A stretch of 47,459 nt of DNA, from the IMG/VR virus record IMGVR_UViG_3300045988_079530, positions 1-47,459 of that record; one strand, written 5' to 3'. Made by a program: the position numbers and the translations under genes. Within the stretch, counting starts at the first letter, position 1. Each line of letters begins with the position of its first letter. The DNA comes from a virus. The notes under the pieces are model-generated. The model was not told the origin of the DNA. It did no database searches and worked only from the letters and a program-made list of their open reading frames with translations. Shown here piece after piece: positions 1-47,459 of this stretch.

Positions 1-119
1 CCTTTTTTTGTCCCGAACAATGAAGAAACATCTATTTGCTTAGTTAATTCCTTATCTGCTTTCTGTAACTCGTAAAGTTCCCTTCTAGCATTTTTAGCAG
101 CTTCCGAGAAATTATCTAC
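1..119. repeat. Terminal direct repeat, copy 1 (circular-closure overlap)
   Basis: Bases 1-119 are base-for-base identical to 47341-47459. The identity ends only because the window ends. Confidence 0.95.
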
Positions 120-1451
120 TTCTTTCTGTAGAGCCTGCTGATACTGGCTTCCTCCTAGCTGAGAAGTAAGACCGACACCGCCACCAGCTACCGTCATAGA
201 AGAACCTTGGGCTTTTGCTTTTTCTAAAGCCAGTTCAGCCTTTTCCTGTTTATTCAATGCTTCCGTAACCTGTTTTTCAAGCTCCAGTCTTCTTTCAGCA
301 TTCTGCGTAAGCTGATCCTGTATTGCTCTAGCTTTAGCAGCCTTTATAAGAGAATCAGTAAGCTCTAGATATTTCTCCGATGCCTCTCCTGCCAGTATAG
401 CTTCGTTAGACATGTTTTCAAAATAGTCCGGATATTCTCTTTTAAGGTCTTGAACAGCTTCCTTCCTTAACTCTGTAGACTTAGTAACATCTTGAGTAGT
501 TTCGTATATAAGTTTTAACTTAACAATGTCCTTCTGAGATTCTGAGATACCTTTGCTTAACGCATCATTTACCTGCTCAGTAGACTTCTTAAAGCTATCC
601 ATTGCAGATTTCCCCTTAATCAGACTACCTACATAAGTAAATAAGTCCTTTCCGTACACCGTTAATAATGTTATACCTATAGACATAGCAGTATTATAAG
701 AAAGAAAAGCCTTTCCTACACTCTTCCATATAGGAACGGTTGCTTTTCCTTCCGCTGCTGCTGCTGCGTTGGCCGCTTTTAGCTTGTTTATTTCATCGAC
801 CAGCATAGGAATGTTATTAGATATAGCCAAGAAGAAAGTATTAGCTGAAACCGCTAAAGAAGGTAGTTCACGGACAAGCTGGGCAGCTGAAACCCCTAGT
901 CCATCCCAAGAACTTTTATAATTACCCACATTTAAAGTATATTTACCTGTAGCTTCCTGTAATTGCTTCATCCTAGCATAGATCTCGGCTGTCTGTTTTA
1001 CTAGAGCTTGTCCGGACTTAGTGTTTTCTAGATATTCCTGTGACAGCTTATTAATTCTCATTTTATTAAGAGAATACTGAGCAGACAACTTATCGTAGCT
1101 ACCTTCCATAGCTGAGTTAAGACGGGCCATTATCTTATTTAAATTAGCCTGTTCCCTCTGCTGCTCTTTCAGATAGGCCAGTTCTTTTGCTGTATCGCTC
1201 AAAGCGAAATCTAAATCTTTCTGTGCTTTCGCGAGTTTATCCACTTCATTAACTACTTTTGGAATCTGTTTTCTAGGTTCCTCGGTTGCCCCGGACAACT
1301 TTTCCAGTGTCTTCTGTAAATCTTCGGCTCTCTTCTGAATATCGGAATACATCTTATTATATCCTTCATTCAGCTGAGTTAGTTGCTGTATAGCTTTCTC
1401 TATAGATCCATCCGGAGAAATCAGATCTGAATATTTTATAGGATTATCCAT
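1..1451 (-). CDS. Tape measure protein, N-terminal part. The gene is split by linearisation and continues from 47340 down to 45900, ~963 aa in total.
   Basis: Hand translation from the ATG at 1451 (MDNPIKYSDLISPDG...) stays open to base 1. Through the 119-bp overlap it is in frame with ORF 45900..47360 (...KQIDVSSLFGTKKG...). 1451+1441 nt = 2892 nt = 964 codons. The protein is K/E/Q/A-rich and coiled-coil-like, and the gene lies directly upstream of the tail-tip genes. It is missing from the ORF track because it has no stop inside the window. Confidence 0.8.
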   Translation of the reverse strand, partial: MDNPIKYSDLISPDGSIEKAIQQLTQLNEGYNKMYSDIQKRAEDLQKTLEKLSGATEEPRKQIPKVVNEVDKLAKAQKDLDFALSDTAKELAYLKEQQREQANLNKIMARLNSAMEGSYDKLSAQYSLNKMRINKLSQEYLENTKSGQALVKQTAEIYARMKQLQEATGKYTLNVGNYKSSWDGLGVSAAQLVRELPSLAVSANTFFLAISNNIPMLVDEINKLKAANAAAAAEGKATVPIWKSVGKAFLSYNTAMSIGITLLTVYGKDLFTYVGSLIKGKSAMDSFKKSTEQVNDALSKGISESQKDIVKLKLIYETTQDVTKSTELRKEAVQDLKREYPDYFENMSNEAILAGEASEKYLELTDSLIKAAKARAIQDQLTQNAERRLELEKQVTEALNKQEKAELALEKAKAQGSSMTVAGGGVGLTSQLGGSQYQQALQKEVDNFSEAAKNARRELYELQKADKELTKQIDVSSLFGTKK

Positions 1452-1546
1452 ATCTTTAATTTTACTTGTTATTTAAATCAAATTTCACGTATTTCCCACG
1501 TTTTTATATTCGCAATGCAATTTATCAAATAATACATTAAAAGCTC

Positions 1547-2296
1547 TTATTTCGCCTTATTTTTCTTTGCTATTTTTTTTATGTAGTCAAAGGCATTATA
1601 AAACTGCATAACTGACATTTCTTTTGGATTTACTTGCACATTGTGCGCCAGTATAAGACACATTTCCTCAAATTGCTTATCGTAGGATATTTCTACGCTA
1701 TTTCTACCCCAAAATATCCGGGGCTTAGCCAGCAGTGCGAGCTGTGTTTCTAACTTTTCGCATTTACTACTAACATCATCCCCGGATATTATATGCTTTA
1801 ATCGCAACAAGGTATGATCTTTTAGCAGGTCAAAATATTCCTTTACGGAAGCATCTTCAAACTTTCCCGGGAAATATAGACTTAACTCTCGATCAATTTT
1901 TTTTTTGACGAGATCCAAAATCCCATCTATCCAGCTTTTCTTAACCTCGTTCAGTATCTCCAGTACTTTTTTCAAACCCACATCGGAAAGATCATTCATT
2001 TCTTTTCCATCAATCTTATGTACTAGTACAGCAAAAGCCATATACTTTGGAGATATTTCTTCTGATATTAGATATATAGCCTGCCTCATATTCTCCATTT
2101 CTACTACGGCCATTTTAGGATTTGCGCTAATATATAATTTGGCCCGGTCTATATGATCTAACACATCATTCATATCGCTTCCTACTCCGCTGTCAATTAA
2201 CAGGTACTTGTTATACTTCTGAAATCTTACTATAGGAAGTTCATCTATACTATCATATAGTTCTACTACATGTTTATTTATTCTTTCTTGTCTCAT
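1547..2296 (-). CDS. Hypothetical protein in the tail-assembly-chaperone position, immediately upstream of the tape measure gene
   Basis: 249-aa ORF with no recognisable motif. The call is positional only. Confidence 0.45.
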   Translation of the reverse strand: MRQERINKHVVELYDSIDELPIVRFQKYNKYLLIDSGVGSDMNDVLDHIDRAKLYISANPKMAVVEMENMRQAIYLISEEISPKYMAFAVLVHKIDGKEMNDLSDVGLKKVLEILNEVKKSWIDGILDLVKKKIDRELSLYFPGKFEDASVKEYFDLLKDHTLLRLKHIISGDDVSSKCEKLETQLALLAKPRIFWGRNSVEISYDKQFEEMCLILAHNVQVNPKEMSVMQFYNAFDYIKKIAKKNKAK

Positions 2297-2297
2297 A

Positions 2298-2555
2298 TTA
2301 TATAAAATATCTAGCTAAAGGAGTAGCACAAAAAGCACACAAAACATATTCCCCGGTTCCGGTTACACAGGAAAAAACAACTGAAATAATTAAGCAGATC
2401 CACCAGCACAAGCAGAAGTCACAGCTAAAAAGATCAGATATTATTTTAGGGGAATATACCTGTATCTTTTCCCTTATTCCTACTTTGGTAATAAACAACA
2501 CTATCCAGCAAGTAATTAATGCTATAATAATAGCAGCACAAAGAAATTCTTTCAT
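2298..2555 (-). CDS. Small Cys-rich integral membrane protein (DUF1360-like SCxFCxxWW motif)
   Basis: 85 aa with 9 Cys and hydrophobic helices (AAIIIALITCWIVLFI, WWICLIISVVF). It overlaps the upstream gene's stop by 4 nt, and GGGAGGAC lies upstream of the ATG. Confidence 0.5.
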   Translation of the reverse strand: MKEFLCAAIIIALITCWIVLFITKVGIREKIQVYSPKIISDLFSCDFCLCWWICLIISVVFSCVTGTGEYVLCAFCATPLARYFI

Positions 2556-3124
2556 TTGCAGTCCTCCCGATAAATTATATTTCCTTCTATTCTTAACCCT
2601 GCGTATGGGTACATTAAAAATTGCGTGTCTACTTCCTTTAGAGAATACTTCTTAAATATATTATTGGCATCCTCATAGAATCTGTCAAGAACGATCCTAG
2701 ATCCATCCGGCATTACAATTTCGCTTAATGCTCTAAGGAACTGCCTTTTTATTTCCTCGGTATTTCTTTCTTGATTTCCCGGGAATATAGTTCTTAGGTC
2801 ATACCAGCAGATCAGCGCAAATTTCGTAGTAATAACGCTGCGTTTCCATTGGGCAAAGTCTATCTCTTGCGGATCATCAATATCGAAGAAAGTTCTATTT
2901 CCTAGATTCTCTCCCGGAAGCACATTCAAGTACTCATTTCCCCCAATATAGACACCGGGGTAATAATACTCTTTTCCATCCATCAATTTAACCAGCTTTT
3001 GAACCTTTCCAAAAGCAAAATTAAGCCATCCTATCTTTTCAATAAGATAGTCTTGTATATGCGCTAAAACCCGGTCTATCATTACCGGGTTACTCAGTTT
3101 AGGCGCTTGTGGTAAATTATTCAT
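2552..3124 (-). CDS. Hypothetical virion (neck/tail) protein
   Basis: 190-aa ORF in the morphogenesis operon, coupled by short overlaps to both neighbours. Confidence 0.5.
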   Translation of the reverse strand: MNNLPQAPKLSNPVMIDRVLAHIQDYLIEKIGWLNFAFGKVQKLVKLMDGKEYYYPGVYIGGNEYLNVLPGENLGNRTFFDIDDPQEIDFAQWKRSVITTKFALICWYDLRTIFPGNQERNTEEIKRQFLRALSEIVMPDGSRIVLDRFYEDANNIFKKYSLKEVDTQFLMYPYAGLRIEGNIIYREDCK

Positions 3125-3560
3125 ATCCTAACTCTTTTTTTAATTCTTTTATCAGTCTAGGTATGTAGAAATTATGACATAAATACTTAACCATTCCATC
3201 CTGCAAACCTAGTATTTCGTCTCCATATTTTTGCACCAGTCTTTCAGTCTTCCAGTCACTAGCCTTAATCTCAAAGCCATCGGGCAAATATTGTACCCAA
3301 ATAGACGATTGCCATTCAAAGGTATCTCTTAAAGTTACCCTGTTAGTAGGCTGTCCCTTTTTCTTTTTTATAGCTATTGTCTCGGCAGTATATCCCGGAG
3401 TTATCTTCTTTCCGTCTCTATTTTCTCCATCATCGTATAACTGGGAAATATTCATTTCTATTATTGTATCTTCTGCCTCTATTGTACCAGCTTCCATGTA
3501 GGTATTAATATTATCCTTAAACCTATTCAGCTTTTCGATAAGGTTAGTTATTTTATCCAT
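3117..3560 (-). CDS. Hypothetical virion (neck/tail) protein
   Basis: The ORF-track frame begins at 3590. MDKITNLIEK at 3560 is the more likely start. Confidence 0.5.
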   Translation of the reverse strand: MDKITNLIEKLNRFKDNINTYMEAGTIEAEDTIIEMNISQLYDDGENRDGKKITPGYTAETIAIKKKKGQPTNRVTLRDTFEWQSSIWVQYLPDGFEIKASDWKTERLVQKYGDEILGLQDGMVKYLCHNFYIPRLIKELKKELGYE

Positions 3561-3611
3561 AATACAATTTTTGAAAGAAATTATATACAATATTTCTATG
3601 AAATTATATAT

Positions 3612-4790
3612 TTACGTTGTCGTAAAATAGATCCCTTCATCTTGACAAGGGAGACAAATTCTATTCATTCCGGTAGTATCTACGTCCAAAGCATTCATAG
3701 CTTGATCCAGCCTGTACATTATTCCACTCTTCTTAACTCCTTGGCTGTCTCCATCCAATTCATACAAAAGCTCATTTCTATTGAAATTCTGCTGCATTCG
3801 ATTAATTCTAAAACTTGGGTTATAAGCGAACTCTCTTATCATGTCAGCAGCTACTTGCAACCCGATCACGTTTTGAAATGCCTTTCTTTGGCTGATTATT
3901 ATATCAGTCAAATCGCATTCCAGTGTCACTCTAAGATTAATTCCATAGTTGGTTTGGTATGTATAGATATTACTTTGAATATCCCACATTTTCATTTCAT
4001 CATTGGCCGGGGTTTTAAATGGGTGGATTTCTAGGTACTTGCTCCATGCTTGCCAATTCAAATAATCTACCCTACTACAGGTAGAACACGGCCCCTTACT
4101 CCAGTCTCTATTTTTCTGAACAGCTTGCATTCTTTCCGGAAGTTTAGTCTGATCGTAGCATAAGAACCATGATCCCCCGGCATCGGTATCTTCGCTTTCG
4201 TATGGCAAAAACAGATCATCCATATCTAGCCATTGCATACCCCCGGATTTGGTATAATTTACTTCTATCTGCTGAATAGGATCGGGACTACTGCTATGAA
4301 ATACATAAAGAGTAAAGTTCCCATTCTTGTTAAACTGAACCCCGATCTTTTCCACCTTCAAAGTTACTCCTTGCGCTCTTACAGGTACTATTTCAAAGCC
4401 TACTATACTATTTGTATTTCTTACCACATCAGATAACCTTCCGGCACCATCGAATAAGGTCTTACTCTCCAGCAGATTCTTTATTGTTCTTTTTGCTAGT
4501 TTTTCGCTATAAAACGATTCTATAGCCTTTAATATACTAGCACCCGTCTTCTGCTCTAGCCACTCGGAGAAAAGCGCATTTTCGTCTTTATCATCCCCTT
4601 CATACTGGGAAAAGTCCGGAGCAATGCTTTTAATGTTCTCTAGAGTTAATAGGGGGTGCATGTCTTGGTAATATTGCCCAGTCTCACTTTTAGTCAGTTC
4701 ATCAGATAAAGATATAGCAGTCTTATCGTAGTTCTGCCTCCATCCTATCAGATGTATTAATTTCTGCTTAATATCTTCCGGTCTATACAT
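3612..4790 (-). CDS. Hypothetical structural protein, 392 aa, first gene after the capsid-gene terminator
   Basis: Long ORF in the late operon with no motif I recognise. It could be a major tail or head-completion component. Confidence 0.5.
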   Translation of the reverse strand: MYRPEDIKQKLIHLIGWRQNYDKTAISLSDELTKSETGQYYQDMHPLLTLENIKSIAPDFSQYEGDDKDENALFSEWLEQKTGASILKAIESFYSEKLAKRTIKNLLESKTLFDGAGRLSDVVRNTNSIVGFEIVPVRAQGVTLKVEKIGVQFNKNGNFTLYVFHSSSPDPIQQIEVNYTKSGGMQWLDMDDLFLPYESEDTDAGGSWFLCYDQTKLPERMQAVQKNRDWSKGPCSTCSRVDYLNWQAWSKYLEIHPFKTPANDEMKMWDIQSNIYTYQTNYGINLRVTLECDLTDIIISQRKAFQNVIGLQVAADMIREFAYNPSFRINRMQQNFNRNELLYELDGDSQGVKKSGIMYRLDQAMNALDVDTTGMNRICLPCQDEGIYFTTT

Positions 4791-4800
4791 AATATTCAGT

Positions 4801-4836
4801 TTTAAAGTAAAAAGGGAGGGGCTAAAGCCTCTCCCC
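4801..4836 (-). terminator. Rho-independent terminator after the major capsid gene
   Basis: GC-rich 9-bp stem (gggaggggc/gcctctccc, one mismatch) with a taaa loop, followed on the minus strand by TTTTTACTTT. Confidence 0.75.
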
Positions 4837-4858
4837 TTATTTAAAAATCATTTCCTTC

Positions 4859-5977
4859 TTACTCTGCTGCTGCTGCATCCTTAGTGTAAACAGGAGATTC
4901 TTTCGTGTTAGCGATAATAACCTGCTGAGTATCGGCTGCGGCCTCAGAAGCAATTTCTACCTTAATGATAGGGCTTGCAATAGTACTCGGTGCGCTGTTA
5001 TATGCAGTCACTACAGCCACATCTACAGCAAATCCATAATGCTGTTTCAAGTTTCTTGTCATATCCGCTGTAGCAGCCCCGGCAATGGCATTGAAGTCCC
5101 CTACGCTTTCATAGTAGTAAGTACCCACCGGAATATTAATCATCGGAAGGTTTTCTATTCCCCATTCGTGACCAGTACGAGACTTGGTACCTAGCAAGCA
5201 TTCTCTTTCGAACCGGAACAACAAGCCGAGATTTCCATCAGTAACAGCATAAGCCGTTGCGAACTTCTGACTTTCGTTTGTGATTTCATTGGTAAAATGC
5301 AGGATTTTATCAGAGAATTCCAGCTGTTTGTTTACTTCATTGTAAAGCCCCTTTTCTGTCATTTTCCGAATAATACTTTCAATTCCGGCATTACCTACCA
5401 AATGGATCTGACCAAAGTAATCGTTAGCTGCCATAATCGGGTTAATATCTCCGATCACGTTTTCCCGGTTTTTCCAAGCACATTGTACAGCATTACCTGT
5501 TGTCTGATAGTTCAGCTTATCTTTGAAGACCTGCGTCTTTGCTGTACCCAAAGCAGTCGCACACAGGTTATCCAGTTTCTTAGCAAAAGCATAGAGATAC
5601 TTGTTGAACTTAACTTCAAAATCTCGCTGCATGGAAATTTCATTGTTCATATACATAGCCGGAACAATGGTAAAGCCCCAAGACAGAGTAGTGAAGTTAA
5701 TCTGAAACATCTTCGATTCATTTTCGCTATCCGGGATTTCTACGGCTCTTGTGCTACCTATAGAAATTCCCGAATCGTAGTTAATGACAGGGGTTTCAAA
5801 AGTATTTCCGATACTTTCTTCTGCTTTTTTACGCATTTCCGGGGTTAGAATCCCGTTAGGATCATTGCTCTGTTGCATGAATACGTCCAAAGCGCCATAA
5901 CGGCTAGGGCGATACTCATTTTTGTCTAGGTTGCTAGACGCACGCATGTTTTGCATTCTTGTCGCTAGTAAGCTCAT
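4859..5977 (-). CDS. Major capsid protein (putative)
   Basis: 372 aa, directly downstream of a scaffold-like gene and followed by a strong terminator. This is the classic portal-scaffold-capsid order. No family motif was verified. Confidence 0.6.
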   Translation of the reverse strand: MSLLATRMQNMRASSNLDKNEYRPSRYGALDVFMQQSNDPNGILTPEMRKKAEESIGNTFETPVINYDSGISIGSTRAVEIPDSENESKMFQINFTTLSWGFTIVPAMYMNNEISMQRDFEVKFNKYLYAFAKKLDNLCATALGTAKTQVFKDKLNYQTTGNAVQCAWKNRENVIGDINPIMAANDYFGQIHLVGNAGIESIIRKMTEKGLYNEVNKQLEFSDKILHFTNEITNESQKFATAYAVTDGNLGLLFRFERECLLGTKSRTGHEWGIENLPMINIPVGTYYYESVGDFNAIAGAATADMTRNLKQHYGFAVDVAVVTAYNSAPSTIASPIIKVEIASEAAADTQQVIIANTKESPVYTKDAAAAE

Positions 5978-6034
5978 AATTTTCTCTTTTTAGTGGTTAA
6001 TACTAATTTTATTTTTACGTGTTACCCTTGCACG

Positions 6035-6976
6035 TTATTCCATTTTCATTTTGTCTACTCCGTTTTCTTTGCGGATCTTTAACGCTTCATCTGCGAATTC
6101 TTTACTACCCCGGGTATAACCTAAGGCCATCAGATGTTTTGCTATCTTTTCGTCAGCTTCTACCTGCGAGGAAACACCGGAAAAGTCGATTGCATTATTA
6201 CCAGCTCCAGTCGGGCTTCCGCTTCCAGTTCCGGCACCAGTCTGTCTTCTTCCGGTTTCGATAACGTCTTTAAGCTCGCGAGTTAAAAGCTCTCCAGCAG
6301 TAAATGGATTCAGCTTATTTTCCGGATTCGTCATAATATTACCAGCAGAATCACGGAATACCAATTTCTTTGTACCATTATCTTCTACCCAGTCGGCCTT
6401 ACCTGTGCTAAGAACAGATCTCTTTGCAGATTCGATCAAAGTCTTCTGTACACTCTCCGGATAGATACTCTTGAACTTAATTCCTTGCAGAGCTTTGGTA
6501 AACTCTCCATCGATTAAGCTGTTCTGATACTGAGAATTAAGATTATTATATCTTTCCTCCCAGCTCTTCTTATCTACGTCATAAAGCTGCTTAGTATCTG
6601 CCAGCTGCTTCTGCGCATCCTTTAACTGCTGTGCAATAGCTTCGCTTCCCTTTCCTTCCGCAATGGTTTTTTTGTAGCCTTCGATCTCTTTTTGCAGATC
6701 AGAAACCTTTTTGTTAAGTCCGTCATAACCTTCCGCTTTAGTCTTATAATCGGTAAGAACTCTTTTTACGAAATTGAAGGACTTTTCATCCTGCTGCTTA
6801 GATATTCCTGTTACCTCAAGAACGTCTTTATCGTATTGTCTGTGCAGCTCTCCGATTCTGTTACCGATAACCGTATTTTCATCGTTTTTAGAAAGTTCTT
6901 CTATAGCTGCCACCTGTTCATCGCTTAAAGCGCTTAAAGCTGTGTTAGCTCTTAATATATCTCTAGTTAAAGCCAT
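6035..6976 (-). CDS. Scaffolding protein (GP20/phage-scaffold-like, putative)
   Basis: 313 aa, with a charged coiled-coil middle (KKVSDLQKEIEGYKKTIAEGKG...AQKQLADTKQLY). It lies between the portal and capsid genes. Confidence 0.55.
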   Translation of the reverse strand: MALTRDILRANTALSALSDEQVAAIEELSKNDENTVIGNRIGELHRQYDKDVLEVTGISKQQDEKSFNFVKRVLTDYKTKAEGYDGLNKKVSDLQKEIEGYKKTIAEGKGSEAIAQQLKDAQKQLADTKQLYDVDKKSWEERYNNLNSQYQNSLIDGEFTKALQGIKFKSIYPESVQKTLIESAKRSVLSTGKADWVEDNGTKKLVFRDSAGNIMTNPENKLNPFTAGELLTRELKDVIETGRRQTGAGTGSGSPTGAGNNAIDFSGVSSQVEADEKIAKHLMALGYTRGSKEFADEALKIRKENGVDKMKME

Positions 6977-6986
6977 AATATTTTTT

Positions 6987-7346
6987 TTAGATGTTTTCGT
7001 TAGGGTTCCACAATACCGTTACTTCATAACCTAGCATATCAGCATTGCTCTTGTCGTTCTCGTTCTTTTTCGAAGTCAAAGCCGAGAATTCGGTTTTAGT
7101 GAACTTCTGCACAAAAGGAGTAGATAACTTTTTCCCTGTTCTGCTATCGAATCTAGGCTTATCCAACAGGACATGGAATAGATGCTTTTCGGAGTTATCC
7201 GGAACGTAATCTTTTTTAAGCTGTTCCTTCTCCTTCTGATCCATTTCTTCCTGTGTTTCCACTTCCGTCTTTTCCAGTTTTACCTGCTGATCCATCTGTT
7301 CCTGCATTTTGTCCAGCACTGATGTTTGTTCGCTGTTCTTCGGCAT
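6987..7346 (-). CDS. Hypothetical protein with an E/K/Q-rich N-terminus
   Basis: 119-aa ORF whose first 131 nt overlap the end of the portal ORF out of frame. The true start is uncertain; internal Met codons lie at 7307, 7295 and 7244. Confidence 0.4.
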   Translation of the reverse strand: MPKNSEQTSVLDKMQEQMDQQVKLEKTEVETQEEMDQKEKEQLKKDYVPDNSEKHLFHVLLDKPRFDSRTGKKLSTPFVQKFTKTEFSALTSKKNENDKSNADMLGYEVTVLWNPNENI

Positions 7347-9027
7347 AATCTTTAAATTTAGAATTAATAATACTTATTTTCTTATCGAACGAAAGCGCAC
7401 TACCAAATTCAATTATATTAATGTTCTCCCGTTCAAATCTTTCCACAAATGTAGCGAAATTTATTTTTATAAGCATCAAAATAGGATCAATAAGTTGCTT
7501 ACTATATAAATTTTGCATTTCATTAATAGTCAAATGCCTATAAGGTTCTAGCTGTTTAAGAATCAGCATCCTCTGTAATTGCACAGGGTTATTCCTGTTT
7601 TCTGTTGCAATTATCTGATCTAAGATCACGTCTAGCCGGGCTTCGCTGGCTCCGCTTTTCTTGGAATTATCGTAAATAGTCTGCAAGTCTTCTACCGTGT
7701 AAAGATAGAATTCATTTCCCCAGTTAATGTTACTACTAAGGAAGTTTTCTCCGTATCTTAATCTACAGATAGTATCATCTACGAATTTCTGAGCCTTTTC
7801 GAAATTGGTTTTAAGACTTAGCAGAACATTTTTCTTGTCCTCAAAGTTAGCATCTACCTGTTTTTCGTTAATACTTTCCTTCTGCTGCACCTCCCCTCCT
7901 GTTCCAGTTACTTTCCTGTATATTTCATCTGCCAGCCTCTTTTCCTCGTTTACGTTATAGTTAAGGCTATTAATATCAACCGTGGTTATCGTAATAGGGT
8001 TTCTCAGATCCGGAGTATTATCTTTAGGTATTGGAACCTCTATAAGAGATCCAGCCCCGGCCAGCTTCTTCTGACTACAAATAGGACATCTTTCTACGCT
8101 TCCATCCCTTAATAATTTATATTCTCCTTGAATGTTTCGGAGAAATCCACCGTCACAATAGTCCCCGGTTGAATTATTCCGGAAATTACAATTAGCCTTA
8201 TAAGAAGAATAGATAGGGTAAGGCGCATAAAGATCTAAATGCTTTTTAGAGATCCTAAAAAATAGCAGCCAGTCTAAGTTACCCAGCTGTGGAGATAACG
8301 GGCTTTTCTTTATATCCGGCAATTCTTCCGATGTTGGAGTAGTCCAAAAGAACTTAGCAGGGCAGTAACCTAGACTATGTGTAGTTTCGGAAATAAGATC
8401 TCCCACTTTCCCTTTTTGGTCGATCTCAAATACCCTCATATACACATCATCGAATTCCGCTATTCTATTCTCCGGCTGTTTGAATATGATCCATTCTAAG
8501 TTATCTCCCTTTAAACTATAGTCTATCACATTTTCAATAGCCAACCAGTAGAAATAAGGTTCGGGAAATTCTGTAGTCTGTTCCTGTGGCAGATCTACGA
8601 CCAGCACGCTATTAATAGCCGTTTTCATAGCAGACCATCCCTTAGTCTTCCAAACATTCGGTTCTCCTAACACCTCCTGTCTGTACCATTCCCAATCGTC
8701 TTTTAATGTGCTGTCTAAAAACTGGAAATTGACGGCAGAATTTCTACCGTCAAAAACTCTTTCCAGTTCTTCATAGATCTTATCCGAAAGCTCTATGTTT
8801 GGAGTAGGGAACTTAAACAAGGAAAGGAAAATCGCAAATTTATCTTTAGGGATAAGCCTTCTAACCCAGTCTGCAAATTCAGTAAACGGGGCTGCTATCT
8901 CCATAGAAGACATGTAACTTTCCGTATGAAAGCGAAGCCGGGCTTGATGCCTAATAGCTTTATCAATTATTTGCTTTTTGCTCGGCCTTTGCACTATTTC
9001 CTTGATTTGTTCTCTTAGTAATGCCAT
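7216..9027 (-). CDS. Portal protein (putative)
   Basis: ~603 aa counted from MALLREQIKEIV (the ORF-track start at 9078 is probably an extension). Its size and its position between terminase and scaffold are the only evidence. Confidence 0.5.
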   Translation of the reverse strand: MALLREQIKEIVQRPSKKQIIDKAIRHQARLRFHTESYMSSMEIAAPFTEFADWVRRLIPKDKFAIFLSLFKFPTPNIELSDKIYEELERVFDGRNSAVNFQFLDSTLKDDWEWYRQEVLGEPNVWKTKGWSAMKTAINSVLVVDLPQEQTTEFPEPYFYWLAIENVIDYSLKGDNLEWIIFKQPENRIAEFDDVYMRVFEIDQKGKVGDLISETTHSLGYCPAKFFWTTPTSEELPDIKKSPLSPQLGNLDWLLFFRISKKHLDLYAPYPIYSSYKANCNFRNNSTGDYCDGGFLRNIQGEYKLLRDGSVERCPICSQKKLAGAGSLIEVPIPKDNTPDLRNPITITTVDINSLNYNVNEEKRLADEIYRKVTGTGGEVQQKESINEKQVDANFEDKKNVLLSLKTNFEKAQKFVDDTICRLRYGENFLSSNINWGNEFYLYTVEDLQTIYDNSKKSGASEARLDVILDQIIATENRNNPVQLQRMLILKQLEPYRHLTINEMQNLYSKQLIDPILMLIKINFATFVERFERENINIIEFGSALSFDKKISIINSKFKDYAEEQRTNISAGQNAGTDGSAGKTGKDGSGNTGRNGSEGEGTA

Positions 9028-9187
9028 CGTAATAATCGAATTGATAAGGTGAATTATCCGGCAATTTCCATCCCCCATTATTGGGCATTCTCAGTATTCG
9101 CTCGGCATGATCTATTTCTAGATCTCTTGTCATTCCGTCTGCCGTAACCAACGTAACAATACTACCGGGCTTTCTTTCTATTCTCAT
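8963..9187 (-). CDS. Hypothetical protein, 74 aa
   Basis: The ORF overlaps the upstream stop by 4 nt (9184-9187). Confidence 0.4.
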   Translation of the reverse strand: MRIERKPGSIVTLVTADGMTRDLEIDHAERILRMPNNGGWKLPDNSPYQFDYYDGITKRTNQGNSAKAEQKANN

Positions 9188-9834
9188 TCTGCCGCCTTTT
9201 TAAGATCAGTTAAAGCATTAAAATCAGAAGGCTTAACCCTAACAAGGTTATCAGACCAGTTAGGCATGAACTTCCAGCTAATAGCATTGCTGTCCGGAGC
9301 TTCCAGCCCTCCCAAGTTCTTATCTCCGATAAATAGACCATAGATAGGAATAGGGGTATATTTGGTCGGTTGTGCAGGATCATCAGCAATAGCGCCTAAC
9401 TCTCCATTTTCATCGACCAAGAACACACCTAAAGCGCCCTCGCATTGCAGTTTCTTCAAAGCCTTAATAGTGTCTTGGTGTTCTTGCAACAAGTTACCGC
9501 TAAAAGGTGTAGGCTCTCTACCGATATTGATTTCCACACCTCCCAAAGTTTCGTTTCCACCTCCATACGTTCTAGCTGCGCCCGGCTCTGTAGTAGGAGC
9601 AGTAATATATGGGGAAACTACTACCTTAGTTCCATCCGCTGCTGCTAGCAAGGTAGTCCAGCTAGCCAGCTTGGTAATGTCTTTAGTAGTTTTCACGAAC
9701 TCGTTCTTTACCCCGGCTGCGCTTTCCAAACGCTGGAAAATAACTTTCTGAATCTGTCCGAAGCTATCCGGGCATTCGTACAAAGGTACGTCCGGGAGAC
9801 TTGCTCCCAAAGGGCAATCACATACTAAACCCAT
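9184..9834 (-). CDS. Hypothetical abundant structural protein (possible major tail/tube protein)
   Basis: 216 aa, beta-rich in composition, with its own near-consensus promoter. G+C and codon usage look richer than in the neighbouring genes. Confidence 0.4.
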   Translation of the reverse strand: MGLVCDCPLGASLPDVPLYECPDSFGQIQKVIFQRLESAAGVKNEFVKTTKDITKLASWTTLLAAADGTKVVVSPYITAPTTEPGAARTYGGGNETLGGVEINIGREPTPFSGNLLQEHQDTIKALKKLQCEGALGVFLVDENGELGAIADDPAQPTKYTPIPIYGLFIGDKNLGGLEAPDSNAISWKFMPNWSDNLVRVKPSDFNALTDLKKAAE

Positions 9835-9896
9835 AATTCAAGAATTTTAGTTAAACAATATGTTAATTATATAGGGCTTTCCCTTTGCCCTGTGGC

Positions 9897-9928
9897 ACAA
9901 AAATAGTGCATAATCTTGTAAATGCCAA
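9897..9928 (-). promoter_or_regulatory. Bacteroidota-type promoter (TTTG-N20-TATTTTTG)
   Basis: On the minus strand, TTTGGCATTTACAAGATTATGCACTATTTTTG lies in the 98-bp gap after the TerL stop. Confidence 0.5.
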
Positions 9929-9932
9929 AATT

Positions 9933-11489
9933 TTAGTTCTTTAATTCGATTCCTTCATCATTGATTAATATCTCCTTCTCTATTATTCCAGTAAGCGCGT
10001 CTGCTGCATCATCATGGGCATTCGCTTTAAAGTTTCTTAGGAAGTTAGTAACGTGCTTGTAGAACAAAGGGAAACGGGTTTCCCAGTCAAATGGCATAAC
10101 TACATGGTAAGAAACTAGGCCAGCATTCGTAACAATTCTACTTTCCTTATTCCCGGTCTGAGTAAACCAGTTAATATCAGTTCTAGTCTTTTTCTGTATA
10201 ATCTTAGAAAAAGCCTTTCCTCCGTTGTTACTTTCAACATTGGCATACTGGGTTACTTCTCTATTCAGCATCATCGGAACGCTCTCTGTCGTTACTTCTA
10301 TAGGTTCATCCGTATATATTACATCTGTTACCATTATCCATTTTACAGGATTTCCCTTTTCGTCTTTAGCTTCATTAGACAGAACCAAGTTATAGTTAAT
10401 AGAACACAAATAGTCTGTTCCTTCATCAGCGCAATCGGTATAATTGCCCTTAGAGATCAAAGTACCCCAGTCCTGCCATCTGATATAGGTTTTATTAATG
10501 CTATACAGAAGACCTACAGAAGTACCCGGGAAACCTTGATACAGGCAATCGAATTGAACCTTATCTAGCTTTCTTTTAGCAAGCAGGCTGGCTAGATTAT
10601 GTCTACCCGGCCACAAAACGTCGCCCACCTCTCTAGGATCTAGCTCTGATTTATCAGTTGTCTTAATAGCTTCGAAGTTAATCTTAACCCAAGCACCTTC
10701 CGGAATATTATGCAGATCCTTTTCGTCTTTAACTTCTATAATCTTTTCTTCCTTCTCCAGCTTACCAATAATATCATCAGAATGCCATCGGGTAAACACG
10801 ATCAATCTTTGGCTATTATTATGCATACGTGTTTCTACTACGGTCGTATACCAGTTCCAAGCTGCTTCCCTTACTACAGGTGAGTTAGCTTCCTTATAGT
10901 CCTTATAGACATCATCTAGGATCATTATGTCTACTGATTTACCTGTCAGCGGCCCCCCACGACCTACTACTCTTAAACCTCCAGTATGTCCCACGCATTC
11001 TATTACATCGCTATTTCTCTGATAAACGCTAGATCCGGAATTTTTCTTGCTTCTAGATAAAAAGGTTTCCGGGAAAAGCTCTCTGTATTCTTCCGTATCT
11101 ATAATCTTTTGTACGTCTCTATTAAAGTCTCTAGCGAATCCTGTAGAATAGCTCCCAATAGCTATTTTTTTGTCGGGGTTATTCCCTAGAACAAAAGAGG
11201 GCATTATACGGCTAGATCCTTCGCTTTTCCCATGCTGAGGAGGCATAGTAACAATTAGCCTTTTAATCTCTCCGTGTGCAAATTTATTAAGGATCTTATA
11301 ATAAACCTTATGGAAAGGCTGTATATCTAGATTCGGTTTCATATACCGGGCATAACACAGCAGGTCAATCCTAGCAGCAGCCTTAACTACCTCTTTAGGG
11401 TTGTTCTTGACAAATTGCAATGCAGAAACAGCAGGATCTACATTCTTACTTTCTTTTTGTTGTTTCTTCCTATTTTGCACAACAGCCAT
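9933..11489 (-). CDS. terL: Terminase large subunit
   Basis: Walker A-like PPQHGKSE, Walker B IMILDDVY, and the C-terminal nuclease motif NAHDDAADALTG. The likely start is MAVVQNRKK at 11489. Confidence 0.9.
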   Translation of the reverse strand: MAVVQNRKKQQKESKNVDPAVSALQFVKNNPKEVVKAAARIDLLCYARYMKPNLDIQPFHKVYYKILNKFAHGEIKRLIVTMPPQHGKSEGSSRIMPSFVLGNNPDKKIAIGSYSTGFARDFNRDVQKIIDTEEYRELFPETFLSRSKKNSGSSVYQRNSDVIECVGHTGGLRVVGRGGPLTGKSVDIMILDDVYKDYKEANSPVVREAAWNWYTTVVETRMHNNSQRLIVFTRWHSDDIIGKLEKEEKIIEVKDEKDLHNIPEGAWVKINFEAIKTTDKSELDPREVGDVLWPGRHNLASLLAKRKLDKVQFDCLYQGFPGTSVGLLYSINKTYIRWQDWGTLISKGNYTDCADEGTDYLCSINYNLVLSNEAKDEKGNPVKWIMVTDVIYTDEPIEVTTESVPMMLNREVTQYANVESNNGGKAFSKIIQKKTRTDINWFTQTGNKESRIVTNAGLVSYHVVMPFDWETRFPLFYKHVTNFLRNFKANAHDDAADALTGIIEKEILINDEGIELKN

Positions 11490-11493
11490 TTTT

Positions 11494-11727
11494 TTACTTT
11501 TTTGCTTTCCATTTGTCGCATCCCTTTTCACTTCTTATTCTTTTACGATTTCTCGTGTGTGGGCATTCTAGGCAAATGGGCATACCTTCTATATCGTAGT
11601 TTGAATCATCGCTTAAAAATGTTCCTAAGGCGCAATTTCCGCACCTTCTATCTATACTATCTATAGGTTTTTCAATTTTCTTCTTTCTTGCTGCCATTTT
11701 CTTGCTCCATTCGTTTATTAAATTCAT
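11494..11727 (-). CDS. Small zinc-ribbon protein (CxxC...CxxC)
   Basis: 77 aa with RRCGNCALG...PICLECPH. It fits between TerS and the corrected TerL start, and overlaps the TerS 3' end. Confidence 0.4.
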   Translation of the reverse strand: MNLINEWSKKMAARKKKIEKPIDSIDRRCGNCALGTFLSDDSNYDIEGMPICLECPHTRNRKRIRSEKGCDKWKAKK

Positions 11728-12247
11728 CCTCCTGTATCATTCCAGCTATCCTTATCAGTTCATCTTTAGGAACAGCACTAATATCGTAGTTTATTCCACT
11801 GGAACTTTCTTCCTTAGGCGGCTGGTTATATACATCTACTTCATTTTTCTGTCTGTTCTTCCATCTTTCCGGGGCTATATTGGTAAGAAGGAATATCCCA
11901 GCTCCTATATTAGGCTCTACACGGATATTTTTCTGTGTCTGCTTAACCGGAACACGTCTAGCCCCTACGTCCTTAAACTCCGTGATCGTCTGAATATATT
12001 CATAGCCTTTAGCTGCATTAGCCATCGACTTAACTATGTCAGTCTCCAGTGATTTTTTGAAGTCCTCTTTCGCCTTTTTTATAGCTTCTGAAAATTCGGA
12101 TTTCTTCATCCAGTTGTAATAGGTCACATTATCAATTCCGAAATGGCTGCAAAAATACCCCAGTTTAGCACCTCCATAGTCTATAAGGCCATTCTCTCTA
12201 ACCCATTCGACCATATCATCCACTAATTCTTTTCTGTACTTTGCCAT
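11672..12247 (-). CDS. terS: Terminase small subunit (putative)
   Basis: 191 aa immediately upstream of TerL, with an N-terminal HTH-like segment (LGYFCSHFGIDNVTYYNWMKK). Confidence 0.5.
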   Translation of the reverse strand: MAKYRKELVDDMVEWVRENGLIDYGGAKLGYFCSHFGIDNVTYYNWMKKSEFSEAIKKAKEDFKKSLETDIVKSMANAAKGYEYIQTITEFKDVGARRVPVKQTQKNIRVEPNIGAGIFLLTNIAPERWKNRQKNEVDVYNQPPKEESSSGINYDISAVPKDELIRIAGMIQEDEFNKRMEQENGSKKEEN

Positions 12248-12248
12248 A

Positions 12249-13166
12249 TCATCTTAATTTAAAATTCCTTTTAGGCTCATTCGTAAACGGGACATCTTCC
12301 GGGTAAGCATCCCATTCTATATTACTTCTATCTCCCTTCATAATGCAGGGGAACAGGTACCTATAATTGATCCTATGGCGGATTCTTCCTCCGTTCATAG
12401 GCTGCTTTTCCGCATGTATTGCAGAAGGAAACTGCAAAGGAGTAACCATAGCTTTATTATACAGCTTGCATTCATTATACAGATCCGTAAGACCTCCTTT
12501 AGCTGTAGCGGATAAGGTTTGCAACAATGTAAGGCCGGATCTTAATGAACCAGTAAAATATCCTTCATTCATTACTCCAGTATATAAAGACGTATCATTA
12601 TCCTGCACACCTCTTTCTCCCCTGTAGACATAAGGCAAAAGAACAAAGGTAGTATTCATTACCTTTCGTCTGAATAACCTCTTATCAATGGAGCTGCTAG
12701 AATACATATCCCCGGTTTGGCTCAAACCAAAAAGACCTATATGATGTTTTCTCATAAACATTTCCATCCATTCGAAATATCGTAGCAGATCATCTATTAC
12801 GGCCACCCTAACATATAGCGTAAATATTCTAAGCTGTAAGTTTTGGGTATCATCATCCTGCACCATGTAGAAGTCTATTCCGTTTTCTTTGGCGAAGTCC
12901 ATAAACATATTTCTTGCCTGCCCTGCACTTCTAAGAGAAGGGGATGCCCTATGTATATAATCGTATCTTTCCCGGGCTTCATTCATATCAAAGACGTGTA
13001 TATTAACTCCTAGAGGTTCTAGGTTTTTCCTATACTCTTCAATATCATCAGCCTCGCTATCTAAGAATACATGAATCTTTTTAGGATCGTACCCCAGCTT
13101 TAGGTAATATCTCACGGTCTTGCAGTTATCCGGCCTGTGGTATGAAGGAATAAATATATCTACCAT
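12249..13166 (-). CDS. GT-A-fold glycosyltransferase-like protein (putative)
   Basis: The N-terminal strand VDIFIPSYHRPDN resembles the GT2 IIPTYNRP start, and VQDDDT is a possible DxD motif. Not verified by search. Confidence 0.35.
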   Translation of the reverse strand: MVDIFIPSYHRPDNCKTVRYYLKLGYDPKKIHVFLDSEADDIEEYRKNLEPLGVNIHVFDMNEARERYDYIHRASPSLRSAGQARNMFMDFAKENGIDFYMVQDDDTQNLQLRIFTLYVRVAVIDDLLRYFEWMEMFMRKHHIGLFGLSQTGDMYSSSSIDKRLFRRKVMNTTFVLLPYVYRGERGVQDNDTSLYTGVMNEGYFTGSLRSGLTLLQTLSATAKGGLTDLYNECKLYNKAMVTPLQFPSAIHAEKQPMNGGRIRHRINYRYLFPCIMKGDRSNIEWDAYPEDVPFTNEPKRNFKLR

Positions 13167-14041
13167 TACTCGCCCTCCGCGTTAATATAATTAACATCTG
13201 ACTTTAAAATTCTCAGCATATCATCCTCTATGAATCCTTGATGCCCATTATCTATAAGCACAAGTCTAAGCCTTTCCATAGCCTTTTTTTCTTCCTCTGT
13301 TGCGTTGTAAGCATAGTAATTAGCAACAGCTTCAAAGTCTATCTTTATAAACCGATAAGCAAATAGTTTTAATGTCTCTTTCTGCTTTGGGGTTAAATTA
13401 TACCCATCTAAAGCCTTTACTTTGGCATTGAATTTTTCTAGGTTAATGCAGTCCTTTAATTTTAATTTCGGAGCATTTTTGGGTTCATAATAAATTCCTT
13501 CGTATTCAATCTCTGACAGCTTTTCAGTCTCAGAAATTTTCACGTTACCCTTCTTAGGCTTCCAGTCGTCCGGGAAATCTAAGCCCCATTCAGCTAAAGA
13601 GCTAGTGTCCCAGTTCTCTTGCAGCTGAGCGAAATCCCACTCTCCAAATGAGTTATTATCCTTAATGATAAACTGCTTTTTTTCATCCTCAGTCAATGTA
13701 TTACCATTGATAATAGAAACCTGTTTATCCTTTAGCCATACCTTCCAAAAGTTTATCAAAGCCTCCTGCTCTTCTTTAGACATCTTTTTGAAGTCAGAAG
13801 TTTCCAAGACACGATCTTTGATTTTTTCTACTGACATATAGGCTATTTTCCTTAGAGCCTCTGTCCTTTGGTTTCCTCCCAACACGACAAAGTTACTATC
13901 CACAACAATGGGCCTTATCTCCATCATCTTAGGAAAAACTAATATCGAATCTATAAGTCTTTCTAGCTTCTCCTTAGTGATAGTTCTAGGATTGTTTTCA
14001 TTAATCTTAATCTGATTAAGTTTTACTTTAATTGTTTCCAT
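13166..14041 (-). CDS. ParB-like nuclease domain protein
   Basis: N-terminal IKINENNPRTI...VVLGGNQRTEAL matches the ParB/Srx NPR and GGxxR motifs. Confidence 0.7.
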   Translation of the reverse strand: METIKVKLNQIKINENNPRTITKEKLERLIDSILVFPKMMEIRPIVVDSNFVVLGGNQRTEALRKIAYMSVEKIKDRVLETSDFKKMSKEEQEALINFWKVWLKDKQVSIINGNTLTEDEKKQFIIKDNNSFGEWDFAQLQENWDTSSLAEWGLDFPDDWKPKKGNVKISETEKLSEIEYEGIYYEPKNAPKLKLKDCINLEKFNAKVKALDGYNLTPKQKETLKLFAYRFIKIDFEAVANYYAYNATEEEKKAMERLRLVLIDNGHQGFIEDDMLRILKSDVNYINAEGE

Positions 14042-14045
14042 TCCT

Positions 14046-14174
14046 TTAATTTAATTTTTCCCTCTTGAAATAATAAGTTATCTTATAGTCTGCATAGAAC
14101 ACCCCACACATTTCCCATCCTTCATTTCCTAAGAAATTAAGATCTAAGCAGTCATTCATGCCTACCGTGATCAT
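14046..14174 (-). CDS. Possible small ORF (42 aa)
   Basis: MITVGMNDCLDLNFLGNEGWEMCGVFYADYKITYYFKREKLN fills the gap between two genes. It is below the ORF-track cutoff. Confidence 0.25.
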   Translation of the reverse strand: MITVGMNDCLDLNFLGNEGWEMCGVFYADYKITYYFKREKLN

Positions 14175-14181
14175 TTTATAC

Positions 14182-14385
14182 TCAAACTTTTTCATACTTC
14201 ATATTTTTGTGTCCAATATGATACTTTCCACATACCGGACATTTATAACTACTATATTTATCTATCAGCCTTTTTTCTTTGATATATTTATCAGCCTCTT
14301 CTTTAGTCTGATAAGATCTCTTAGCTTTCCTCTTCCTTCCCTTCTTTTTATTCCAGTGACATCTAGGCAAAAAATTGTATTTCAT
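14182..14385 (-). CDS. Small basic zinc-ribbon protein
   Basis: 67 aa, K/R-rich, with CHW...KCPVCGKYH. Confidence 0.45.
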   Translation of the reverse strand: MKYNFLPRCHWNKKKGRKRKAKRSYQTKEEADKYIKEKRLIDKYSSYKCPVCGKYHIGHKNMKYEKV

Positions 14386-14636
14386 TTCGGCTCAAATTCT
14401 CTATGGAATAGTTGGCTACTCTTAACCTCCAGTCTGCCATTTCCATGCTTGATAAGCCAGCTACCTTGCCAAAGCACAACGCTAAGACCGGGAATTATAT
14501 AATAGCAATTATAATAACTTTTTTCGCCTTCCACCTTTTTTACGTCTCCGGCAAATTGTCTCAGCTCTTCAAGGTTATTTTCTTTCGCTTGAATAGCTTC
14601 TACTTCCTCTAAGATTCTAACATATTTTTTTGGCAT
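14382..14636 (-). CDS. Hypothetical protein (84 aa)
   Basis: The likely start is MPKKYVRILEE at 14636. The ORF-track start at 14699 would run through the terminator/promoter. Confidence 0.5.
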   Translation of the reverse strand: MPKKYVRILEEVEAIQAKENNLEELRQFAGDVKKVEGEKSYYNCYYIIPGLSVVLWQGSWLIKHGNGRLEVKSSQLFHREFEPK

Positions 14637-14669
14637 AATAAAAACTATATAATTAATTACTAAACAGCA

Positions 14670-14700
14670 CAAATTTAATGTTATTTTCCATAAAAACAAA
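14670..14700 (-). promoter_or_regulatory. Bacteroidota-type promoter (TTTG-N19-TAAATTTG)
   Basis: Read on the minus strand. The -33 TTTG is part of the upstream terminator's U-tract. Confidence 0.5.
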
Positions 14701-14723
14701 GCCGGAAGATCTTAACTTCCGGC
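14690..14723 (-). terminator. Rho-independent terminator
   Basis: Perfect 8-bp stem GCCGGAAG/CTTCCGGC with a 7-nt loop, then TTTGTTTTTAT on the minus strand. Confidence 0.8.
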
Positions 14724-14740
14724 ATTTATTAAAAATTTAA

Positions 14741-15220
14741 TTACCTATCTAAATGGGTTGGATATTCCATAATTACATCTTTAGTGTATACTAGATTAAA
14801 TATACCCAGCTGGCCTTTTACAGGGAACTCTATAACCTTTCTCGGATCTCTTAAAAACCATCCAAAGCCTTTCCCTTTTTCCTTTAATTGCTGAATAATG
14901 TAGGATGGGATCTTAGTTCTCTTCCATTCTTCATCGGTCAGCTCAGACAAAGGTTTGCAGTCATACATTTGCACGAATGCTATTGTGCATCCATATCTAT
15001 TGCTATCTCCAGTCTTAGACATTCCATCTTTGCTAGCACAAATAAGGAGTTTCCCTCGATACTTATTAGGTCTACTTCTGACCTCTATAGTTTTTTCTCC
15101 GCTAGCTATATATCCAGCATAAGGCTGTTTTACTGACAAAGCCTTAAATATATCATGCTTTTCTGCATCGTATTGTTTTACCGAGTATTGCATCTTATTT
15201 ATATTTGGGTGTCCTTTCAA
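14741..15220 (-). CDS. ASCH (PUA-like) domain protein
   Basis: ALSVKQPYAGYIASGEKTIEVRSRP matches the ASCH N-terminal signature. Confidence 0.6.
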   Translation of the reverse strand: MKGHPNINKMQYSVKQYDAEKHDIFKALSVKQPYAGYIASGEKTIEVRSRPNKYRGKLLICASKDGMSKTGDSNRYGCTIAFVQMYDCKPLSELTDEEWKRTKIPSYIIQQLKEKGKGFGWFLRDPRKVIEFPVKGQLGIFNLVYTKDVIMEYPTHLDR

Positions 15221-15388
15221 TTTTTATCCAAACAGGTATAATCATCAGCAGGTAATAAGTAGTTTTATAGTCTGCTTGTCCTGTTCTTGGATTGAAATAA
15301 GTTATCTCTCTCTTTTTTCTTATTATCATCCATCTAAGGATCACAATAATTACTATAATAGAATTAATTATAATTTTAACGTACTTCA
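15195..15388 (-). CDS. Small membrane protein
   Basis: MKYVKIIINSIIVIIVILRW... has a hydrophobic helix. The ATG is at 15388; the ORF-track start at 15398 is a TTG. Confidence 0.4.
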
Positions 15389-15394
15389 TATTTA

Positions 15395-15805
15395 TCAAAA
15401 TGGTAAATCGTCTTTTTCATTATTTGTCATAGGTGGAGGCGGTGTTTCTGTACTACCTTTTTGTCCTTCTTTTTTAGGTGTCAGCATCTCCATGTTATTT
15501 ACATATATCTCCGTTACATATCTTTTAATTCCGTTTGAATCTTCATAGCTTCTATTTCTTATCTCTCCCTCAACGTATAATTTATCTCCCTTTTTCAAGA
15601 ATTTTTCCGCTACTTTAGCAAGGCCATTAGATAAAACTATATTATGCCATTCAGTACGTTCGGGAATTTCCTTTCCATCTGTAGTTTTAAATCCTTTCTT
15701 TGTAGTAGCTAAAGTAAATTGCGCTACTACTCCACCATTTCCAAATTGAGTAATTTCCGGATCTTTTCCTAAATTACCCATTAAAATTGCTTTATTTACA
15801 CTCAT
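15395..15805 (-). CDS. ssb: Single-stranded DNA-binding protein
   Basis: OB-fold start MSVNKAILMGNLGKDPE, TEWHNIV, and the acidic C-terminal tip DDLPF. Confidence 0.9.
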   Translation of the reverse strand: MSVNKAILMGNLGKDPEITQFGNGGVVAQFTLATTKKGFKTTDGKEIPERTEWHNIVLSNGLAKVAEKFLKKGDKLYVEGEIRNRSYEDSNGIKRYVTEIYVNNMEMLTPKKEGQKGSTETPPPPMTNNEKDDLPF

Positions 15806-15816
15806 AACTTTCTGTT

Positions 15817-16203
15817 TTAGTTTTTAAATTTAGGCCGTTCCAGTAAATATCTTTTTTTATTGTCACTCCATCCGGCTGCTTGGTTTAGAGCCTTCCTGTC
15901 TTCGTCATGCACGAATTCATACCATCCTGTTGTACTATCATTTATCCCTTTCTTTTCTACCAAAATAACCTGTTTCCCGACAAAGTATTTGGCATACTTA
16001 GAATACTGGCATATTTGATTAATACTAATTATCCTCTTAATGTCTCCTACTTCTGTTTTAGGAGGGATATTAATTTCACACGATTTTCCTTTTTCCGGGA
16101 CTTTATTATGCTTTAGGTATATTCTCTCAGCATAAAAATCTTTCGCTATAGATCGCCTTGAAATAGCTTCAAAATCGGCCTTCCTTTTTGATCCTATTCT
16201 CAT
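15817..16203 (-). CDS. Hypothetical protein (128 aa)
   Basis: ORF tightly packed in the operon, with no motif. Confidence 0.55.
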   Translation of the reverse strand: MRIGSKRKADFEAISRRSIAKDFYAERIYLKHNKVPEKGKSCEINIPPKTEVGDIKRIISINQICQYSKYAKYFVGKQVILVEKKGINDSTTGWYEFVHDEDRKALNQAAGWSDNKKRYLLERPKFKN

Positions 16204-16204
16204 A

Positions 16205-16456
16205 TCATTTAAATTTAAAATTTTCCAATTTATTTATTTGCTTTATAAGGCTTTCAATCTTTTTTTTTCGTCTTTTTTCCGCGTTCTTTACGGCATCTTC
16301 TTTTTCAAAAAACGCTTCCGAACCGATACCGTAAGAAGAATAATCTCCGTTTACGAAAGCTCTTAAATGACCATTTCCAAAGTCTTCTACCCTTGCTTCC
16401 TTTTCTAAAATTCCTCTTGTCAAGGCATACTTAGTGATATAAACTTTCTTTCCCAC
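16205..16456 (-). CDS. Hypothetical protein (83 aa, GTG start)
   Basis: GGAGGA lies 7 nt upstream of the GTG at 16456. Confidence 0.5.
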   Translation of the reverse strand: MGKKVYITKYALTRGILEKEARVEDFGNGHLRAFVNGDYSSYGIGSEAFFEKEDAVKNAEKRRKKKIESLIKQINKLENFKFK

Positions 16457-16459
16457 ATC

Positions 16460-16762
16460 TCAGTCCTCCAATATTAAATGATTGTGTATTTCATTAATCT
16501 CAATTATATCAATTCCCTTCAATCCAAGCCCTAAAAAACAAACCATTCTTCTATTTTCCCATCCTTTTCTTTTATAAGAAAAAGATATTCCTAAGTCTTT
16601 CGCAATTCTTTCTAAGGCGCTTTGGTATAAAGTGGAATGTGTATTAAGCATATTTCTTGCCCAGTAAACCGGTTCTTCCGTTCTGTAAGGAAGTTCGTAT
16701 TCCTCACGGAACAATACACCTTCCGCGAGGAATTTAACCGAAAATGATCCCCTTTCAAGCAT
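16460..16762 (-). CDS. Hypothetical protein (~100 aa)
   Basis: MLERGSFSVKF at 16762 avoids overlap with the methyltransferase. The ORF-track alternative starts at 16789. Confidence 0.5.
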   Translation of the reverse strand: MLERGSFSVKFLAEGVLFREEYELPYRTEEPVYWARNMLNTHSTLYQSALERIAKDLGISFSYKRKGWENRRMVCFLGLGLKGIDIIEINEIHNHLILED

Positions 16763-16764
16763 TA

Positions 16765-17283
16765 TTATTCTTTCATAAAACAAATCCAATGAGTATTAGA
16801 GCGTTTTCCTGATATATGACCAAATACAGGTTTTTCAGGTGTCAACTTTAAAATCTCAGAAACCTTTATATCTGTATCATTCCACTTAAAAATCAAAAAC
16901 CCACCTGATTTTAATACCCTAAAGCACTCTTTAAAACCTTTTGAAAGCATATCTCGCCAATCGGAATATAGTGCTCCATATTTAATTTGTTGATACCCTG
17001 TTGGCATTGCTTTGTCACTTAAGGATCCATACAAGTCAACCATTTTAGACTTTTTCCCCCGGCTGTAAACTAAATGAGGTGGATCAAATACTACCATAGA
17101 AAAAGTATCATCTCCGTATGGCATTTTAGTAAAATCACATTGAACGTCAGGATTTACTTCAAAGATTCTACCATCACAAAGAGTTGTCTTTACTTTGCGA
17201 ATATCTTGAAATAAAACTCTATTGTATGATTTATCAAAATAAAACATTTTTCCACCGCAGCAAGCATCAAGAATTGGTTTCAT
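16765..17283 (-). CDS. Compact SAM-dependent (DNA N6A/N4C-type) methyltransferase (putative)
   Basis: Motif I-like ILDACCGG and motif IV VVFDPPH, in gamma-like order, in only 172 aa. Confidence 0.55.
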   Translation of the reverse strand: MKPILDACCGGKMFYFDKSYNRVLFQDIRKVKTTLCDGRIFEVNPDVQCDFTKMPYGDDTFSMVVFDPPHLVYSRGKKSKMVDLYGSLSDKAMPTGYQQIKYGALYSDWRDMLSKGFKECFRVLKSGGFLIFKWNDTDIKVSEILKLTPEKPVFGHISGKRSNTHWICFMKE

Positions 17284-17286
17284 AAT

Positions 17287-17634
17287 TTATTCCTCCAAAA
17301 GTTCTTTATTATCGTATATATTACCAATCACTTCAAAATATTTTTCAGTGTCAAAATAACCCATGTAATCAGTAATTCTATCATTATAGCATACAAGCAT
17401 AAACGCTGCATTGCATTCTTGATATTCAACCTTGTATATTCTTCCATAATCATCTTTCAATATATCGCCATCGTATATTTCTTTTTTGTTTTTATCTCTC
17501 ATTCCGGAAAACTGGCATATAGTATTCATATCAACACTTACGGGGAATAGATTAATTCCCTCGTTGTGCATGATTCCGTAACACCAATCCTTACCACTTG
17601 TTTCTTTCGCTCTAAACTTTATTTCTCTTTTCAT
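17287..17634 (-). CDS. YopX-family protein
   Basis: IKFRAK...YDGDILK...GNIYDNKELLE is the typical YopX pattern. Confidence 0.7.
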   Translation of the reverse strand: MKREIKFRAKETSGKDWCYGIMHNEGINLFPVSVDMNTICQFSGMRDKNKKEIYDGDILKDDYGRIYKVEYQECNAAFMLVCYNDRITDYMGYFDTEKYFEVIGNIYDNKELLEE

Positions 17635-17637
17635 ATA

Positions 17638-17742
17638 TCAGTCCTCCTTTCCGCTTATATACTCTGCAAATATCGGACATTGGATGCAATCCCCATCGCA
17701 TTGCGTCTGTTCGCATATATTGTCTAATTCTTGCTCTGTCAT
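17638..17742 (-). CDS. Possible 34-aa Cys-cluster peptide
   Basis: MTEQELDNICEQTQCDGDCIQCPIFAEYISGKED fits exactly between two genes. GGAGGAC lies 5 nt upstream of the ATG. Confidence 0.35.
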   Translation of the reverse strand: MTEQELDNICEQTQCDGDCIQCPIFAEYISGKED

Positions 17743-17744
17743 AA

Positions 17745-18056
17745 TTAGTCCTCCTTATTTGGTATTAGATCCTTAATGTATGCCCATTTAACAAATCCGC
17801 ATCTTTTTATCAAGGATCTCCATCGCAATATATTTATAAAATAAACGATCTCTGTGCTACCATCAGATCTAATTGCAAGGATAGCTGATGATTCTTTTGG
17901 TATATCCTTAGAATCATGCCATACTGAATTTATTCGCCAGTCTGCACCAGCAATAAATCCCAATCTGTAAGAACCGCGAAAGCCTCTTAAATCGCCGTTT
18001 TCTACATATTTTTCCGTGCTTCTTTCCGCTGCATTTTCTATATCTTTATTTGTCAT
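17745..18056 (-). CDS. Hypothetical protein (103 aa)
   Basis: ORF with a 4-nt overlap to the upstream gene. Confidence 0.55.
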   Translation of the reverse strand: MTNKDIENAAERSTEKYVENGDLRGFRGSYRLGFIAGADWRINSVWHDSKDIPKESSAILAIRSDGSTEIVYFINILRWRSLIKRCGFVKWAYIKDLIPNKED

Positions 18057-18832
18057 ATCTTTTCCTCCCAGTTGTCAGTTTTTCCAATAAGAAGAGCTGT
18101 CTTTTCGTTATACGGAAGACATTCAGCCCATAAGCCACCTATACATTGATAATCTTTTCCTCTAATGTGCGAGAAGAAATCTGCATACCATTCTAATTTA
18201 CTATTTCTACAAACGACCTTATCGAAGGTTTTAAAGTTATATTTCGGACCTAGATCTATATTGAAGTATTTTTTTAACAAGGTTATAGCTTCTTTATTTG
18301 TACTATCCTTTTTTAGCCCATCTACTAATACTTTCACTTCTTCATCAGTAGATCTTCTAACCCATGTTGCGCTATAAGAAGAAGAAGAATATTGTACACA
18401 GCCGGATGATCCGTTGCTGCTTTTTAAAACTATTTCTGCAATATTATCAACCTCAAAATTTGAACCGTTAAATGCTATAGAATTCATAATTCCGCACCAT
18501 ACGCAATAAATTCCATTGCTGGCTTCAAATCCGCAAGTTATAATATCTCCCGGCTTAAATGTAAGATATTCCGGAACCTCTATAAATAGATCTACGCTGG
18601 TTTCCACTCCGTCAAAGTTAGTATATCCTTTCGAATTGTATACATAAGGATTTTCGTTTCTATTTCCTTTAACCAAAGCAACAATAGGATATTTATCTAC
18701 TGGAATTTTATCGAAACAAATTATTCTCACTCCTATTCCAGTTCTTGTAACGATTCTACCTTCCATATCTCCAGCCATTATTTTTTTTGCCAGTTCTATA
18801 TCAAATAAGCATTTTTTCATTTTAGTTTCCAT
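18053..18832 (-). CDS. Hypothetical protein (259 aa)
   Basis: Long ORF with no motif recognised. Confidence 0.6.
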   Translation of the reverse strand: METKMKKCLFDIELAKKIMAGDMEGRIVTRTGIGVRIICFDKIPVDKYPIVALVKGNRNENPYVYNSKGYTNFDGVETSVDLFIEVPEYLTFKPGDIITCGFEASNGIYCVWCGIMNSIAFNGSNFEVDNIAEIVLKSSNGSSGCVQYSSSSYSATWVRRSTDEEVKVLVDGLKKDSTNKEAITLLKKYFNIDLGPKYNFKTFDKVVCRNSKLEWYADFFSHIRGKDYQCIGGLWAECLPYNEKTALLIGKTDNWEEKI

Positions 18833-18833
18833 A

Positions 18834-19070
18834 TTACTTTTTTAATTGATTAATATTTTCGTAAAGCTGATTAATAGCAAAATCAAGTCCTGCAATAACT
18901 CCATTAGTGTAACCGGTAGTCATACCGTGGTCTATAATGACTTTATCTATTTCTCTTTTCTTTGCTTCAAGCAATTCTATATGCTTTTTTAGCGCATCAA
19001 TGTATGCTTGATTTAAAGTCTTATCAAGGGGTTGTGGTGTACCTTGTGTGTTTAACATGTCGTTGCTCAT
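18834..19070 (-). CDS. Hypothetical protein (78 aa)
   Basis: ORF. Its start overlaps the previous ORF by 47 nt. Confidence 0.45.
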   Translation of the reverse strand: MSNDMLNTQGTPQPLDKTLNQAYIDALKKHIELLEAKKREIDKVIIDHGMTTGYTNGVIAGLDFAINQLYENINQLKK

Positions 19071-19245
19071 AGTCCAAATTTTTTTCTAATTTTTTCGCTA
19101 CTATGTTAGCTACTACGTTCATGAAAAAATCGTTGTCGTTCTCTGATTTTATATTTTCCGGATCTGTATATTTCCGGGCTATATCTAACAACTCCTTTAA
19201 CATTGTGTTGTTTTCCCTTAAAAGCCTTTTTTCTTCTTCATCCAT
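19024..19245 (-). CDS. Hypothetical protein (~73 aa)
   Basis: The likely start is MDEEEKRLL at 19245, preceded by AGGAGGT. Confidence 0.45.
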   Translation of the reverse strand: MDEEEKRLLRENNTMLKELLDIARKYTDPENIKSENDNDFFMNVVANIVAKKLEKNLDYEQRHVKHTRYTTTP

Positions 19246-19774
19246 TGTTCTGCACCTCCTTTCGTTTATATCTCCAAACAAATCCTTTATAACTCTTTCC
19301 TTTACCTCTACATACTGCACAAATATTTGTTGCTGTTATATTTAATTCCCTTGCTGCTGAATGAATACTTTGATGTATTTTTATAACAACTCCATTTTTT
19401 ACTTGTTCTATTTGTATTTCATGATGTGCTTTAGCTTTTCTATTTTTAAATTTATTTTTTGTAATAGGGTTGTTTTGGTTTTCTTTGTTAGTTACCCATC
19501 TTAAATTCTCCACCCTATTATCTGAACGGTTTCCATTAATATGGTCTATACACGGTTTTCTTTCCGGGTTAGGTATAAATGCTTGAGCAACCAATCTATG
19601 AACTCTATACATCTTACCGATACCGTTTTTCCACAAACTTATAATCCTGTACCCTTTTAAATTAGCGTTTCTTTTTATTTTTCCTCCGTTCTTTATATTT
19701 ATTACATTTCCTTTATCGCTAACCATATAAAGTCCTTCATAGCCCTCAATATCTTTCCATATTTCTTTTTCCAT
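19238..19774 (-). CDS. HNH homing endonuclease (NUMOD4 + HNH_3)
   Basis: EIWKDIEGYEGLYMVSDKGNV (NUMOD4) and HRLVAQAFIPN...IDHINGNRSDNRVENLRWVT (HNH). Confidence 0.85.
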   Translation of the reverse strand: MEKEIWKDIEGYEGLYMVSDKGNVINIKNGGKIKRNANLKGYRIISLWKNGIGKMYRVHRLVAQAFIPNPERKPCIDHINGNRSDNRVENLRWVTNKENQNNPITKNKFKNRKAKAHHEIQIEQVKNGVVIKIHQSIHSAARELNITATNICAVCRGKGKSYKGFVWRYKRKEVQNNG

Positions 19775-20207
19775 ATTCTTCTATAAGTTCTTTTATAATA
19801 TGTTTATTACTATCATATATTCTCATCTTATGTCTTTTTGTATTATCCTCCCACATGTTATGATGTTCAAAACAAAGAATATTAATATTGCGAGGATCAT
19901 GTGCCATTTCCGGGTGTGCGCCCCTTGTTAAAATGTGGCTACAGTACACGGCAGAAAAATTTCTTAACGGTTTCAAACATTCTTCGCAGTAGTGGGGTTT
20001 GTGTTCCCATACCCAATGGAAAAACCTGTCGTTTGCTGCCATTATATCGTTGCCTCTGCCTGTTATACAATGCCCGAATAACCTTTTCTGTATCTGCTCT
20101 CTTAGCTTAATATCCAAAACAAAGTATTTATTAGGAAGTAGGGGCTCGTACCCCCTACTTACTACTAAATTGTATTCAGATATATCTTCCAGTATAATTT
20201 TATCCAT
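19746..20207 (-). CDS. HNH-type nuclease-domain protein (putative)
   Basis: CEEC...CSHILTRGAHPEMAHDPRNINILCFEHHNMWE. The likely start is MDKIILEDI at 20207. Confidence 0.5.
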   Translation of the reverse strand: MDKIILEDISEYNLVVSRGYEPLLPNKYFVLDIKLREQIQKRLFGHCITGRGNDIMAANDRFFHWVWEHKPHYCEECLKPLRNFSAVYCSHILTRGAHPEMAHDPRNINILCFEHHNMWEDNTKRHKMRIYDSNKHIIKELIEEYGKRNMERY

Positions 20208-20847
20208 TGTCGGAATCTTCAAACATATCTCCAGTCTGATCATTACCGGAATTATCCTTTTCTTTATCTCCGTTAAATTCCTTAACTCCGTAAGGCTCGC
20301 CATGTTCATCGAATAACTCTAGATGGGCTTTCTTGTTCTCAAAGAGGAAAGCATAAACTTCCAATTCAATTTCTCCGATTATTTTTTCCATATCTTCTTC
20401 GAAGCCGTATCTTTCTTCTTTGAATTTTACTCTATGGCTGTTTATTGCCATTTTTTGATTGCTATCAGCCGTAAAGACAGCAGTTATAACTACTCCTACA
20501 TTTTCATCCTTTCCGGACAGAGATATTCCTGTAACACTTAATTTGTTCAGAACCTCTTCAAAGGCTTTTTCTGCCTGTTTTTTCTGAGCAGACGTAGCTT
20601 TAAATTCCGGTGTCTCCAGCAAGGATCTGAAGAAGGACAAATGATAGATTCTAGCCATAATAGGACTTAATTTTTTAAATAAGTTCCTAAGATCCGGATG
20701 AATGTCTTTAGTTGAGGAAATGTGATAATCTTCTTTGTAGATCTCAGCTCCGCATGCTTCCTCTACTACAAAATGAACGTCCAATCCTCCACCGGGGATC
20801 ATTTTTACTTTGCTTAAAGCAAATGCATCTTTACTAGGTTTTTTCAT
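20200..20847 (-). CDS. Hypothetical protein with an acidic C-terminal tail
   Basis: 215 aa, ending DNSGNDQTGDMFEDSDNG. Confidence 0.55.
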   Translation of the reverse strand: MKKPSKDAFALSKVKMIPGGGLDVHFVVEEACGAEIYKEDYHISSTKDIHPDLRNLFKKLSPIMARIYHLSFFRSLLETPEFKATSAQKKQAEKAFEEVLNKLSVTGISLSGKDENVGVVITAVFTADSNQKMAINSHRVKFKEERYGFEEDMEKIIGEIELEVYAFLFENKKAHLELFDEHGEPYGVKEFNGDKEKDNSGNDQTGDMFEDSDNG

Positions 20848-20858
20848 TTTCTTATTAT

Positions 20859-21008
20859 TTAATCGTTATTAATATCCGGGAAAAATCCCGTGTCTAAGTT
20901 ACTAATATTAAATAAATCTTTCTCTTTTACTTCTACTTTTTTTCCGTTGGATATGTAAAACAATATCCAGCCTTTTTCGCCATTAATAATAGTTTCTTCT
21001 GCTTTCAT
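20859..21008 (-). CDS. Possible small ORF (49 aa)
   Basis: MKAEETIINGEKGWILFYISNGKKVEVKEKDLFNISNLDTGFFPDINND fills an otherwise empty 160-bp gap. Confidence 0.3.
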   Translation of the reverse strand: MKAEETIINGEKGWILFYISNGKKVEVKEKDLFNISNLDTGFFPDINND

Positions 21009-21009
21009 T

Positions 21010-21441
21010 TTAAATAGTATTAGGATCTTCTATATATATTCCAAACTCTTCTGCACCTATTTGTTTTAGATGATCTATATATTCAATCATTTCCGAGTTA
21101 TCAAGTTCCTGTATAGTCTTAATTTTAGAAAAATACTTTCCGGAATTAATATCTACATTTTCCTCGTGCATTACAGGGGACATTCTTCTCAGATATTCTT
21201 CTGTTTTTTCCTTTGTCATTCTATCCCCGGATTCCCATAACGCACGTTGAAATGCCGGGACTACACAATTATAATAGTAACCTTTCAATGCTTCGGAAGT
21301 TCCCGGCTCATAGACTTTAAATGTAGCTATTATACGAGAATTTTTCCATTTCTTAGTAAACTCGTTTAGCTCCTGCATATACATGGAAAGTCTACCATCA
21401 TTATTAATTCTTCCAGCTATTTCAAACTCATGCTGTTTCAT
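21010..21441 (-). CDS. Hypothetical protein (143 aa)
   Basis: ORF with GGAAGGAGGTG upstream of the ATG. Confidence 0.6.
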   Translation of the reverse strand: MKQHEFEIAGRINNDGRLSMYMQELNEFTKKWKNSRIIATFKVYEPGTSEALKGYYYNCVVPAFQRALWESGDRMTKEKTEEYLRRMSPVMHEENVDINSGKYFSKIKTIQELDNSEMIEYIDHLKQIGAEEFGIYIEDPNTI

Positions 21442-21444
21442 TTC

Positions 21445-21930
21445 TTACACCTCCTTCCGTTTGTATTCCACATGTGGATGATTTCTTTTATAGTTAGGAT
21501 CCTCCTTTCTCTTTTCAATCTTATCTACAGCCTGTAAAAACAAATTCCGGGTATTAGTATTAAGTAAGCCGGAGACATGTGTAATAACTGCTAGAACGTC
21601 ACTCATTTCGTCTTTAACAGCTTCTATACCATTAAGGCCGGATTCATATTCCAAAATAGCCTGTATTAGCTCTTTTGATTCTTCCTCCAATTTTTTCAGT
21701 CTCTTACTCAAGTCTGTACCAAATGAATTGCTAAACATTTCAACATAAGACTTATTACGATCAGATTCGAAATGCGCCCCCTTCTTATATCCTTCTACAA
21801 AAGAATCTCTACAAACTCTTATTACTTCTGCATTGCATTTTCTTTCCTTTCTGAGAATGCAGAAGCTACATCTTTGACTTCTTCCGCTTGCCAATTTAGC
21901 AGCCTTAGTTAAACCATTCAATCTTACCAT
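21445..21930 (-). CDS. MazG-like nucleotide pyrophosphohydrolase domain protein with a Cys-containing N-terminal extension (putative)
   Basis: LKKLEEESKELIQAILE...AVKDEMSDVLAVI resembles the MazG ExxE...ExxD helices. The N-terminus carries CSFC...C...C. Confidence 0.45.
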   Translation of the reverse strand: MVRLNGLTKAAKLASGRSQRCSFCILRKERKCNAEVIRVCRDSFVEGYKKGAHFESDRNKSYVEMFSNSFGTDLSKRLKKLEEESKELIQAILEYESGLNGIEAVKDEMSDVLAVITHVSGLLNTNTRNLFLQAVDKIEKRKEDPNYKRNHPHVEYKRKEV

Positions 21931-21931
21931 A

Positions 21932-22102
21932 TCATCTATTAATTTTATAAACTTCTGTATGATACTTGGATTTCATTATATCACTAAGATATTCTTTAGC
22001 CTCTTCGCTTTCTGCCTTTTCAATCAGATCATTAATACTGAACCATTGAGACCAGTCTACATTTCTTGCTTGCTGTATCAGCTTTCTATCTAGATCAGAC
22101 AT
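21932..22102 (-). CDS. Possible small ORF (56 aa)
   Basis: MSDLDRKLIQQARNVDWSQWFSINDLIEKAESEEAKEYLSDIMKSKYHTEVYKINR. Its stop lies 1 nt upstream of the next gene's ATG. Confidence 0.35.
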   Translation of the reverse strand: MSDLDRKLIQQARNVDWSQWFSINDLIEKAESEEAKEYLSDIMKSKYHTEVYKINR

Positions 22103-22137
22103 ATTTTTAAGATTTACGGGAGATTAACTCCCGTTAT

Positions 22138-23604
22138 TTAAACTTCGTTATACTTCTCTACTCTCAGTTCGTTTTGCTCTCTTACCACCTGCTCGATAAA
22201 TCCTTGATAGCCATTTTTCCGAGCTATATCTATCAATGATTCCAGCTTTTTCTTTCCTAAACTTTCTCCGCGTGCAATCCGGAATACTTTAACCGTTGGA
22301 TTTTTAGCTATTATAAGTTTAGCTGCTACCTCCATTATTTGGCTATCAGAGACCTTTCCAGCTACAAATGGAACTCCATTAAGTTCTAGGCCATCATCTG
22401 TAAAATTAAGGCCGGATATAGGCAATTTTGCAGATGTTATCAGATTATACCTTTCTGCGGCTAGATCTGCTAATTTCTTTTCATGTTCAGAGACCTTTTT
22501 AACTGCATCATCTTTATTTTTCTTAGCGGACAAATATTCAGATACCCTTCTGTTCATTTCATTGTGATTTTGAACTTTCTCTATTTCTAGACTTATATCT
22601 TCGGGCTTAATATTATTATATTTTTCCAGCCATATTTTGCATTTTTCAAATTTCTCTAAAGCGTCCTTTTCGTCAGCTTCGATTTTTTGTTTTTCTTCTT
22701 CATATTGTTTATCCAGCTCTTCATCTGTCTTTATTTTAGTCAGAGCCATATTGTAGGATGCATCTATTTCTTCAAGAGCTTTCTTATATGCTTTTTTAAG
22801 TTCCTCTATGTCTCTTTCTCTTTTCTCCTTTTCCTTTGCAAGCAGGTCTTTCTGATCTCTTTTCAATTCGTCATAACGATCCTTTAGATCAGATAATAAT
22901 TTGGGGGTATCATTTATAATCTTTTCCCGGCTAGCCATTTTTTCCTTCGCCTCTTTTGCTTTATTCTCCAGCATTAAATATTTCTTTTGACGTTCCATCA
23001 ATTCTTGCATATCAATAGGCTTAGAATACTTTTCTACGTCTTCCGGGCTTATTCCTTTTTGTGTTTTTTCTAGTATGGCAGTATAGGTTTTCAGAGTTGC
23101 ATTGTCCTCTTTTCTTTCTTCCTTAACCGATACAACTTCCGCATCTATTTCAGCTATTCTTTTTTGGGTTTCTTCCGACAACAATGATTTAACGATCTGC
23201 ACCTGCTTCCGTCTACCTTCCGCTGTCTCGCTCCAGCTTACAAACTCATTAGCGTCAAAGTCTTGATAACCGAACAAATTTTGCAAGGCAGTTATACGAT
23301 CAGACTTCATTCCTGTATCTAGGCTTTTTATAGTTATAGTTCCTCTAGGGTTAGCTTTGGTCATTCTCAGCTCTACTTCATACTCTTTTCCATCGCCACC
23401 TACTACTACTCGGGCAAAGCCTTTTTCTTCTCCAATTCTTAATACTTCATCTCTATTACCAGTCAAAAGTACCATGATAGCTTTTAGCAGTGTACTTTTA
23501 CCAAGTTCATTTTCCCCGGTAATAAGATATACATTTCCTTCAAAGTCTCCGTCAAACTCCTTAATCGTTTGGAAGTTTCTTAATGTAAGTTGCTTTATAT
23601 ACAT
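22138..23604 (-). CDS. SMC/SbcC/Rad50-like AAA ATPase
   Basis: Walker A ITGENELGKSTLLKAI, a long K/E coiled-coil middle, and a C-terminal globular part. Confidence 0.7.
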   Translation of the reverse strand: MYIKQLTLRNFQTIKEFDGDFEGNVYLITGENELGKSTLLKAIMVLLTGNRDEVLRIGEEKGFARVVVGGDGKEYEVELRMTKANPRGTITIKSLDTGMKSDRITALQNLFGYQDFDANEFVSWSETAEGRRKQVQIVKSLLSEETQKRIAEIDAEVVSVKEERKEDNATLKTYTAILEKTQKGISPEDVEKYSKPIDMQELMERQKKYLMLENKAKEAKEKMASREKIINDTPKLLSDLKDRYDELKRDQKDLLAKEKEKRERDIEELKKAYKKALEEIDASYNMALTKIKTDEELDKQYEEEKQKIEADEKDALEKFEKCKIWLEKYNNIKPEDISLEIEKVQNHNEMNRRVSEYLSAKKNKDDAVKKVSEHEKKLADLAAERYNLITSAKLPISGLNFTDDGLELNGVPFVAGKVSDSQIMEVAAKLIIAKNPTVKVFRIARGESLGKKKLESLIDIARKNGYQGFIEQVVREQNELRVEKYNEV

Positions 23605-23620
23605 ATAATTTATGTTTAAA

Positions 23621-23838
23621 GTTCTAGGTATCTGCCTAGTCAGTTTAGGGGTTATTCCCTTTTGATGTCACAAAAGTAAATCATTTTTTAAAATAACAAA
23701 AATTATTTTATACTTTTTTCTTGATCATCTATTAAAAAAATAATTTAATCAGAATTTTCGTTTTAAGCTACTTTCTGTTCTAGGATATATATTTTATCAT
23801 CGATAAAAATAAATCGCTTAAACAGGCTTATTTTAGCT
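23621..23838. repeat. ~220-bp non-coding repeat, copy A (homologous to 31679-31900; its promoter-proximal ~60 bp also match 30625-30682)
   Basis: Hand alignment shows shared blocks: ttctaggtatctgcctagtcagttt, gatgtcacaaa, aataattt(t)aatc(a)gaattttcgttttaagc, ggatatata, cttattttagct. Confidence 0.85.
23671..23700 (-). promoter_or_regulatory. Early promoter A (TTTG-N18-TACTTTTG)
   Basis: Read on the minus strand. It is followed by the conserved leader and the ATPase gene. Confidence 0.6.
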
Positions 23839-23841
23839 ATT

Positions 23842-24396
23842 TCAGAACACAAGTTTTTCTTTAACATCGGAAGGCAGATTTTTATCTATATATTCCGGAT
23901 CATTCTGTTGCTTTAACCTTCCAAAGTGCATTAGCAAAATTGCGTCTGCATTCCATAGGGTTACTTTAACCCCGGGGTAATAATATTCCGCTGCATTTTT
24001 ATATCTGTTCTTTCTATCCTTCTTTGATTCGTTTCTCTTTCTTAATTTTAGACTAGCCTGCCATGACAAAGGATGAACCAGCACATACGGAATACCTTCT
24101 ACTTCTATAGCATCTTTTAATCGCTGGAAGGAAGACAACAACTGCTGAATACGAAAAACCTTCCCGTGGTTATCCACATCATCAGATCTAAGCTGAACTT
24201 TTTCTAGGAAAATTAATGGGCTTTCTGATATTTCCTTGATATATTTAAAATATTCTCTTAAATCCATTACATCTTTAGGCATTTTTATCGTTTGCACATT
24301 CATATTTGGCCTCCATACAGCCACCCCTCCATTACTTCCGGGATCTATTCCTATTATGCAGTCAAATTTCATATTATTTAATTTTATAATTTTCAA
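23842..24396 (-). CDS. RuvC-like Holliday junction resolvase
   Basis: CIIGIDPGSNGGVAVW, FLEKV, and WNADAILL (the catalytic D/E/D pattern). Confidence 0.7.
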   Translation of the reverse strand: MKIIKLNNMKFDCIIGIDPGSNGGVAVWRPNMNVQTIKMPKDVMDLREYFKYIKEISESPLIFLEKVQLRSDDVDNHGKVFRIQQLLSSFQRLKDAIEVEGIPYVLVHPLSWQASLKLRKRNESKKDRKNRYKNAAEYYYPGVKVTLWNADAILLMHFGRLKQQNDPEYIDKNLPSDVKEKLVF

Positions 24397-24413
24397 AATT
24401 AGTTAGTTAATTA

Positions 24414-24986
24414 TCAATATTTTCCGCAAACCACGTCATAGATCAATTTACAGATATAAATATCGTATAAAGCATTATGCAGCTTTGCATCATCTACTTC
24501 TACCCCTAGAGCTTTAGCAACGGTACCCTGTTTGAAGTTCTCCATCTGCGGCCTTATGTCAGCCAAATAAGGAGTAGCTAGCACCATCACGTCAAAACAA
24601 TTAGACCAAAAGTAAGATCCAAAATATTTGCTACCGTTTTGCAGAAAGAATCCCCGGAAAAAGTCATTATCGAAATGGGCATTATTATATCCGACCAAAT
24701 AGAATTTATCATTCTTATTGTATCTATCGATATATTTATCCAGCAATGGGATCAATTTATTACGATATACTAATTCCATAGGTGGGTACGACATAATCTG
24801 TTCTTCTGTAACCCCTCCTACTTCCAATGCCTGTTTTTCGATAATTGCCTTCGGGTTAGGCTTAACTTTAAAATCAAATTCCTCTTTTATTTCTCCATCA
24901 ATTACTACCATCCCGGAGATCTGATGTATACCATTCTTTCCGGGATTTACACCTGTAGTCTCTAAGTCATAAAAAAATAATTTCAT
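24414..24986 (-). CDS. DnaQ-like DEDDh 3'-5' exonuclease
   Basis: ExoI FYDLETTG, ExoII GYNNAHFDNDF, ExoIII HNALYDIY. Confidence 0.85.
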   Translation of the reverse strand: MKLFFYDLETTGVNPGKNGIHQISGMVVIDGEIKEEFDFKVKPNPKAIIEKQALEVGGVTEEQIMSYPPMELVYRNKLIPLLDKYIDRYNKNDKFYLVGYNNAHFDNDFFRGFFLQNGSKYFGSYFWSNCFDVMVLATPYLADIRPQMENFKQGTVAKALGVEVDDAKLHNALYDIYICKLIYDVVCGKY

Positions 24987-24992
24987 AGCTTT

Positions 24993-25880
24993 TCAGTTTT
25001 TAATCAATAAATCTATTATTTGAATTTCGTCTTTAATCATCTTATCGAAGGAAGCCAAAATAGATTTCCTTCTAGCAATAAACATAGCTTCATCATTAAC
25101 GTAAGAATGTCTCGTTTGCATAGCCCTTATACATTCTGTGACAAAGGTATTAATAACTCCGCTCTGAGCCTTTTTAAGAAGTCTTTTAACGGCCTCTTCT
25201 CTTTCTACATCAGTAACATTAATCTCTGTCTCATATCCTAGATCCTTTATCTTTTCGTAAAAAATGAAATCGTTTACATCATTCCAAATCACGATACCTG
25301 TATATTTATATCTCAAGAACTCCATTATGAATTTGTCTTCTGAAAAACCCAAGAAGTAATTTTTATTCTCCTGTGATATTTCAGTTTTCTTAGGAGCATT
25401 ATTATACAGATCGTATTCCATATCAGCGCGTCTTTTAAGATAAGCATTCAAAATTTTACCGATATAAGACACACTAAAAGACTGGTAGTGATTATTATCC
25501 GCAAACCCGTTTTTGTCTTTCGGCAGATAATCATTTAAATGCCCGGTTGCGGATAGTTCGAATGCCAGCTTAATATCGTACAACGAAAGATTTGAATAAT
25601 AATTTTTCAGAATCTCAGAAAATCTAGTAGCAGTATATGCATCTATGCTTTTTATCCCCAAGTCCTTAATTATTATCTCTGTTACATTGGCTATCTTCGA
25701 ATATAGTTCCTCTTCCGGAATTTCTGCAATAGTCCTCTTGGTAGATGCAATAAAAATTTCTTTGTCTATAGAACTTAGCTCAGATATATTATTAGAATCC
25801 TCTGCTAGCTTTCTTCTTACTTCTACAGATTTATTCAATTTTTGGACAGATACTCCCTTATATTTTTCGATCAATCCCAT
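24993..25880 (-). CDS. Hypothetical replication-module protein (295 aa)
   Basis: ORF overlapping the initiator stop by 10 nt. It has no NTPase motif. Confidence 0.55.
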   Translation of the reverse strand: MGLIEKYKGVSVQKLNKSVEVRRKLAEDSNNISELSSIDKEIFIASTKRTIAEIPEEELYSKIANVTEIIIKDLGIKSIDAYTATRFSEILKNYYSNLSLYDIKLAFELSATGHLNDYLPKDKNGFADNNHYQSFSVSYIGKILNAYLKRRADMEYDLYNNAPKKTEISQENKNYFLGFSEDKFIMEFLRYKYTGIVIWNDVNDFIFYEKIKDLGYETEINVTDVEREEAVKRLLKKAQSGVINTFVTECIRAMQTRHSYVNDEAMFIARRKSILASFDKMIKDEIQIIDLLIKN

Positions 25881-26782
25881 AACTTTGAATTTTTATCTAA
25901 ATATCTAATTTCGTTTTCTTTTACTCGCTCTATTTCCTTAGTTTCCATCTTAATACTATTAGACCTTAACCATTCTTGATATTTCCTCGGAGTATCAGAA
26001 TAAATAATTCCCTGCCATCCGTTCATTATTGAACTATCCAATAGATCCATAACAAATTTAAGCTCATATTCTTGCAATTTCTTTAGCTGCATCTGAATAG
26101 CGTGTATGGTCTTTGTTCTCCATTTAGGCATACAGCATAAGACAAAGAATCTTTTCTTGAACTCAGCATCATCGAACGGGAAAACTACCTTAGACAGCAG
26201 TGTATCTATTTTCTTAAATACCTTCGGATCTACATCTATAGACTTAGCTGTTATTCCCAATGTAGAAGAAATGAACTTTTCTTCTACTTCTTTTTCTAAT
26301 AGATTATTTCTATTATTATTATTTATATTATTATTCCCCCAACTTTCGTTTAGGGGTACCCCCAAACTTTCGTTTAGGGGGGGTACAACTTTTGTTGGGG
26401 GGGTGTAACTTTCGTTTAAGGGCATTGCTGTATATACATCAGAAGACGGCATAAAAGAAAGAAGGTCATAATTACTCCCAAAGCTATATAGTGTCTTAGA
26501 ATATTTGTCACATTCCGGATGCTTCTTAATTATCCCAGCTTTAATCAGATTATCTATGCGCTTTGTAAGACCTTGAGATGTCTTAATTTTAAGCAGCGGC
26601 ATAGATTCCATAATTAATTTATGGCTGATCCAAAAGAATATACCTTGCGGTGTTTGCACCTTCATACAATTAGAGCTATTCGCAAAGTCTTTGATGAAAT
26701 CGAAAATTGCTAAATCTATAATATCTAGATCTAAGCCAGCTCTTACAGCTGCATATTGGTTAATTAAAATCGTATATTTCAT
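25871..26782 (-). CDS. Replication initiator / replisome-organiser-like protein (putative)
   Basis: The likely start is MKYTILINQ at 26782. It has an N-terminal winged-helix-like region and a central repeat PLNESYT/PPLNESLGV/PLNESWG encoded by DNA iterons, followed by an Asn-rich linker. Confidence 0.5.
   Translation of the reverse strand: MKYTILINQYAAVRAGLDLDIIDLAIFDFIKDFANSSNCMKVQTPQGIFFWISHKLIMESMPLLKIKTSQGLTKRIDNLIKAGIIKKHPECDKYSKTLYSFGSNYDLLSFMPSSDVYTAMPLNESYTPPTKVVPPLNESLGVPLNESWGNNNINNNNRNNLLEKEVEEKFISSTLGITAKSIDVDPKVFKKIDTLLSKVVFPFDDAEFKKRFFVLCCMPKWRTKTIHAIQMQLKKLQEYELKFVMDLLDSSIMNGWQGIIYSDTPRKYQEWLRSNSIKMETKEIERVKENEIRYLDKNSKLWD
26341..26422. repeat. Four iteron-like direct repeats (candidate replication origin inside the initiator gene)
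   Basis: AACTTTCGTTTAGGGG at 26341 and 26365, AACTTTTGTTGGGGGG at 26387, and AACTTTCGTTTAAGGG at 26407. Spacings are 24, 22 and 20 bp. An adjacent A+T-only run lies at ~26296-26335. Confidence 0.65.
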
Positions 26783-26828
26783 AATAAAAAAAGCCCGGAG
26801 CAAGGCTACCACACACTTGCAACGGGCT
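26783..26828 (-). terminator. Terminator-like hairpin abutting the initiator start codon
   Basis: AGCCCG..GCAAG/CTTGC..CGGGCT gives 11 bp with a 2x2 internal loop, then UUUUUUUAUU followed immediately by AUG at 26782. Confidence 0.55.
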
Positions 26829-26879
26829 TGGGCTAATATTAGCAATTTCTTTAAAATAGGTGGTAGTCTATTTCTGACA

Positions 26880-26910
26880 CAAAGATACTACTTTTTTCAT
26901 AAAAAAGAAA
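26880..26910 (-). promoter_or_regulatory. Promoter-like element (TTTC-N19-TATCTTTG)
   Basis: Minus-strand read, in the gap after the stop of 26923..27630. Confidence 0.4.
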
Positions 26911-26922
26911 TTAAAAGAAATA

Positions 26923-27630
26923 TTATTCAATTCCCTTCAATATGTTTGTAGCATTTTTGACTTTTAGCACATTTTCCTCGCTCTCGTTAGCAATTAAAGA
27001 GACTACAGGATATTTGCTTTTCTGTCCCGGTTTTTGGCTCTTTGAATATTGAACCGTAAGATCAAAAACGATTCCTTTACAGAATCCCTTTCTTTCTAAG
27101 AACGCATCAAATACCCCTCTTATATTAGGGATAGTGCTAGCTGTTCCCTTAGTTTTAAACTGCCATATACCAGCAATTCCCTGCACACATGGCACGATAA
27201 AATTAAGAGTAAGTATAATTTGCCAGCCTTCCCCTGTTCTGTTATATAGTTTATTGGGGTATCTAGTCTCTATATTATGCATCAATTTTGGATATTGTTT
27301 AGTACTCAGTTCTTGATACTCCTTTCCATTCCACACATTGAATGTCTCTCCGTCTCCAGTAGCTATCAAACGTCCATCATCATCACGATATTCGTATCTT
27401 TCGCAACATACTTTAGCAGGATCATCATCCGGAAATACTATCTGTATAGTCTGAGGCTTATCGCCGTATGCTTTAGTAAACAATGATGAATACTTACCAA
27501 CAGGAATAAAGTAGTCTACGCTCTGAGGAAGTCCCTTTTCATTTTTATATCCAATTTTCAAAAAGCCAACTCTAGGTAATACTAGACGATCCATATCTGA
27601 TGCTGGCTTTCCTAATATTCTTCCTTTCAT
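26923..27630 (-). CDS. Hypothetical protein, candidate recombination partner of the exonuclease (position only)
   Basis: 235 aa. Its ATG overlaps the exonuclease stop by 4 nt. I recognise no family. Confidence 0.45.
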   Translation of the reverse strand: MKGRILGKPASDMDRLVLPRVGFLKIGYKNEKGLPQSVDYFIPVGKYSSLFTKAYGDKPQTIQIVFPDDDPAKVCCERYEYRDDDGRLIATGDGETFNVWNGKEYQELSTKQYPKLMHNIETRYPNKLYNRTGEGWQIILTLNFIVPCVQGIAGIWQFKTKGTASTIPNIRGVFDAFLERKGFCKGIVFDLTVQYSKSQKPGQKSKYPVVSLIANESEENVLKVKNATNILKGIE

Positions 27631-28943
27631 AAGTCCATATTATTAAGTAAATCATTTATTTCGTCTTTCTTCTTGTTTTTAGACGTTTTCAGCCCCTCTG
27701 ACTGATTTTCTTTTTTATTTGTATCATCCTTACACTGGGAATTATTTTCTTCGTCTGAGGGCTTAATTTCATCGTCTTTAGGCTTTTCTTTCGATATATT
27801 TACCCCTAAAGCCTTTTCAGCTTCCTTAATTTCTTCTTCTGTAATACCTTCTTCCGGGGTTTTTTCCTTCTTTGTCTTATACTTCTTGACTACATCTGAT
27901 AGATTAAGCTCTGTTATATTATTTTCTAGACTTGGCTTATCGAGATCTATTATACCATTGCAGAAGGTCATTGTATTATCTCTCTTTTCGTCTTCTATAC
28001 GAGCCAGCTCTACTAGGTAAGGTAATTTTTGAGCATTCTTACTATCGGTCTGATCCTTGAAATTGTAAGTAGGTGTAGTTCCCCTCCAGTCTTTAGGAGA
28101 CCAGTTAAAGACACGATCAACAGGGTGTGCAGGGAAATGAATATTCCACATAGTCTTATAAGCATGAAGCTGGACTTCGTGTTCCGGGAAAAATCCCTTT
28201 CTTCCGGACTTAAAATCAATAATACCCCTAATTCTGATCTGACGTTTGGTTTCTTTGGGTTTTCCAGCATTAGCGCCAGTCTTATATACTTCCCCAAAGA
28301 ATCCTTTTTCCTCTATAGTTAATTCTGCTGCTAGATCTATAGCTCCAGCGTACCCGTCATTTGGATTTGTAAGAACCAGCTCTATTGCCAGCGGCTTTAA
28401 GTTGGTATCTTTCATAAATTGAGCAAAAGCCAGTATATCCTTCTTTAGATCATCTGCATAACCAATAAAATCAGATGGGAGCTGCTCGCTTTCGATATAT
28501 AGCTTTAAACGATCCTTTAACTTATCTAGGTTATAAGATCTAGCTATTAGAAGCTCTGCTATTTGCGCATGCATGAATGTTCCGTAAGCAGCCCTTTCAG
28601 CGGTATAACGCTGACTTTCTTCGTAACCCATATCCGCAATCCATTTTAGCAAACTGGGAGAAGTAGGTAACGTCTGTTTGATCAGAGTAGTTACACTGAC
28701 GTAAAAACGAGGCTCCCCGTCTTCTTCGAACGTGTAGTAGTATCTGTGTCCGCTGCTGTCTAGACGATAAACAGGTTCGGGCTGTTCCTGTAGTGCATCC
28801 TCGTTAAAGAACTCTGCCTGTATCTTTTCAGAAGTCATTCCCGGTGCAATCTCAAATGCTCCATTACTTTCTGCACCTTCTATTATTTCCATACCATTAA
28901 TTACTTCCTTAGTAATATCCTTACCCTCTGTTAATTCTTTCAT
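27627..28943 (-). CDS. RecB-family PD-(D/E)XK exonuclease (Cas4/AddB-nuclease-like) with a K/E-rich C-terminal tail
   Basis: YGTFMHAQIAE, GAIDLAAE, GIIDFKSGRKG, and QLHAYKTMW (the QxxxY motif). Confidence 0.75.
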   Translation of the reverse strand: MKELTEGKDITKEVINGMEIIEGAESNGAFEIAPGMTSEKIQAEFFNEDALQEQPEPVYRLDSSGHRYYYTFEEDGEPRFYVSVTTLIKQTLPTSPSLLKWIADMGYEESQRYTAERAAYGTFMHAQIAELLIARSYNLDKLKDRLKLYIESEQLPSDFIGYADDLKKDILAFAQFMKDTNLKPLAIELVLTNPNDGYAGAIDLAAELTIEEKGFFGEVYKTGANAGKPKETKRQIRIRGIIDFKSGRKGFFPEHEVQLHAYKTMWNIHFPAHPVDRVFNWSPKDWRGTTPTYNFKDQTDSKNAQKLPYLVELARIEDEKRDNTMTFCNGIIDLDKPSLENNITELNLSDVVKKYKTKKEKTPEEGITEEEIKEAEKALGVNISKEKPKDDEIKPSDEENNSQCKDDTNKKENQSEGLKTSKNKKKDEINDLLNNMDL

Positions 28944-29089
28944 AATACTTTTGATTTTGAATGTTTTATAATATATAAGCTAGTTAAAATAAACGCTGTA
29001 AAATACAGCCAAAATTGGAACTTGAGACCTTCTGCTGTATTAATCAGCATTAATATGGAAAAAATCCATATAGAAACTATTGTTTTCAT
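28940..29089 (-). CDS. Small two-helix membrane protein (49 aa)
   Basis: MKTIVSIWIFSILMLINTAEGLKFQFWLYFTAFILTSLYIIKHSKSKVL. ATGA start/stop overlaps at both ends argue for translational coupling. It is below the ORF-track cutoff. Confidence 0.5.
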   Translation of the reverse strand: MKTIVSIWIFSILMLINTAEGLKFQFWLYFTAFILTSLYIIKHSKSKVL

Positions 29090-29328
29090 TTTTTCGCCTC
29101 CTTAATACCTAGCAAGAAATCAGAGCTGCATCCTGTCTCCTTGCAAATTATTACGATCCACTCCGGATTTACCTTCTTAGTAGCCCCCTTACACAAATTA
29201 GCCATATTAACCTTTTGCGTGTCCGGGCTGCTGTTAGGCCAAATCTTTGCAGCTAGATCTTTTTTCAATACTTCTTTCCCATTCTTTTTAGAAAGCTCGA
29301 TAGCTTCATTTACTTTTAATTGTGACAT
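29086..29328 (-). CDS. XRE/Cro-like helix-turn-helix protein
   Basis: 80 aa with LKKDLAAKIWPNSSPDTQKVNMANLCKG...ICKETGCSSDFLLG. It is the first gene after a terminator/promoter pair. Confidence 0.55.
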   Translation of the reverse strand: MSQLKVNEAIELSKKNGKEVLKKDLAAKIWPNSSPDTQKVNMANLCKGATKKVNPEWIVIICKETGCSSDFLLGIKEAKK

Positions 29329-29351
29329 AACATTTATTTTTTTGTTCGATA

Positions 29352-29382
29352 CAAAGTTAAAGAATTATTTTAATAAAAGAAA
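29352..29382 (-). promoter_or_regulatory. Promoter-like element (TTTC-N19-TAACTTTG)
   Basis: Minus-strand read. It overlaps the U-tract of the upstream terminator. Confidence 0.4.
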
Positions 29383-29416
29383 GCCCGGGACTTTTTTTTA
29401 TAAAAGAACCGGGCTT
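29371..29416 (-). terminator. Rho-independent terminator
   Basis: 8-bp stem AAGCCCGG/CCGGGCTT plus an inner A/T stem, then UCUUUUAUU on the minus strand. Confidence 0.7.
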
Positions 29417-29494
29417 ATCTTAACAGAGGGGTAGGAATATTAACGACACAAAGATATGTATTTTATCGTTAATATCAAACCCATCTTATTATTT

Positions 29495-30607
29495 TTAGTG
29501 CTTTACCCGGTTCATAAGATCCCCTGCTATTTCTTGGAGATCTCTTTGCCTTCTAGGTTCTAGTTCTCTACTATGGGCCGTAATTCCTTGAACCAATTTC
29601 CAAAGAGTACTTTCCCCGGTGACACCATCATCCGGCTTATTTGCCATAAGGATTTTTTCTACCCCTTTTGCTTCATCCTTAGTCAGCTTTCCTTTTTGCA
29701 AGCTCTTTAGCTCCTTTTCCATGTCTACTTCCATAGAACTTGCTCCTTGGATCTCTAAGGCTCTTTGGGTAATACTTTCCTTGCTGAATATCCCTTTAGT
29801 AAGATCCTTAATTGCGCTTGCCTGTGTCTTCGTATCAAGTTCATAAGTTCGCTGGCTTAACTTTATATTGTCCGGCAAACGTCCTCCTAAATGAACTTGC
29901 CTCATTACACTTTGTCTGCACATTCCATTAAGACAAACACCCTGCATCAGAAATGCTCTTAGCTCTAAAGCTCCGTCTCCATAGTCACTTGTAGAAAGCC
30001 TAGCACCGAAAGCCATTTCTACGATCCCGTTTTTCTCTGTTGGTATTGCTATCGTCTCCGGCATTAATACCTCCAAATAAATTCGGGTTGCATCCATAAA
30101 TCCATCTGCAAGCTGGCCACCCATTTTATTGGCCGTTTCAAGAAAGCTCATAATTATAGTCTCGCTATTAAGTCTTCTATAACTATCTGACAGGACACCA
30201 CGAACTTCATTTCCTACGGTACGAACCAGCGTTCTAGTTCTATTAGTCCATGTACTATGTTCGTTAAGTATAGTGGAAGCTAAATTCCTTTGCCAATCAT
30301 TACCGCTTGCCAGTTCTCTTAGATACTTAGATGGGATATTGAATTTATCTCCTAGCTGGCCAATAGCATTGTCGTGGATTTTATAAACTCCATCATCCCC
30401 AAGTTTCATTTCAACAGAATCAGATGCGTTAAACAGAACCTCCGATTTTCTAGTATTATTAGCACCTAGATAAGCTATAAAATCGTTTGCTACCTTACCT
30501 TCTTCAATAAGTTTCGCTACAGCTTGTTGTGCGTTCATACTACCAGTCTGAATACGTCTTGCGATTCTCTCTCTGATCACATTGTTTAAGCCTTCTTGTA
30601 ATTCCAT
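29495..30607 (-). CDS. DUF932-like phage/plasmid protein (tentative)
   Basis: The true start is MELQEGLNN at 30607; the ORF-track start at 30673 lies inside the conserved leader. VRGVLSDSYRRLNSE, STSDYGDGAL and QGVCLNGMC resemble DUF932 blocks as I remember them. Confidence 0.4.
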   Translation of the reverse strand: MELQEGLNNVIRERIARRIQTGSMNAQQAVAKLIEEGKVANDFIAYLGANNTRKSEVLFNASDSVEMKLGDDGVYKIHDNAIGQLGDKFNIPSKYLRELASGNDWQRNLASTILNEHSTWTNRTRTLVRTVGNEVRGVLSDSYRRLNSETIIMSFLETANKMGGQLADGFMDATRIYLEVLMPETIAIPTEKNGIVEMAFGARLSTSDYGDGALELRAFLMQGVCLNGMCRQSVMRQVHLGGRLPDNIKLSQRTYELDTKTQASAIKDLTKGIFSKESITQRALEIQGASSMEVDMEKELKSLQKGKLTKDEAKGVEKILMANKPDDGVTGESTLWKLVQGITAHSRELEPRRQRDLQEIAGDLMNRVKH

Positions 30608-30624
30608 AATTTTAAGTTTTAATT

Positions 30625-30703
30625 TTCTAGGTATCTGCCTAGTCAGTTTAGGGGTTATCCCTTTTGATGTCACAAAGGTAAATAATTGTTTTAATTGAGC
30701 AAA
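30625..30703 (-). promoter_or_regulatory. Early promoter B (TTTG-N19-TACCTTTG) plus the conserved two-hairpin leader
   Basis: This is the third copy of the ~60-bp core shared with 23621-23682 and 31679-31741. Confidence 0.6.
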
Positions 30704-30705
30704 AT

Positions 30706-31101
30706 TTATCTAGATAATAATTCGTCAATCTGTTTTTTAATTTCTAAAGCCAGCTCTAGGCCATTCTCCTTAAAGGTCTGTGTCTCGCTACATACATTAT
30801 CTTTGTATGTTATGCAAGTAAATGTTCCATCCAGCTTGCATACATTAAGTCTCGGCCTTCCATAATACATATCTATTTTTATCGAGGGCTGCATTTTATT
30901 TTTATCCCTTTCTTCCTCAAAGATAGGATATATATACCTGCACCGATTAATTGTTACAGGATCTTTAGACATAAGTCCTACATACCGATTTCCCCAAAAG
31001 GAATCGTTTCTTGCATCTAGGACATCTTTACTTACTTCGATGTAACCATACTTTTTAGCTTCTCTTTCTGCTACTATCAGCATTGCTTCATTTACCGTCA
31101 T
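30706..31101 (-). CDS. Hypothetical early protein (131 aa)
   Basis: ORF with no motif. Confidence 0.6.
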   Translation of the reverse strand: MTVNEAMLIVAEREAKKYGYIEVSKDVLDARNDSFWGNRYVGLMSKDPVTINRCRYIYPIFEEERDKNKMQPSIKIDMYYGRPRLNVCKLDGTFTCITYKDNVCSETQTFKENGLELALEIKKQIDELLSR

Positions 31102-31139
31102 AATTATTTGTTTTATTCCGGGGATCTCTCCCCGTATAG

Positions 31140-31373
31140 TTAATACTTAAATGGTTTTATTTCTTTATTTTTCATATAAGAATGAAATGCCTCTTTACTA
31201 CAAGCATAAGTTTCCGATAGGATTAACCCGTTTTGATATATTATTGTTTTATTTCCTACATAGGAATCTGTTTGGTATCTTTTACCTGCTTCCTCAAAAC
31301 CTGTGATATAAATAATATATTTAATTCCGCAAATTTTGTAAGTAAACCACTTGTTTATATATTGCTTTCTCAT
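31140..31373 (-). CDS. Hypothetical early protein (77 aa)
   Basis: ORF with no motif. Confidence 0.5.
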   Translation of the reverse strand: MRKQYINKWFTYKICGIKYIIYITGFEEAGKRYQTDSYVGNKTIIYQNGLILSETYACSKEAFHSYMKNKEIKPFKY

Positions 31374-31411
31374 AATTAATAGTACCGGGTAACCGCCCGG
31401 TCGGGTTTTAG

Positions 31412-31666
31412 TTATTTTGAATAGAAAGAAATTTTCAGTCCTCTTCTCAGTTTACAGATCAGCTTATCCATTCCTTTATCGAACGCTTTCGCAATAAACT
31501 TGTTAGCCAGCTCTATTCCTATAGCTTTGATCAATCCAGCAACACCTACCAGCGTATTTATCTTCTTTCCGTTTTCATCAACTCCGGAGATCTTGATGCG
31601 GAAGTTTAAGTTAATCATTCTAGTAGAAAAATTCAAACCTGTGTAAATAGTTGCGTTCATAATCAT
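31412..31666 (-). CDS. Hypothetical early protein (84 aa), first gene after promoter C
   Basis: ORF. The start could be at 31666 or 31660. Confidence 0.55.
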   Translation of the reverse strand: MIMNATIYTGLNFSTRMINLNFRIKISGVDENGKKINTLVGVAGLIKAIGIELANKFIAKAFDKGMDKLICKLRRGLKISFYSK

Positions 31667-31678
31667 TATTATTAATTA

Positions 31679-31900
31679 GTTCTAGGTATCTGCCTAGTCA
31701 GTTTGGAGGTTATCTCCTTTCTTTGATGTCACAAAGGTAAATCAATTTTTTAATTCCACAAAATTTTTGGGACCTTTTTTTACGTCTTATCTGATAAAAA
31801 ATAATTTTAATCGAATTTTCGTTTTAAGCCATCATTTCTTACGGGATATATAATTTATATATTGATAGAAAATAATCGCTAAGAAAGCCTTATTTTAGCT
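31679..31900. repeat. ~220-bp non-coding repeat, copy C (homologous to 23621-23838)
   Basis: Hand alignment; see copy A. Confidence 0.85.
31732..31762 (-). promoter_or_regulatory. Early promoter C (TTTG-N19-TACCTTTG)
   Basis: Minus-strand read. Confidence 0.6.
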
Positions 31901-31940
31901 CAAACAAAAATCCGGGCTTTACATCACTGCAAAACCCGGA
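31901..31940 (-). terminator. Rho-independent terminator after the lysis cassette
   Basis: TCCGGG/CCCGGA stem with an 18-nt loop, then UUUUUGUUUG on the minus strand. Confidence 0.55.
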
Positions 31941-31967
31941 CAAAAAATTGAACTTATTAAAACTAAC

Positions 31968-32594
31968 CTATTTAATTATTATGCTTTCCACAAAAACGCT
32001 ATCAGTATAAGGATTCTTGGAGACTACATCTGTTTTTATCTCCTTTACTCCATACTTCCACAAAAAACCCAAGAATCGTTTAGGGACTACATGATTAATA
32101 ACAATAATGCTTTCCCGGGTTTTTAGGTCGTATAATAGACTATCTTTTTCCAAGTATATATTAATTGAATGCCATTCGTCAGAGAAACTAGCGGTTTTAA
32201 TCGTATCTATTATTATACTATCAGATCCCTTTTCTTTCAATATCCTTATACTATCTCTAAGAGCTGTAGTGTTCTTATAATAGCTTTCTGTTTTAGCCGT
32301 TATTATGCCATCCAGCCTTTTATTATCTACTTTTAAGGATTCGATTATTTTAGCGTCCTCTGATCTGTATTTTTTATACTGATCCAGCGTAAGATTAAGC
32401 TGTCCAACGGTAGCGGCCTGTAAACTATCTTTTGTTTTATAGCTTTCTACAGATAGTAATAAGGTAGATACATTCTTTCTCTGAATATCCCTTTCCTCCT
32501 TTACCGAGCTTAGTCGGTTAGAAAGAAAAGCAATAATTCCCAGCAAGCAGGCTATTATTGCTATTGCTATTAATACAACTTTTTTCGTTATCAT
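31968..32594 (-). CDS. N-terminally membrane-anchored coiled-coil protein (i-spanin-like, putative)
   Basis: KKVVLIAIAIIACLLGIIAFL is a likely anchor. The gene is last in the holin-amidase cassette and overlaps the amidase stop by 4 nt. Confidence 0.4.
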   Translation of the reverse strand: MITKKVVLIAIAIIACLLGIIAFLSNRLSSVKEERDIQRKNVSTLLLSVESYKTKDSLQAATVGQLNLTLDQYKKYRSEDAKIIESLKVDNKRLDGIITAKTESYYKNTTALRDSIRILKEKGSDSIIIDTIKTASFSDEWHSINIYLEKDSLLYDLKTRESIIVINHVVPKRFLGFLWKYGVKEIKTDVVSKNPYTDSVFVESIIIK

Positions 32595-33178
32595 ACTCTC
32601 AGCATATTAAGAATAGCTTTGTAATGGGCCTCCGCTATTTTTTGCCGGAAATCATTATCCAGCATCTTATAACAATCCTTTTCGTTATCCATGAAGAAAT
32701 TTTCCGTCAGAACAGCAGGACATTTAGTGTGCTTGATAACGTAAAAATCTTCTTCTTTATCCGGATCTCCGTCTGTATAATCGAAACGCATTTTTTCATC
32801 CGGGAAATCAGATTCAAACTGCTTACACAACAGATCAGCATATTCATCGGCTTTTGTGATTCCTCTAGTAGTATAGCATTCCCATCCTGTGCCACCTCCA
32901 GCATTTCCATGAATGCTAATCAATATGCAGTTATCTTTTCCATATTTGTCGCAAAGGATATTAGCTCTTCGACATCTTTCAGACAAAGATACGTCTTCGT
33001 CTTCCGGTACTAATATATAGGATTCTATTTTAACGGCATCTAGCAGTTCTTTCAACCGGTCAGCCAAGTCTCTGTTATACTCCCATTCGAAAAGCTGAAC
33101 ATTTCCATCCCAAACCGGGCTACATTTCCCGGCTGTATTAAATCCGTGACCATTGTCGATAATAATCAATTTTCTCAT
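32591..33178 (-). CDS. N-acetylmuramoyl-L-alanine amidase endolysin (Amidase_3 type)
   Basis: IIIDNGHG, FEWEYN, ILISIHGNAGGG, and VLTENFFMDN (zinc and catalytic positions). Confidence 0.85.
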   Translation of the reverse strand: MRKLIIIDNGHGFNTAGKCSPVWDGNVQLFEWEYNRDLADRLKELLDAVKIESYILVPEDEDVSLSERCRRANILCDKYGKDNCILISIHGNAGGGTGWECYTTRGITKADEYADLLCKQFESDFPDEKMRFDYTDGDPDKEEDFYVIKHTKCPAVLTENFFMDNEKDCYKMLDNDFRQKIAEAHYKAILNMLRV

Positions 33179-33179
33179 A

Positions 33180-33671
33180 TTATTCTTTTTTTGATAGTTC
33201 CTTAGTTATTTGCTCTAAGATCTCTTGTCCCTTTTTCGTAGTAGTACATTGTACTATTTTCTTCACTATCTCCGGGACATCTGCTGCATGGCTCTTCTTT
33301 CTCCGGCTATTCTCAATAACAGAGGATGCTTCTATGGCAATAACAGCTATGCTTCCTAGCAATGTAGCAAACGGCAGCTTGTAAAACGCGAATAAACTTC
33401 CTATCAAATCAAACAATAAGGCGAAAATTAAAACCCTATAATAGTCACTTATTTTAGTGAAGGTTCTTCTGTAGCCTTTACTATCTATCGGCTCTCCTAT
33501 TGCTTTTGCCGTGTTCCTGCCACTACAGAAGTCCACTATATTAGCAACGAAGATAAAAGTCCAGCACAGCAATACTATGGCCATTCTAACTATTAAATAG
33601 TTCATGATTGCTTCCATATCCTGTTTTTCTATTAACTCCCACATATTATTAAAGCCTAACTGGTTAAACAT
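33180..33671 (-). CDS. Holin (phage_holin_4_1/TcdE-like, putative)
   Basis: Three hydrophobic helices and IEASSVIENSRR, the SxxEN-type motif. It lies immediately upstream of the amidase. Confidence 0.6.
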   Translation of the reverse strand: MFNQLGFNNMWELIEKQDMEAIMNYLIVRMAIVLLCWTFIFVANIVDFCSGRNTAKAIGEPIDSKGYRRTFTKISDYYRVLIFALLFDLIGSLFAFYKLPFATLLGSIAVIAIEASSVIENSRRKKSHAADVPEIVKKIVQCTTTKKGQEILEQITKELSKKE

Positions 33672-33684
33672 ATACTCTACTTCG

Positions 33685-33715
33685 CAAAGATATTGTTTTT
33701 TTTTCGCAAAGCAAA
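33685..33715 (-). promoter_or_regulatory. Bacteroidota-type promoter (TTTG-N19-TATCTTTG) ahead of the lysis cassette
   Basis: Minus-strand read in the 76-bp gap. Confidence 0.5.
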
Positions 33716-33747
33716 AGAAATATTATATAACCTGTTAGGCTCTTTAA

Positions 33748-34218
33748 TCAATACTTTTCCCAGCTAACTTTAATATCCATACCCATTACATCAGCTAGCC
33801 ATCTGTTGAAGATCTTACCCGCATAACCATCCGGATCAGCTGCATCGGCATAAGCCTGCTTAACGCAATCTACTTCGGTTTTTAATGATATTCCGTAATA
33901 GTCAGCATAGGCCATATTAGCAGCGTAAGTAATATCTCCCCAAGTTACCTTTTCGGGCTTGGTTAAGTTTAGCTTTTCAAAAGCTCCTATTACATCATCT
34001 ACAGACCAGCTGTGATTTGCTTCTCCGTGGGAATTATTTTTCATCAGCTTGCTAGCCCATACTGCCAGCTTATCAGAAAAATGCTCTCCGTACTTCTTCT
34101 TATACTTATCGTATTCCGGATCATCCCAAAATTCCTTTTCTTCCTTTCCTTCTTCATCTTCCTGTTTATTGTAAGACTTATCTTCATGTCTTACAATTAT
34201 ATATTTTAATCTTTTCAT
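33748..34218 (-). CDS. Hypothetical protein (156 aa)
   Basis: ORF with an acidic N-terminus. Confidence 0.6.
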   Translation of the reverse strand: MKRLKYIIVRHEDKSYNKQEDEEGKEEKEFWDDPEYDKYKKKYGEHFSDKLAVWASKLMKNNSHGEANHSWSVDDVIGAFEKLNLTKPEKVTWGDITYAANMAYADYYGISLKTEVDCVKQAYADAADPDGYAGKIFNRWLADVMGMDIKVSWEKY

Positions 34219-34221
34219 AAT

Positions 34222-34482
34222 CTAGGATTTTATTTCTTTGTAAAGTTTGGTTATAATATCCTTCATCTCTTTTACAGATTCTTCCAGCCCAATAAGACGC
34301 TGTTCGTTTTCCTGCTTTGCTCGGATCTCCGGGTTAAGATCTGCCAGCATATTTGTAGTTTTATCTAGATCCTCTTTAGCTTTATCTACTCCGCTTAGAT
34401 ACTGCTCTAGACTTCCTTTCTTTGCCTCCAGCTCTCTAATTATCCCGTCTTTATCTTGTAGATAGTACCAAGTCTCCAGCAT
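34222..34482 (-). CDS. Hypothetical coiled-coil protein (86 aa)
   Basis: ORF overlapping the upstream gene by 32 nt. Confidence 0.45.
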   Translation of the reverse strand: MLETWYYLQDKDGIIRELEAKKGSLEQYLSGVDKAKEDLDKTTNMLADLNPEIRAKQENEQRLIGLEESVKEMKDIITKLYKEIKS

Positions 34483-34693
34483 AAGCTATTGACATGCTAT
34501 CGGGTATTGCGTATGTAGCAGTCTTTCCATCTGCTTCGATTGCGACATCTACAACCGTTTTTCCCATAGCCATTGGATTCGTGTTATCAATGTGAGGAAA
34601 TGAAACAGAAGTAACTTTCCCCTGTTTATATGTAACATTCTGTTTATCTAGAATGTATACCGGATAATTTTGTTTAACGTCCTTAAATTGCAT
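34451..34693 (-). CDS. Hypothetical protein (80 aa)
   Basis: ORF. Confidence 0.5.
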   Translation of the reverse strand: MQFKDVKQNYPVYILDKQNVTYKQGKVTSVSFPHIDNTNPMAMGKTVVDVAIEADGKTATYAIPDSMSIAYAGDLVLSTR

Positions 34694-34702
34694 AACTATT
34701 AA

Positions 34703-34746
34703 ATTTAAAGTAAACAGCCGGGGAGGAATATTAATACCTTCCCGGC
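34703..34746 (-). terminator. Hairpin terminator closing the Cys-rich gene pair
   Basis: 11-bp stem AGCCGGGGAGG/CCTTCCCGGCT with one mismatch, followed by GUUUACUUUAAAUUU. Confidence 0.5.
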
Positions 34747-34757
34747 TTAAATTAAGA

Positions 34758-35171
34758 CTAAGCTGCCACTAGAGCAATAGTAAGGGAATCATTAATAACA
34801 TACCCGTGAGCGCATCCTTTACTATCGATACAGGTCGGAGTTTGAATACGTCCGGTAGATGTTATATTAACAGAGGCCGGAAGAGATGTTTGTCCTTGGA
34901 AAGCTACTTCAAATCTTTCCGTGAATGTTATAGGGGTTGCATTACAGCAATTACCCGGGGTAAGGACAAGAATCTGAGCTGTTATCGGGACAAATACCGT
35001 GCTACCTACAAGAACAGGTGTTCCGTAAGTATAGGTTACTCCCGGCTGTGTACTTAATTCCTTTGCAGCGCAATATGGCTTGCATAGTTCTTCTTTATAC
35101 GTGGCTAATACTGACAGCTGGTTATTAACCGGAGCAGCAGCAAGCCCTACAGGTGATAAATAAGTAGCCAT
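34758..35171 (-). CDS. Hypothetical beta-rich protein with three Cys pairs (137 aa)
   Basis: CKPYC, GNCCNA, and TCIDSKGCAHG. It has no signal peptide or TM segment, and its G+C is richer than the genome background. Confidence 0.6.
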   Translation of the reverse strand: MATYLSPVGLAAAPVNNQLSVLATYKEELCKPYCAAKELSTQPGVTYTYGTPVLVGSTVFVPITAQILVLTPGNCCNATPITFTERFEVAFQGQTSLPASVNITSTGRIQTPTCIDSKGCAHGYVINDSLTIALVAA

Positions 35172-35195
35172 ATCCTAATTATTAAAGTTAAACAA

Positions 35196-36011
35196 TTAGA
35201 AACCTACACCATTGCATCCGCATCCATTACCGCATCCGCATCCATTTTGCAAACGATAAAAACGCTGAGTAAGTATATCAGTCTGCTCTACCTGAGACAA
35301 CTTAGCCTTCAGATCTTGAATTTCACGAGCTTGATCATCAGATCTAAATGCATTCATTTGATCAATAATACGCTGAGTATTTGCATTTCCGGCATTGATG
35401 ATGTCGCAAGTCTGCTTCTGAGTTTCATAAGAAGAAGCAGCGAATCCCTGCGTGATAGCCTGTCCGAGATCTCTCTGACCATTTCTCAGATCGTTGGTCT
35501 GATGGCAGATCGCCAGCTGGTTCTGATAGCCCTGTTCCAAAATTGCTTTCTGTGTTCCACAGCAGCAGTCCTTAATGGCTTGGATCACGTTGCAGTCTCC
35601 CATGTTTACAGCGTTAATAACTCTTTCAGCTGAGAAACCAACCTGTCCGCCAACGGTTGCGATGGCCTGTTTCAAATCGCAGCAACACTGCTGAAGCGTG
35701 TTAAAGTCGCAGTTAAGGTTCTGAGCCAGTTGCTGTGTAGCTGAGAAATTATCCCGAATAGCCTCACGCAACAGGTTGGTGTTCTGATTCTGCTGTGCTT
35801 GGTCTTGCAGCAAAGAAAATTCAGTTCCTACACCGTTACCAAATCCGTTACCGTAACCGTTCCAGCCTCTGCCACCCAATAAAAGCAGCAACAAGAACCA
35901 CATACCATTGTTTCCACCAAAACCGTTGTTCATGCTATTAAGCAATGCGGCTTCGCTCAAACCATTATTGCCATTGTCGCAACAATAGATTTTTTCCATA
36001 CAATCACTCAT
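35196..36011 (-). CDS. Hypothetical Cys-, Gly/Asn- and Gln-rich protein with one hydrophobic segment (271 aa)
   Basis: 17 Cys by my count: CMEKIYCC, two copies of C-x8/9-CCC, and C-terminal NGCGCGNGCGCNGVGF. The hydrophobic segment is MWFLLLLLLGG, flanked by G/N/aromatic repeats. Confidence 0.6.
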   Translation of the reverse strand: MSDCMEKIYCCDNGNNGLSEAALLNSMNNGFGGNNGMWFLLLLLLGGRGWNGYGNGFGNGVGTEFSLLQDQAQQNQNTNLLREAIRDNFSATQQLAQNLNCDFNTLQQCCCDLKQAIATVGGQVGFSAERVINAVNMGDCNVIQAIKDCCCGTQKAILEQGYQNQLAICHQTNDLRNGQRDLGQAITQGFAASSYETQKQTCDIINAGNANTQRIIDQMNAFRSDDQAREIQDLKAKLSQVEQTDILTQRFYRLQNGCGCGNGCGCNGVGF

Positions 36012-36085
36012 AATTAATGATTTTTTTGCCTTCTTACTGCTTCCGGCATTGCGACTAAGAATTAATTACTTATCTTAGCTGCCAA

Positions 36086-36093
36086 CAAAGTTA
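36086..36093 (-). promoter_or_regulatory. -7 box only (TAACTTTG) upstream of the Cys-rich gene
   Basis: The -7 box matches, but no convincing -33 TTTG lies at 18-21 nt. Confidence 0.25.
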
Positions 36094-36099
36094 TATGTT

Positions 36100-36396
36100 A
36101 TGGAAAATGAAGTAAATAGGACAAAAGTCTCAATCTCAGATAGAGAATCCGAAGTTATTGAATGTTTGTCTCACGGCTTATCAGAAAAAGAAATAGGCGA
36201 GAAGTTATATATCTCGCCTAAAACCGTTAAAAACCATCTGAATAATATCAGAAGAAAACTAGGTGTTCAAAAGAACATTGAAATAATAGCATACTATATT
36301 GCAAATTTGCGCGGAAAGAAATTTGATCCTAAGTTACTCCATGAATACGGAATAAGTATTTTTATTCTTTTCTTAAATATCTGCAAAATAGAATGA
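36100..36396 (+). CDS. LuxR/GerE-family helix-turn-helix regulator (stand-alone HTH, 98 aa)
   Basis: SDRESEVIECLSHGLSEKEIGEKLYISPKTVKNHLNNIRRKLGV. This is the only credible plus-strand gene. Confidence 0.8.
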   Translation: MENEVNRTKVSISDRESEVIECLSHGLSEKEIGEKLYISPKTVKNHLNNIRRKLGVQKNIEIIAYYIANLRGKKFDPKLLHEYGISIFILFLNICKIE

Positions 36397-36745
36397 TCCT
36401 TTTTATCACTTTATATGCTTTTACAGCAAATAACCAGCATAAAACAGAACAAAGACTTATTAATATTAGCATTTTAATTCCATAAGAAAAATCGATTAAC
36501 TTAGTTCTAATAAATAGATTTACCATATGATTAACCATTAGGCAATATACACTTAATTTATACCATTTACACATTTTCCTACTATGTATCAAAATATAAA
36601 TTAGCATTATCAAAGGATGTCCTGTAATATTAGAAAAAGCCCAATATAAAAAAGTCTTTGTACTACCATTTAAAAGTAATACCCCATGTATCAGTGACAC
36701 AAAAGCACAGATAAACGGGGTATATAGCTTTATAAATTTATACAT
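36362..36745 (-). CDS. Polytopic membrane protein (~127 aa)
   Basis: The likely start is MYKFIKLYTPF at 36745, followed by about four hydrophobic helices. The 3' end overlaps the LuxR 3' end convergently by 35 nt. Confidence 0.5.
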   Translation of the reverse strand: MYKFIKLYTPFICAFVSLIHGVLLLNGSTKTFLYWAFSNITGHPLIMLIYILIHSRKMCKWYKLSVYCLMVNHMVNLFIRTKLIDFSYGIKMLILISLCSVLCWLFAVKAYKVIKRIILFCRYLRKE

Positions 36746-36746
36746 A

Positions 36747-36908
36747 TCAGAAGTTGTTTCCTTCTCCCGGCAAAGGTACTTCGCTGTTTTCGTTTTTATC
36801 GCCAGTTGGCTGCGGAGTAGCCGCAATAACTTCATCGATCTTAGCAATAGCCTCATCGTACTTTCCGGCCTTAATCAACTCTTTAGCTTCTTTCAATTTT
36901 TCTACCAT
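36747..36908 (-). CDS. Possible small ORF (53 aa)
   Basis: MVEKLKEAKELIKAGKYDEAIAKIDEVIAATPQPTGDKNENSEVPLPGEGNNF. Its stop lies 1 nt upstream of the next gene's ATG (TGATATG). Confidence 0.4.
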   Translation of the reverse strand: MVEKLKEAKELIKAGKYDEAIAKIDEVIAATPQPTGDKNENSEVPLPGEGNNF

Positions 36909-36933
36909 AATTCTAATTTTTTAGGGTTAAACA

Positions 36934-37260
36934 TTATTCGACCAAAAGATCCTGCATATACATTGCTTGCGCTGCATTCCAGCTGTTAGCAGACATCATC
37001 TTTTCAAAGGCTTCCGGCTTAATCTTATCAAAGGCCGGGATCTCGATCTCTCTGTTGGCTTCCGCATCAATGATCTTAATCTGTTCCTTCTCAGTCTTCT
37101 CGGATTCTTTAGTCTGCTCGACAAATCCGTTGAAATCATCTGCTACTTTTTTTAAAGCTCGTACTGCCTTAATTACTTTGTACTTATCCGCTGTTTCCAG
37201 CCCATCCAGCTTAGATGCACAGGCTACCGCGTAGCCTTGATTCAATTCAAATACCTTCAT
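36934..37260 (-). CDS. Hypothetical protein (108 aa)
   Basis: ORF. Confidence 0.55.
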   Translation of the reverse strand: MKVFELNQGYAVACASKLDGLETADKYKVIKAVRALKKVADDFNGFVEQTKESEKTEKEQIKIIDAEANREIEIPAFDKIKPEAFEKMMSANSWNAAQAMYMQDLLVE

Positions 37261-37516
37261 TTGTAATATTTTTTACGTCTTCGTTAAACTTATCGAAAAG
37301 GGCTTTTACCTTTTCACTGATAGAGCCGATTTCTTCGCTGAAACTTTCATCGCTTCCATTTAAACTTACGGAACTTGATACATTAATATATCCTAATTGC
37401 CGTCCGTCTTCTGCAATAATATTGAACGAAGAGTTATTATTTACTCCGTTCTTATTCCCCTTACTATCGTAAGATAGGCTTTGATTGCTGCTGTTAATTA
37501 ATACCTTGAGTGCCAT
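37247..37516 (-). CDS. Hypothetical Ser/Asn-rich protein (89 aa)
   Basis: ORF, the first gene after a terminator/promoter pair. Confidence 0.5.
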   Translation of the reverse strand: MALKVLINSSNQSLSYDSKGNKNGVNNNSSFNIIAEDGRQLGYINVSSSVSLNGSDESFSEEIGSISEKVKALFDKFNEDVKNITNEGI

Positions 37517-37541
37517 ATATTTATTTTTAAATTACCTGCTG

Positions 37542-37572
37542 CAAATATATGTATTTTATTTAATAAAAAAAA
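37542..37572 (-). promoter_or_regulatory. Promoter-like element (TTTT-N19-TATATTTG)
   Basis: Minus-strand read. The -33 lies in the terminator U-tract. Confidence 0.35.
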
Positions 37573-37598
37573 GCCCTGCCGAAATTAATCAGCAGGAC
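37564..37598 (-). terminator. Rho-independent terminator ending the late/tail operon
   Basis: Short stem CCTGC/GCAGG (plus one flanking G:C pair), followed by U8 on the minus strand. Confidence 0.5.
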
Positions 37599-37678
37599 TT
37601 AAAAATTCTAATACCTATTTTTTATTTACCCCTTATGAATTTGATGCAAATGTACTAATTATTTTTTAAATAGCAAAT

Positions 37679-38800
37679 CTACCTTTTATATTCTACATTA
37701 TAACCTCCTAAAGCAGCTCTTTTTACTCCGTTATTCCATGTTAAAGTTATCAATCCATCATAGTTTTGATACACAGTAGTTGGTAGTCTTATTATACCAG
37801 TAACTGTGTCTATTGCTCCAGTAGATCCCGATCCGGCTGTTATTGTTACGTCTCCGCTGGCAAATGCTTTTTCACTTGCTGTCCACTGCTCCCCATATTC
37901 CGTAGCAATATTGTAGCTATAATATATGCTTCCGGAATTTAAAGGAGTAGTAGTTAATCTTTTAGCTTTAATAGTAAATCTAATAAGGTTATATTCTTCC
38001 TGTATAGATGATTCAGTAACCTCAAACAGATTTTCATAGGTAGGCTTAGTATTTATTACTATGTTAGCACTCCTTTTATATAAAGGAGAATCCGGATAAG
38101 CATAAATCATTGCATTTGAAGGTATTTGCCCACCAAATACAGCTTGATCAGTGAGAAAACAAAAAGCTGTACAAGTTACCCCCGGCTGGAACCAAGATGC
38201 CTTAGTATTAATTCTTACAGACAAATTTCCACCTTTTGATACTGATTCAGATGTACCGTAAGAATAATTTACCGTTCCTGTTTTAGATGTAACTTTTACC
38301 GCAACACCAATATAAAAGTCTTTATTTAAATAATCTGTTAGGTCTGAGAATGGAATATAATTTACATTATCAGATGCGTTTTCTCTAAAAAGAATATCAA
38401 AAGAATCATTTGAATATGCACTAGCTGGAAAGCTGGGAGTATATTGCGGCAATGCTTTAGGGCTATATCCCCGATAATCTCCTAAACGATATGGTTCAGA
38501 TTCTCCACCTCTAGGCAATTCATATTCCCATTCTAAAGTTTGAATATCAGAAATCCAGTCTGCACCGCATTTAGCTGGAACTAAACCACAATATCCATTT
38601 TGAGCTTTCCAGTAAGTATCATAAGAAGGGAAAGGCTGATTTAGTCTTACTGGCTTATACTTACTCCATTTGTTAATGTTTGCACTACTTTGAAATGCGG
38701 TAACTGCGGAATTATTTACTGTTCCATTATTCGCGTTGAGGGTATCGCGGATGTCGTCCCACTTTAAATTCTCTTTTGGTAAAATTTCATATACTGCCAT
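37679..38800 (-). CDS. Hypothetical tail-associated protein (~373 aa), last gene of the late operon
   Basis: The likely start is MAVYEILPK at 38800, 4 nt after the HNH stop. Composition is beta-rich. Confidence 0.5.
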   Translation of the reverse strand: MAVYEILPKENLKWDDIRDTLNANNGTVNNSAVTAFQSSANINKWSKYKPVRLNQPFPSYDTYWKAQNGYCGLVPAKCGADWISDIQTLEWEYELPRGGESEPYRLGDYRGYSPKALPQYTPSFPASAYSNDSFDILFRENASDNVNYIPFSDLTDYLNKDFYIGVAVKVTSKTGTVNYSYGTSESVSKGGNLSVRINTKASWFQPGVTCTAFCFLTDQAVFGGQIPSNAMIYAYPDSPLYKRSANIVINTKPTYENLFEVTESSIQEEYNLIRFTIKAKRLTTTPLNSGSIYYSYNIATEYGEQWTASEKAFASGDVTITAGSGSTGAIDTVTGIIRLPTTVYQNYDGLITLTWNNGVKRAALGGYNVEYKR

Positions 38801-38804
38801 ATTA

Positions 38805-39323
38805 TTACTCCTTATATTTCCACTGATAACCACCAGCGTGACTTCTCAGCCCTTTTAAACATTTAATTATATTTGGTCTGCATATTTTGGTTTGTCGGTA
38901 TGCTTCCGCAATAGAACACCATTCTTTTAATACTTTCCCATCACTGCTTATTTGAAGTATTTTCTTTGAACGTAACGGATGATTAAATCTAGCTAAACCA
39001 CTTCTGATACCTCTTGTGCCATATTTTATATTTTCTATCATGGTACAAAATTCAAGATTATCTAAACGATTATTTTCTTTATTTTCGTCTTTGTGGTTTA
39101 TACACTCGTTCCATTGTTCTTTGGGTATAAATGTCTCTGCGATAATTCTATGAACCCTTTTATGCTTGCGAACATTATTTTTGTAAAGTTCAACTACATA
39201 ATATCCAAACTTGTTTAAACGCATTGATTTTATTTCCTTAGTAATTGCGTTTCTTATAAATCCGTTTGTCCCAGCTTCATACAAACCTTCATAACCTTTA
39301 ATAGGTTTCCAAATTTCTTTCAT
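38805..39323 (-). CDS. HNH homing endonuclease (NUMOD4 + HNH_3)
   Basis: EIWKPIKGYEGLYEAGTNGFI and HRIIAETFIPK...INHKDENKENNRLDNLEFCT. Confidence 0.85.
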   Translation of the reverse strand: MKEIWKPIKGYEGLYEAGTNGFIRNAITKEIKSMRLNKFGYYVVELYKNNVRKHKRVHRIIAETFIPKEQWNECINHKDENKENNRLDNLEFCTMIENIKYGTRGIRSGLARFNHPLRSKKILQISSDGKVLKEWCSIAEAYRQTKICRPNIIKCLKGLRSHAGGYQWKYKE

Positions 39324-39413
39324 TTTGCTACTAATTTATTTGCTACTATCTTAATTTAAAGGGTGGTGGGTGTAGTAGCGTCACCCACCGCAGTTTGCAA
39401 CCTGCTCCCTTTA

Positions 39414-39444
39414 CAAATATACTAATTTTCTTTATATTATGAAA
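39414..39444 (-). promoter_or_regulatory. Promoter-like element (TTTC-N19-TATATTTG) ahead of the HNH gene
   Basis: Minus-strand read. It is followed by the GC-rich hairpin GGTGGGTG/CACCCACC at 39365-39389. Confidence 0.4.
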
Positions 39445-42400
39445 TTATTGATCATCCAAAGTACGAACTTCTTCATAGCCTAGCTTTTTAAGTAGTTTTT
39501 TTAATATGACTATTTCTCTCTCAAGTTTCTTGATTTTCTTATCGGTTCTTGTTTCATAAGTTAGCAAGTGTCTGGCCGTATGAACGGCAAACGTATATGC
39601 TACTGTTGCATAGTCCATGCTCAAGAAATTATCCTTTTCTTCCACTGCCCACGGAAGGACAGACTGAGTATATTGTGCTGATCCTCCCAAGTTCAGTCTA
39701 TCGCATTTCATTCCTTCCCTGTTCCAGTGGTAAACGAAGGAAGGCGCTTTCGCTATATCTAATAATGATAATTTAACTTGTTGTATAATTGATTTATAAC
39801 GAATATCTGATCCATATAAAGTTACCCCACCAGTAACAAGTAGATTTCCTTCCACATATAAATGATTATTTGCGCCATCAAGTGATATAAACATTTTTGC
39901 CGCTCTATTAGAACCTTCATATTGATATACTCCTAATCTCATTTCTCCCCAGCTATTATTATAATTTCGAACACATCCGATAATATAAGATGTTTGCCAT
40001 CCACTGGCTGCTGAATCATACCATCCCAATATATTTCGTATATTTCCAGCAGGAATAGCGCCAACACCTTCCGACATAAACCTACAACTATAAATATCAG
40101 AAGCATTATTTAAATTATTTGCAATATATCCACCACCACCATTTCTATAAGATCCGTTACCGAGATAAACTGATTTTTCACCGTAACTTCGTATGAAATA
40201 AGTATCAGACATATACCATCCACCACCACCTCTAATACTATACCAACCTGAATCTCCTTGAGATCTAAACCAATCATTCGCAACATAAGAATTTGCGTAA
40301 ACTCTTGCGTCAGATGCCAATGTTAAAACATTACCTGCTGAAGTGTAAAATAATATACCTGCATATCCTGAAATATGAATTTTACTATCTCCTCCGTATG
40401 TAAATCCATACCAAGGATAACCATTATCGTGAGCGTCTGCTGGATTATATGCGAATGTTTTAGCATTCACATGAGCAAAATTAGTATTAATATTACCTAC
40501 ATTACTCATATCTCCACTTACGTTTTGAGTACCATTGAAACTTTGCCCCCATAGAGTTCTTGCGGTTTGAAGTTTTGTAGCAGAAGCCACATTGTCTGTT
40601 ATAAAAGCTAATTCATTCCATCCTAGCCAATTATCACCGTTATCTCGTAGACTTCTGTAATATATTCTATTGGCATTATTCCAGCTAAGCAATAATTCTC
40701 CAGCACCACCACCATTTACGCTTAATAAGTTACCGTAAGGTGTTGGATAACCATTGTTATACACTTGATAAAGTCTTACACCACTAGCAGGGGAGGTATT
40801 ACCAGTAGCAGCGGTTTTATTACCTTGAAAAGTAAGACCAACAACATTCGCGTTTAACGTAACATTTGCAGATCCGTCTAAACTTACAGATCCGGATAGA
40901 TAAGAACCTAGTGTTATAGTTCTAGCTGTTGCCCATTTACTTGCCGTAGCTGCATTCCCTGTAATTCCTATACCCCATGTACCACTGGCACCACTACCCG
41001 TTTTTGTCGGTGCGTCTGTAATTCCATACCCGGCCAATGTAGTCGGTTTGCTAGTTACCTCTACAAAAGAAGGCCATCTTGTAACGTATGCAGACGGAGC
41101 AGCCTTCAATAAGGCATCCCAATTGGCGTGCAAATCCGAAATTGTAGCAATGCTAACAGAAGTAAGATAGTTCTTACTAGTTACCCAGCTTTCAGTAGCG
41201 TACCCGGTTAAAGCAGTAGTAAGGTGCGACTTATTGATCTGTTCCGTGGTAGATCCGGCCAATGCCGTCCACATGGCAGACTTGTCGAAGGATGATCCGC
41301 TACCCTCTCTTGCTTTCAGAACTTTAGATCCTTCCACCTCTGACCAATAGATAGTATCGTTATCTATAGGCAAACCGTCATAGATAGTGTCAAAACCTTG
41401 CGCCCCTGTTGCATACATAGTAAGTGCCCCGGTTAATGCTAGATTTCCTTCCAGTATTAATGCTCCGTCTTCCAGCTTTCTTAACTTAATTCCAGCAATA
41501 GTTACCCAGTCCGATGCTGCCAGCGAAGGTGCTGTAATAGCTCCGGATGCCTTGATAGCGGCTGTATTCAATACAGAGGAAAAAGTCTTTTCCCCGGTTA
41601 TTGTCTGCTTAGTTCCCAGTGTAACGAAAGTACTATCTACATATTTTTTGTCGGCCTTTGTTTCTAGGATCTCTGCTAGATTATCCGTTTCTGCCATTCC
41701 GGACAAAAACGCTTCTAGTTCCTTCCACTTATTAATAATTTCATCCGTATCAGATCCTTCCAAAAAGTCATTTAACTTATTAGATACCGAAGCCAAAGCG
41801 GATGCAGTTGCATAATTCTGAGATACCCAACTTTCCGTAGCGAACCCTGTTAATGCTGTTGTAATATGGGATTTATCTATTTGCTTTTCTGAATCAGAAG
41901 TAGCAAGAGCAACCCACATAGCATTTTCATCAAAAGAACTTCCTGCACCTGCTACAGCTTTTAGTACATTGTTTTCCTTTTTGATAGTAATACCATCAAC
42001 CGCAACAGCATCCATAATTGTAGATACAGATCTACCAGCCGTTGCGTAAAATGTCATTCCTCCAGTAACAGCTACATCTGCATCTATATATACTACCCCT
42101 TCTTCTTCGTATATCTTTTTCTTAGATTTTCCAACAGAAAGACCGGGTGTAAAATGCTTTAGACCGGATATTTCCTGCTCTGTATCAATAGTGACATATT
42201 TTTCCGCTATTTCTTCTTTGGTATAAAACGGCTTTTCTCCTTGTATTTCTGACCAATTATAAGTAGGCTTAGTATCTCCGATCCATGTAGGCTTTCCGGA
42301 AATGTTACCCCATTGAACAGATCCTGCTTCGCCTCCACCTCCTTTAGCCTTTAACACCTTAGATCCATCAACAATTTCCCAATAGATAGTATCGTTATCT

Positions 42401-43689
42401 ATAGGCAAACCGTCATAGATACTACCAACACCCTGCGTTCCTGCGGCATACATAGTAAGCCCCCCGGTTAATGCTAGATTTCCATCAATAAACAAGCATC
42501 CGTCTTTTTCGTAGGCTTTAATCTTTGATGATCCTATAGTTATTCCAGCGTTAAAGTTCTTAACACCTAAAACATTCTGTTCTGTTGCATCAGTAGTGAC
42601 AAAGTTAGAAGTATCTATATTTTCTCCGATCCCGGCCAGCAAGTTAGATAGAAGTATCTTTTTTGCAGCTCCTTCTCCAGTATCTAACACTGCATAATAA
42701 TTATCCTTATACTCCTTTAGTTCCTCAAGCTCTCGTATAAGTAAGCCATTAACAAGGTTAGACACACCGCTCCCCTGTATATAAGACTTGTAATATTGCG
42801 CTATTGATTCATCATCAAATCCAAGTGGTGTGTTTACATCTACCAATAGCGCGTTATAAAAAGACTCTTTTACCCTACGATTAAAGCTGGCAATCTTTTG
42901 AATAATGTTATCTACGGTAAATTCAGCTTCTACAGAAGCTAAGTCCCCCTGTGCCTGCCATTCCGGTTCGTAAGCAAAAGTAAGGGCATTATAATTTCTG
43001 CCATTCTCCGAGATCTGAATATAATCAGACAAGCGAACAAGCCGGAGGCCATCGCACAAAAATTCCGGAGCAATAAACTTGAATTTATAAGTCTTGCTAG
43101 ATATTTGACTTTCTAGGAATGGATATCCACCCCTTTTTGTCAGTTCTTCTTCAAAATCGTACTCCGGCTTTCCTATTGTAGCTTGTATGTAGCATACAAA
43201 TTTAAAATCTCCTTCGTAATTAATTTCTCCGCCAGTATAATATATATTATCATCATTCCAGTAGGTTATTTTCAGATAATTTTCTACTGAATCACAGGCT
43301 ACAAAAACCTCCGAATAATAGGTATATTGCTTACTTGATCCCTGTAATTTAAGGATCAAATAATAAGTTCCGCTTTTTAAGGTATAAGATCCCGGGAAAG
43401 CTGTTTCTTTTAGCTTAATCACGGAATATCCTAAAGAACTGAACTTATTAATAATTTCCGGCTTAGTTAATTCAGAGTAAACCTCACTACCGGACTTAGC
43501 ATCAACAACAGAGAAGGATATAACAGAGGCTATATCATCCTGTACAATTAACTGAAATGGTATTACAGCATCATTCCTTGAGATAAGAGGAAAGACACTT
43601 CCGTATGCATACCATTTTTTCCCGTTCTGATACTTCAAATCTTCGTAGAAAGGAAGTACGTTAAGGCTGTTATAGTGTTCCATAATCAT
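39445..43689 (-). CDS. Tail fibre protein with a C-terminal intramolecular-chaperone (Peptidase_S74-type) domain
   Basis: 1414 aa with threefold internal modules (...NLALTGGLTMYA.G.QG...YDGLPIDNDTIYW...) and fibre-repeat motifs (AATASKWATARTITLG, ASATKLQTARTLWG). GSDIRYKS...KKLEREIVILKKLL occupies the last ~121 aa (39448-39810). Confidence 0.85.
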   Translation of the reverse strand: MIMEHYNSLNVLPFYEDLKYQNGKKWYAYGSVFPLISRNDAVIPFQLIVQDDIASVISFSVVDAKSGSEVYSELTKPEIINKFSSLGYSVIKLKETAFPGSYTLKSGTYYLILKLQGSSKQYTYYSEVFVACDSVENYLKITYWNDDNIYYTGGEINYEGDFKFVCYIQATIGKPEYDFEEELTKRGGYPFLESQISSKTYKFKFIAPEFLCDGLRLVRLSDYIQISENGRNYNALTFAYEPEWQAQGDLASVEAEFTVDNIIQKIASFNRRVKESFYNALLVDVNTPLGFDDESIAQYYKSYIQGSGVSNLVNGLLIRELEELKEYKDNYYAVLDTGEGAAKKILLSNLLAGIGENIDTSNFVTTDATEQNVLGVKNFNAGITIGSSKIKAYEKDGCLFIDGNLALTGGLTMYAAGTQGVGSIYDGLPIDNDTIYWEIVDGSKVLKAKGGGGEAGSVQWGNISGKPTWIGDTKPTYNWSEIQGEKPFYTKEEIAEKYVTIDTEQEISGLKHFTPGLSVGKSKKKIYEEEGVVYIDADVAVTGGMTFYATAGRSVSTIMDAVAVDGITIKKENNVLKAVAGAGSSFDENAMWVALATSDSEKQIDKSHITTALTGFATESWVSQNYATASALASVSNKLNDFLEGSDTDEIINKWKELEAFLSGMAETDNLAEILETKADKKYVDSTFVTLGTKQTITGEKTFSSVLNTAAIKASGAITAPSLAASDWVTIAGIKLRKLEDGALILEGNLALTGALTMYATGAQGFDTIYDGLPIDNDTIYWSEVEGSKVLKAREGSGSSFDKSAMWTALAGSTTEQINKSHLTTALTGYATESWVTSKNYLTSVSIATISDLHANWDALLKAAPSAYVTRWPSFVEVTSKPTTLAGYGITDAPTKTGSGASGTWGIGITGNAATASKWATARTITLGSYLSGSVSLDGSANVTLNANVVGLTFQGNKTAATGNTSPASGVRLYQVYNNGYPTPYGNLLSVNGGGAGELLLSWNNANRIYYRSLRDNGDNWLGWNELAFITDNVASATKLQTARTLWGQSFNGTQNVSGDMSNVGNINTNFAHVNAKTFAYNPADAHDNGYPWYGFTYGGDSKIHISGYAGILFYTSAGNVLTLASDARVYANSYVANDWFRSQGDSGWYSIRGGGGWYMSDTYFIRSYGEKSVYLGNGSYRNGGGGYIANNLNNASDIYSCRFMSEGVGAIPAGNIRNILGWYDSAASGWQTSYIIGCVRNYNNSWGEMRLGVYQYEGSNRAAKMFISLDGANNHLYVEGNLLVTGGVTLYGSDIRYKSIIQQVKLSLLDIAKAPSFVYHWNREGMKCDRLNLGGSAQYTQSVLPWAVEEKDNFLSMDYATVAYTFAVHTARHLLTYETRTDKKIKKLEREIVILKKLLKKLGYEEVRTLDDQ

Positions 43690-43710
43690 TAATTTTTATG
43701 CAAATATAGT

Positions 43711-45903
43711 TTATTCCGGGTAATATTCCAATGTAGCAGTTACTTGTCTAGTTTCTAAGTTAATCTGCACGTCTCCAATACTTCCGAGCTGGCTCTGAGA
43801 ATTTACTTTTATAGCTTTATAGATGTCTATATCATCGTAAGAAGGGAATATTACTTCTTGCTTCATTATTTTTTTAATTCCATGCACTACTAGATCTTTG
43901 TTGCACGATCCGGATATATTTTTCCCGGACATGTCATACATATAGTAGTTAAGCAATTCATGCCAGCTATATAAACCATTCTGAGCTGTTATTTCCGCTT
44001 CATTATCATTAACGTCTCTTATCGTATAAGACACTATAGGGACAGAATATATATTACCTTTCTTTTCCGCACCTATCAAAGCAAATCCACTCATTGATAC
44101 CGTTGAAGGACTAGCCTGCATCAAATCAATATCAGCAGAGAAATCTGATATAGTTATAGATTCGCTTTTGTCCTTTTTCACGTAACTTGAATTTACATTA
44201 AGAACGTGAGTAGTAAATGCATCTGTAGATGTATCTCCCCACTCAAACTCGTAAGATGAAGACAAATCATCCTTTTCGTACTCTATTACGTTAGTCTTAT
44301 AGTCATAGGACTTTCCGGCCTTAATATTAACTAGATCAGACAAAGTTATTTGCGATGTTATACCTTCATAGCTCCCCCCATTCATAAACCACAGGACATG
44401 CTCTATTCTTAGTCTCTTTTGTTCATCAATAAACCAATAGCACCGGAAGCAATCTCTTAGCATATTCAATATACTTTCTAAGGTTAAAGATGCTGTCTGT
44501 GCAGCTTGGTCATAGTTTCCTTTAATAATATTGCTCTTAGGAGCTATAAACGGGTAAACTCTTTTTCCATTAATTATAGATGGATAATTACTTTCTGAGT
44601 AAAGGAAAGAACTATATTCTTCGCTAAATTCGTGCTTTATTTCCGGATCTATCTTTTTTAGCAGGGCTTTAATAACGTGCGCTAAATTATAGCAATCCTT
44701 TACCGTATATTCTTTTCTCATTGCTTCCTCCAGCTTATTATAAGTAGGATCGTATGCGTACCACACAGACGCATTTTTCCAGTAGTTCTTACATACAGGG
44801 AGCAAACGATTTGTTCCGGAAACACCCGGAAGGAATTTATTAGTAAAATAGCCATAATCTCCCCGGCCAAATTCTGTAGGATCTTCGCTTGTAATATTAC
44901 TAATTACATAGGTTCCCTCTGTATATCCTACGCATTTCGTAAAAACTGATCTATTAATATTAGCAATATCATCTATCGGAATATCATTTGTTTTAACCCC
45001 CAAAACTTCGTCTAAAGCACATATTATTCTCTGCATAATAATATAACTAGACACATTATTAACGACCAGTTTTATATCTACTCCGTTTCTTTCCCGGAAT
45101 ATAAGTTCTTGTCCAGTCTTTAAAACTCCGTAATCCTGTGACAAATATTGCTCTTCCGCAACCAGTTCAAGAGTAGATGTTTCTTTGTTCATTATAGCTA
45201 TTTCCAGCGTATAACTACTCCCTGTAATTCCACCTATTCTAATATAATAATTTTCATTTGTGCTAGATGTAAGACTTTCATTTTGAAGGTTGGTTCCTGT
45301 ATATACTCCATTGTACTTAGCCATTTCTCCTTCGGCCTTGATTTCTACTTCCACTAGTTTTTTTACCGGGGAAAAGAAATAGGTATTTTTCAGCTCTTCA
45401 ACGTCTTCAATCGGCTCATTAATATCTTCTTCCCAATATGTGCCACCTCCAAAATTACTTATCGAAGATCCCCCAACTATATAAGTCTGAATTATTCCCC
45501 TTATAGTCAGATTAATATCTGTAGTCTCCGGAGCTAGCTTAATAATGTCATAGCTGGTCTTATAGTTACCTAAGAATTGGGTATAATTATCTTTAGCAGT
45601 AGTTTTTAGCTTTACTATCATATTATCATCATCAAAGGTGCAGTCTGTCTTATTGAATTCTGCTGTATAATAGTCCTCATATACTCCTTTCTCATTCATC
45701 TTTTTCACGAGTAAGGTGTTCTGCATATCTATGCTAGTAGATTTTACTATCGTATAATCAAACCCTGTCAGCTTAATATCTCCATTTAAAGTTTGTCTGA
45801 AAAATTGCTGTGAGGATTCCCGGGAGTATTTTTTAGTTAGTTCCTTATAGTGAGGAAATACTTCTGTCCCGTTTATATAGAATTTATATCTAGCTGGTAT
45901 CAT
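43711..45903 (-). CDS. Tail-tip / distal tail (baseplate hub) protein (putative)
   Basis: 730 aa. Its ATG overlaps the tape measure stop (ATGA), and it lies between the tape measure and tail fibre genes. Confidence 0.45.
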   Translation of the reverse strand: MIPARYKFYINGTEVFPHYKELTKKYSRESSQQFFRQTLNGDIKLTGFDYTIVKSTSIDMQNTLLVKKMNEKGVYEDYYTAEFNKTDCTFDDDNMIVKLKTTAKDNYTQFLGNYKTSYDIIKLAPETTDINLTIRGIIQTYIVGGSSISNFGGGTYWEEDINEPIEDVEELKNTYFFSPVKKLVEVEIKAEGEMAKYNGVYTGTNLQNESLTSSTNENYYIRIGGITGSSYTLEIAIMNKETSTLELVAEEQYLSQDYGVLKTGQELIFRERNGVDIKLVVNNVSSYIIMQRIICALDEVLGVKTNDIPIDDIANINRSVFTKCVGYTEGTYVISNITSEDPTEFGRGDYGYFTNKFLPGVSGTNRLLPVCKNYWKNASVWYAYDPTYNKLEEAMRKEYTVKDCYNLAHVIKALLKKIDPEIKHEFSEEYSSFLYSESNYPSIINGKRVYPFIAPKSNIIKGNYDQAAQTASLTLESILNMLRDCFRCYWFIDEQKRLRIEHVLWFMNGGSYEGITSQITLSDLVNIKAGKSYDYKTNVIEYEKDDLSSSYEFEWGDTSTDAFTTHVLNVNSSYVKKDKSESITISDFSADIDLMQASPSTVSMSGFALIGAEKKGNIYSVPIVSYTIRDVNDNEAEITAQNGLYSWHELLNYYMYDMSGKNISGSCNKDLVVHGIKKIMKQEVIFPSYDDIDIYKAIKVNSQSQLGSIGDVQINLETRQVTATLEYYPE

Positions 45904-47459
45904 CTTATTATCTGTTTTACGTTTTTCTTAATTTTCAAAATAGTCCCATTTGCAGCCATATAAATTTGCTGTTCATTCTGCTTCTTAATAGCACTAAGAT
46001 CCCCTTCGATTTTACTCAGATCCACATTATTATTTCCTAGTAAGATCATGTCATTACCATTAGTCATAAATGCAGATTCATATTTTGATTCGAAAGTTCC
46101 ATTATTAATGCTTTTTATTATCTGTGGCAGCTTCTTTCTATATTTCCTAGTAGATTTTTTGTTTATAATAGCAAAAGCCTCTCCCCCTTCTGCCCTTCTC
46201 TTCCGGCCATCCGGGGTAGTACCCATATCTATATCATTTCCGCTTTGATGACTTCCTCCTTCTAGGAACTCTATACCTCCTTCTCCATATTCCAGCTTAG
46301 TTACTTGCTGGGCTTTTATCTTAGCAGCCGCGAAGCTAGTCCACATAGTAGCAATAGCGGCTATGGCTGCGGCCACACCAAACGGGCCAAGACCGGACAT
46401 AGATTTCCATATATTAGCAGATGCAGTGATCAAGCTGGAAGACTGGGTTAAAGCATCTAAAGCCTGTTGCTGTCTCTGTGCAGCCTGTTTATCCTTTAAT
46501 GCCTGTTGCTCTTTTTTCTTTGCCAGCTCCAGTTCTTTCTGTGCAGTTGCTACATCATTTGCATAGCCATTATTTCTAGCCTCTATTTCTTGATCTAGTC
46601 TCGTCTGAGCAGCATCCACCTCTTCTTGCGCATTCTCCAGCATTGCATTTTTTGCTTCTGTCTGAGCAGATAAAAATGACTGTAATTGCGAAATTGAAAA
46701 GTTTACACTTTCACTAATAGCTTGCTTCTGTTCATCATTAAGTTTAAGTCCTATTAAGTCATAAATATCTCTATTCTGATCCTTAATACCAGTTTGAGCT
46801 ATTTCGTTATCTATTTTTTCTATTGTGTTTTTTAGAATCTGAATCTCTTTATCTCCCATTTGTTTTTGGCCACTTTCAACAAGCTGCAACAGCTTTTTAA
46901 GCCTTTCCTTCTCTGCTTGCAATTTAAGTTTTGTCTTTTCATTTTCAGTTATCTTCATCAGATCAATCTCAGACAGCCTTAAATTATATTCATCTTCTAC
47001 AGATTTTTCAGTTAATTTATTTCTTTCTTCTATCTGCTTCTGCTGTTCCTTTGCTGCTTTATCTGCATATTTTTTCCTAATACTTTCTTCTTCTTGAGCC
47101 ATTTTAATGGTCTTCTCTGCTATAGTTTTTTGTATAGCCTCCCTAGCTTCATTCGTAAGATTCTTTTCTTTTTCCAGCGTTGTTTTTAAGTCCTCTATTT
47201 CCTGTCTATATTTGGAGTTAGACATTTCTATTTCTTTTTGCATTCCTTCCTCCATTATATCAAGGCGAGCGCTTTCTTCTTCCCGGACATATTGCAAAGT
47301 ATTATCTTTTTCCTCCTTCTGCTTATTAGTCTTTCCATTACCTTTTTTTGTCCCGAACAATGAAGAAACATCTATTTGCTTAGTTAATTCCTTATCTGCT
47401 TTCTGTAACTCGTAAAGTTCCCTTCTAGCATTTTTAGCAGCTTCCGAGAAATTATCTAC
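45900..47459 (-). CDS. Tape measure protein, C-terminal part (continuation of 1..1451 across the circular join)
   Basis: The frame stays open upstream of the ORF-track TTG at 47360 to the window end, and continues in frame from bases 1451-1 through the overlap. The hydrophobic stretch GLGPFGVAAAIAAIATMWTSFAAA is typical of tape measure proteins. Confidence 0.8.
   Translation of the reverse strand, partial: VDNFSEAAKNARRELYELQKADKELTKQIDVSSLFGTKKGNGKTNKQKEEKDNTLQYVREEESARLDIMEEGMQKEIEMSNSKYRQEIEDLKTTLEKEKNLTNEAREAIQKTIAEKTIKMAQEEESIRKKYADKAAKEQQKQIEERNKLTEKSVEDEYNLRLSEIDLMKITENEKTKLKLQAEKERLKKLLQLVESGQKQMGDKEIQILKNTIEKIDNEIAQTGIKDQNRDIYDLIGLKLNDEQKQAISESVNFSISQLQSFLSAQTEAKNAMLENAQEEVDAAQTRLDQEIEARNNGYANDVATAQKELELAKKKEQQALKDKQAAQRQQQALDALTQSSSLITASANIWKSMSGLGPFGVAAAIAAIATMWTSFAAAKIKAQQVTKLEYGEGGIEFLEGGSHQSGNDIDMGTTPDGRKRRAEGGEAFAIINKKSTRKYRKKLPQIIKSINNGTFESKYESAFMTNGNDMILLGNNNVDLSKIEGDLSAIKKQNEQQIYMAANGTILKIKKNVKQIIR
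47341..47459. repeat. Terminal direct repeat, copy 2 (circular-closure overlap)
   Basis: Identical to bases 1-119, read directly. Confidence 0.95.

Follow-up and report, generated by a model that had tools for sequence, protein, structure and literature searches.

A predicted, covarying pseudoknot upstream of early-gene start codons in a group of Bacteroidales phages

Introduction

The leader of gene 32 in phages T4, T2 and RB69 contains an H-type pseudoknot made of two coaxially stacked helices, which lies 5' of an unstructured A/U-rich stretch of UUAA(A) repeats reaching the ribosome-binding site and serves as a translational operator (PMC3014915). The T4 knot is located 67 nt upstream of the initiation codon of a single gene, and it is the SSB encoded by this very gene that acts as repressor (PMC3014915).

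Short RNA elements repeated past early promoters are also found in the nut sites (boxA + boxB) of phage lambda and the put sites of HK022. The sequence of their hairpins differs between related phages while the shape is kept, and they act on RNA polymerase, with no fixed relation to a start codon. BoxB is formed of a 5-bp stem and a GNRA-like pentaloop, and put of a ~70-nt pair of stem-loops, both of which are required. Very small H-type pseudoknots are exemplified by preQ1-I, which has a 5-bp first stem and an A-rich tail by the initiation region, its second helix being formed by the loop and the 3' tail. The E. coli rpsO knot overlaps the ribosome-binding site and the start codon of a single autoregulated gene. 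In T4, RegA sites are unstructured and A/U-rich, RegB cleaves GGAG, and neither uses a pseudoknot. The rpsO (S15) knot is part of a translational operator beside the start codon, and with RegA/RegB a phage factor shuts off many early messages at their initiation regions (PMC3014915).

Here we analyse IMG/VR record IMGVR_UViG_3300045988_079530, a stretch of 47,459 nt (hereafter the window) from a phage with a one-directional genome and several intrinsic terminators, in which the early units each have their own promoter.

Results

Duplicated cassettes with host-type promoters

Three near-identical cassettes are present on the minus strand of the window at 23605-23700 (A), 30608-30703 (B) and 31667-31762 (C), where an earlier note made from the sequence had correctly placed them. 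Their 23-nt core, AAACTGACTAGGCAGATACCTAG, has exactly three exact occurrences in the window (23624-23646, 30627-30649 and 31682-31704), with none expected by chance. Copies A and C share an additional ~105 nt of similarity upstream, the duplicated block amounting to ~240 nt; in the extra stretch, A/T-rich low-complexity inverted repeats were the only feature found.

All three cassettes contain the motif TTTG-N18/19-TAC(C/T)TTTG (Table 1). The consensus of the Bacteroidota sigma-A factor (sigma-ABfr) comprises a -7 box, TAnnTTTG, and a -33 TTTG element ~19-21 nt upstream of it (PMC7366714). Nine sites in the window fit the pattern TTTG-N17-21-TAnnTTTG, where 1.68 would be expected; they all lie on the minus (coding) strand, and none of 100 shuffles reached nine. 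By consensus match, the putative cassette promoters are standard host-type Bacteroidota sigma-A promoters of the -33/-7 kind, an ordinary consensus that had gone unrecognised when the cassette was first described as a promoter plus leader. A terminator that closes the lysis module (31941-31910) lies just upstream of promoter C. Each cassette is, as predicted from its layout, an early promoter followed by a 5' UTR with a structured leader RNA.

Table 1. Positions of the promoters, hairpins and pseudoknots of the window.
Feature	Position	Strand	Sequence or elements	Context	Basis
Promoter A	23671..23700	(-)	-33 TTTG 23697-23700; -7 TACTTTTG 23671-23678		Pattern match
Promoter B	30673..30703	(-)	-33 TTTG 30700-30703; -7 TACCTTTG 30673-30680		Pattern match
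Promoter C	31732..31762	(-)	-33 TTTG 31759-31762; -7 TACCTTTG 31732-31739		Pattern match
Hairpin 1, copy A	23647..23660	(-)	AGGG-AAUAAC-CCCU		-7-box-to-pseudoknot segment -5.3 kcal/mol, z = -4.5
Hairpin 1, copy B	30650..30662	(-)	AGGG-AUAAC-CCCU		-7-box-to-pseudoknot segment -5.0 kcal/mol, z = -3.3
Hairpin 1, copy C	31705..31717	(-)	GGAG-AUAAC-CUCC		RNAfold, -7-box-to-pseudoknot segment -5.1 kcal/mol, z = -3.6
Pseudoknot A	23624..23643	(-)	CUG-A-CUAGG-CAG-AUA-CCUAG	19 nt before ATG 23604 of 488-aa SMC/ABC-like ATPase	Covariance model, 29.7 bits
Pseudoknot B	30627..30646	(-)	CUG-A-CUAGG-CAG-AUA-CCUAG	19 nt before ATG 30607 of 370-aa gene (phrog_1362)	31.3 bits
Pseudoknot C	31682..31701	(-)	CUG-A-CUAGG-CAG-AUA-CCUAG	21 nt before ATG 31660 of 82-aa first early gene (phrog_32997)	34.0 bits
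Pseudoknot D, promoter-less	31385..31404	(-)	CCG-A-CCGGG-CGG-UUA-CCCGG	11 nt before ATG 31373 of 77-aa ORF	35.1 bits, top window match
Hairpin-only variant E	31119..31134	(-)	CGGGGA-GAGA-UCCCCG, GNRA tetraloop	17 nt before ATG 31101 of 131-aa ORF	21.9 bits

A 20-nt pseudoknot supported by covariation

The leader had been described as carrying two conserved hairpins, the second of them identical in all copies. This identity holds for cassettes A, B and C, while "hairpin 2" varies across genomes. It is not a plain hairpin either: the CUG located 5' of its stem pairs with the first three bases of the loop (CAG). In the relatives, the conserved element is "hairpin 2" together with this adjoining upstream CUG, which form a 20-nt H-type pseudoknot of the type X3-A-S5-X'3-NUA-S'5. 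It is built of a 3-bp helix X/X', a 1-nt loop, a 5-bp helix S/S' with no spacer between S and X', and a 3-nt loop, usually NUA. Loop 1 thus crosses the 5-bp helix with 1 nt and loop 3 the 3-bp helix with 3 nt, lengths that appear to agree with the classical rules for H-type pseudoknots.

Covariation in the leaders of related phages, a check suggested in the earlier note, was analysed on this phage and 17 related contigs gathered through homology of the 370-aa protein, which together provided 50 distinct instances; an earlier, smaller set comprised 29 sequences. Standard pairs make up 98.3% of all cells (95.3% for the three X/X' pairs and 100% for the five S/S' pairs), percentages that are somewhat inflated because the set was built in part from stem complementarity and one sequence pattern. 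This does not affect the variety of triplets: the 50 instances display 11 different complementary X/X' combinations and ~15 stem variants. Double-sided changes were found at all eight pairs, in 87 cells against 14.7 +/- 3.2 in shuffles (0/500), and the covariation score of 0.709 (against 0.195) was reached by none of 500 shuffles. As a control, partners slid by 1-3 columns paired in just 19.5-50.8% of cases. The four non-Watson-Crick cells of helix 2 are all G.U on the sense strand, and all instances lie on the coding strand, which fits with a sense RNA. We conclude that the element is, as predicted from this alignment, an H-type pseudoknot with two crossing helices, both supported by covariation.

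The geometry of the knot is fixed, with S of 5 bp and X of 3 bp in every full pseudoknot of the set, an A as the 1-nt loop in 49 of 50 instances, and U as the middle base of the 3-nt loop in at least 90%. Hairpin 1 and the terminators are, by contrast, of no set length, so the constancy of the knot speaks for its being recognised by a particular shape.

The earlier note had left the choice between an RNA structure and a palindromic protein site; that complementarity and not sequence is conserved argues for the former and against the latter. A DNA-level operator for a dimeric protein, for instance a phage HTH or LuxR-type protein, is indeed extremely improbable. The stem does form an inverted repeat near promoters, and among the phage proteins are one of GerE/LuxR type (36100-36396, plus strand) and a small one earlier called HTH (29086-29328; no Pfam match). 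However, the half-sites vary even within one genome (CTAGG, CCGGG and CGGGG in the window; TCCGG and CCGGG in contig L003), 16 copies are distant from any promoter, and what persists is complementarity alone, G.U pairs among it, together with a crossing X/X' helix that makes no sense in duplex DNA.

The near-identity of the window copies, the block common to A and C and the greater likeness of copies within a genome than between genomes could mean that the knot mainly came along with a promoter cassette that was mobile or duplicated, and does little by itself; the cassette would be comparable to the promoter-stem-loop modules through which shuffling takes place in T4-type phages; the gene that follows the cassette also differs among related phages. 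Part of the apparent conservation could come from gene conversion. Nevertheless, we give this explanation only a slim chance, as neutral relics would not keep two helices through 87 double substitutions, promoter-less copies occur, and the spacing to the AUG is constrained.

In size and class the knot resembles the smallest aptamers, and an A-rich 3' tail follows it near the start codon, as would be expected of a very small ligand-sensing riboswitch like preQ1-I. Several features make such a riboswitch scarcely credible: the second helix of the knot is built with the 5' flank and not with the 3' tail, too few unpaired positions are conserved for a pocket, and the downstream genes are functionally unrelated to one another and to queuosine metabolism. 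There was no covariance-model match to preQ1-I, nor to any other Rfam family: the whole window gave none at gathering thresholds, and region 30550-31800 yielded unrelated chance matches alone at E <= 10.

Accessory and variant structures

In hairpin 1, two pairs are altered on both sides in copy C compared with A and B, the compensatory changes that had been noticed earlier. This hairpin is present in 14 of 31 promoter-proximal leaders and missing from the other 17, and is an optional 5'-proximal accessory stem-loop. Of the two hairpins first proposed, it thus drops out of the conserved core and "hairpin 2" remains, covarying across genomes as a pseudoknot. The loop (A)AUAAC of hairpin 1 resembles the UAAC loop of the T4 gene 43 operator; we take this as coincidence because no T4-like polymerase was seen among the window proteins scanned.

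Two further structured copies, D and E, both promoter-less, were found in the window beyond the three first described. Copy D, a full pseudoknot, had been listed merely as terminator-like by a consensus scan. It lies in an intercistronic gap of 38 nt, beginning 7 nt past the stop codon at 31414-31412 that ends the 82-aa gene, and the same position is occupied in related contigs L016, L018 and L019. Copy E is a hairpin-only variant (-10.8 kcal/mol for its 20-nt core) in which the X/X' bases are complementary at just 2 of 3 positions. GNRA hairpins like this one precede the 370-aa gene in L003, L006, L007 and L008.

Position relative to start codons and early genes

For each of the 50 instances, an ORF with a minimum of 43 codons opens with its ATG 0-23 nt (mode 17-21) further downstream; 16 of the instances have no -7 box within 70 nt, being promoter-less and intercistronic. 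The start codon of the 370-aa gene is confirmed by 370-aa homologues. The spacer of copy C would shorten to 15 nt if an upstream in-frame ATG were used; 82-aa homologues favour ATG 31660. In the window copies, the stretch from knot to AUG is A/U-rich and predicted to be unpaired, which places the knot at the 5' edge of an A/U-rich initiation region devoid of Shine-Dalgarno sequence. Host mRNAs of B. thetaiotaomicron have a modal 5' UTR of 23 nt (PMC7366714), so that the knot sits where an ordinary mRNA would begin.

A covariance-model scan of the complete genome with filters off retrieved five copies only, all between 31709 and 23618, in the early replication/recombination module; it found no knot before packaging, head, tail or lysis genes. 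The knot-bearing genes of the window encode the 82-aa, 77-aa and 370-aa proteins and the 488-aa SMC/ABC-like ATPase, and are unrelated early genes.

The location just past early promoters, in a one-directional genome with several intrinsic terminators, had led to the suggestion of an RNA polymerase-modifying leader as in HK022 put. In such processive antitermination, put-like or lambda nut-like, the nascent leader, alone or with a phage protein, would modify the polymerase for terminator read-through. A 5-bp hairpin after a semi-conserved linear stretch superficially recalls boxA/boxB, the hairpin sequence changes between related phages with its shape kept, and nut sites may also sit within operons. 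We nonetheless consider antitermination very unlikely, and the put-like proposal was not supported by the comparison. Polymerase modification does not need a tie to the start codon, whereas all 50 knots lie within 23 nt of one, and 16 of the 50 have no promoter. The upstream "linear box" varies, is actually paired with the loop and covaries with it, and no boxA consensus (CGCUCUUA-like) adjoins it; the loop has 6 nt, three of them paired, and is not a GNRA-like pentaloop. Nothing like the two long stem-loops of put was found, the conserved core being 20 nt long and hairpin 1 dispensable in 17 of 31 leaders. Nor does expression call for read-through, given that every early unit starts from a promoter of its own.

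The position of the knot could also be accounted for by a passive cis element with no dedicated partner, which would guard the message from 5'-end-dependent decay and keep upstream sequence off the unstructured A/U-rich ribosome landing site. Where hairpin 1 is absent, the knot starts 9-23 nt past the -7 box and is thus the first structure of the transcript. Plain GNRA hairpins replace it at some sites, suggesting that any compact stable structure may suffice there, which favours a passive role. The pseudoknot-containing leader of T4 gene 32 has been reported to stabilise its mRNA too, which we count on the same side. Two studies indicate that translation initiation in Bacteroidota relies on low secondary structure near the start codon (PMC6847099, PMC3155529), also in line with a passive element. 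We judge this explanation unlikely but deserving of real weight. Stems and loops of varying length, such as those of hairpin 1, should be acceptable in a stabiliser or insulator, but helix lengths, the loop-1 A and the loop-3 U are fixed despite very different sequences; late genes, for which an equal benefit would be expected, lack the knot.

Distribution and downstream proteins

Megablast of 10 kb against 50,697 phage records retrieved no near-identical DNA, and neither the exact 23-mer nor the promoter-plus-linker pattern had a match in IMG/VR. The cassette is lacking in the distant relative L001 (53% identity), which suggests that only a narrower group of phages has the element. In 185,579 bacterial and archaeal species genomes, a search for one common sequence variant gave 27 matches: 2 contigs have it in the right context, with phage-like leaders, and the other 25 matches are chance occurrences in G+C-rich DNA. 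No knot was found at the nearest cellular homologues of the 370-aa gene, which are in CTnDOT-like conjugative transposons. A full-text literature search did not find a published description of the element.

The 82-aa first early gene has 739 homologues and the knot precedes it universally. Its product has no Pfam or PDB sequence match, and its AlphaFold model (pLDDT 81.6) gave no Foldseek match below E = 0.09 and no informative fold. The 131-aa protein has no PDB match. The 370-aa gene has no Pfam match, and its former label, "DUF932-like", was not confirmed.

A phage small RNA was also observed in which the seed changes in step with the target, located where the exonuclease gene begins. The duplex energies of this RNA with the five knot leaders were no better than those of shuffles, which indicates that it does not act through the knot in this phage.

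Discussion

At the level of sequence, we regard as established the type of promoter, the pseudoknot, its tie to start codons, its restriction to the early module and its absence from Rfam. On the function of the knot, we tentatively favour a post-transcriptional operator specific in shape and placed at the 5' edge of early-gene initiation regions, which lack a Shine-Dalgarno sequence; the odds that this reading is correct are slightly below even. The earlier note had offered a common translational control site as an alternative, and it is this part of its proposal that we prefer, with the same reserve. As an operator, the knot would be shared by early genes, of which some have a promoter to themselves and others lie within an operon, and one trans-acting partner would recognise its shape and not its sequence. 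We infer that such a factor exists; it might be encoded by the phage, as an RNA-binding protein or a nuclease produced in the course of infection, or belong to the host 30S subunit. Its binding would presumably act on translation by governing 30S loading on the adjoining initiation region, and secondarily affect mRNA lifetime. The outcome would be a common, temporally controlled expression of the early gene set.

The logic proposed for this operator is that of T4 RegA/RegB, with a shared site confined to early initiation regions; RegA/RegB homologues were not found among the window proteins scanned. In form, the knot is closest to the gene 32 leaders. It is likewise an H-type pseudoknot in a phage mRNA leader, 5' of an unpaired A/U-rich region, and the window leaders also contain UUAAA repeats, for example AAAAUUAAAACUUAAAAUUAUG in copy B. 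A single-nucleotide loop 1 is found in the T2 gene 32 knot as well. The two systems nevertheless differ: the knot described here is 20 nt long, lies 0-23 nt from the AUG, precedes four unrelated early genes, none of which encodes SSB, and has no sequence homology to gene 32 leaders, and the host does not use Shine-Dalgarno pairing. The autogenous location on the SSB mRNA is not seen, as the covariance-model scan detected no knot at the phage SSB gene (15395-15805). The rpsO operator is comparable as a pseudoknot near a start codon, but the phage knot occurs in several copies, each ending before the 30S footprint would be expected to start.

Alternatively, the knot could be a Shine-Dalgarno-independent ribosome-recruitment or standby element docking on the 30S platform or on S1 of Bacteroidota ribosomes, in which the anti-SD is sequestered. 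Two reports describe S1 as handling structured 5' UTRs on the 30S platform (PMC3858243, PMC7038950). We hold this alternative to be distinctly improbable. If it were true, early phage messages would gain priority over host mRNAs and the knot would be a viral IRES analogue in minimal, bacterial form; the small RNA that pairs with early initiation regions would then join it in a phage post-transcriptional regulon.

Shine-Dalgarno pairing is not used by Bacteroidota, and it is poorly understood how ribosomes are drawn to, or kept from, the mRNAs of these bacteria and of their phages. Across a large group of uncultivated Bacteroidales phages of ~45 kb, the knot is short, recurs in several copies, covaries strongly and keeps a fixed distance from start codons, and the compensatory changes that retain its fold in related phages point to a putative, undescribed control element for early-gene translation. 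Whether as an operator or otherwise, it would offer a handle on initiation without Shine-Dalgarno pairing, as it is easily mutated and restored, portable to reporters and usable as bait for a binding partner. As a new RNA family, it would also help to annotate early regions in phages of this kind, and it might serve as a compact part for expression in engineered Bacteroides.

Genome and early promoters

The same 119 bases stand at both ends of the window, which is therefore a complete phage genome of 47,340 bp, circular (or circularly assembled) or terminally redundant. Its G+C content is 36.6%. Nearly all genes are minus-strand genes and, in the order of transcription, form a replication/recombination module (exonuclease, Gp3-like protein, O-like initiator, DEDDh nuclease, SMC-like ATPase, MazG, SSB, ASCH-domain protein), a module with terminase, portal and head genes, a third with tape measure, tail and tail fibre, and a lysis module (endolysin, DUF6549). 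The pattern TTTG-N19-TAnnTTTG (-33/-7), the primary sigma factor consensus of Bacteroidota (PMC7366714), occurs at nine sites in the window against 1.7 expected, all nine on the coding strand. Distant homologues of the phage's 370-aa early protein were found in Bacteroides conjugative transposons, and one related contig was binned as Prevotella. Together these features indicate that the host is a member of the Bacteroidales and that the cassettes described below are, by consensus match, ordinary host-type early promoters.

No close cultured phage was found, the best match being Croceibacter phage P2559S at 44% protein identity. The 370-aa protein has no Pfam match. Its closest cellular homologues (56% identity) lie in CTnDOT-like conjugative transposons; on the Bacteroides contig QRTK01000016.1 (1-21164) the homologue stands beside N6 methyltransferase and DUF4120/DUF4121 genes, and the family is common to phages and conjugative elements. 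The lysis-module promoter is built differently (TTTGC...CGAAAAAAAA...TATCTTTG, then CGAAGTA) and is conserved in relatives (L003 7302, L007 6960); it carries no copy of the pseudoknot described below.

Coordinates of features in the window
Feature	Position	Strand	Remark
Copy A	23605-23700	minus	precedes 488-aa SMC/ABC-like ATPase gene
Copy B	30608-30703	minus	precedes gene of 370-aa protein (phrog_1362)
Copy C	31667-31762	minus	directly after terminator behind lysis module; precedes small ORF, 82 aa judging by homologues
Copy D	31385-31404	minus	promoter-less knot; starts 7 nt past 82-aa gene stop, ends 11 nt before next ATG
Copy E	31119-31134	minus	6-bp stem with GAGA tetraloop, not a knot
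Upstream blocks of copies A and C	23735-23838, 31796-31900		~105 nt, 78-80% identity
Strong terminator	31941-31910		behind lysis module
Small-RNA unit	29479 to ~29375	minus	directly 3' of 370-aa gene
Small-RNA promoter	29449-29479	minus	Bacteroidota type
Inverted repeat	29437-29475	minus	flanks -7 box of small-RNA promoter
Small-RNA target	28924-28943	minus	start of exonuclease ORF
Second short unit	37570-37677	minus	Bacteroidota-type promoter at 37647-37677
Lysis-module promoter	33685-33715	minus	ahead of holin/lysis genes
HNH/NUMOD homing-endonuclease gene	19238-19774	minus	within early-to-middle gene train
Direct repeat	41297-41471, 42332-42506		175 nt, 78% identity, inside 1414-aa tail-fibre gene; probably reflects internal domain duplication
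Terminal repeat	1-119, 47341-47459		identical

Three promoter-leader cassettes

The near-identical cassette that the earlier note had reported at three minus-strand sites was borne out. Copies A, B and C align nearly base for base, from TTTG through TAC(C/T)TTTG and TGACATCAAA to a 23-nt block, AAACTGACTAGGCAGATACCTAG (minus strand), which occurs exactly three times in the window with none expected by chance. An A/T-rich gap of 19-21 nt separates each cassette from its ATG. Hairpin 1, the promoter-side stem-loop of the leader, has a common AUAAC loop, closed by AGGG/CCCU in copies A and B but by GGAG/CUCC in copy C; the two compensatory pair changes proposed previously are thus present. The block 5' of the promoter is also common to copies A and C, so that their duplicated unit extends over about 240 nt; copy B is without it.

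A conserved pseudoknot in early leaders

Homologues of the 370-aa protein, at 63-91% identity, led to eight related contigs, and the sequence 3' of each Bacteroidota-type promoter in them was listed. Homologous leaders were present. Only 14 of 31 promoter-proximal leaders had a hairpin in the interval from the -7 box to the conserved core, and its length and loop varied. Hairpin 2, the stem on the start-codon side, was present throughout, its sequence differing each time (CUAGG/CCUAG, UCCGG/CCGGA, CCGGG/CCCGG, CCGGA/UCCGG, CCAAG/CUUGG, CGCGG/CCGCG, UUAGG/CCUAA, CUAUG/CAUAG and others). The triplet 5' of this stem, one A away, complements bases 1-3 of the six-base loop, and both change together (CUG/CAG, CCG/CGG, CCU/AGG, ACG/CGU, CGC/GCG, GCC/GGC, UCG/CGA, UCC/GGA, ACC/GGU). 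Since the 3-bp helix X/X' and the 5-bp helix S/S' cross in the order X, S, X', S', the conserved core is predicted to be a 20-nt H-type pseudoknot, X3-A-S5-X'3-NUA-S'5 (hereafter the knot).

Covariation was evaluated on 50 distinct instances from the window, the eight relatives, IMG/VR contigs that a single sequence pattern retrieved, and two contigs from a genome collection; a smaller first set comprised 29 sequences. Standard pairs filled 98.3% of cells against 72.1% in shuffles, a percentage inflated because some instances were chosen by a perfect stem or by a pattern with one complementary triplet. Such selection cannot produce the variety of complementary triplets, and in the pattern-derived contigs the copies outside the search pattern were nearly all fully complementary in X/X'. 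Changes on both sides occurred in all eight pairs, with 87 double-change cells against 14.7 ± 3.2 in shuffles (0/500), and the covariation score was 0.709 versus 0.195. Shifting partners by 1-3 columns reduced pairing to only 19.5-50.8%. The four wobble cells are without exception G.U when read on the sense strand, and all 50 instances lie on the coding strand; both findings point to mRNA rather than DNA or an antisense transcript. Of the unpaired bases only two are well conserved, the A of loop 1 (49/50) and, in loop 3, the U at the middle position (at least 90%). Complementarity alone is conserved, even within a single genome; the palindromic protein site on DNA suggested by the earlier note was rejected on this ground.

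In every instance an ORF of 43 codons or more begins, with ATG, 0-23 nt downstream, mostly 17-21. Positions picked at random from a genome of this kind would satisfy this condition in only a few per cent of cases. A -7 box lies at most 70 nt upstream in 34 instances; the other 16 have none. The intercistronic site of copy D is also filled in the contigs L016, L018 and L019. With filters off, a covariance-model scan of the entire window returned five copies, all in the early module between 31709 and 23618, and no other convincing match. GNRA hairpins like copy E precede the 370-aa gene in several relatives. The helix lengths of the knot are fixed, whereas hairpin 1 and the terminators vary freely. 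The knot also keeps a fixed place, bordering the initiation region on its 5' side, and is restricted to early genes. As judged from comparative sequence data, the knot fold is maintained by selection.

Rfam contains no matching family, even at E ≤ 10. One common knot variant, scanned in 185,579 species genomes, appeared in the right context on just two phage-like contigs and not at host chromosomal genes. A put-like leader that modifies RNA polymerase had also been proposed. We rejected a put-like or nut-like element because the upstream "box" takes part in a helix and hairpin 1 is dispensable; the many promoter-less copies, and a separate promoter for each early unit, further argue against it. 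Elements of the put/nut kind have RNA polymerase as their target, do not depend on a set position relative to a start codon, and are built differently from the knot. Processive antitermination by the leader RNA is therefore very improbable.

A putative small RNA and its exonuclease target

The unit directly 3' of the 370-aa gene consists of a promoter, a transcript of about 74 nt that looks like a phage small RNA, and an intrinsic terminator. Relatives also have this unit, with a conserved single-stranded seed CAUCGCUCUCGGUU whose complement occurs in many of their early-gene initiation regions, notably at exonuclease codons 2-6; the seed fits the exonuclease starts of the relatives themselves, as well as many '...AGAGCGAUG' initiation regions. 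Seed and exonuclease target in the window are both unlike those of the relatives, yet complementary to each other. The single-stranded 5' part of the window small RNA pairs with its own target at -23.0 kcal/mol (0/300 shuffles as low) and with the relatives' targets at only -6 to -9 kcal/mol, while the relatives' small RNAs pair well with their own seed-class targets and poorly with the window target. This weak cross-pairing suggests that a trans-acting small RNA and its target have co-varied through compensatory change. No special pairing was found between the window small RNA and the five knot leaders of the same phage.

The inverted repeat at the small-RNA promoter, ATATTAACGA ... TCGTTAATAT, is possibly an operator bound by a phage repressor. 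In the second short unit about 80 nt and then a strong intrinsic terminator follow the promoter, with no ORF; it may represent a further small RNA or else an attenuator.

Proposed function of the knot

Bacteroidota ribosomes ignore Shine-Dalgarno sequences and rely on an A-rich stretch free of structure close to the start codon (PMC3155529, PMC6847099), and the modal 5' UTR of the host is 23 nt (PMC7366714). The knot would thus be located exactly at the start of the expected 30S footprint. A purely passive stabiliser or insulator would agree with the substitution of GNRA hairpins for the knot at some sites; we consider it unlikely. We tentatively favour, at slightly less than even confidence, a shared post-transcriptional operator read by its shape. 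Antitermination comes far behind both, and the other readings rank lower still. Candidate partners are the ASCH-domain protein, SSB and small early proteins; the 82-aa protein, always preceded by a knot, gave a confident structure model and no fold match.

Among described systems the gene 32 leader of T-even phages comes nearest; there, too, an A/U-rich operator has an H-type knot at its 5' end. The knot here differs in its size (20 nt), AUG distance and copy number, precedes genes other than SSB, occurs in a host without Shine-Dalgarno pairing, and has no sequence in common with its T-even counterpart. The RNA motif is new, but its general kind, the cis-regulatory leader structure, is already known, and it does not rank as categorically new. 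In T4, RegA and RegB act on early messages and gp32 on its own leader pseudoknot (PMC3014915). For the shape-read operator proposed here, a factor bound at the knot could, in a similar way, block or promote 30S loading on early messages, and may also tag the message for cleavage.

Follow-up and report, generated by a model that had tools for sequence, protein, structure and literature searches.

Two adjacent genes for Cys-rich proteins belong to a conserved cassette of Bacteroidales phages in which gene A heads the order A-[B]-C-D, often with a small HTH gene ahead of it. The new observation is that the Gly/Cys (CXC) tail of protein A co-occurs with protein B, or with a non-homologous protein, B', encoded in the B slot. 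We identified the cassette in the window, the whole 47,459-nucleotide stretch of viral DNA analysed here, and followed it through related genomes, in which its make-up, its transcriptional punctuation and its linkage to lysis genes recur and its proteins are without known homologues. We tentatively favour, as a possible rather than an established explanation, that A is a membrane-anchored helical stalk capped by B and acting at the cell envelope late in infection.

A conserved cassette headed by a Cys-rich gene

Gene A (35196-36011, minus strand) encodes 271 amino acids with 17 Cys, and gene B (34758-35171, minus strand) encodes 137 amino acids with six. A sequence-only reading of this DNA had described both open reading frames, their Cys counts and a set of motifs, and all of these are present: C4-x5-C10C11, NCDFNTLQQCCCD, DCNVIQAIKDCCCG, the tail NGCGCGNGCGCNGVGF and a Leu6 segment in A, and CKPYC, NCC and CIDSKGC in B. 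Cys makes up 6.3% of A and 4.4% of B, versus 1.17% of the remaining window proteins (binomial P = 3e-8 and 0.006, respectively). HMM annotation of the neighbouring genes upheld the placement of the pair between tail and lysis genes, and the proposal that neither protein belongs to a characterised family agrees with our searches of Pfam, NCBIfam and PADLOC, in which A and B were without a match.

The same reading had taken A and B for a self-contained two-gene unit, which they are not, as they travel with two further genes. At loci with at least 4 kb of sequence downstream of A, gene C is present in 97/100 and gene D in 84/100, and B is present in 74 of the 119 loci tested. Gene C (34222-34693, minus strand; phrog_28898) encodes an N-terminal beta domain followed by a C-terminal coiled coil, and here it is split into ORFs of 80 and 86 aa by a 1-nt insertion near position 34457. 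Gene D (33748-34218, minus strand) encodes a 156-aa protein of Pfam family DUF7841. Downstream of this module lies the lysis cassette (31968-33671, minus strand), consisting of a holin-like gene (33180-33671), an Amidase_3 endolysin (32591-33178) and a DUF6549/Rz-like spanin candidate (31968-32594), all on the minus strand. Upstream and divergent lies a LuxR/GerE-type HTH gene (36100-36396), and no other clear gene of the window is on the plus strand; the small HTH gene found upstream of A in other lineages resembles the DnaA C-terminal domain.

Protein A matches the phrog_16490 HMM over residues 25-241 (E = 1.7e-25), a family of unknown function that its homologue in the crAss-like genome cr116_1 matches at E = 1.8e-50 and that comprises 3,770 metagenomic clusters at 90% identity. 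The families phrog_16490, phrog_28898 and DUF7841 are catalogued only as being of unknown function, B matches no PHROG and no other HMM library searched, and the literature yielded nothing relevant on DUF7841, the PHROG families or the phages concerned. PDB profile searches with B, C and D gave nothing significant; D is faintly similar to Phage_TAC_18 (E = 0.004), the C-terminal half of C has faint prefoldin-type coiled-coil matches, and the profile of C has a weak heptad-type similarity to syntaxin (E = 0.016). Among the PADLOC defence models, A, B and D have no match and C has only coiled-coil noise. B, C and D carry neither signal peptides nor lipoboxes.

Transcriptional signals and base composition

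The sequence-only reading had proposed that A and B possess their own promoter and terminator, and both signals are present in silico, bracketing the unit in the window and in its relatives. A Bacteroides-type -7 box, TAACTTTG (36086-36093, minus strand), lies about 80 nt upstream of the A start codon and adjoins the divergent LuxR gene at its start. Because TANNTTTG occurs 69 times in the window versus 52.6 +/- 6.9 expected by chance, a single box is weak evidence and not significant alone; in relatives, 21 of the 64 unique regions upstream of A homologues have TAnnTTTG at -47 to -93. Between B and C, a hairpin (34716-34747) with a 10-bp stem and one internal mismatch is followed by a T-rich tract, and together they form a terminator- or attenuator-like element (34700-34747, minus strand). 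The 81-nt segment that bears it (34690-34770) folds at -19 kcal/mol, which taken alone is unremarkable (z = -1.5). Terminator-like hairpins nevertheless follow A/B in 36 of 49 unique intergenic regions (73%) versus 20 of 216 controls (9%), and an equivalent of the window's hairpin is conserved across lineages. Rfam searches of the leader and the hairpin returned no RNA family. We also rejected long repeats or an invertible promoter flanking A and B, since repeats occur there only at chance level. A, with B where present, does look like its own transcription unit.

What does not hold is the further claim that these signals and a deviant composition make a classic moron signature. G+C content is 0.43 in the region versus 0.366 in the window, and the hand counts given earlier for two 60-nt blocks (26/60 and 34/60) are exact. 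The excess is explained fully by amino-acid composition in B (residual 0.000), and in A the residual of +0.040 (GC3 0.45) stands at the level of the capsid gene (+0.038); with the capsid and scaffold genes as reference, A ranks 5th of 52 genes by codon adaptation index (CAI). Two of the outcomes that the earlier reading itself had listed as counting against its case, a G+C excess explained by codon demand and conserved synteny in related phages, are thus what we found, wholly for B and at capsid-gene level for A in the first case, and with the pair kept in place among relatives in the second. The G+C excess of A and B is not a mark of foreign DNA, and the moron signature fails because that excess is amino-acid-driven or capsid-like and the synteny is conserved among the ~50-kb relatives.

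Regions and putative anchor of protein A

Protein A is rich in Gly, Asn and Gln (11-12% each), is predicted to be mostly helical, and has a mean column identity of 55% with strongly conserved polar residues. Conservation begins at Met1: within residues 1-12 (MSDCMEKIYCCD; 35976-36011, minus strand), E6, K7, I8, C10 and C11 are kept in at least 90% of homologues. Across 97 homologues, the Cys residues retained in at least 92% are C10, C11, C109-111, C149-151, C169 and C202. The first C-x7-CCC motif (residues 100-112, NCDFNTLQQCCCD; 35676-35714, minus strand) keeps its CCC in 99% of close homologues and loses it in the crAss-like versions, and in the second, a C-x8-CCC motif (residues 139-152, DCNVIQAIKDCCCG; 35556-35597, minus strand), C149-C151 are invariant, crAss-like versions included. 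The protein ends in a Gly/Cys (CXC) tail (residues 256-271, including NGCGCGNGCGCNGVGF; 35199-35246, minus strand), encoded by a perfect repeat of 15 nt whose period is 18 nt, and this is the putative docking site for B. The tail had invited comparison with metallothioneins, proteins of less than about 100 aa with 15-30% Cys and CXC, CC or CXXC motifs throughout; A, with 271 aa, 6.3% Cys and no Pfam metallothionein match, is metallothionein-like only in its last 16 residues (two CXC), and we reject that assignment.

The Leu6 segment (residues 36-47, GMWFLLLLLLGG; 35871-35906, minus strand) is a short hydrophobic stretch with Gly/Asn/aromatic low-complexity flanks, followed by Arg. Across the family the uncharged stretch has a median length of 11 aa (range 11-26), and in the three diverged members measured, the crAss-like cr116_1, Dulem virus 40 and phage C3_41T2LP, it is Trp-flanked and 15-21 aa long. 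Best-window hydropathy (KD19, the best 19-residue Kyte-Doolittle score, for which the usual cut-off is 1.6) averages 0.94, reaches 1.73 in the C3_41T2LP homologue and has a family maximum of 1.75. Since the stretch spans about 11 residues in most members, the window's included, it is too short there for a canonical transmembrane (TM) helix. The 15 residues preceding it hold 0.21 K/R and those after it 1.07, and the N-tail is acidic.

An AlphaFold2 model of A built from the 97 homologues was unusable (pLDDT 44.7). The best PDB profile matches of A are coronavirus HR1 constructs (E = 0.1-2, about 55 residues), a likeness that is a compositional, heptad-type similarity only. GenBank labels crAss-like homologues as 'spike protein/glycoprotein' or 'outer capsid protein/viral fiber', names that are misleading and derive from this weak HR1 heptad similarity, and with a best HR1 match at an insignificant E of about 0.1 we rejected a class I fusion glycoprotein.

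Protein B and the Cys tail of A

Protein B is all-beta with long strands, as had been supposed when it was called beta-rich. Among 68 homologues, four of its Cys (C30, C34, C76 and C114) are retained in at least 94%. The N-terminus, which lacks a signal peptide, a lipobox and a basic n-region, forms a conserved motif (P7, G9, L10, A13, P14, V15), and the first Cys of the protein lies at residue 30. The structure model is good (pLDDT 83.6), and a Foldseek search of the kind suggested in the sequence-only reading found no fold match in PDB or BFVD (nothing at E <= 0.001; TM <= 0.30). An exhaustive search with the B profile recovered 122 representative clusters, each of small stand-alone proteins; the match (E = 3e-4) within P0359, a beta-helix/RHS protein of 2,615 aa, is apparently spurious. 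The earlier idea of disulfide-cross-linked proteins survives in part. Resemblance to Ena or exosporium subunits (DUF3992), like that to metallothionein, is without homology support, with no Pfam match at E <= 1 and no TM above 0.30 for the B model against PDB, whereas thiol-mediated linkage of A and B gains support because the A tail co-occurs with B.

This co-occurrence is nearly complete. Counted with full-length B queries only, and leaving out a chimeric protein (P0282, the B N-terminus joined to the C coiled coil) that matches gene C, the 119 loci tested comprise 74 with both the Cys tail and B, 41 with neither, and four with the tail and no B; a tail-less A beside B was never seen. Three of those four carry B' in the B slot and one has lost B, so that a Cys-tailed A is accompanied by B or B' at 77 of 78 loci. 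The tail-less A is a poly-Thr version, and B is present at 0/41 such loci. B and B' are not homologous (hhalign probability 0.1%). In one protein, P0330, a Cys-rich coiled coil and a B domain are joined in a single chain, a Rosetta-stone arrangement. With the tail and B so closely associated, we infer that the CXC tail of A probably holds B.

Carriers and genomic settings

The cassette is carried by Bacteroidales phages of about 50 kb, by three crAss-like families, by Segatella copri prophages, that of HDE04 among them, and by a cultured Bacteroides uniformis phage, C3_41T2LP, whose A, B', C and D are WLZ21182.1, WLZ21181.1, WLZ21180.1 and WLZ21178.1, respectively. Synteny is conserved among the ~50-kb relatives, and other lineages hold the cassette at different positions; among crAss-like phages its distribution is patchy. 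The genome cr52_1 uses a recoded stop codon.

The cassette usually adjoins or lies within a holin-endolysin-spanin cassette. In window-type phages and in the S. copri prophages it lies directly upstream of these genes, and in a second arrangement directly downstream of a holin-endolysin-u-spanin set. It falls between holin/Rz-like genes and the endolysin in cr1_1, in which a gene with tail-fibre PHROG matches follows C; shortly downstream of the endolysin, with two genes between, in cr116_1, where it is an insertion relative to crAss001; and after the holin in Dulem virus 40. In its commonest arrangement the cassette comes immediately after the tail block, whose last gene is the variable receptor-binding one. 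Some lineages, cr124_1 for one, place it away from recognisable lysis genes, and one such arrangement puts it beside portal and head-morphogenesis genes. In C3_41T2LP it lies among recombination genes.

In cultured B. fragilis and P. distasonis phages, D abuts the holin. These B. fragilis and Parabacteroides phages have D, and one of the latter, PD691P3, also has C, with A represented only by positional analogues: in PD691P3 a protein of phrog_9288 with a 26-aa Gly-zipper stretch, and in BF486P2 a protein with a canonical 22-aa TM segment and a CCGCG...GCGCGG tail. Their hhalign matches to A are local motif matches only (E ~0.002-0.003), and they are analogues of A by position and architecture only.

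Discussion

In the explanation that we tentatively favour, A and B would be the part with the highest expression in a late cassette of Bacteroidales phages that is conserved and moves horizontally, with the layout [small HTH]-A-[B or B']-C-D. A would be a helical, probably oligomeric stalk protein, anchored near its N-terminus by a short hydrophobic, aromatic-flanked segment, and its C-terminal Gly/Cys (CXC) tail would dock B, a small beta-sheet protein, by way of clustered thiols; in an anaerobe's reducing cytoplasm these would be bridged by metal, and after release they might turn into disulfides. The anchor would most likely sit in the host cytoplasmic membrane with the acidic N-tail facing out, leaving the Cys-rich helical domain inside along with B, C and D, which all lack export signals. 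Such a complex might then serve as an accessory to the genetically linked holin-endolysin-spanin pathway at the end of infection, a putative role in lysis or egress to which the recurrence of that linkage across unrelated genome architectures points. The membrane-type anchor, its charge pattern and the lack of export signals on B, C and D also count for this explanation, as do the co-occurrence of tail and B, the P0330 fusion, the conserved hairpin and the capsid-like codons of A. Against it count the shortness of the hydrophobic stretch in most members and the lineages in which the cassette is not near any recognisable lysis gene. Nor do the phages show an evident gap in lysis, as they have a holin, an endolysin and, as spanin candidate, a u-spanin-like lipoprotein or DUF6549; and because module boundaries near lysis genes are common insertion sites of accessory genes, the linkage may not mean shared function. 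The unusable AlphaFold2 model of A and the limits of the analogy with the PD691P3 and BF486P2 proteins, which is one of position and architecture, also weigh against it, and high expression with an interchangeable distal partner (B, B' or none) would fit a virion fibre as well.

That virion appendage or decoration is the main rival, and we consider it somewhat unlikely. Here A would be a trimeric helical fibre, attached through its conserved N-terminus or with C as adaptor. Its Cys tail would hold B or B' as a replaceable tip at the distal end, with thiol or metal links stabilising the tip or mediating adhesion, and C and D would be assembly chaperones or adaptors. A conserved N-terminus with a variable tip and interchangeable partners is the usual pattern of phage fibre modules, and A fits it, its N-terminus and core being conserved and its C-terminal tip varying with B, with B' or, in the poly-Thr form, with no partner; hydrophobic, Trp-flanked or TM-like anchors are unusual in fibres, however, and the strong conservation of polar residues at 55% mean column identity also speaks against one. 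The commonest position right after a variable receptor-binding gene and the tail-fibre-like gene after C in cr1_1 suit an appendage; the C3_41T2LP cassette amid recombination genes does not, nor does the small HTH regulator gene immediately upstream, which is atypical of structural genes. Strong expression design, with terminators on both sides and capsid-like codon usage, the absence of export signals from B, C and D, and the patchy crAss-like distribution expected of a dispensable decoration are all compatible with it, but, as the cassette is found in both siphovirus-like and crAss-like (podovirus) genomes, its docking site would have to be a generic one. The faint similarities of D to Phage_TAC_18 and of C to prefoldin-type coiled coils hint at assembly factors, yet neither HMM nor profile searches detected a fibre or decoration domain.

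A bolder form of the envelope-acting stalk, to which we give a low probability, would make A-[B]-C-D an unrecognised envelope machine of Bacteroidales phages, in which B, a novel beta fold, caps the CXC tail through a metal-thiolate cluster or disulfide knot and the whole performs an extra disruption or release step beyond the canonical holin-endolysin-spanin scheme.

We think it quite improbable that A, with or without B, is an autonomous moron-type unit independent of the late operon, for instance in a prophage, that excludes superinfecting phages or modifies the envelope through a membrane-anchored protein. The conserved promoter- and terminator-like signals around A(+B), the HTH gene upstream, the membrane-type anchor, the presence in S. 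copri prophages and the insertion relative to crAss001 would all suit such a unit. Its composition, however, is not deviant beyond amino-acid demand and capsid-like codon bias, its synteny is kept across dozens of diverged relatives, and C and D (97/100 and 84/100) lie outside the bracketed unit and yet are obligately co-inherited; the carriers include crAss-like and plaque- or sewage-isolated phages, in which lysogenic conversion would have no obvious role.

Least probable, and in our judgement very unlikely, is a two-component spanin-like fusogen, with A as an inner-membrane coiled coil across the periplasm and B as a disulfide-stabilised outer-membrane partner at its C-terminus, for although the architecture is parallel (anchor, helices, a C-terminal tail pairing with a small downstream Cys protein, a lysis-side position), the window holds no o-spanin-like lipoprotein ORF (none was found in or after the Rz-like gene) and A and C show weak heptad-type similarity to coronavirus HR1 (E = 0.1) and syntaxin (E = 0.016), B begins with a conserved motif in place of a leader, signal peptide or lipobox and is missing from many family members, the Arg after the hydrophobic stretch of A favours a cytoplasmic C-domain, and u-spanin-like or DUF6549 genes already occupy the spanin position in the window and its relatives.

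The A family is large (the 3,770 clusters cited above), and the cassette occurs in phages of the dominant human gut Bacteroidales. Should its role lie in lysis or egress, a pathway regarded as well understood would gain a component, in hosts of clinical and ecological importance; if it builds a virion appendage, the attachment of exchangeable tips through Cys or metal would be a novel principle of construction. With a clean co-occurrence of A tail and B, a conserved internal terminator and carriers in culture, the question can be put to direct test.

Comparison with known systems

Phage fibre modules such as T-even gp37/gp38/gp57A and the phi29 head fibre gp8.5 combine fibre, tip adhesin and chaperone, and the cassette shares with them a conserved N-terminal part, a variable distal end, a separate small tip protein, accessory genes right downstream, a patchy, dispensable distribution and a helical shaft repeat. 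It differs in that A has no detectable fibre domain, and has a hydrophobic, TM-like N-proximal segment and its own regulator gene; the proposed Cys- or CXC-based docking is not known from phage fibres.

Lambdoid morons such as HK97 gp15 and lambda bor and lom are likewise promoter-gene-terminator units in a late region, found in prophages and with a possibly membrane-anchored product. A and B, by contrast, are not deviant in composition, are conserved in thousands of phages, including apparently virulent ones, and are tied to two genes outside the unit.

The lambda two-component spanin Rz/Rz1 resembles the pair in that helices come after an N-proximal anchor, the C-terminus pairs with a small Cys protein encoded next, the genes lie in or beside the lysis cassette, and thiol chemistry is implicated in the complex. 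A and B are without sequence or profile similarity to it, the Rz-like PHROG comparison having covered the neighbouring genes only; B is optional and has no lipoprotein signal, the anchor of A is too short in most members, the charges suggest the opposite topology, separate spanin candidates are present, and C and D are co-inherited.

Interchain Cys knots are found in collagen III (GPCCG), COMP, matrilin and the CC-bearing connectors of Ena spore appendages, and the CC, CCC and CXC motifs of A, which lie at the ends of predicted helical segments, could similarly staple chains or subunits together. Here there is no DUF3992 match, Foldseek matches B to no structure, Ena included, the host is strictly anaerobic, and the partners have no export signal. 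As no partner carries such a signal, metal-thiolate bridging would be at least as likely as disulfides.

Results

Two minus-strand ORFs, gene A at 35196-36011 (271 aa, 17 cysteines) and its neighbor gene B at 34758-35171 (137 aa, six cysteines), lie in what is approximately a single phage genome transcribed essentially from the minus strand, and we find that they form part of a larger cassette, written A-[B]-C-D with B optional, whose definition is new here. Across 131 loci mapped in IMG/VR, GTDB genomes, ENA/Logan contigs and GenBank phages, genes C and D come after A almost always. Of the 100 loci that extend 4 kb or more past A, 97 contain C and 84 contain D. B is found in 74 of 119 loci. 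A and B are not the self-contained unit that a sequence-only reading of this genome had seen in them. A matches phrog_16490 (E = 1.7e-25), C (about 160 aa, an N-terminal beta domain with a C-terminal coiled coil) belongs to phrog_28898, and D is DUF7841 or a diverged DUF7841; these three, out of four families, have solely unknown-function entries in the catalogs, and B is absent from all HMM libraries searched. Metagenomic homologs form 3,770 clusters at 90% identity for A and 681 for B, none with a Pfam domain or informative name, and a literature search found no mention of the cassette families. In the window, gene C (34222-34693) is interrupted near 34457 by an additional A (ACAAGAT versus ACAGAT) that leaves ORFs of 80 and 86 aa, whether through an error of sequencing or assembly or through a true inactivating mutation; three near-identical contigs have the gene intact (156-158 aa).

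Gene order in the window runs from head to tail, the A/B region, the lysis cassette (a holin-like gene at 33180-33671, an Amidase_3 endolysin at 32591-33178 and a DUF6549/Rz-like gene) and replication, which bears out the earlier placement of A and B between tail and lysis genes. Upstream of A there is usually a small HTH gene, DnaA C-terminal domain-like or a divergent LuxR gene; the window has the latter (LuxR/GerE, 36100-36396, plus), its only clear plus-strand gene. A 164-aa multi-TM ORF at 36362-36856 (minus) overlaps the 3' end of this LuxR gene, and the closest relatives (L003, L004 and L080) retain both genes (clusters 46 and 47) upstream of A. Among the head and neck genes, the ORF at 2298-2555 (minus) encodes a second small cysteine-rich protein of the same phage, 85 aa with a hydrophobic N-terminus and nine cysteines (10.6%, the window maximum).

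The sequence-only reading was accurate about the two proteins themselves, including both ORFs, the cysteine counts, the N-terminal C-x5-CC of A, its two C-x(7-8)-CCC motifs spaced 39 residues apart, its Leu6 segment within Gly/Asn/aromatic low-complexity sequence, its NGCGCGNGCGCNGVGF tail and the three cysteine pairs of B. Cysteine makes up 6.3% of A (P = 3e-8) and 4.4% of B (P = 0.006), against 1.17% in the window's other proteins. Conservation across the families indicates that these residues are retained rather than incidental: C10, C11, C109-111, C149-151, C169 and C202 of A persist in 92% or more of its 97 homologs, and C30, C34, C76 and C114 of B in 94% or more of 68.

A begins with the motif EKIYCCD, conserved from Met1, followed by a Gly/Asn/Met-rich region with a short hydrophobic, aromatic-flanked stretch, amphipathic helices bearing both CCC motifs (3.5-3.6-residue periodicity, strongest at residues 82-145), and a helix of about 75 residues leading into the tail. 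Across the family the N-terminal 75 residues are Met-rich (mean 7.7 Met), and the hydrophobic stretch is only about 11 residues in most members and 15-21 in cr116_1, Dulem virus 40 and C3_41T2LP, the three diverged members for which it was measured. The AlphaFold2 monomer of A is poor (pLDDT 44.7), which is consistent with an obligate oligomer and proves nothing.

The C-terminal tail of A varies with the presence of B, a pattern of co-evolution. A Gly/Cys (CXC) tail ends every A encoded beside B, whereas at B-less loci A ends ...LIAALKTTTTTT(A) and has 7.9 cysteines outside the tail versus 11.0 in B-associated A. B is present at 74 and absent from 4 loci with a Cys-tailed A, and present at none and absent from 41 with a tail-less A (Fisher's exact test without phylogenetic correction, P = 1e-27); both states occur inside one 60%-identity cluster of A and across several separate lineages. 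Three of the four exceptions encode in B's slot a small, beta-rich, cysteine-containing protein, B' (phrog_31654 in cr1_1 and cr271_1), and the fourth has lost B; homology of B' to B was rejected (hhalign probability 0.1%). This co-occurrence of A tail with B or B' is new here. In a natural protein, P0330, a cysteine-rich coiled coil is fused directly to a B domain, and the AlphaFold2 model of B (pLDDT 83.6, pTM 0.75) is a meander of five long antiparallel strands in which all six cysteines are predicted, from the secondary-structure string, to sit at strand ends or hairpin loops at the same end of the sheet; no fold match was found in PDB or BFVD (TM <= 0.30). Together, the co-occurrence, the fusion and the model suggest that clustered thiols hold B on A's C-terminal tail, where a metal-thiolate bridge is at least as plausible as disulfides because A and B have no export signal and the hosts are strictly anaerobic. 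Within the tail DNA at 35214-35246 a 15-nt unit occurs twice without mismatch, at an 18-nt period (NGCGCG x2), and tail length and CXC number differ between homologs, suggesting that the repeat expands and contracts in frame. In three metagenomic proteins (P0250, P0284 and P0290) an in-frame deletion fuses A's N-terminal part directly to the last two-thirds of B; these are natural deletion variants or else chimeras of assembly.

Seven or more distinct genome architectures place the cassette against, or inside, the lysis cassette. In window-type phages, S. copri prophages and PD691P3 it lies upstream of the holin, a position where BF486P2 has D and an A analog only; in a second arrangement it lies downstream of the u-spanin. 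In cr1_1 it separates the holin/Rz-like genes from the endolysin. In cr116_1, where it is inserted relative to crAss001, two genes stand between the endolysin and the cassette downstream of it, and in Dulem virus 40 the cassette follows the holin. A LysB-like gene adjoins it in cr52_1, and in C3_41T2LP a PolyVal peptidase gene is close by. Exceptions include an arrangement beside portal and head-morphogenesis genes, and cr124_1. Carriers include phages of about 50 kb with siphovirus-type tail genes, crAss-like phages in Steigviridae, Suoliviridae and Intestiviridae, Segatella copri prophages in isolate genomes with an integrase nearby, and the cultured Bacteroides uniformis phage C3_41T2LP.

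GenBank labels on the crAss-like homologs ('spike protein/glycoprotein', 'outer capsid protein/viral fiber' and, for D, 'RNA polymerase sigma factor') are untrustworthy, resting on sub-threshold coiled-coil similarity. The sigma-factor labels look wrong for the D homologs of cr52_1 (L136:4144-4743, 'RNA polymerase sigma factor/ubiquitin-like protein') and cr130_1 (NC_055901.1, about 61001-61315, a tblastn match to D); with an unnamed neighbor in cr1_1 (L134:3979-4722), we read these as diverged DUF7841 with a low-complexity acidic/basic tail, by eye from shared sequence motifs in cr1_1 and cr52_1. In-frame stop codons inside the A, C and D homologs of cr124_1 (L133) point to stop-codon recoding in that genome, and cr52_1 has them in a neighboring gene.

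Discussion

We tentatively rank first an envelope-associated, lysis-linked role in which A would be a membrane-anchored stalk capped by B, a reading favored by the lysis linkage, the anchor features of A and TM-bearing positional analogs. If the hydrophobic stretch enters the membrane, the acidic N-tail and basic residues five times commoner after the stretch than before favor an N-out, C-in topology, which would leave A's cysteine-rich domain in the cytoplasm alongside the signal-less B, C and D. Cultured phages of B. fragilis and Parabacteroides distasonis have D directly upstream of holin, endolysin and DUF6549. PD691P3 also encodes C (hhalign 95% probability) and a 226-aa protein (phrog_9288) whose N-terminus is MADTTEVIYADRDRCCDD and which has a CCC motif and a hydrophobic Gly-zipper stretch of 26 residues. 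The 156-aa protein of BF486P2 combines a canonical TM helix with a CCGCG...GCGCGG tail. Both proteins are putative A analogs by position and architecture.

Rather unlikely, and second in our ranking, is a virion appendage or decoration whose tip would be exchangeable, with C and D as adaptor or chaperones; the variable tip, the position after the receptor-binding gene and the strong expression design speak for it.

Between A/B and C lies a strong GC-rich hairpin followed by T's in nearly every lineage, its sequence differing by lineage: defined as a best local hairpin of -12 kcal/mol or below with at least five T in the next 10 nt, terminator-like structures occur in 36 of 49 unique A/B-to-C intergenic regions (median -23.5 kcal/mol) versus 20 of 216 other same-strand intergenic regions of the same loci (median -11.0 kcal/mol). 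This conserved, putative terminator inside the cassette is new here and implies, in silico, that A (with B) would be made in excess of C, D and the lysis proteins. A second TAnnTTTG box, TATCTTTG, at 33685-33692 (minus), 14-21 nt 5' of the holin start codon, could be a separate promoter for the lysis genes downstream of the A/B terminator.

A moron or superinfection-exclusion unit, the earlier proposal from an own promoter, an own terminator and deviant G+C, now seems improbable. The -7 box is there (TAACTTTG, 36086-36093), as are a hairpin and T-rich tract at 34700-34747, its stem being 10 bp with one mismatch instead of the 11 bp proposed. Each window signal is weak alone, but the bracketing is borne out across lineages by the hairpin comparison and by the region upstream of A, where many lineages have a hairpin ending the preceding gene and then an AT-rich region, with a TAnnTTTG motif at -47 to -93 in 21 of 64 unique regions. 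The hand G+C counts (26/60 and 34/60) were exact, but composition does not mark A and B as foreign. When G+C is predicted from amino-acid composition with this genome's codon usage, no excess is left to explain in B (observed and expected 0.437; GC3 0.29), and A exceeds expectation by 0.040 (GC3 0.45), matching the major capsid gene at 4859-5977 (+0.038) and the gene at 36934-37260 (+0.047); in a codon adaptation index trained on capsid and scaffold genes, D ranks 1st, A 5th and B 25th of 52 genes. The composition argument thus fails on its own terms, and rejection of the foreign-DNA reading is new here.

A spanin-like fusogen is more improbable still, and the remaining probability falls to something outside these four readings. 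Carrier phages are already equipped with candidate spanins, either DUF6549 or a lipoprotein with a TM segment at its C-terminus, so the cassette is no substitute for a missing canonical lysis step. No o-spanin ORF was detectable in the window. The slot after the endolysin holds either a u-spanin-like lipoprotein with a C-terminal TM (cluster 12, e.g. L065:10635-11027) or, as in the window at 31968-32594 (minus), DUF6549, with an N-terminal TM, a coiled coil, a beta-rich C-domain and a weak Rz-like PHROG match, which may be a single-component equivalent of the spanins.
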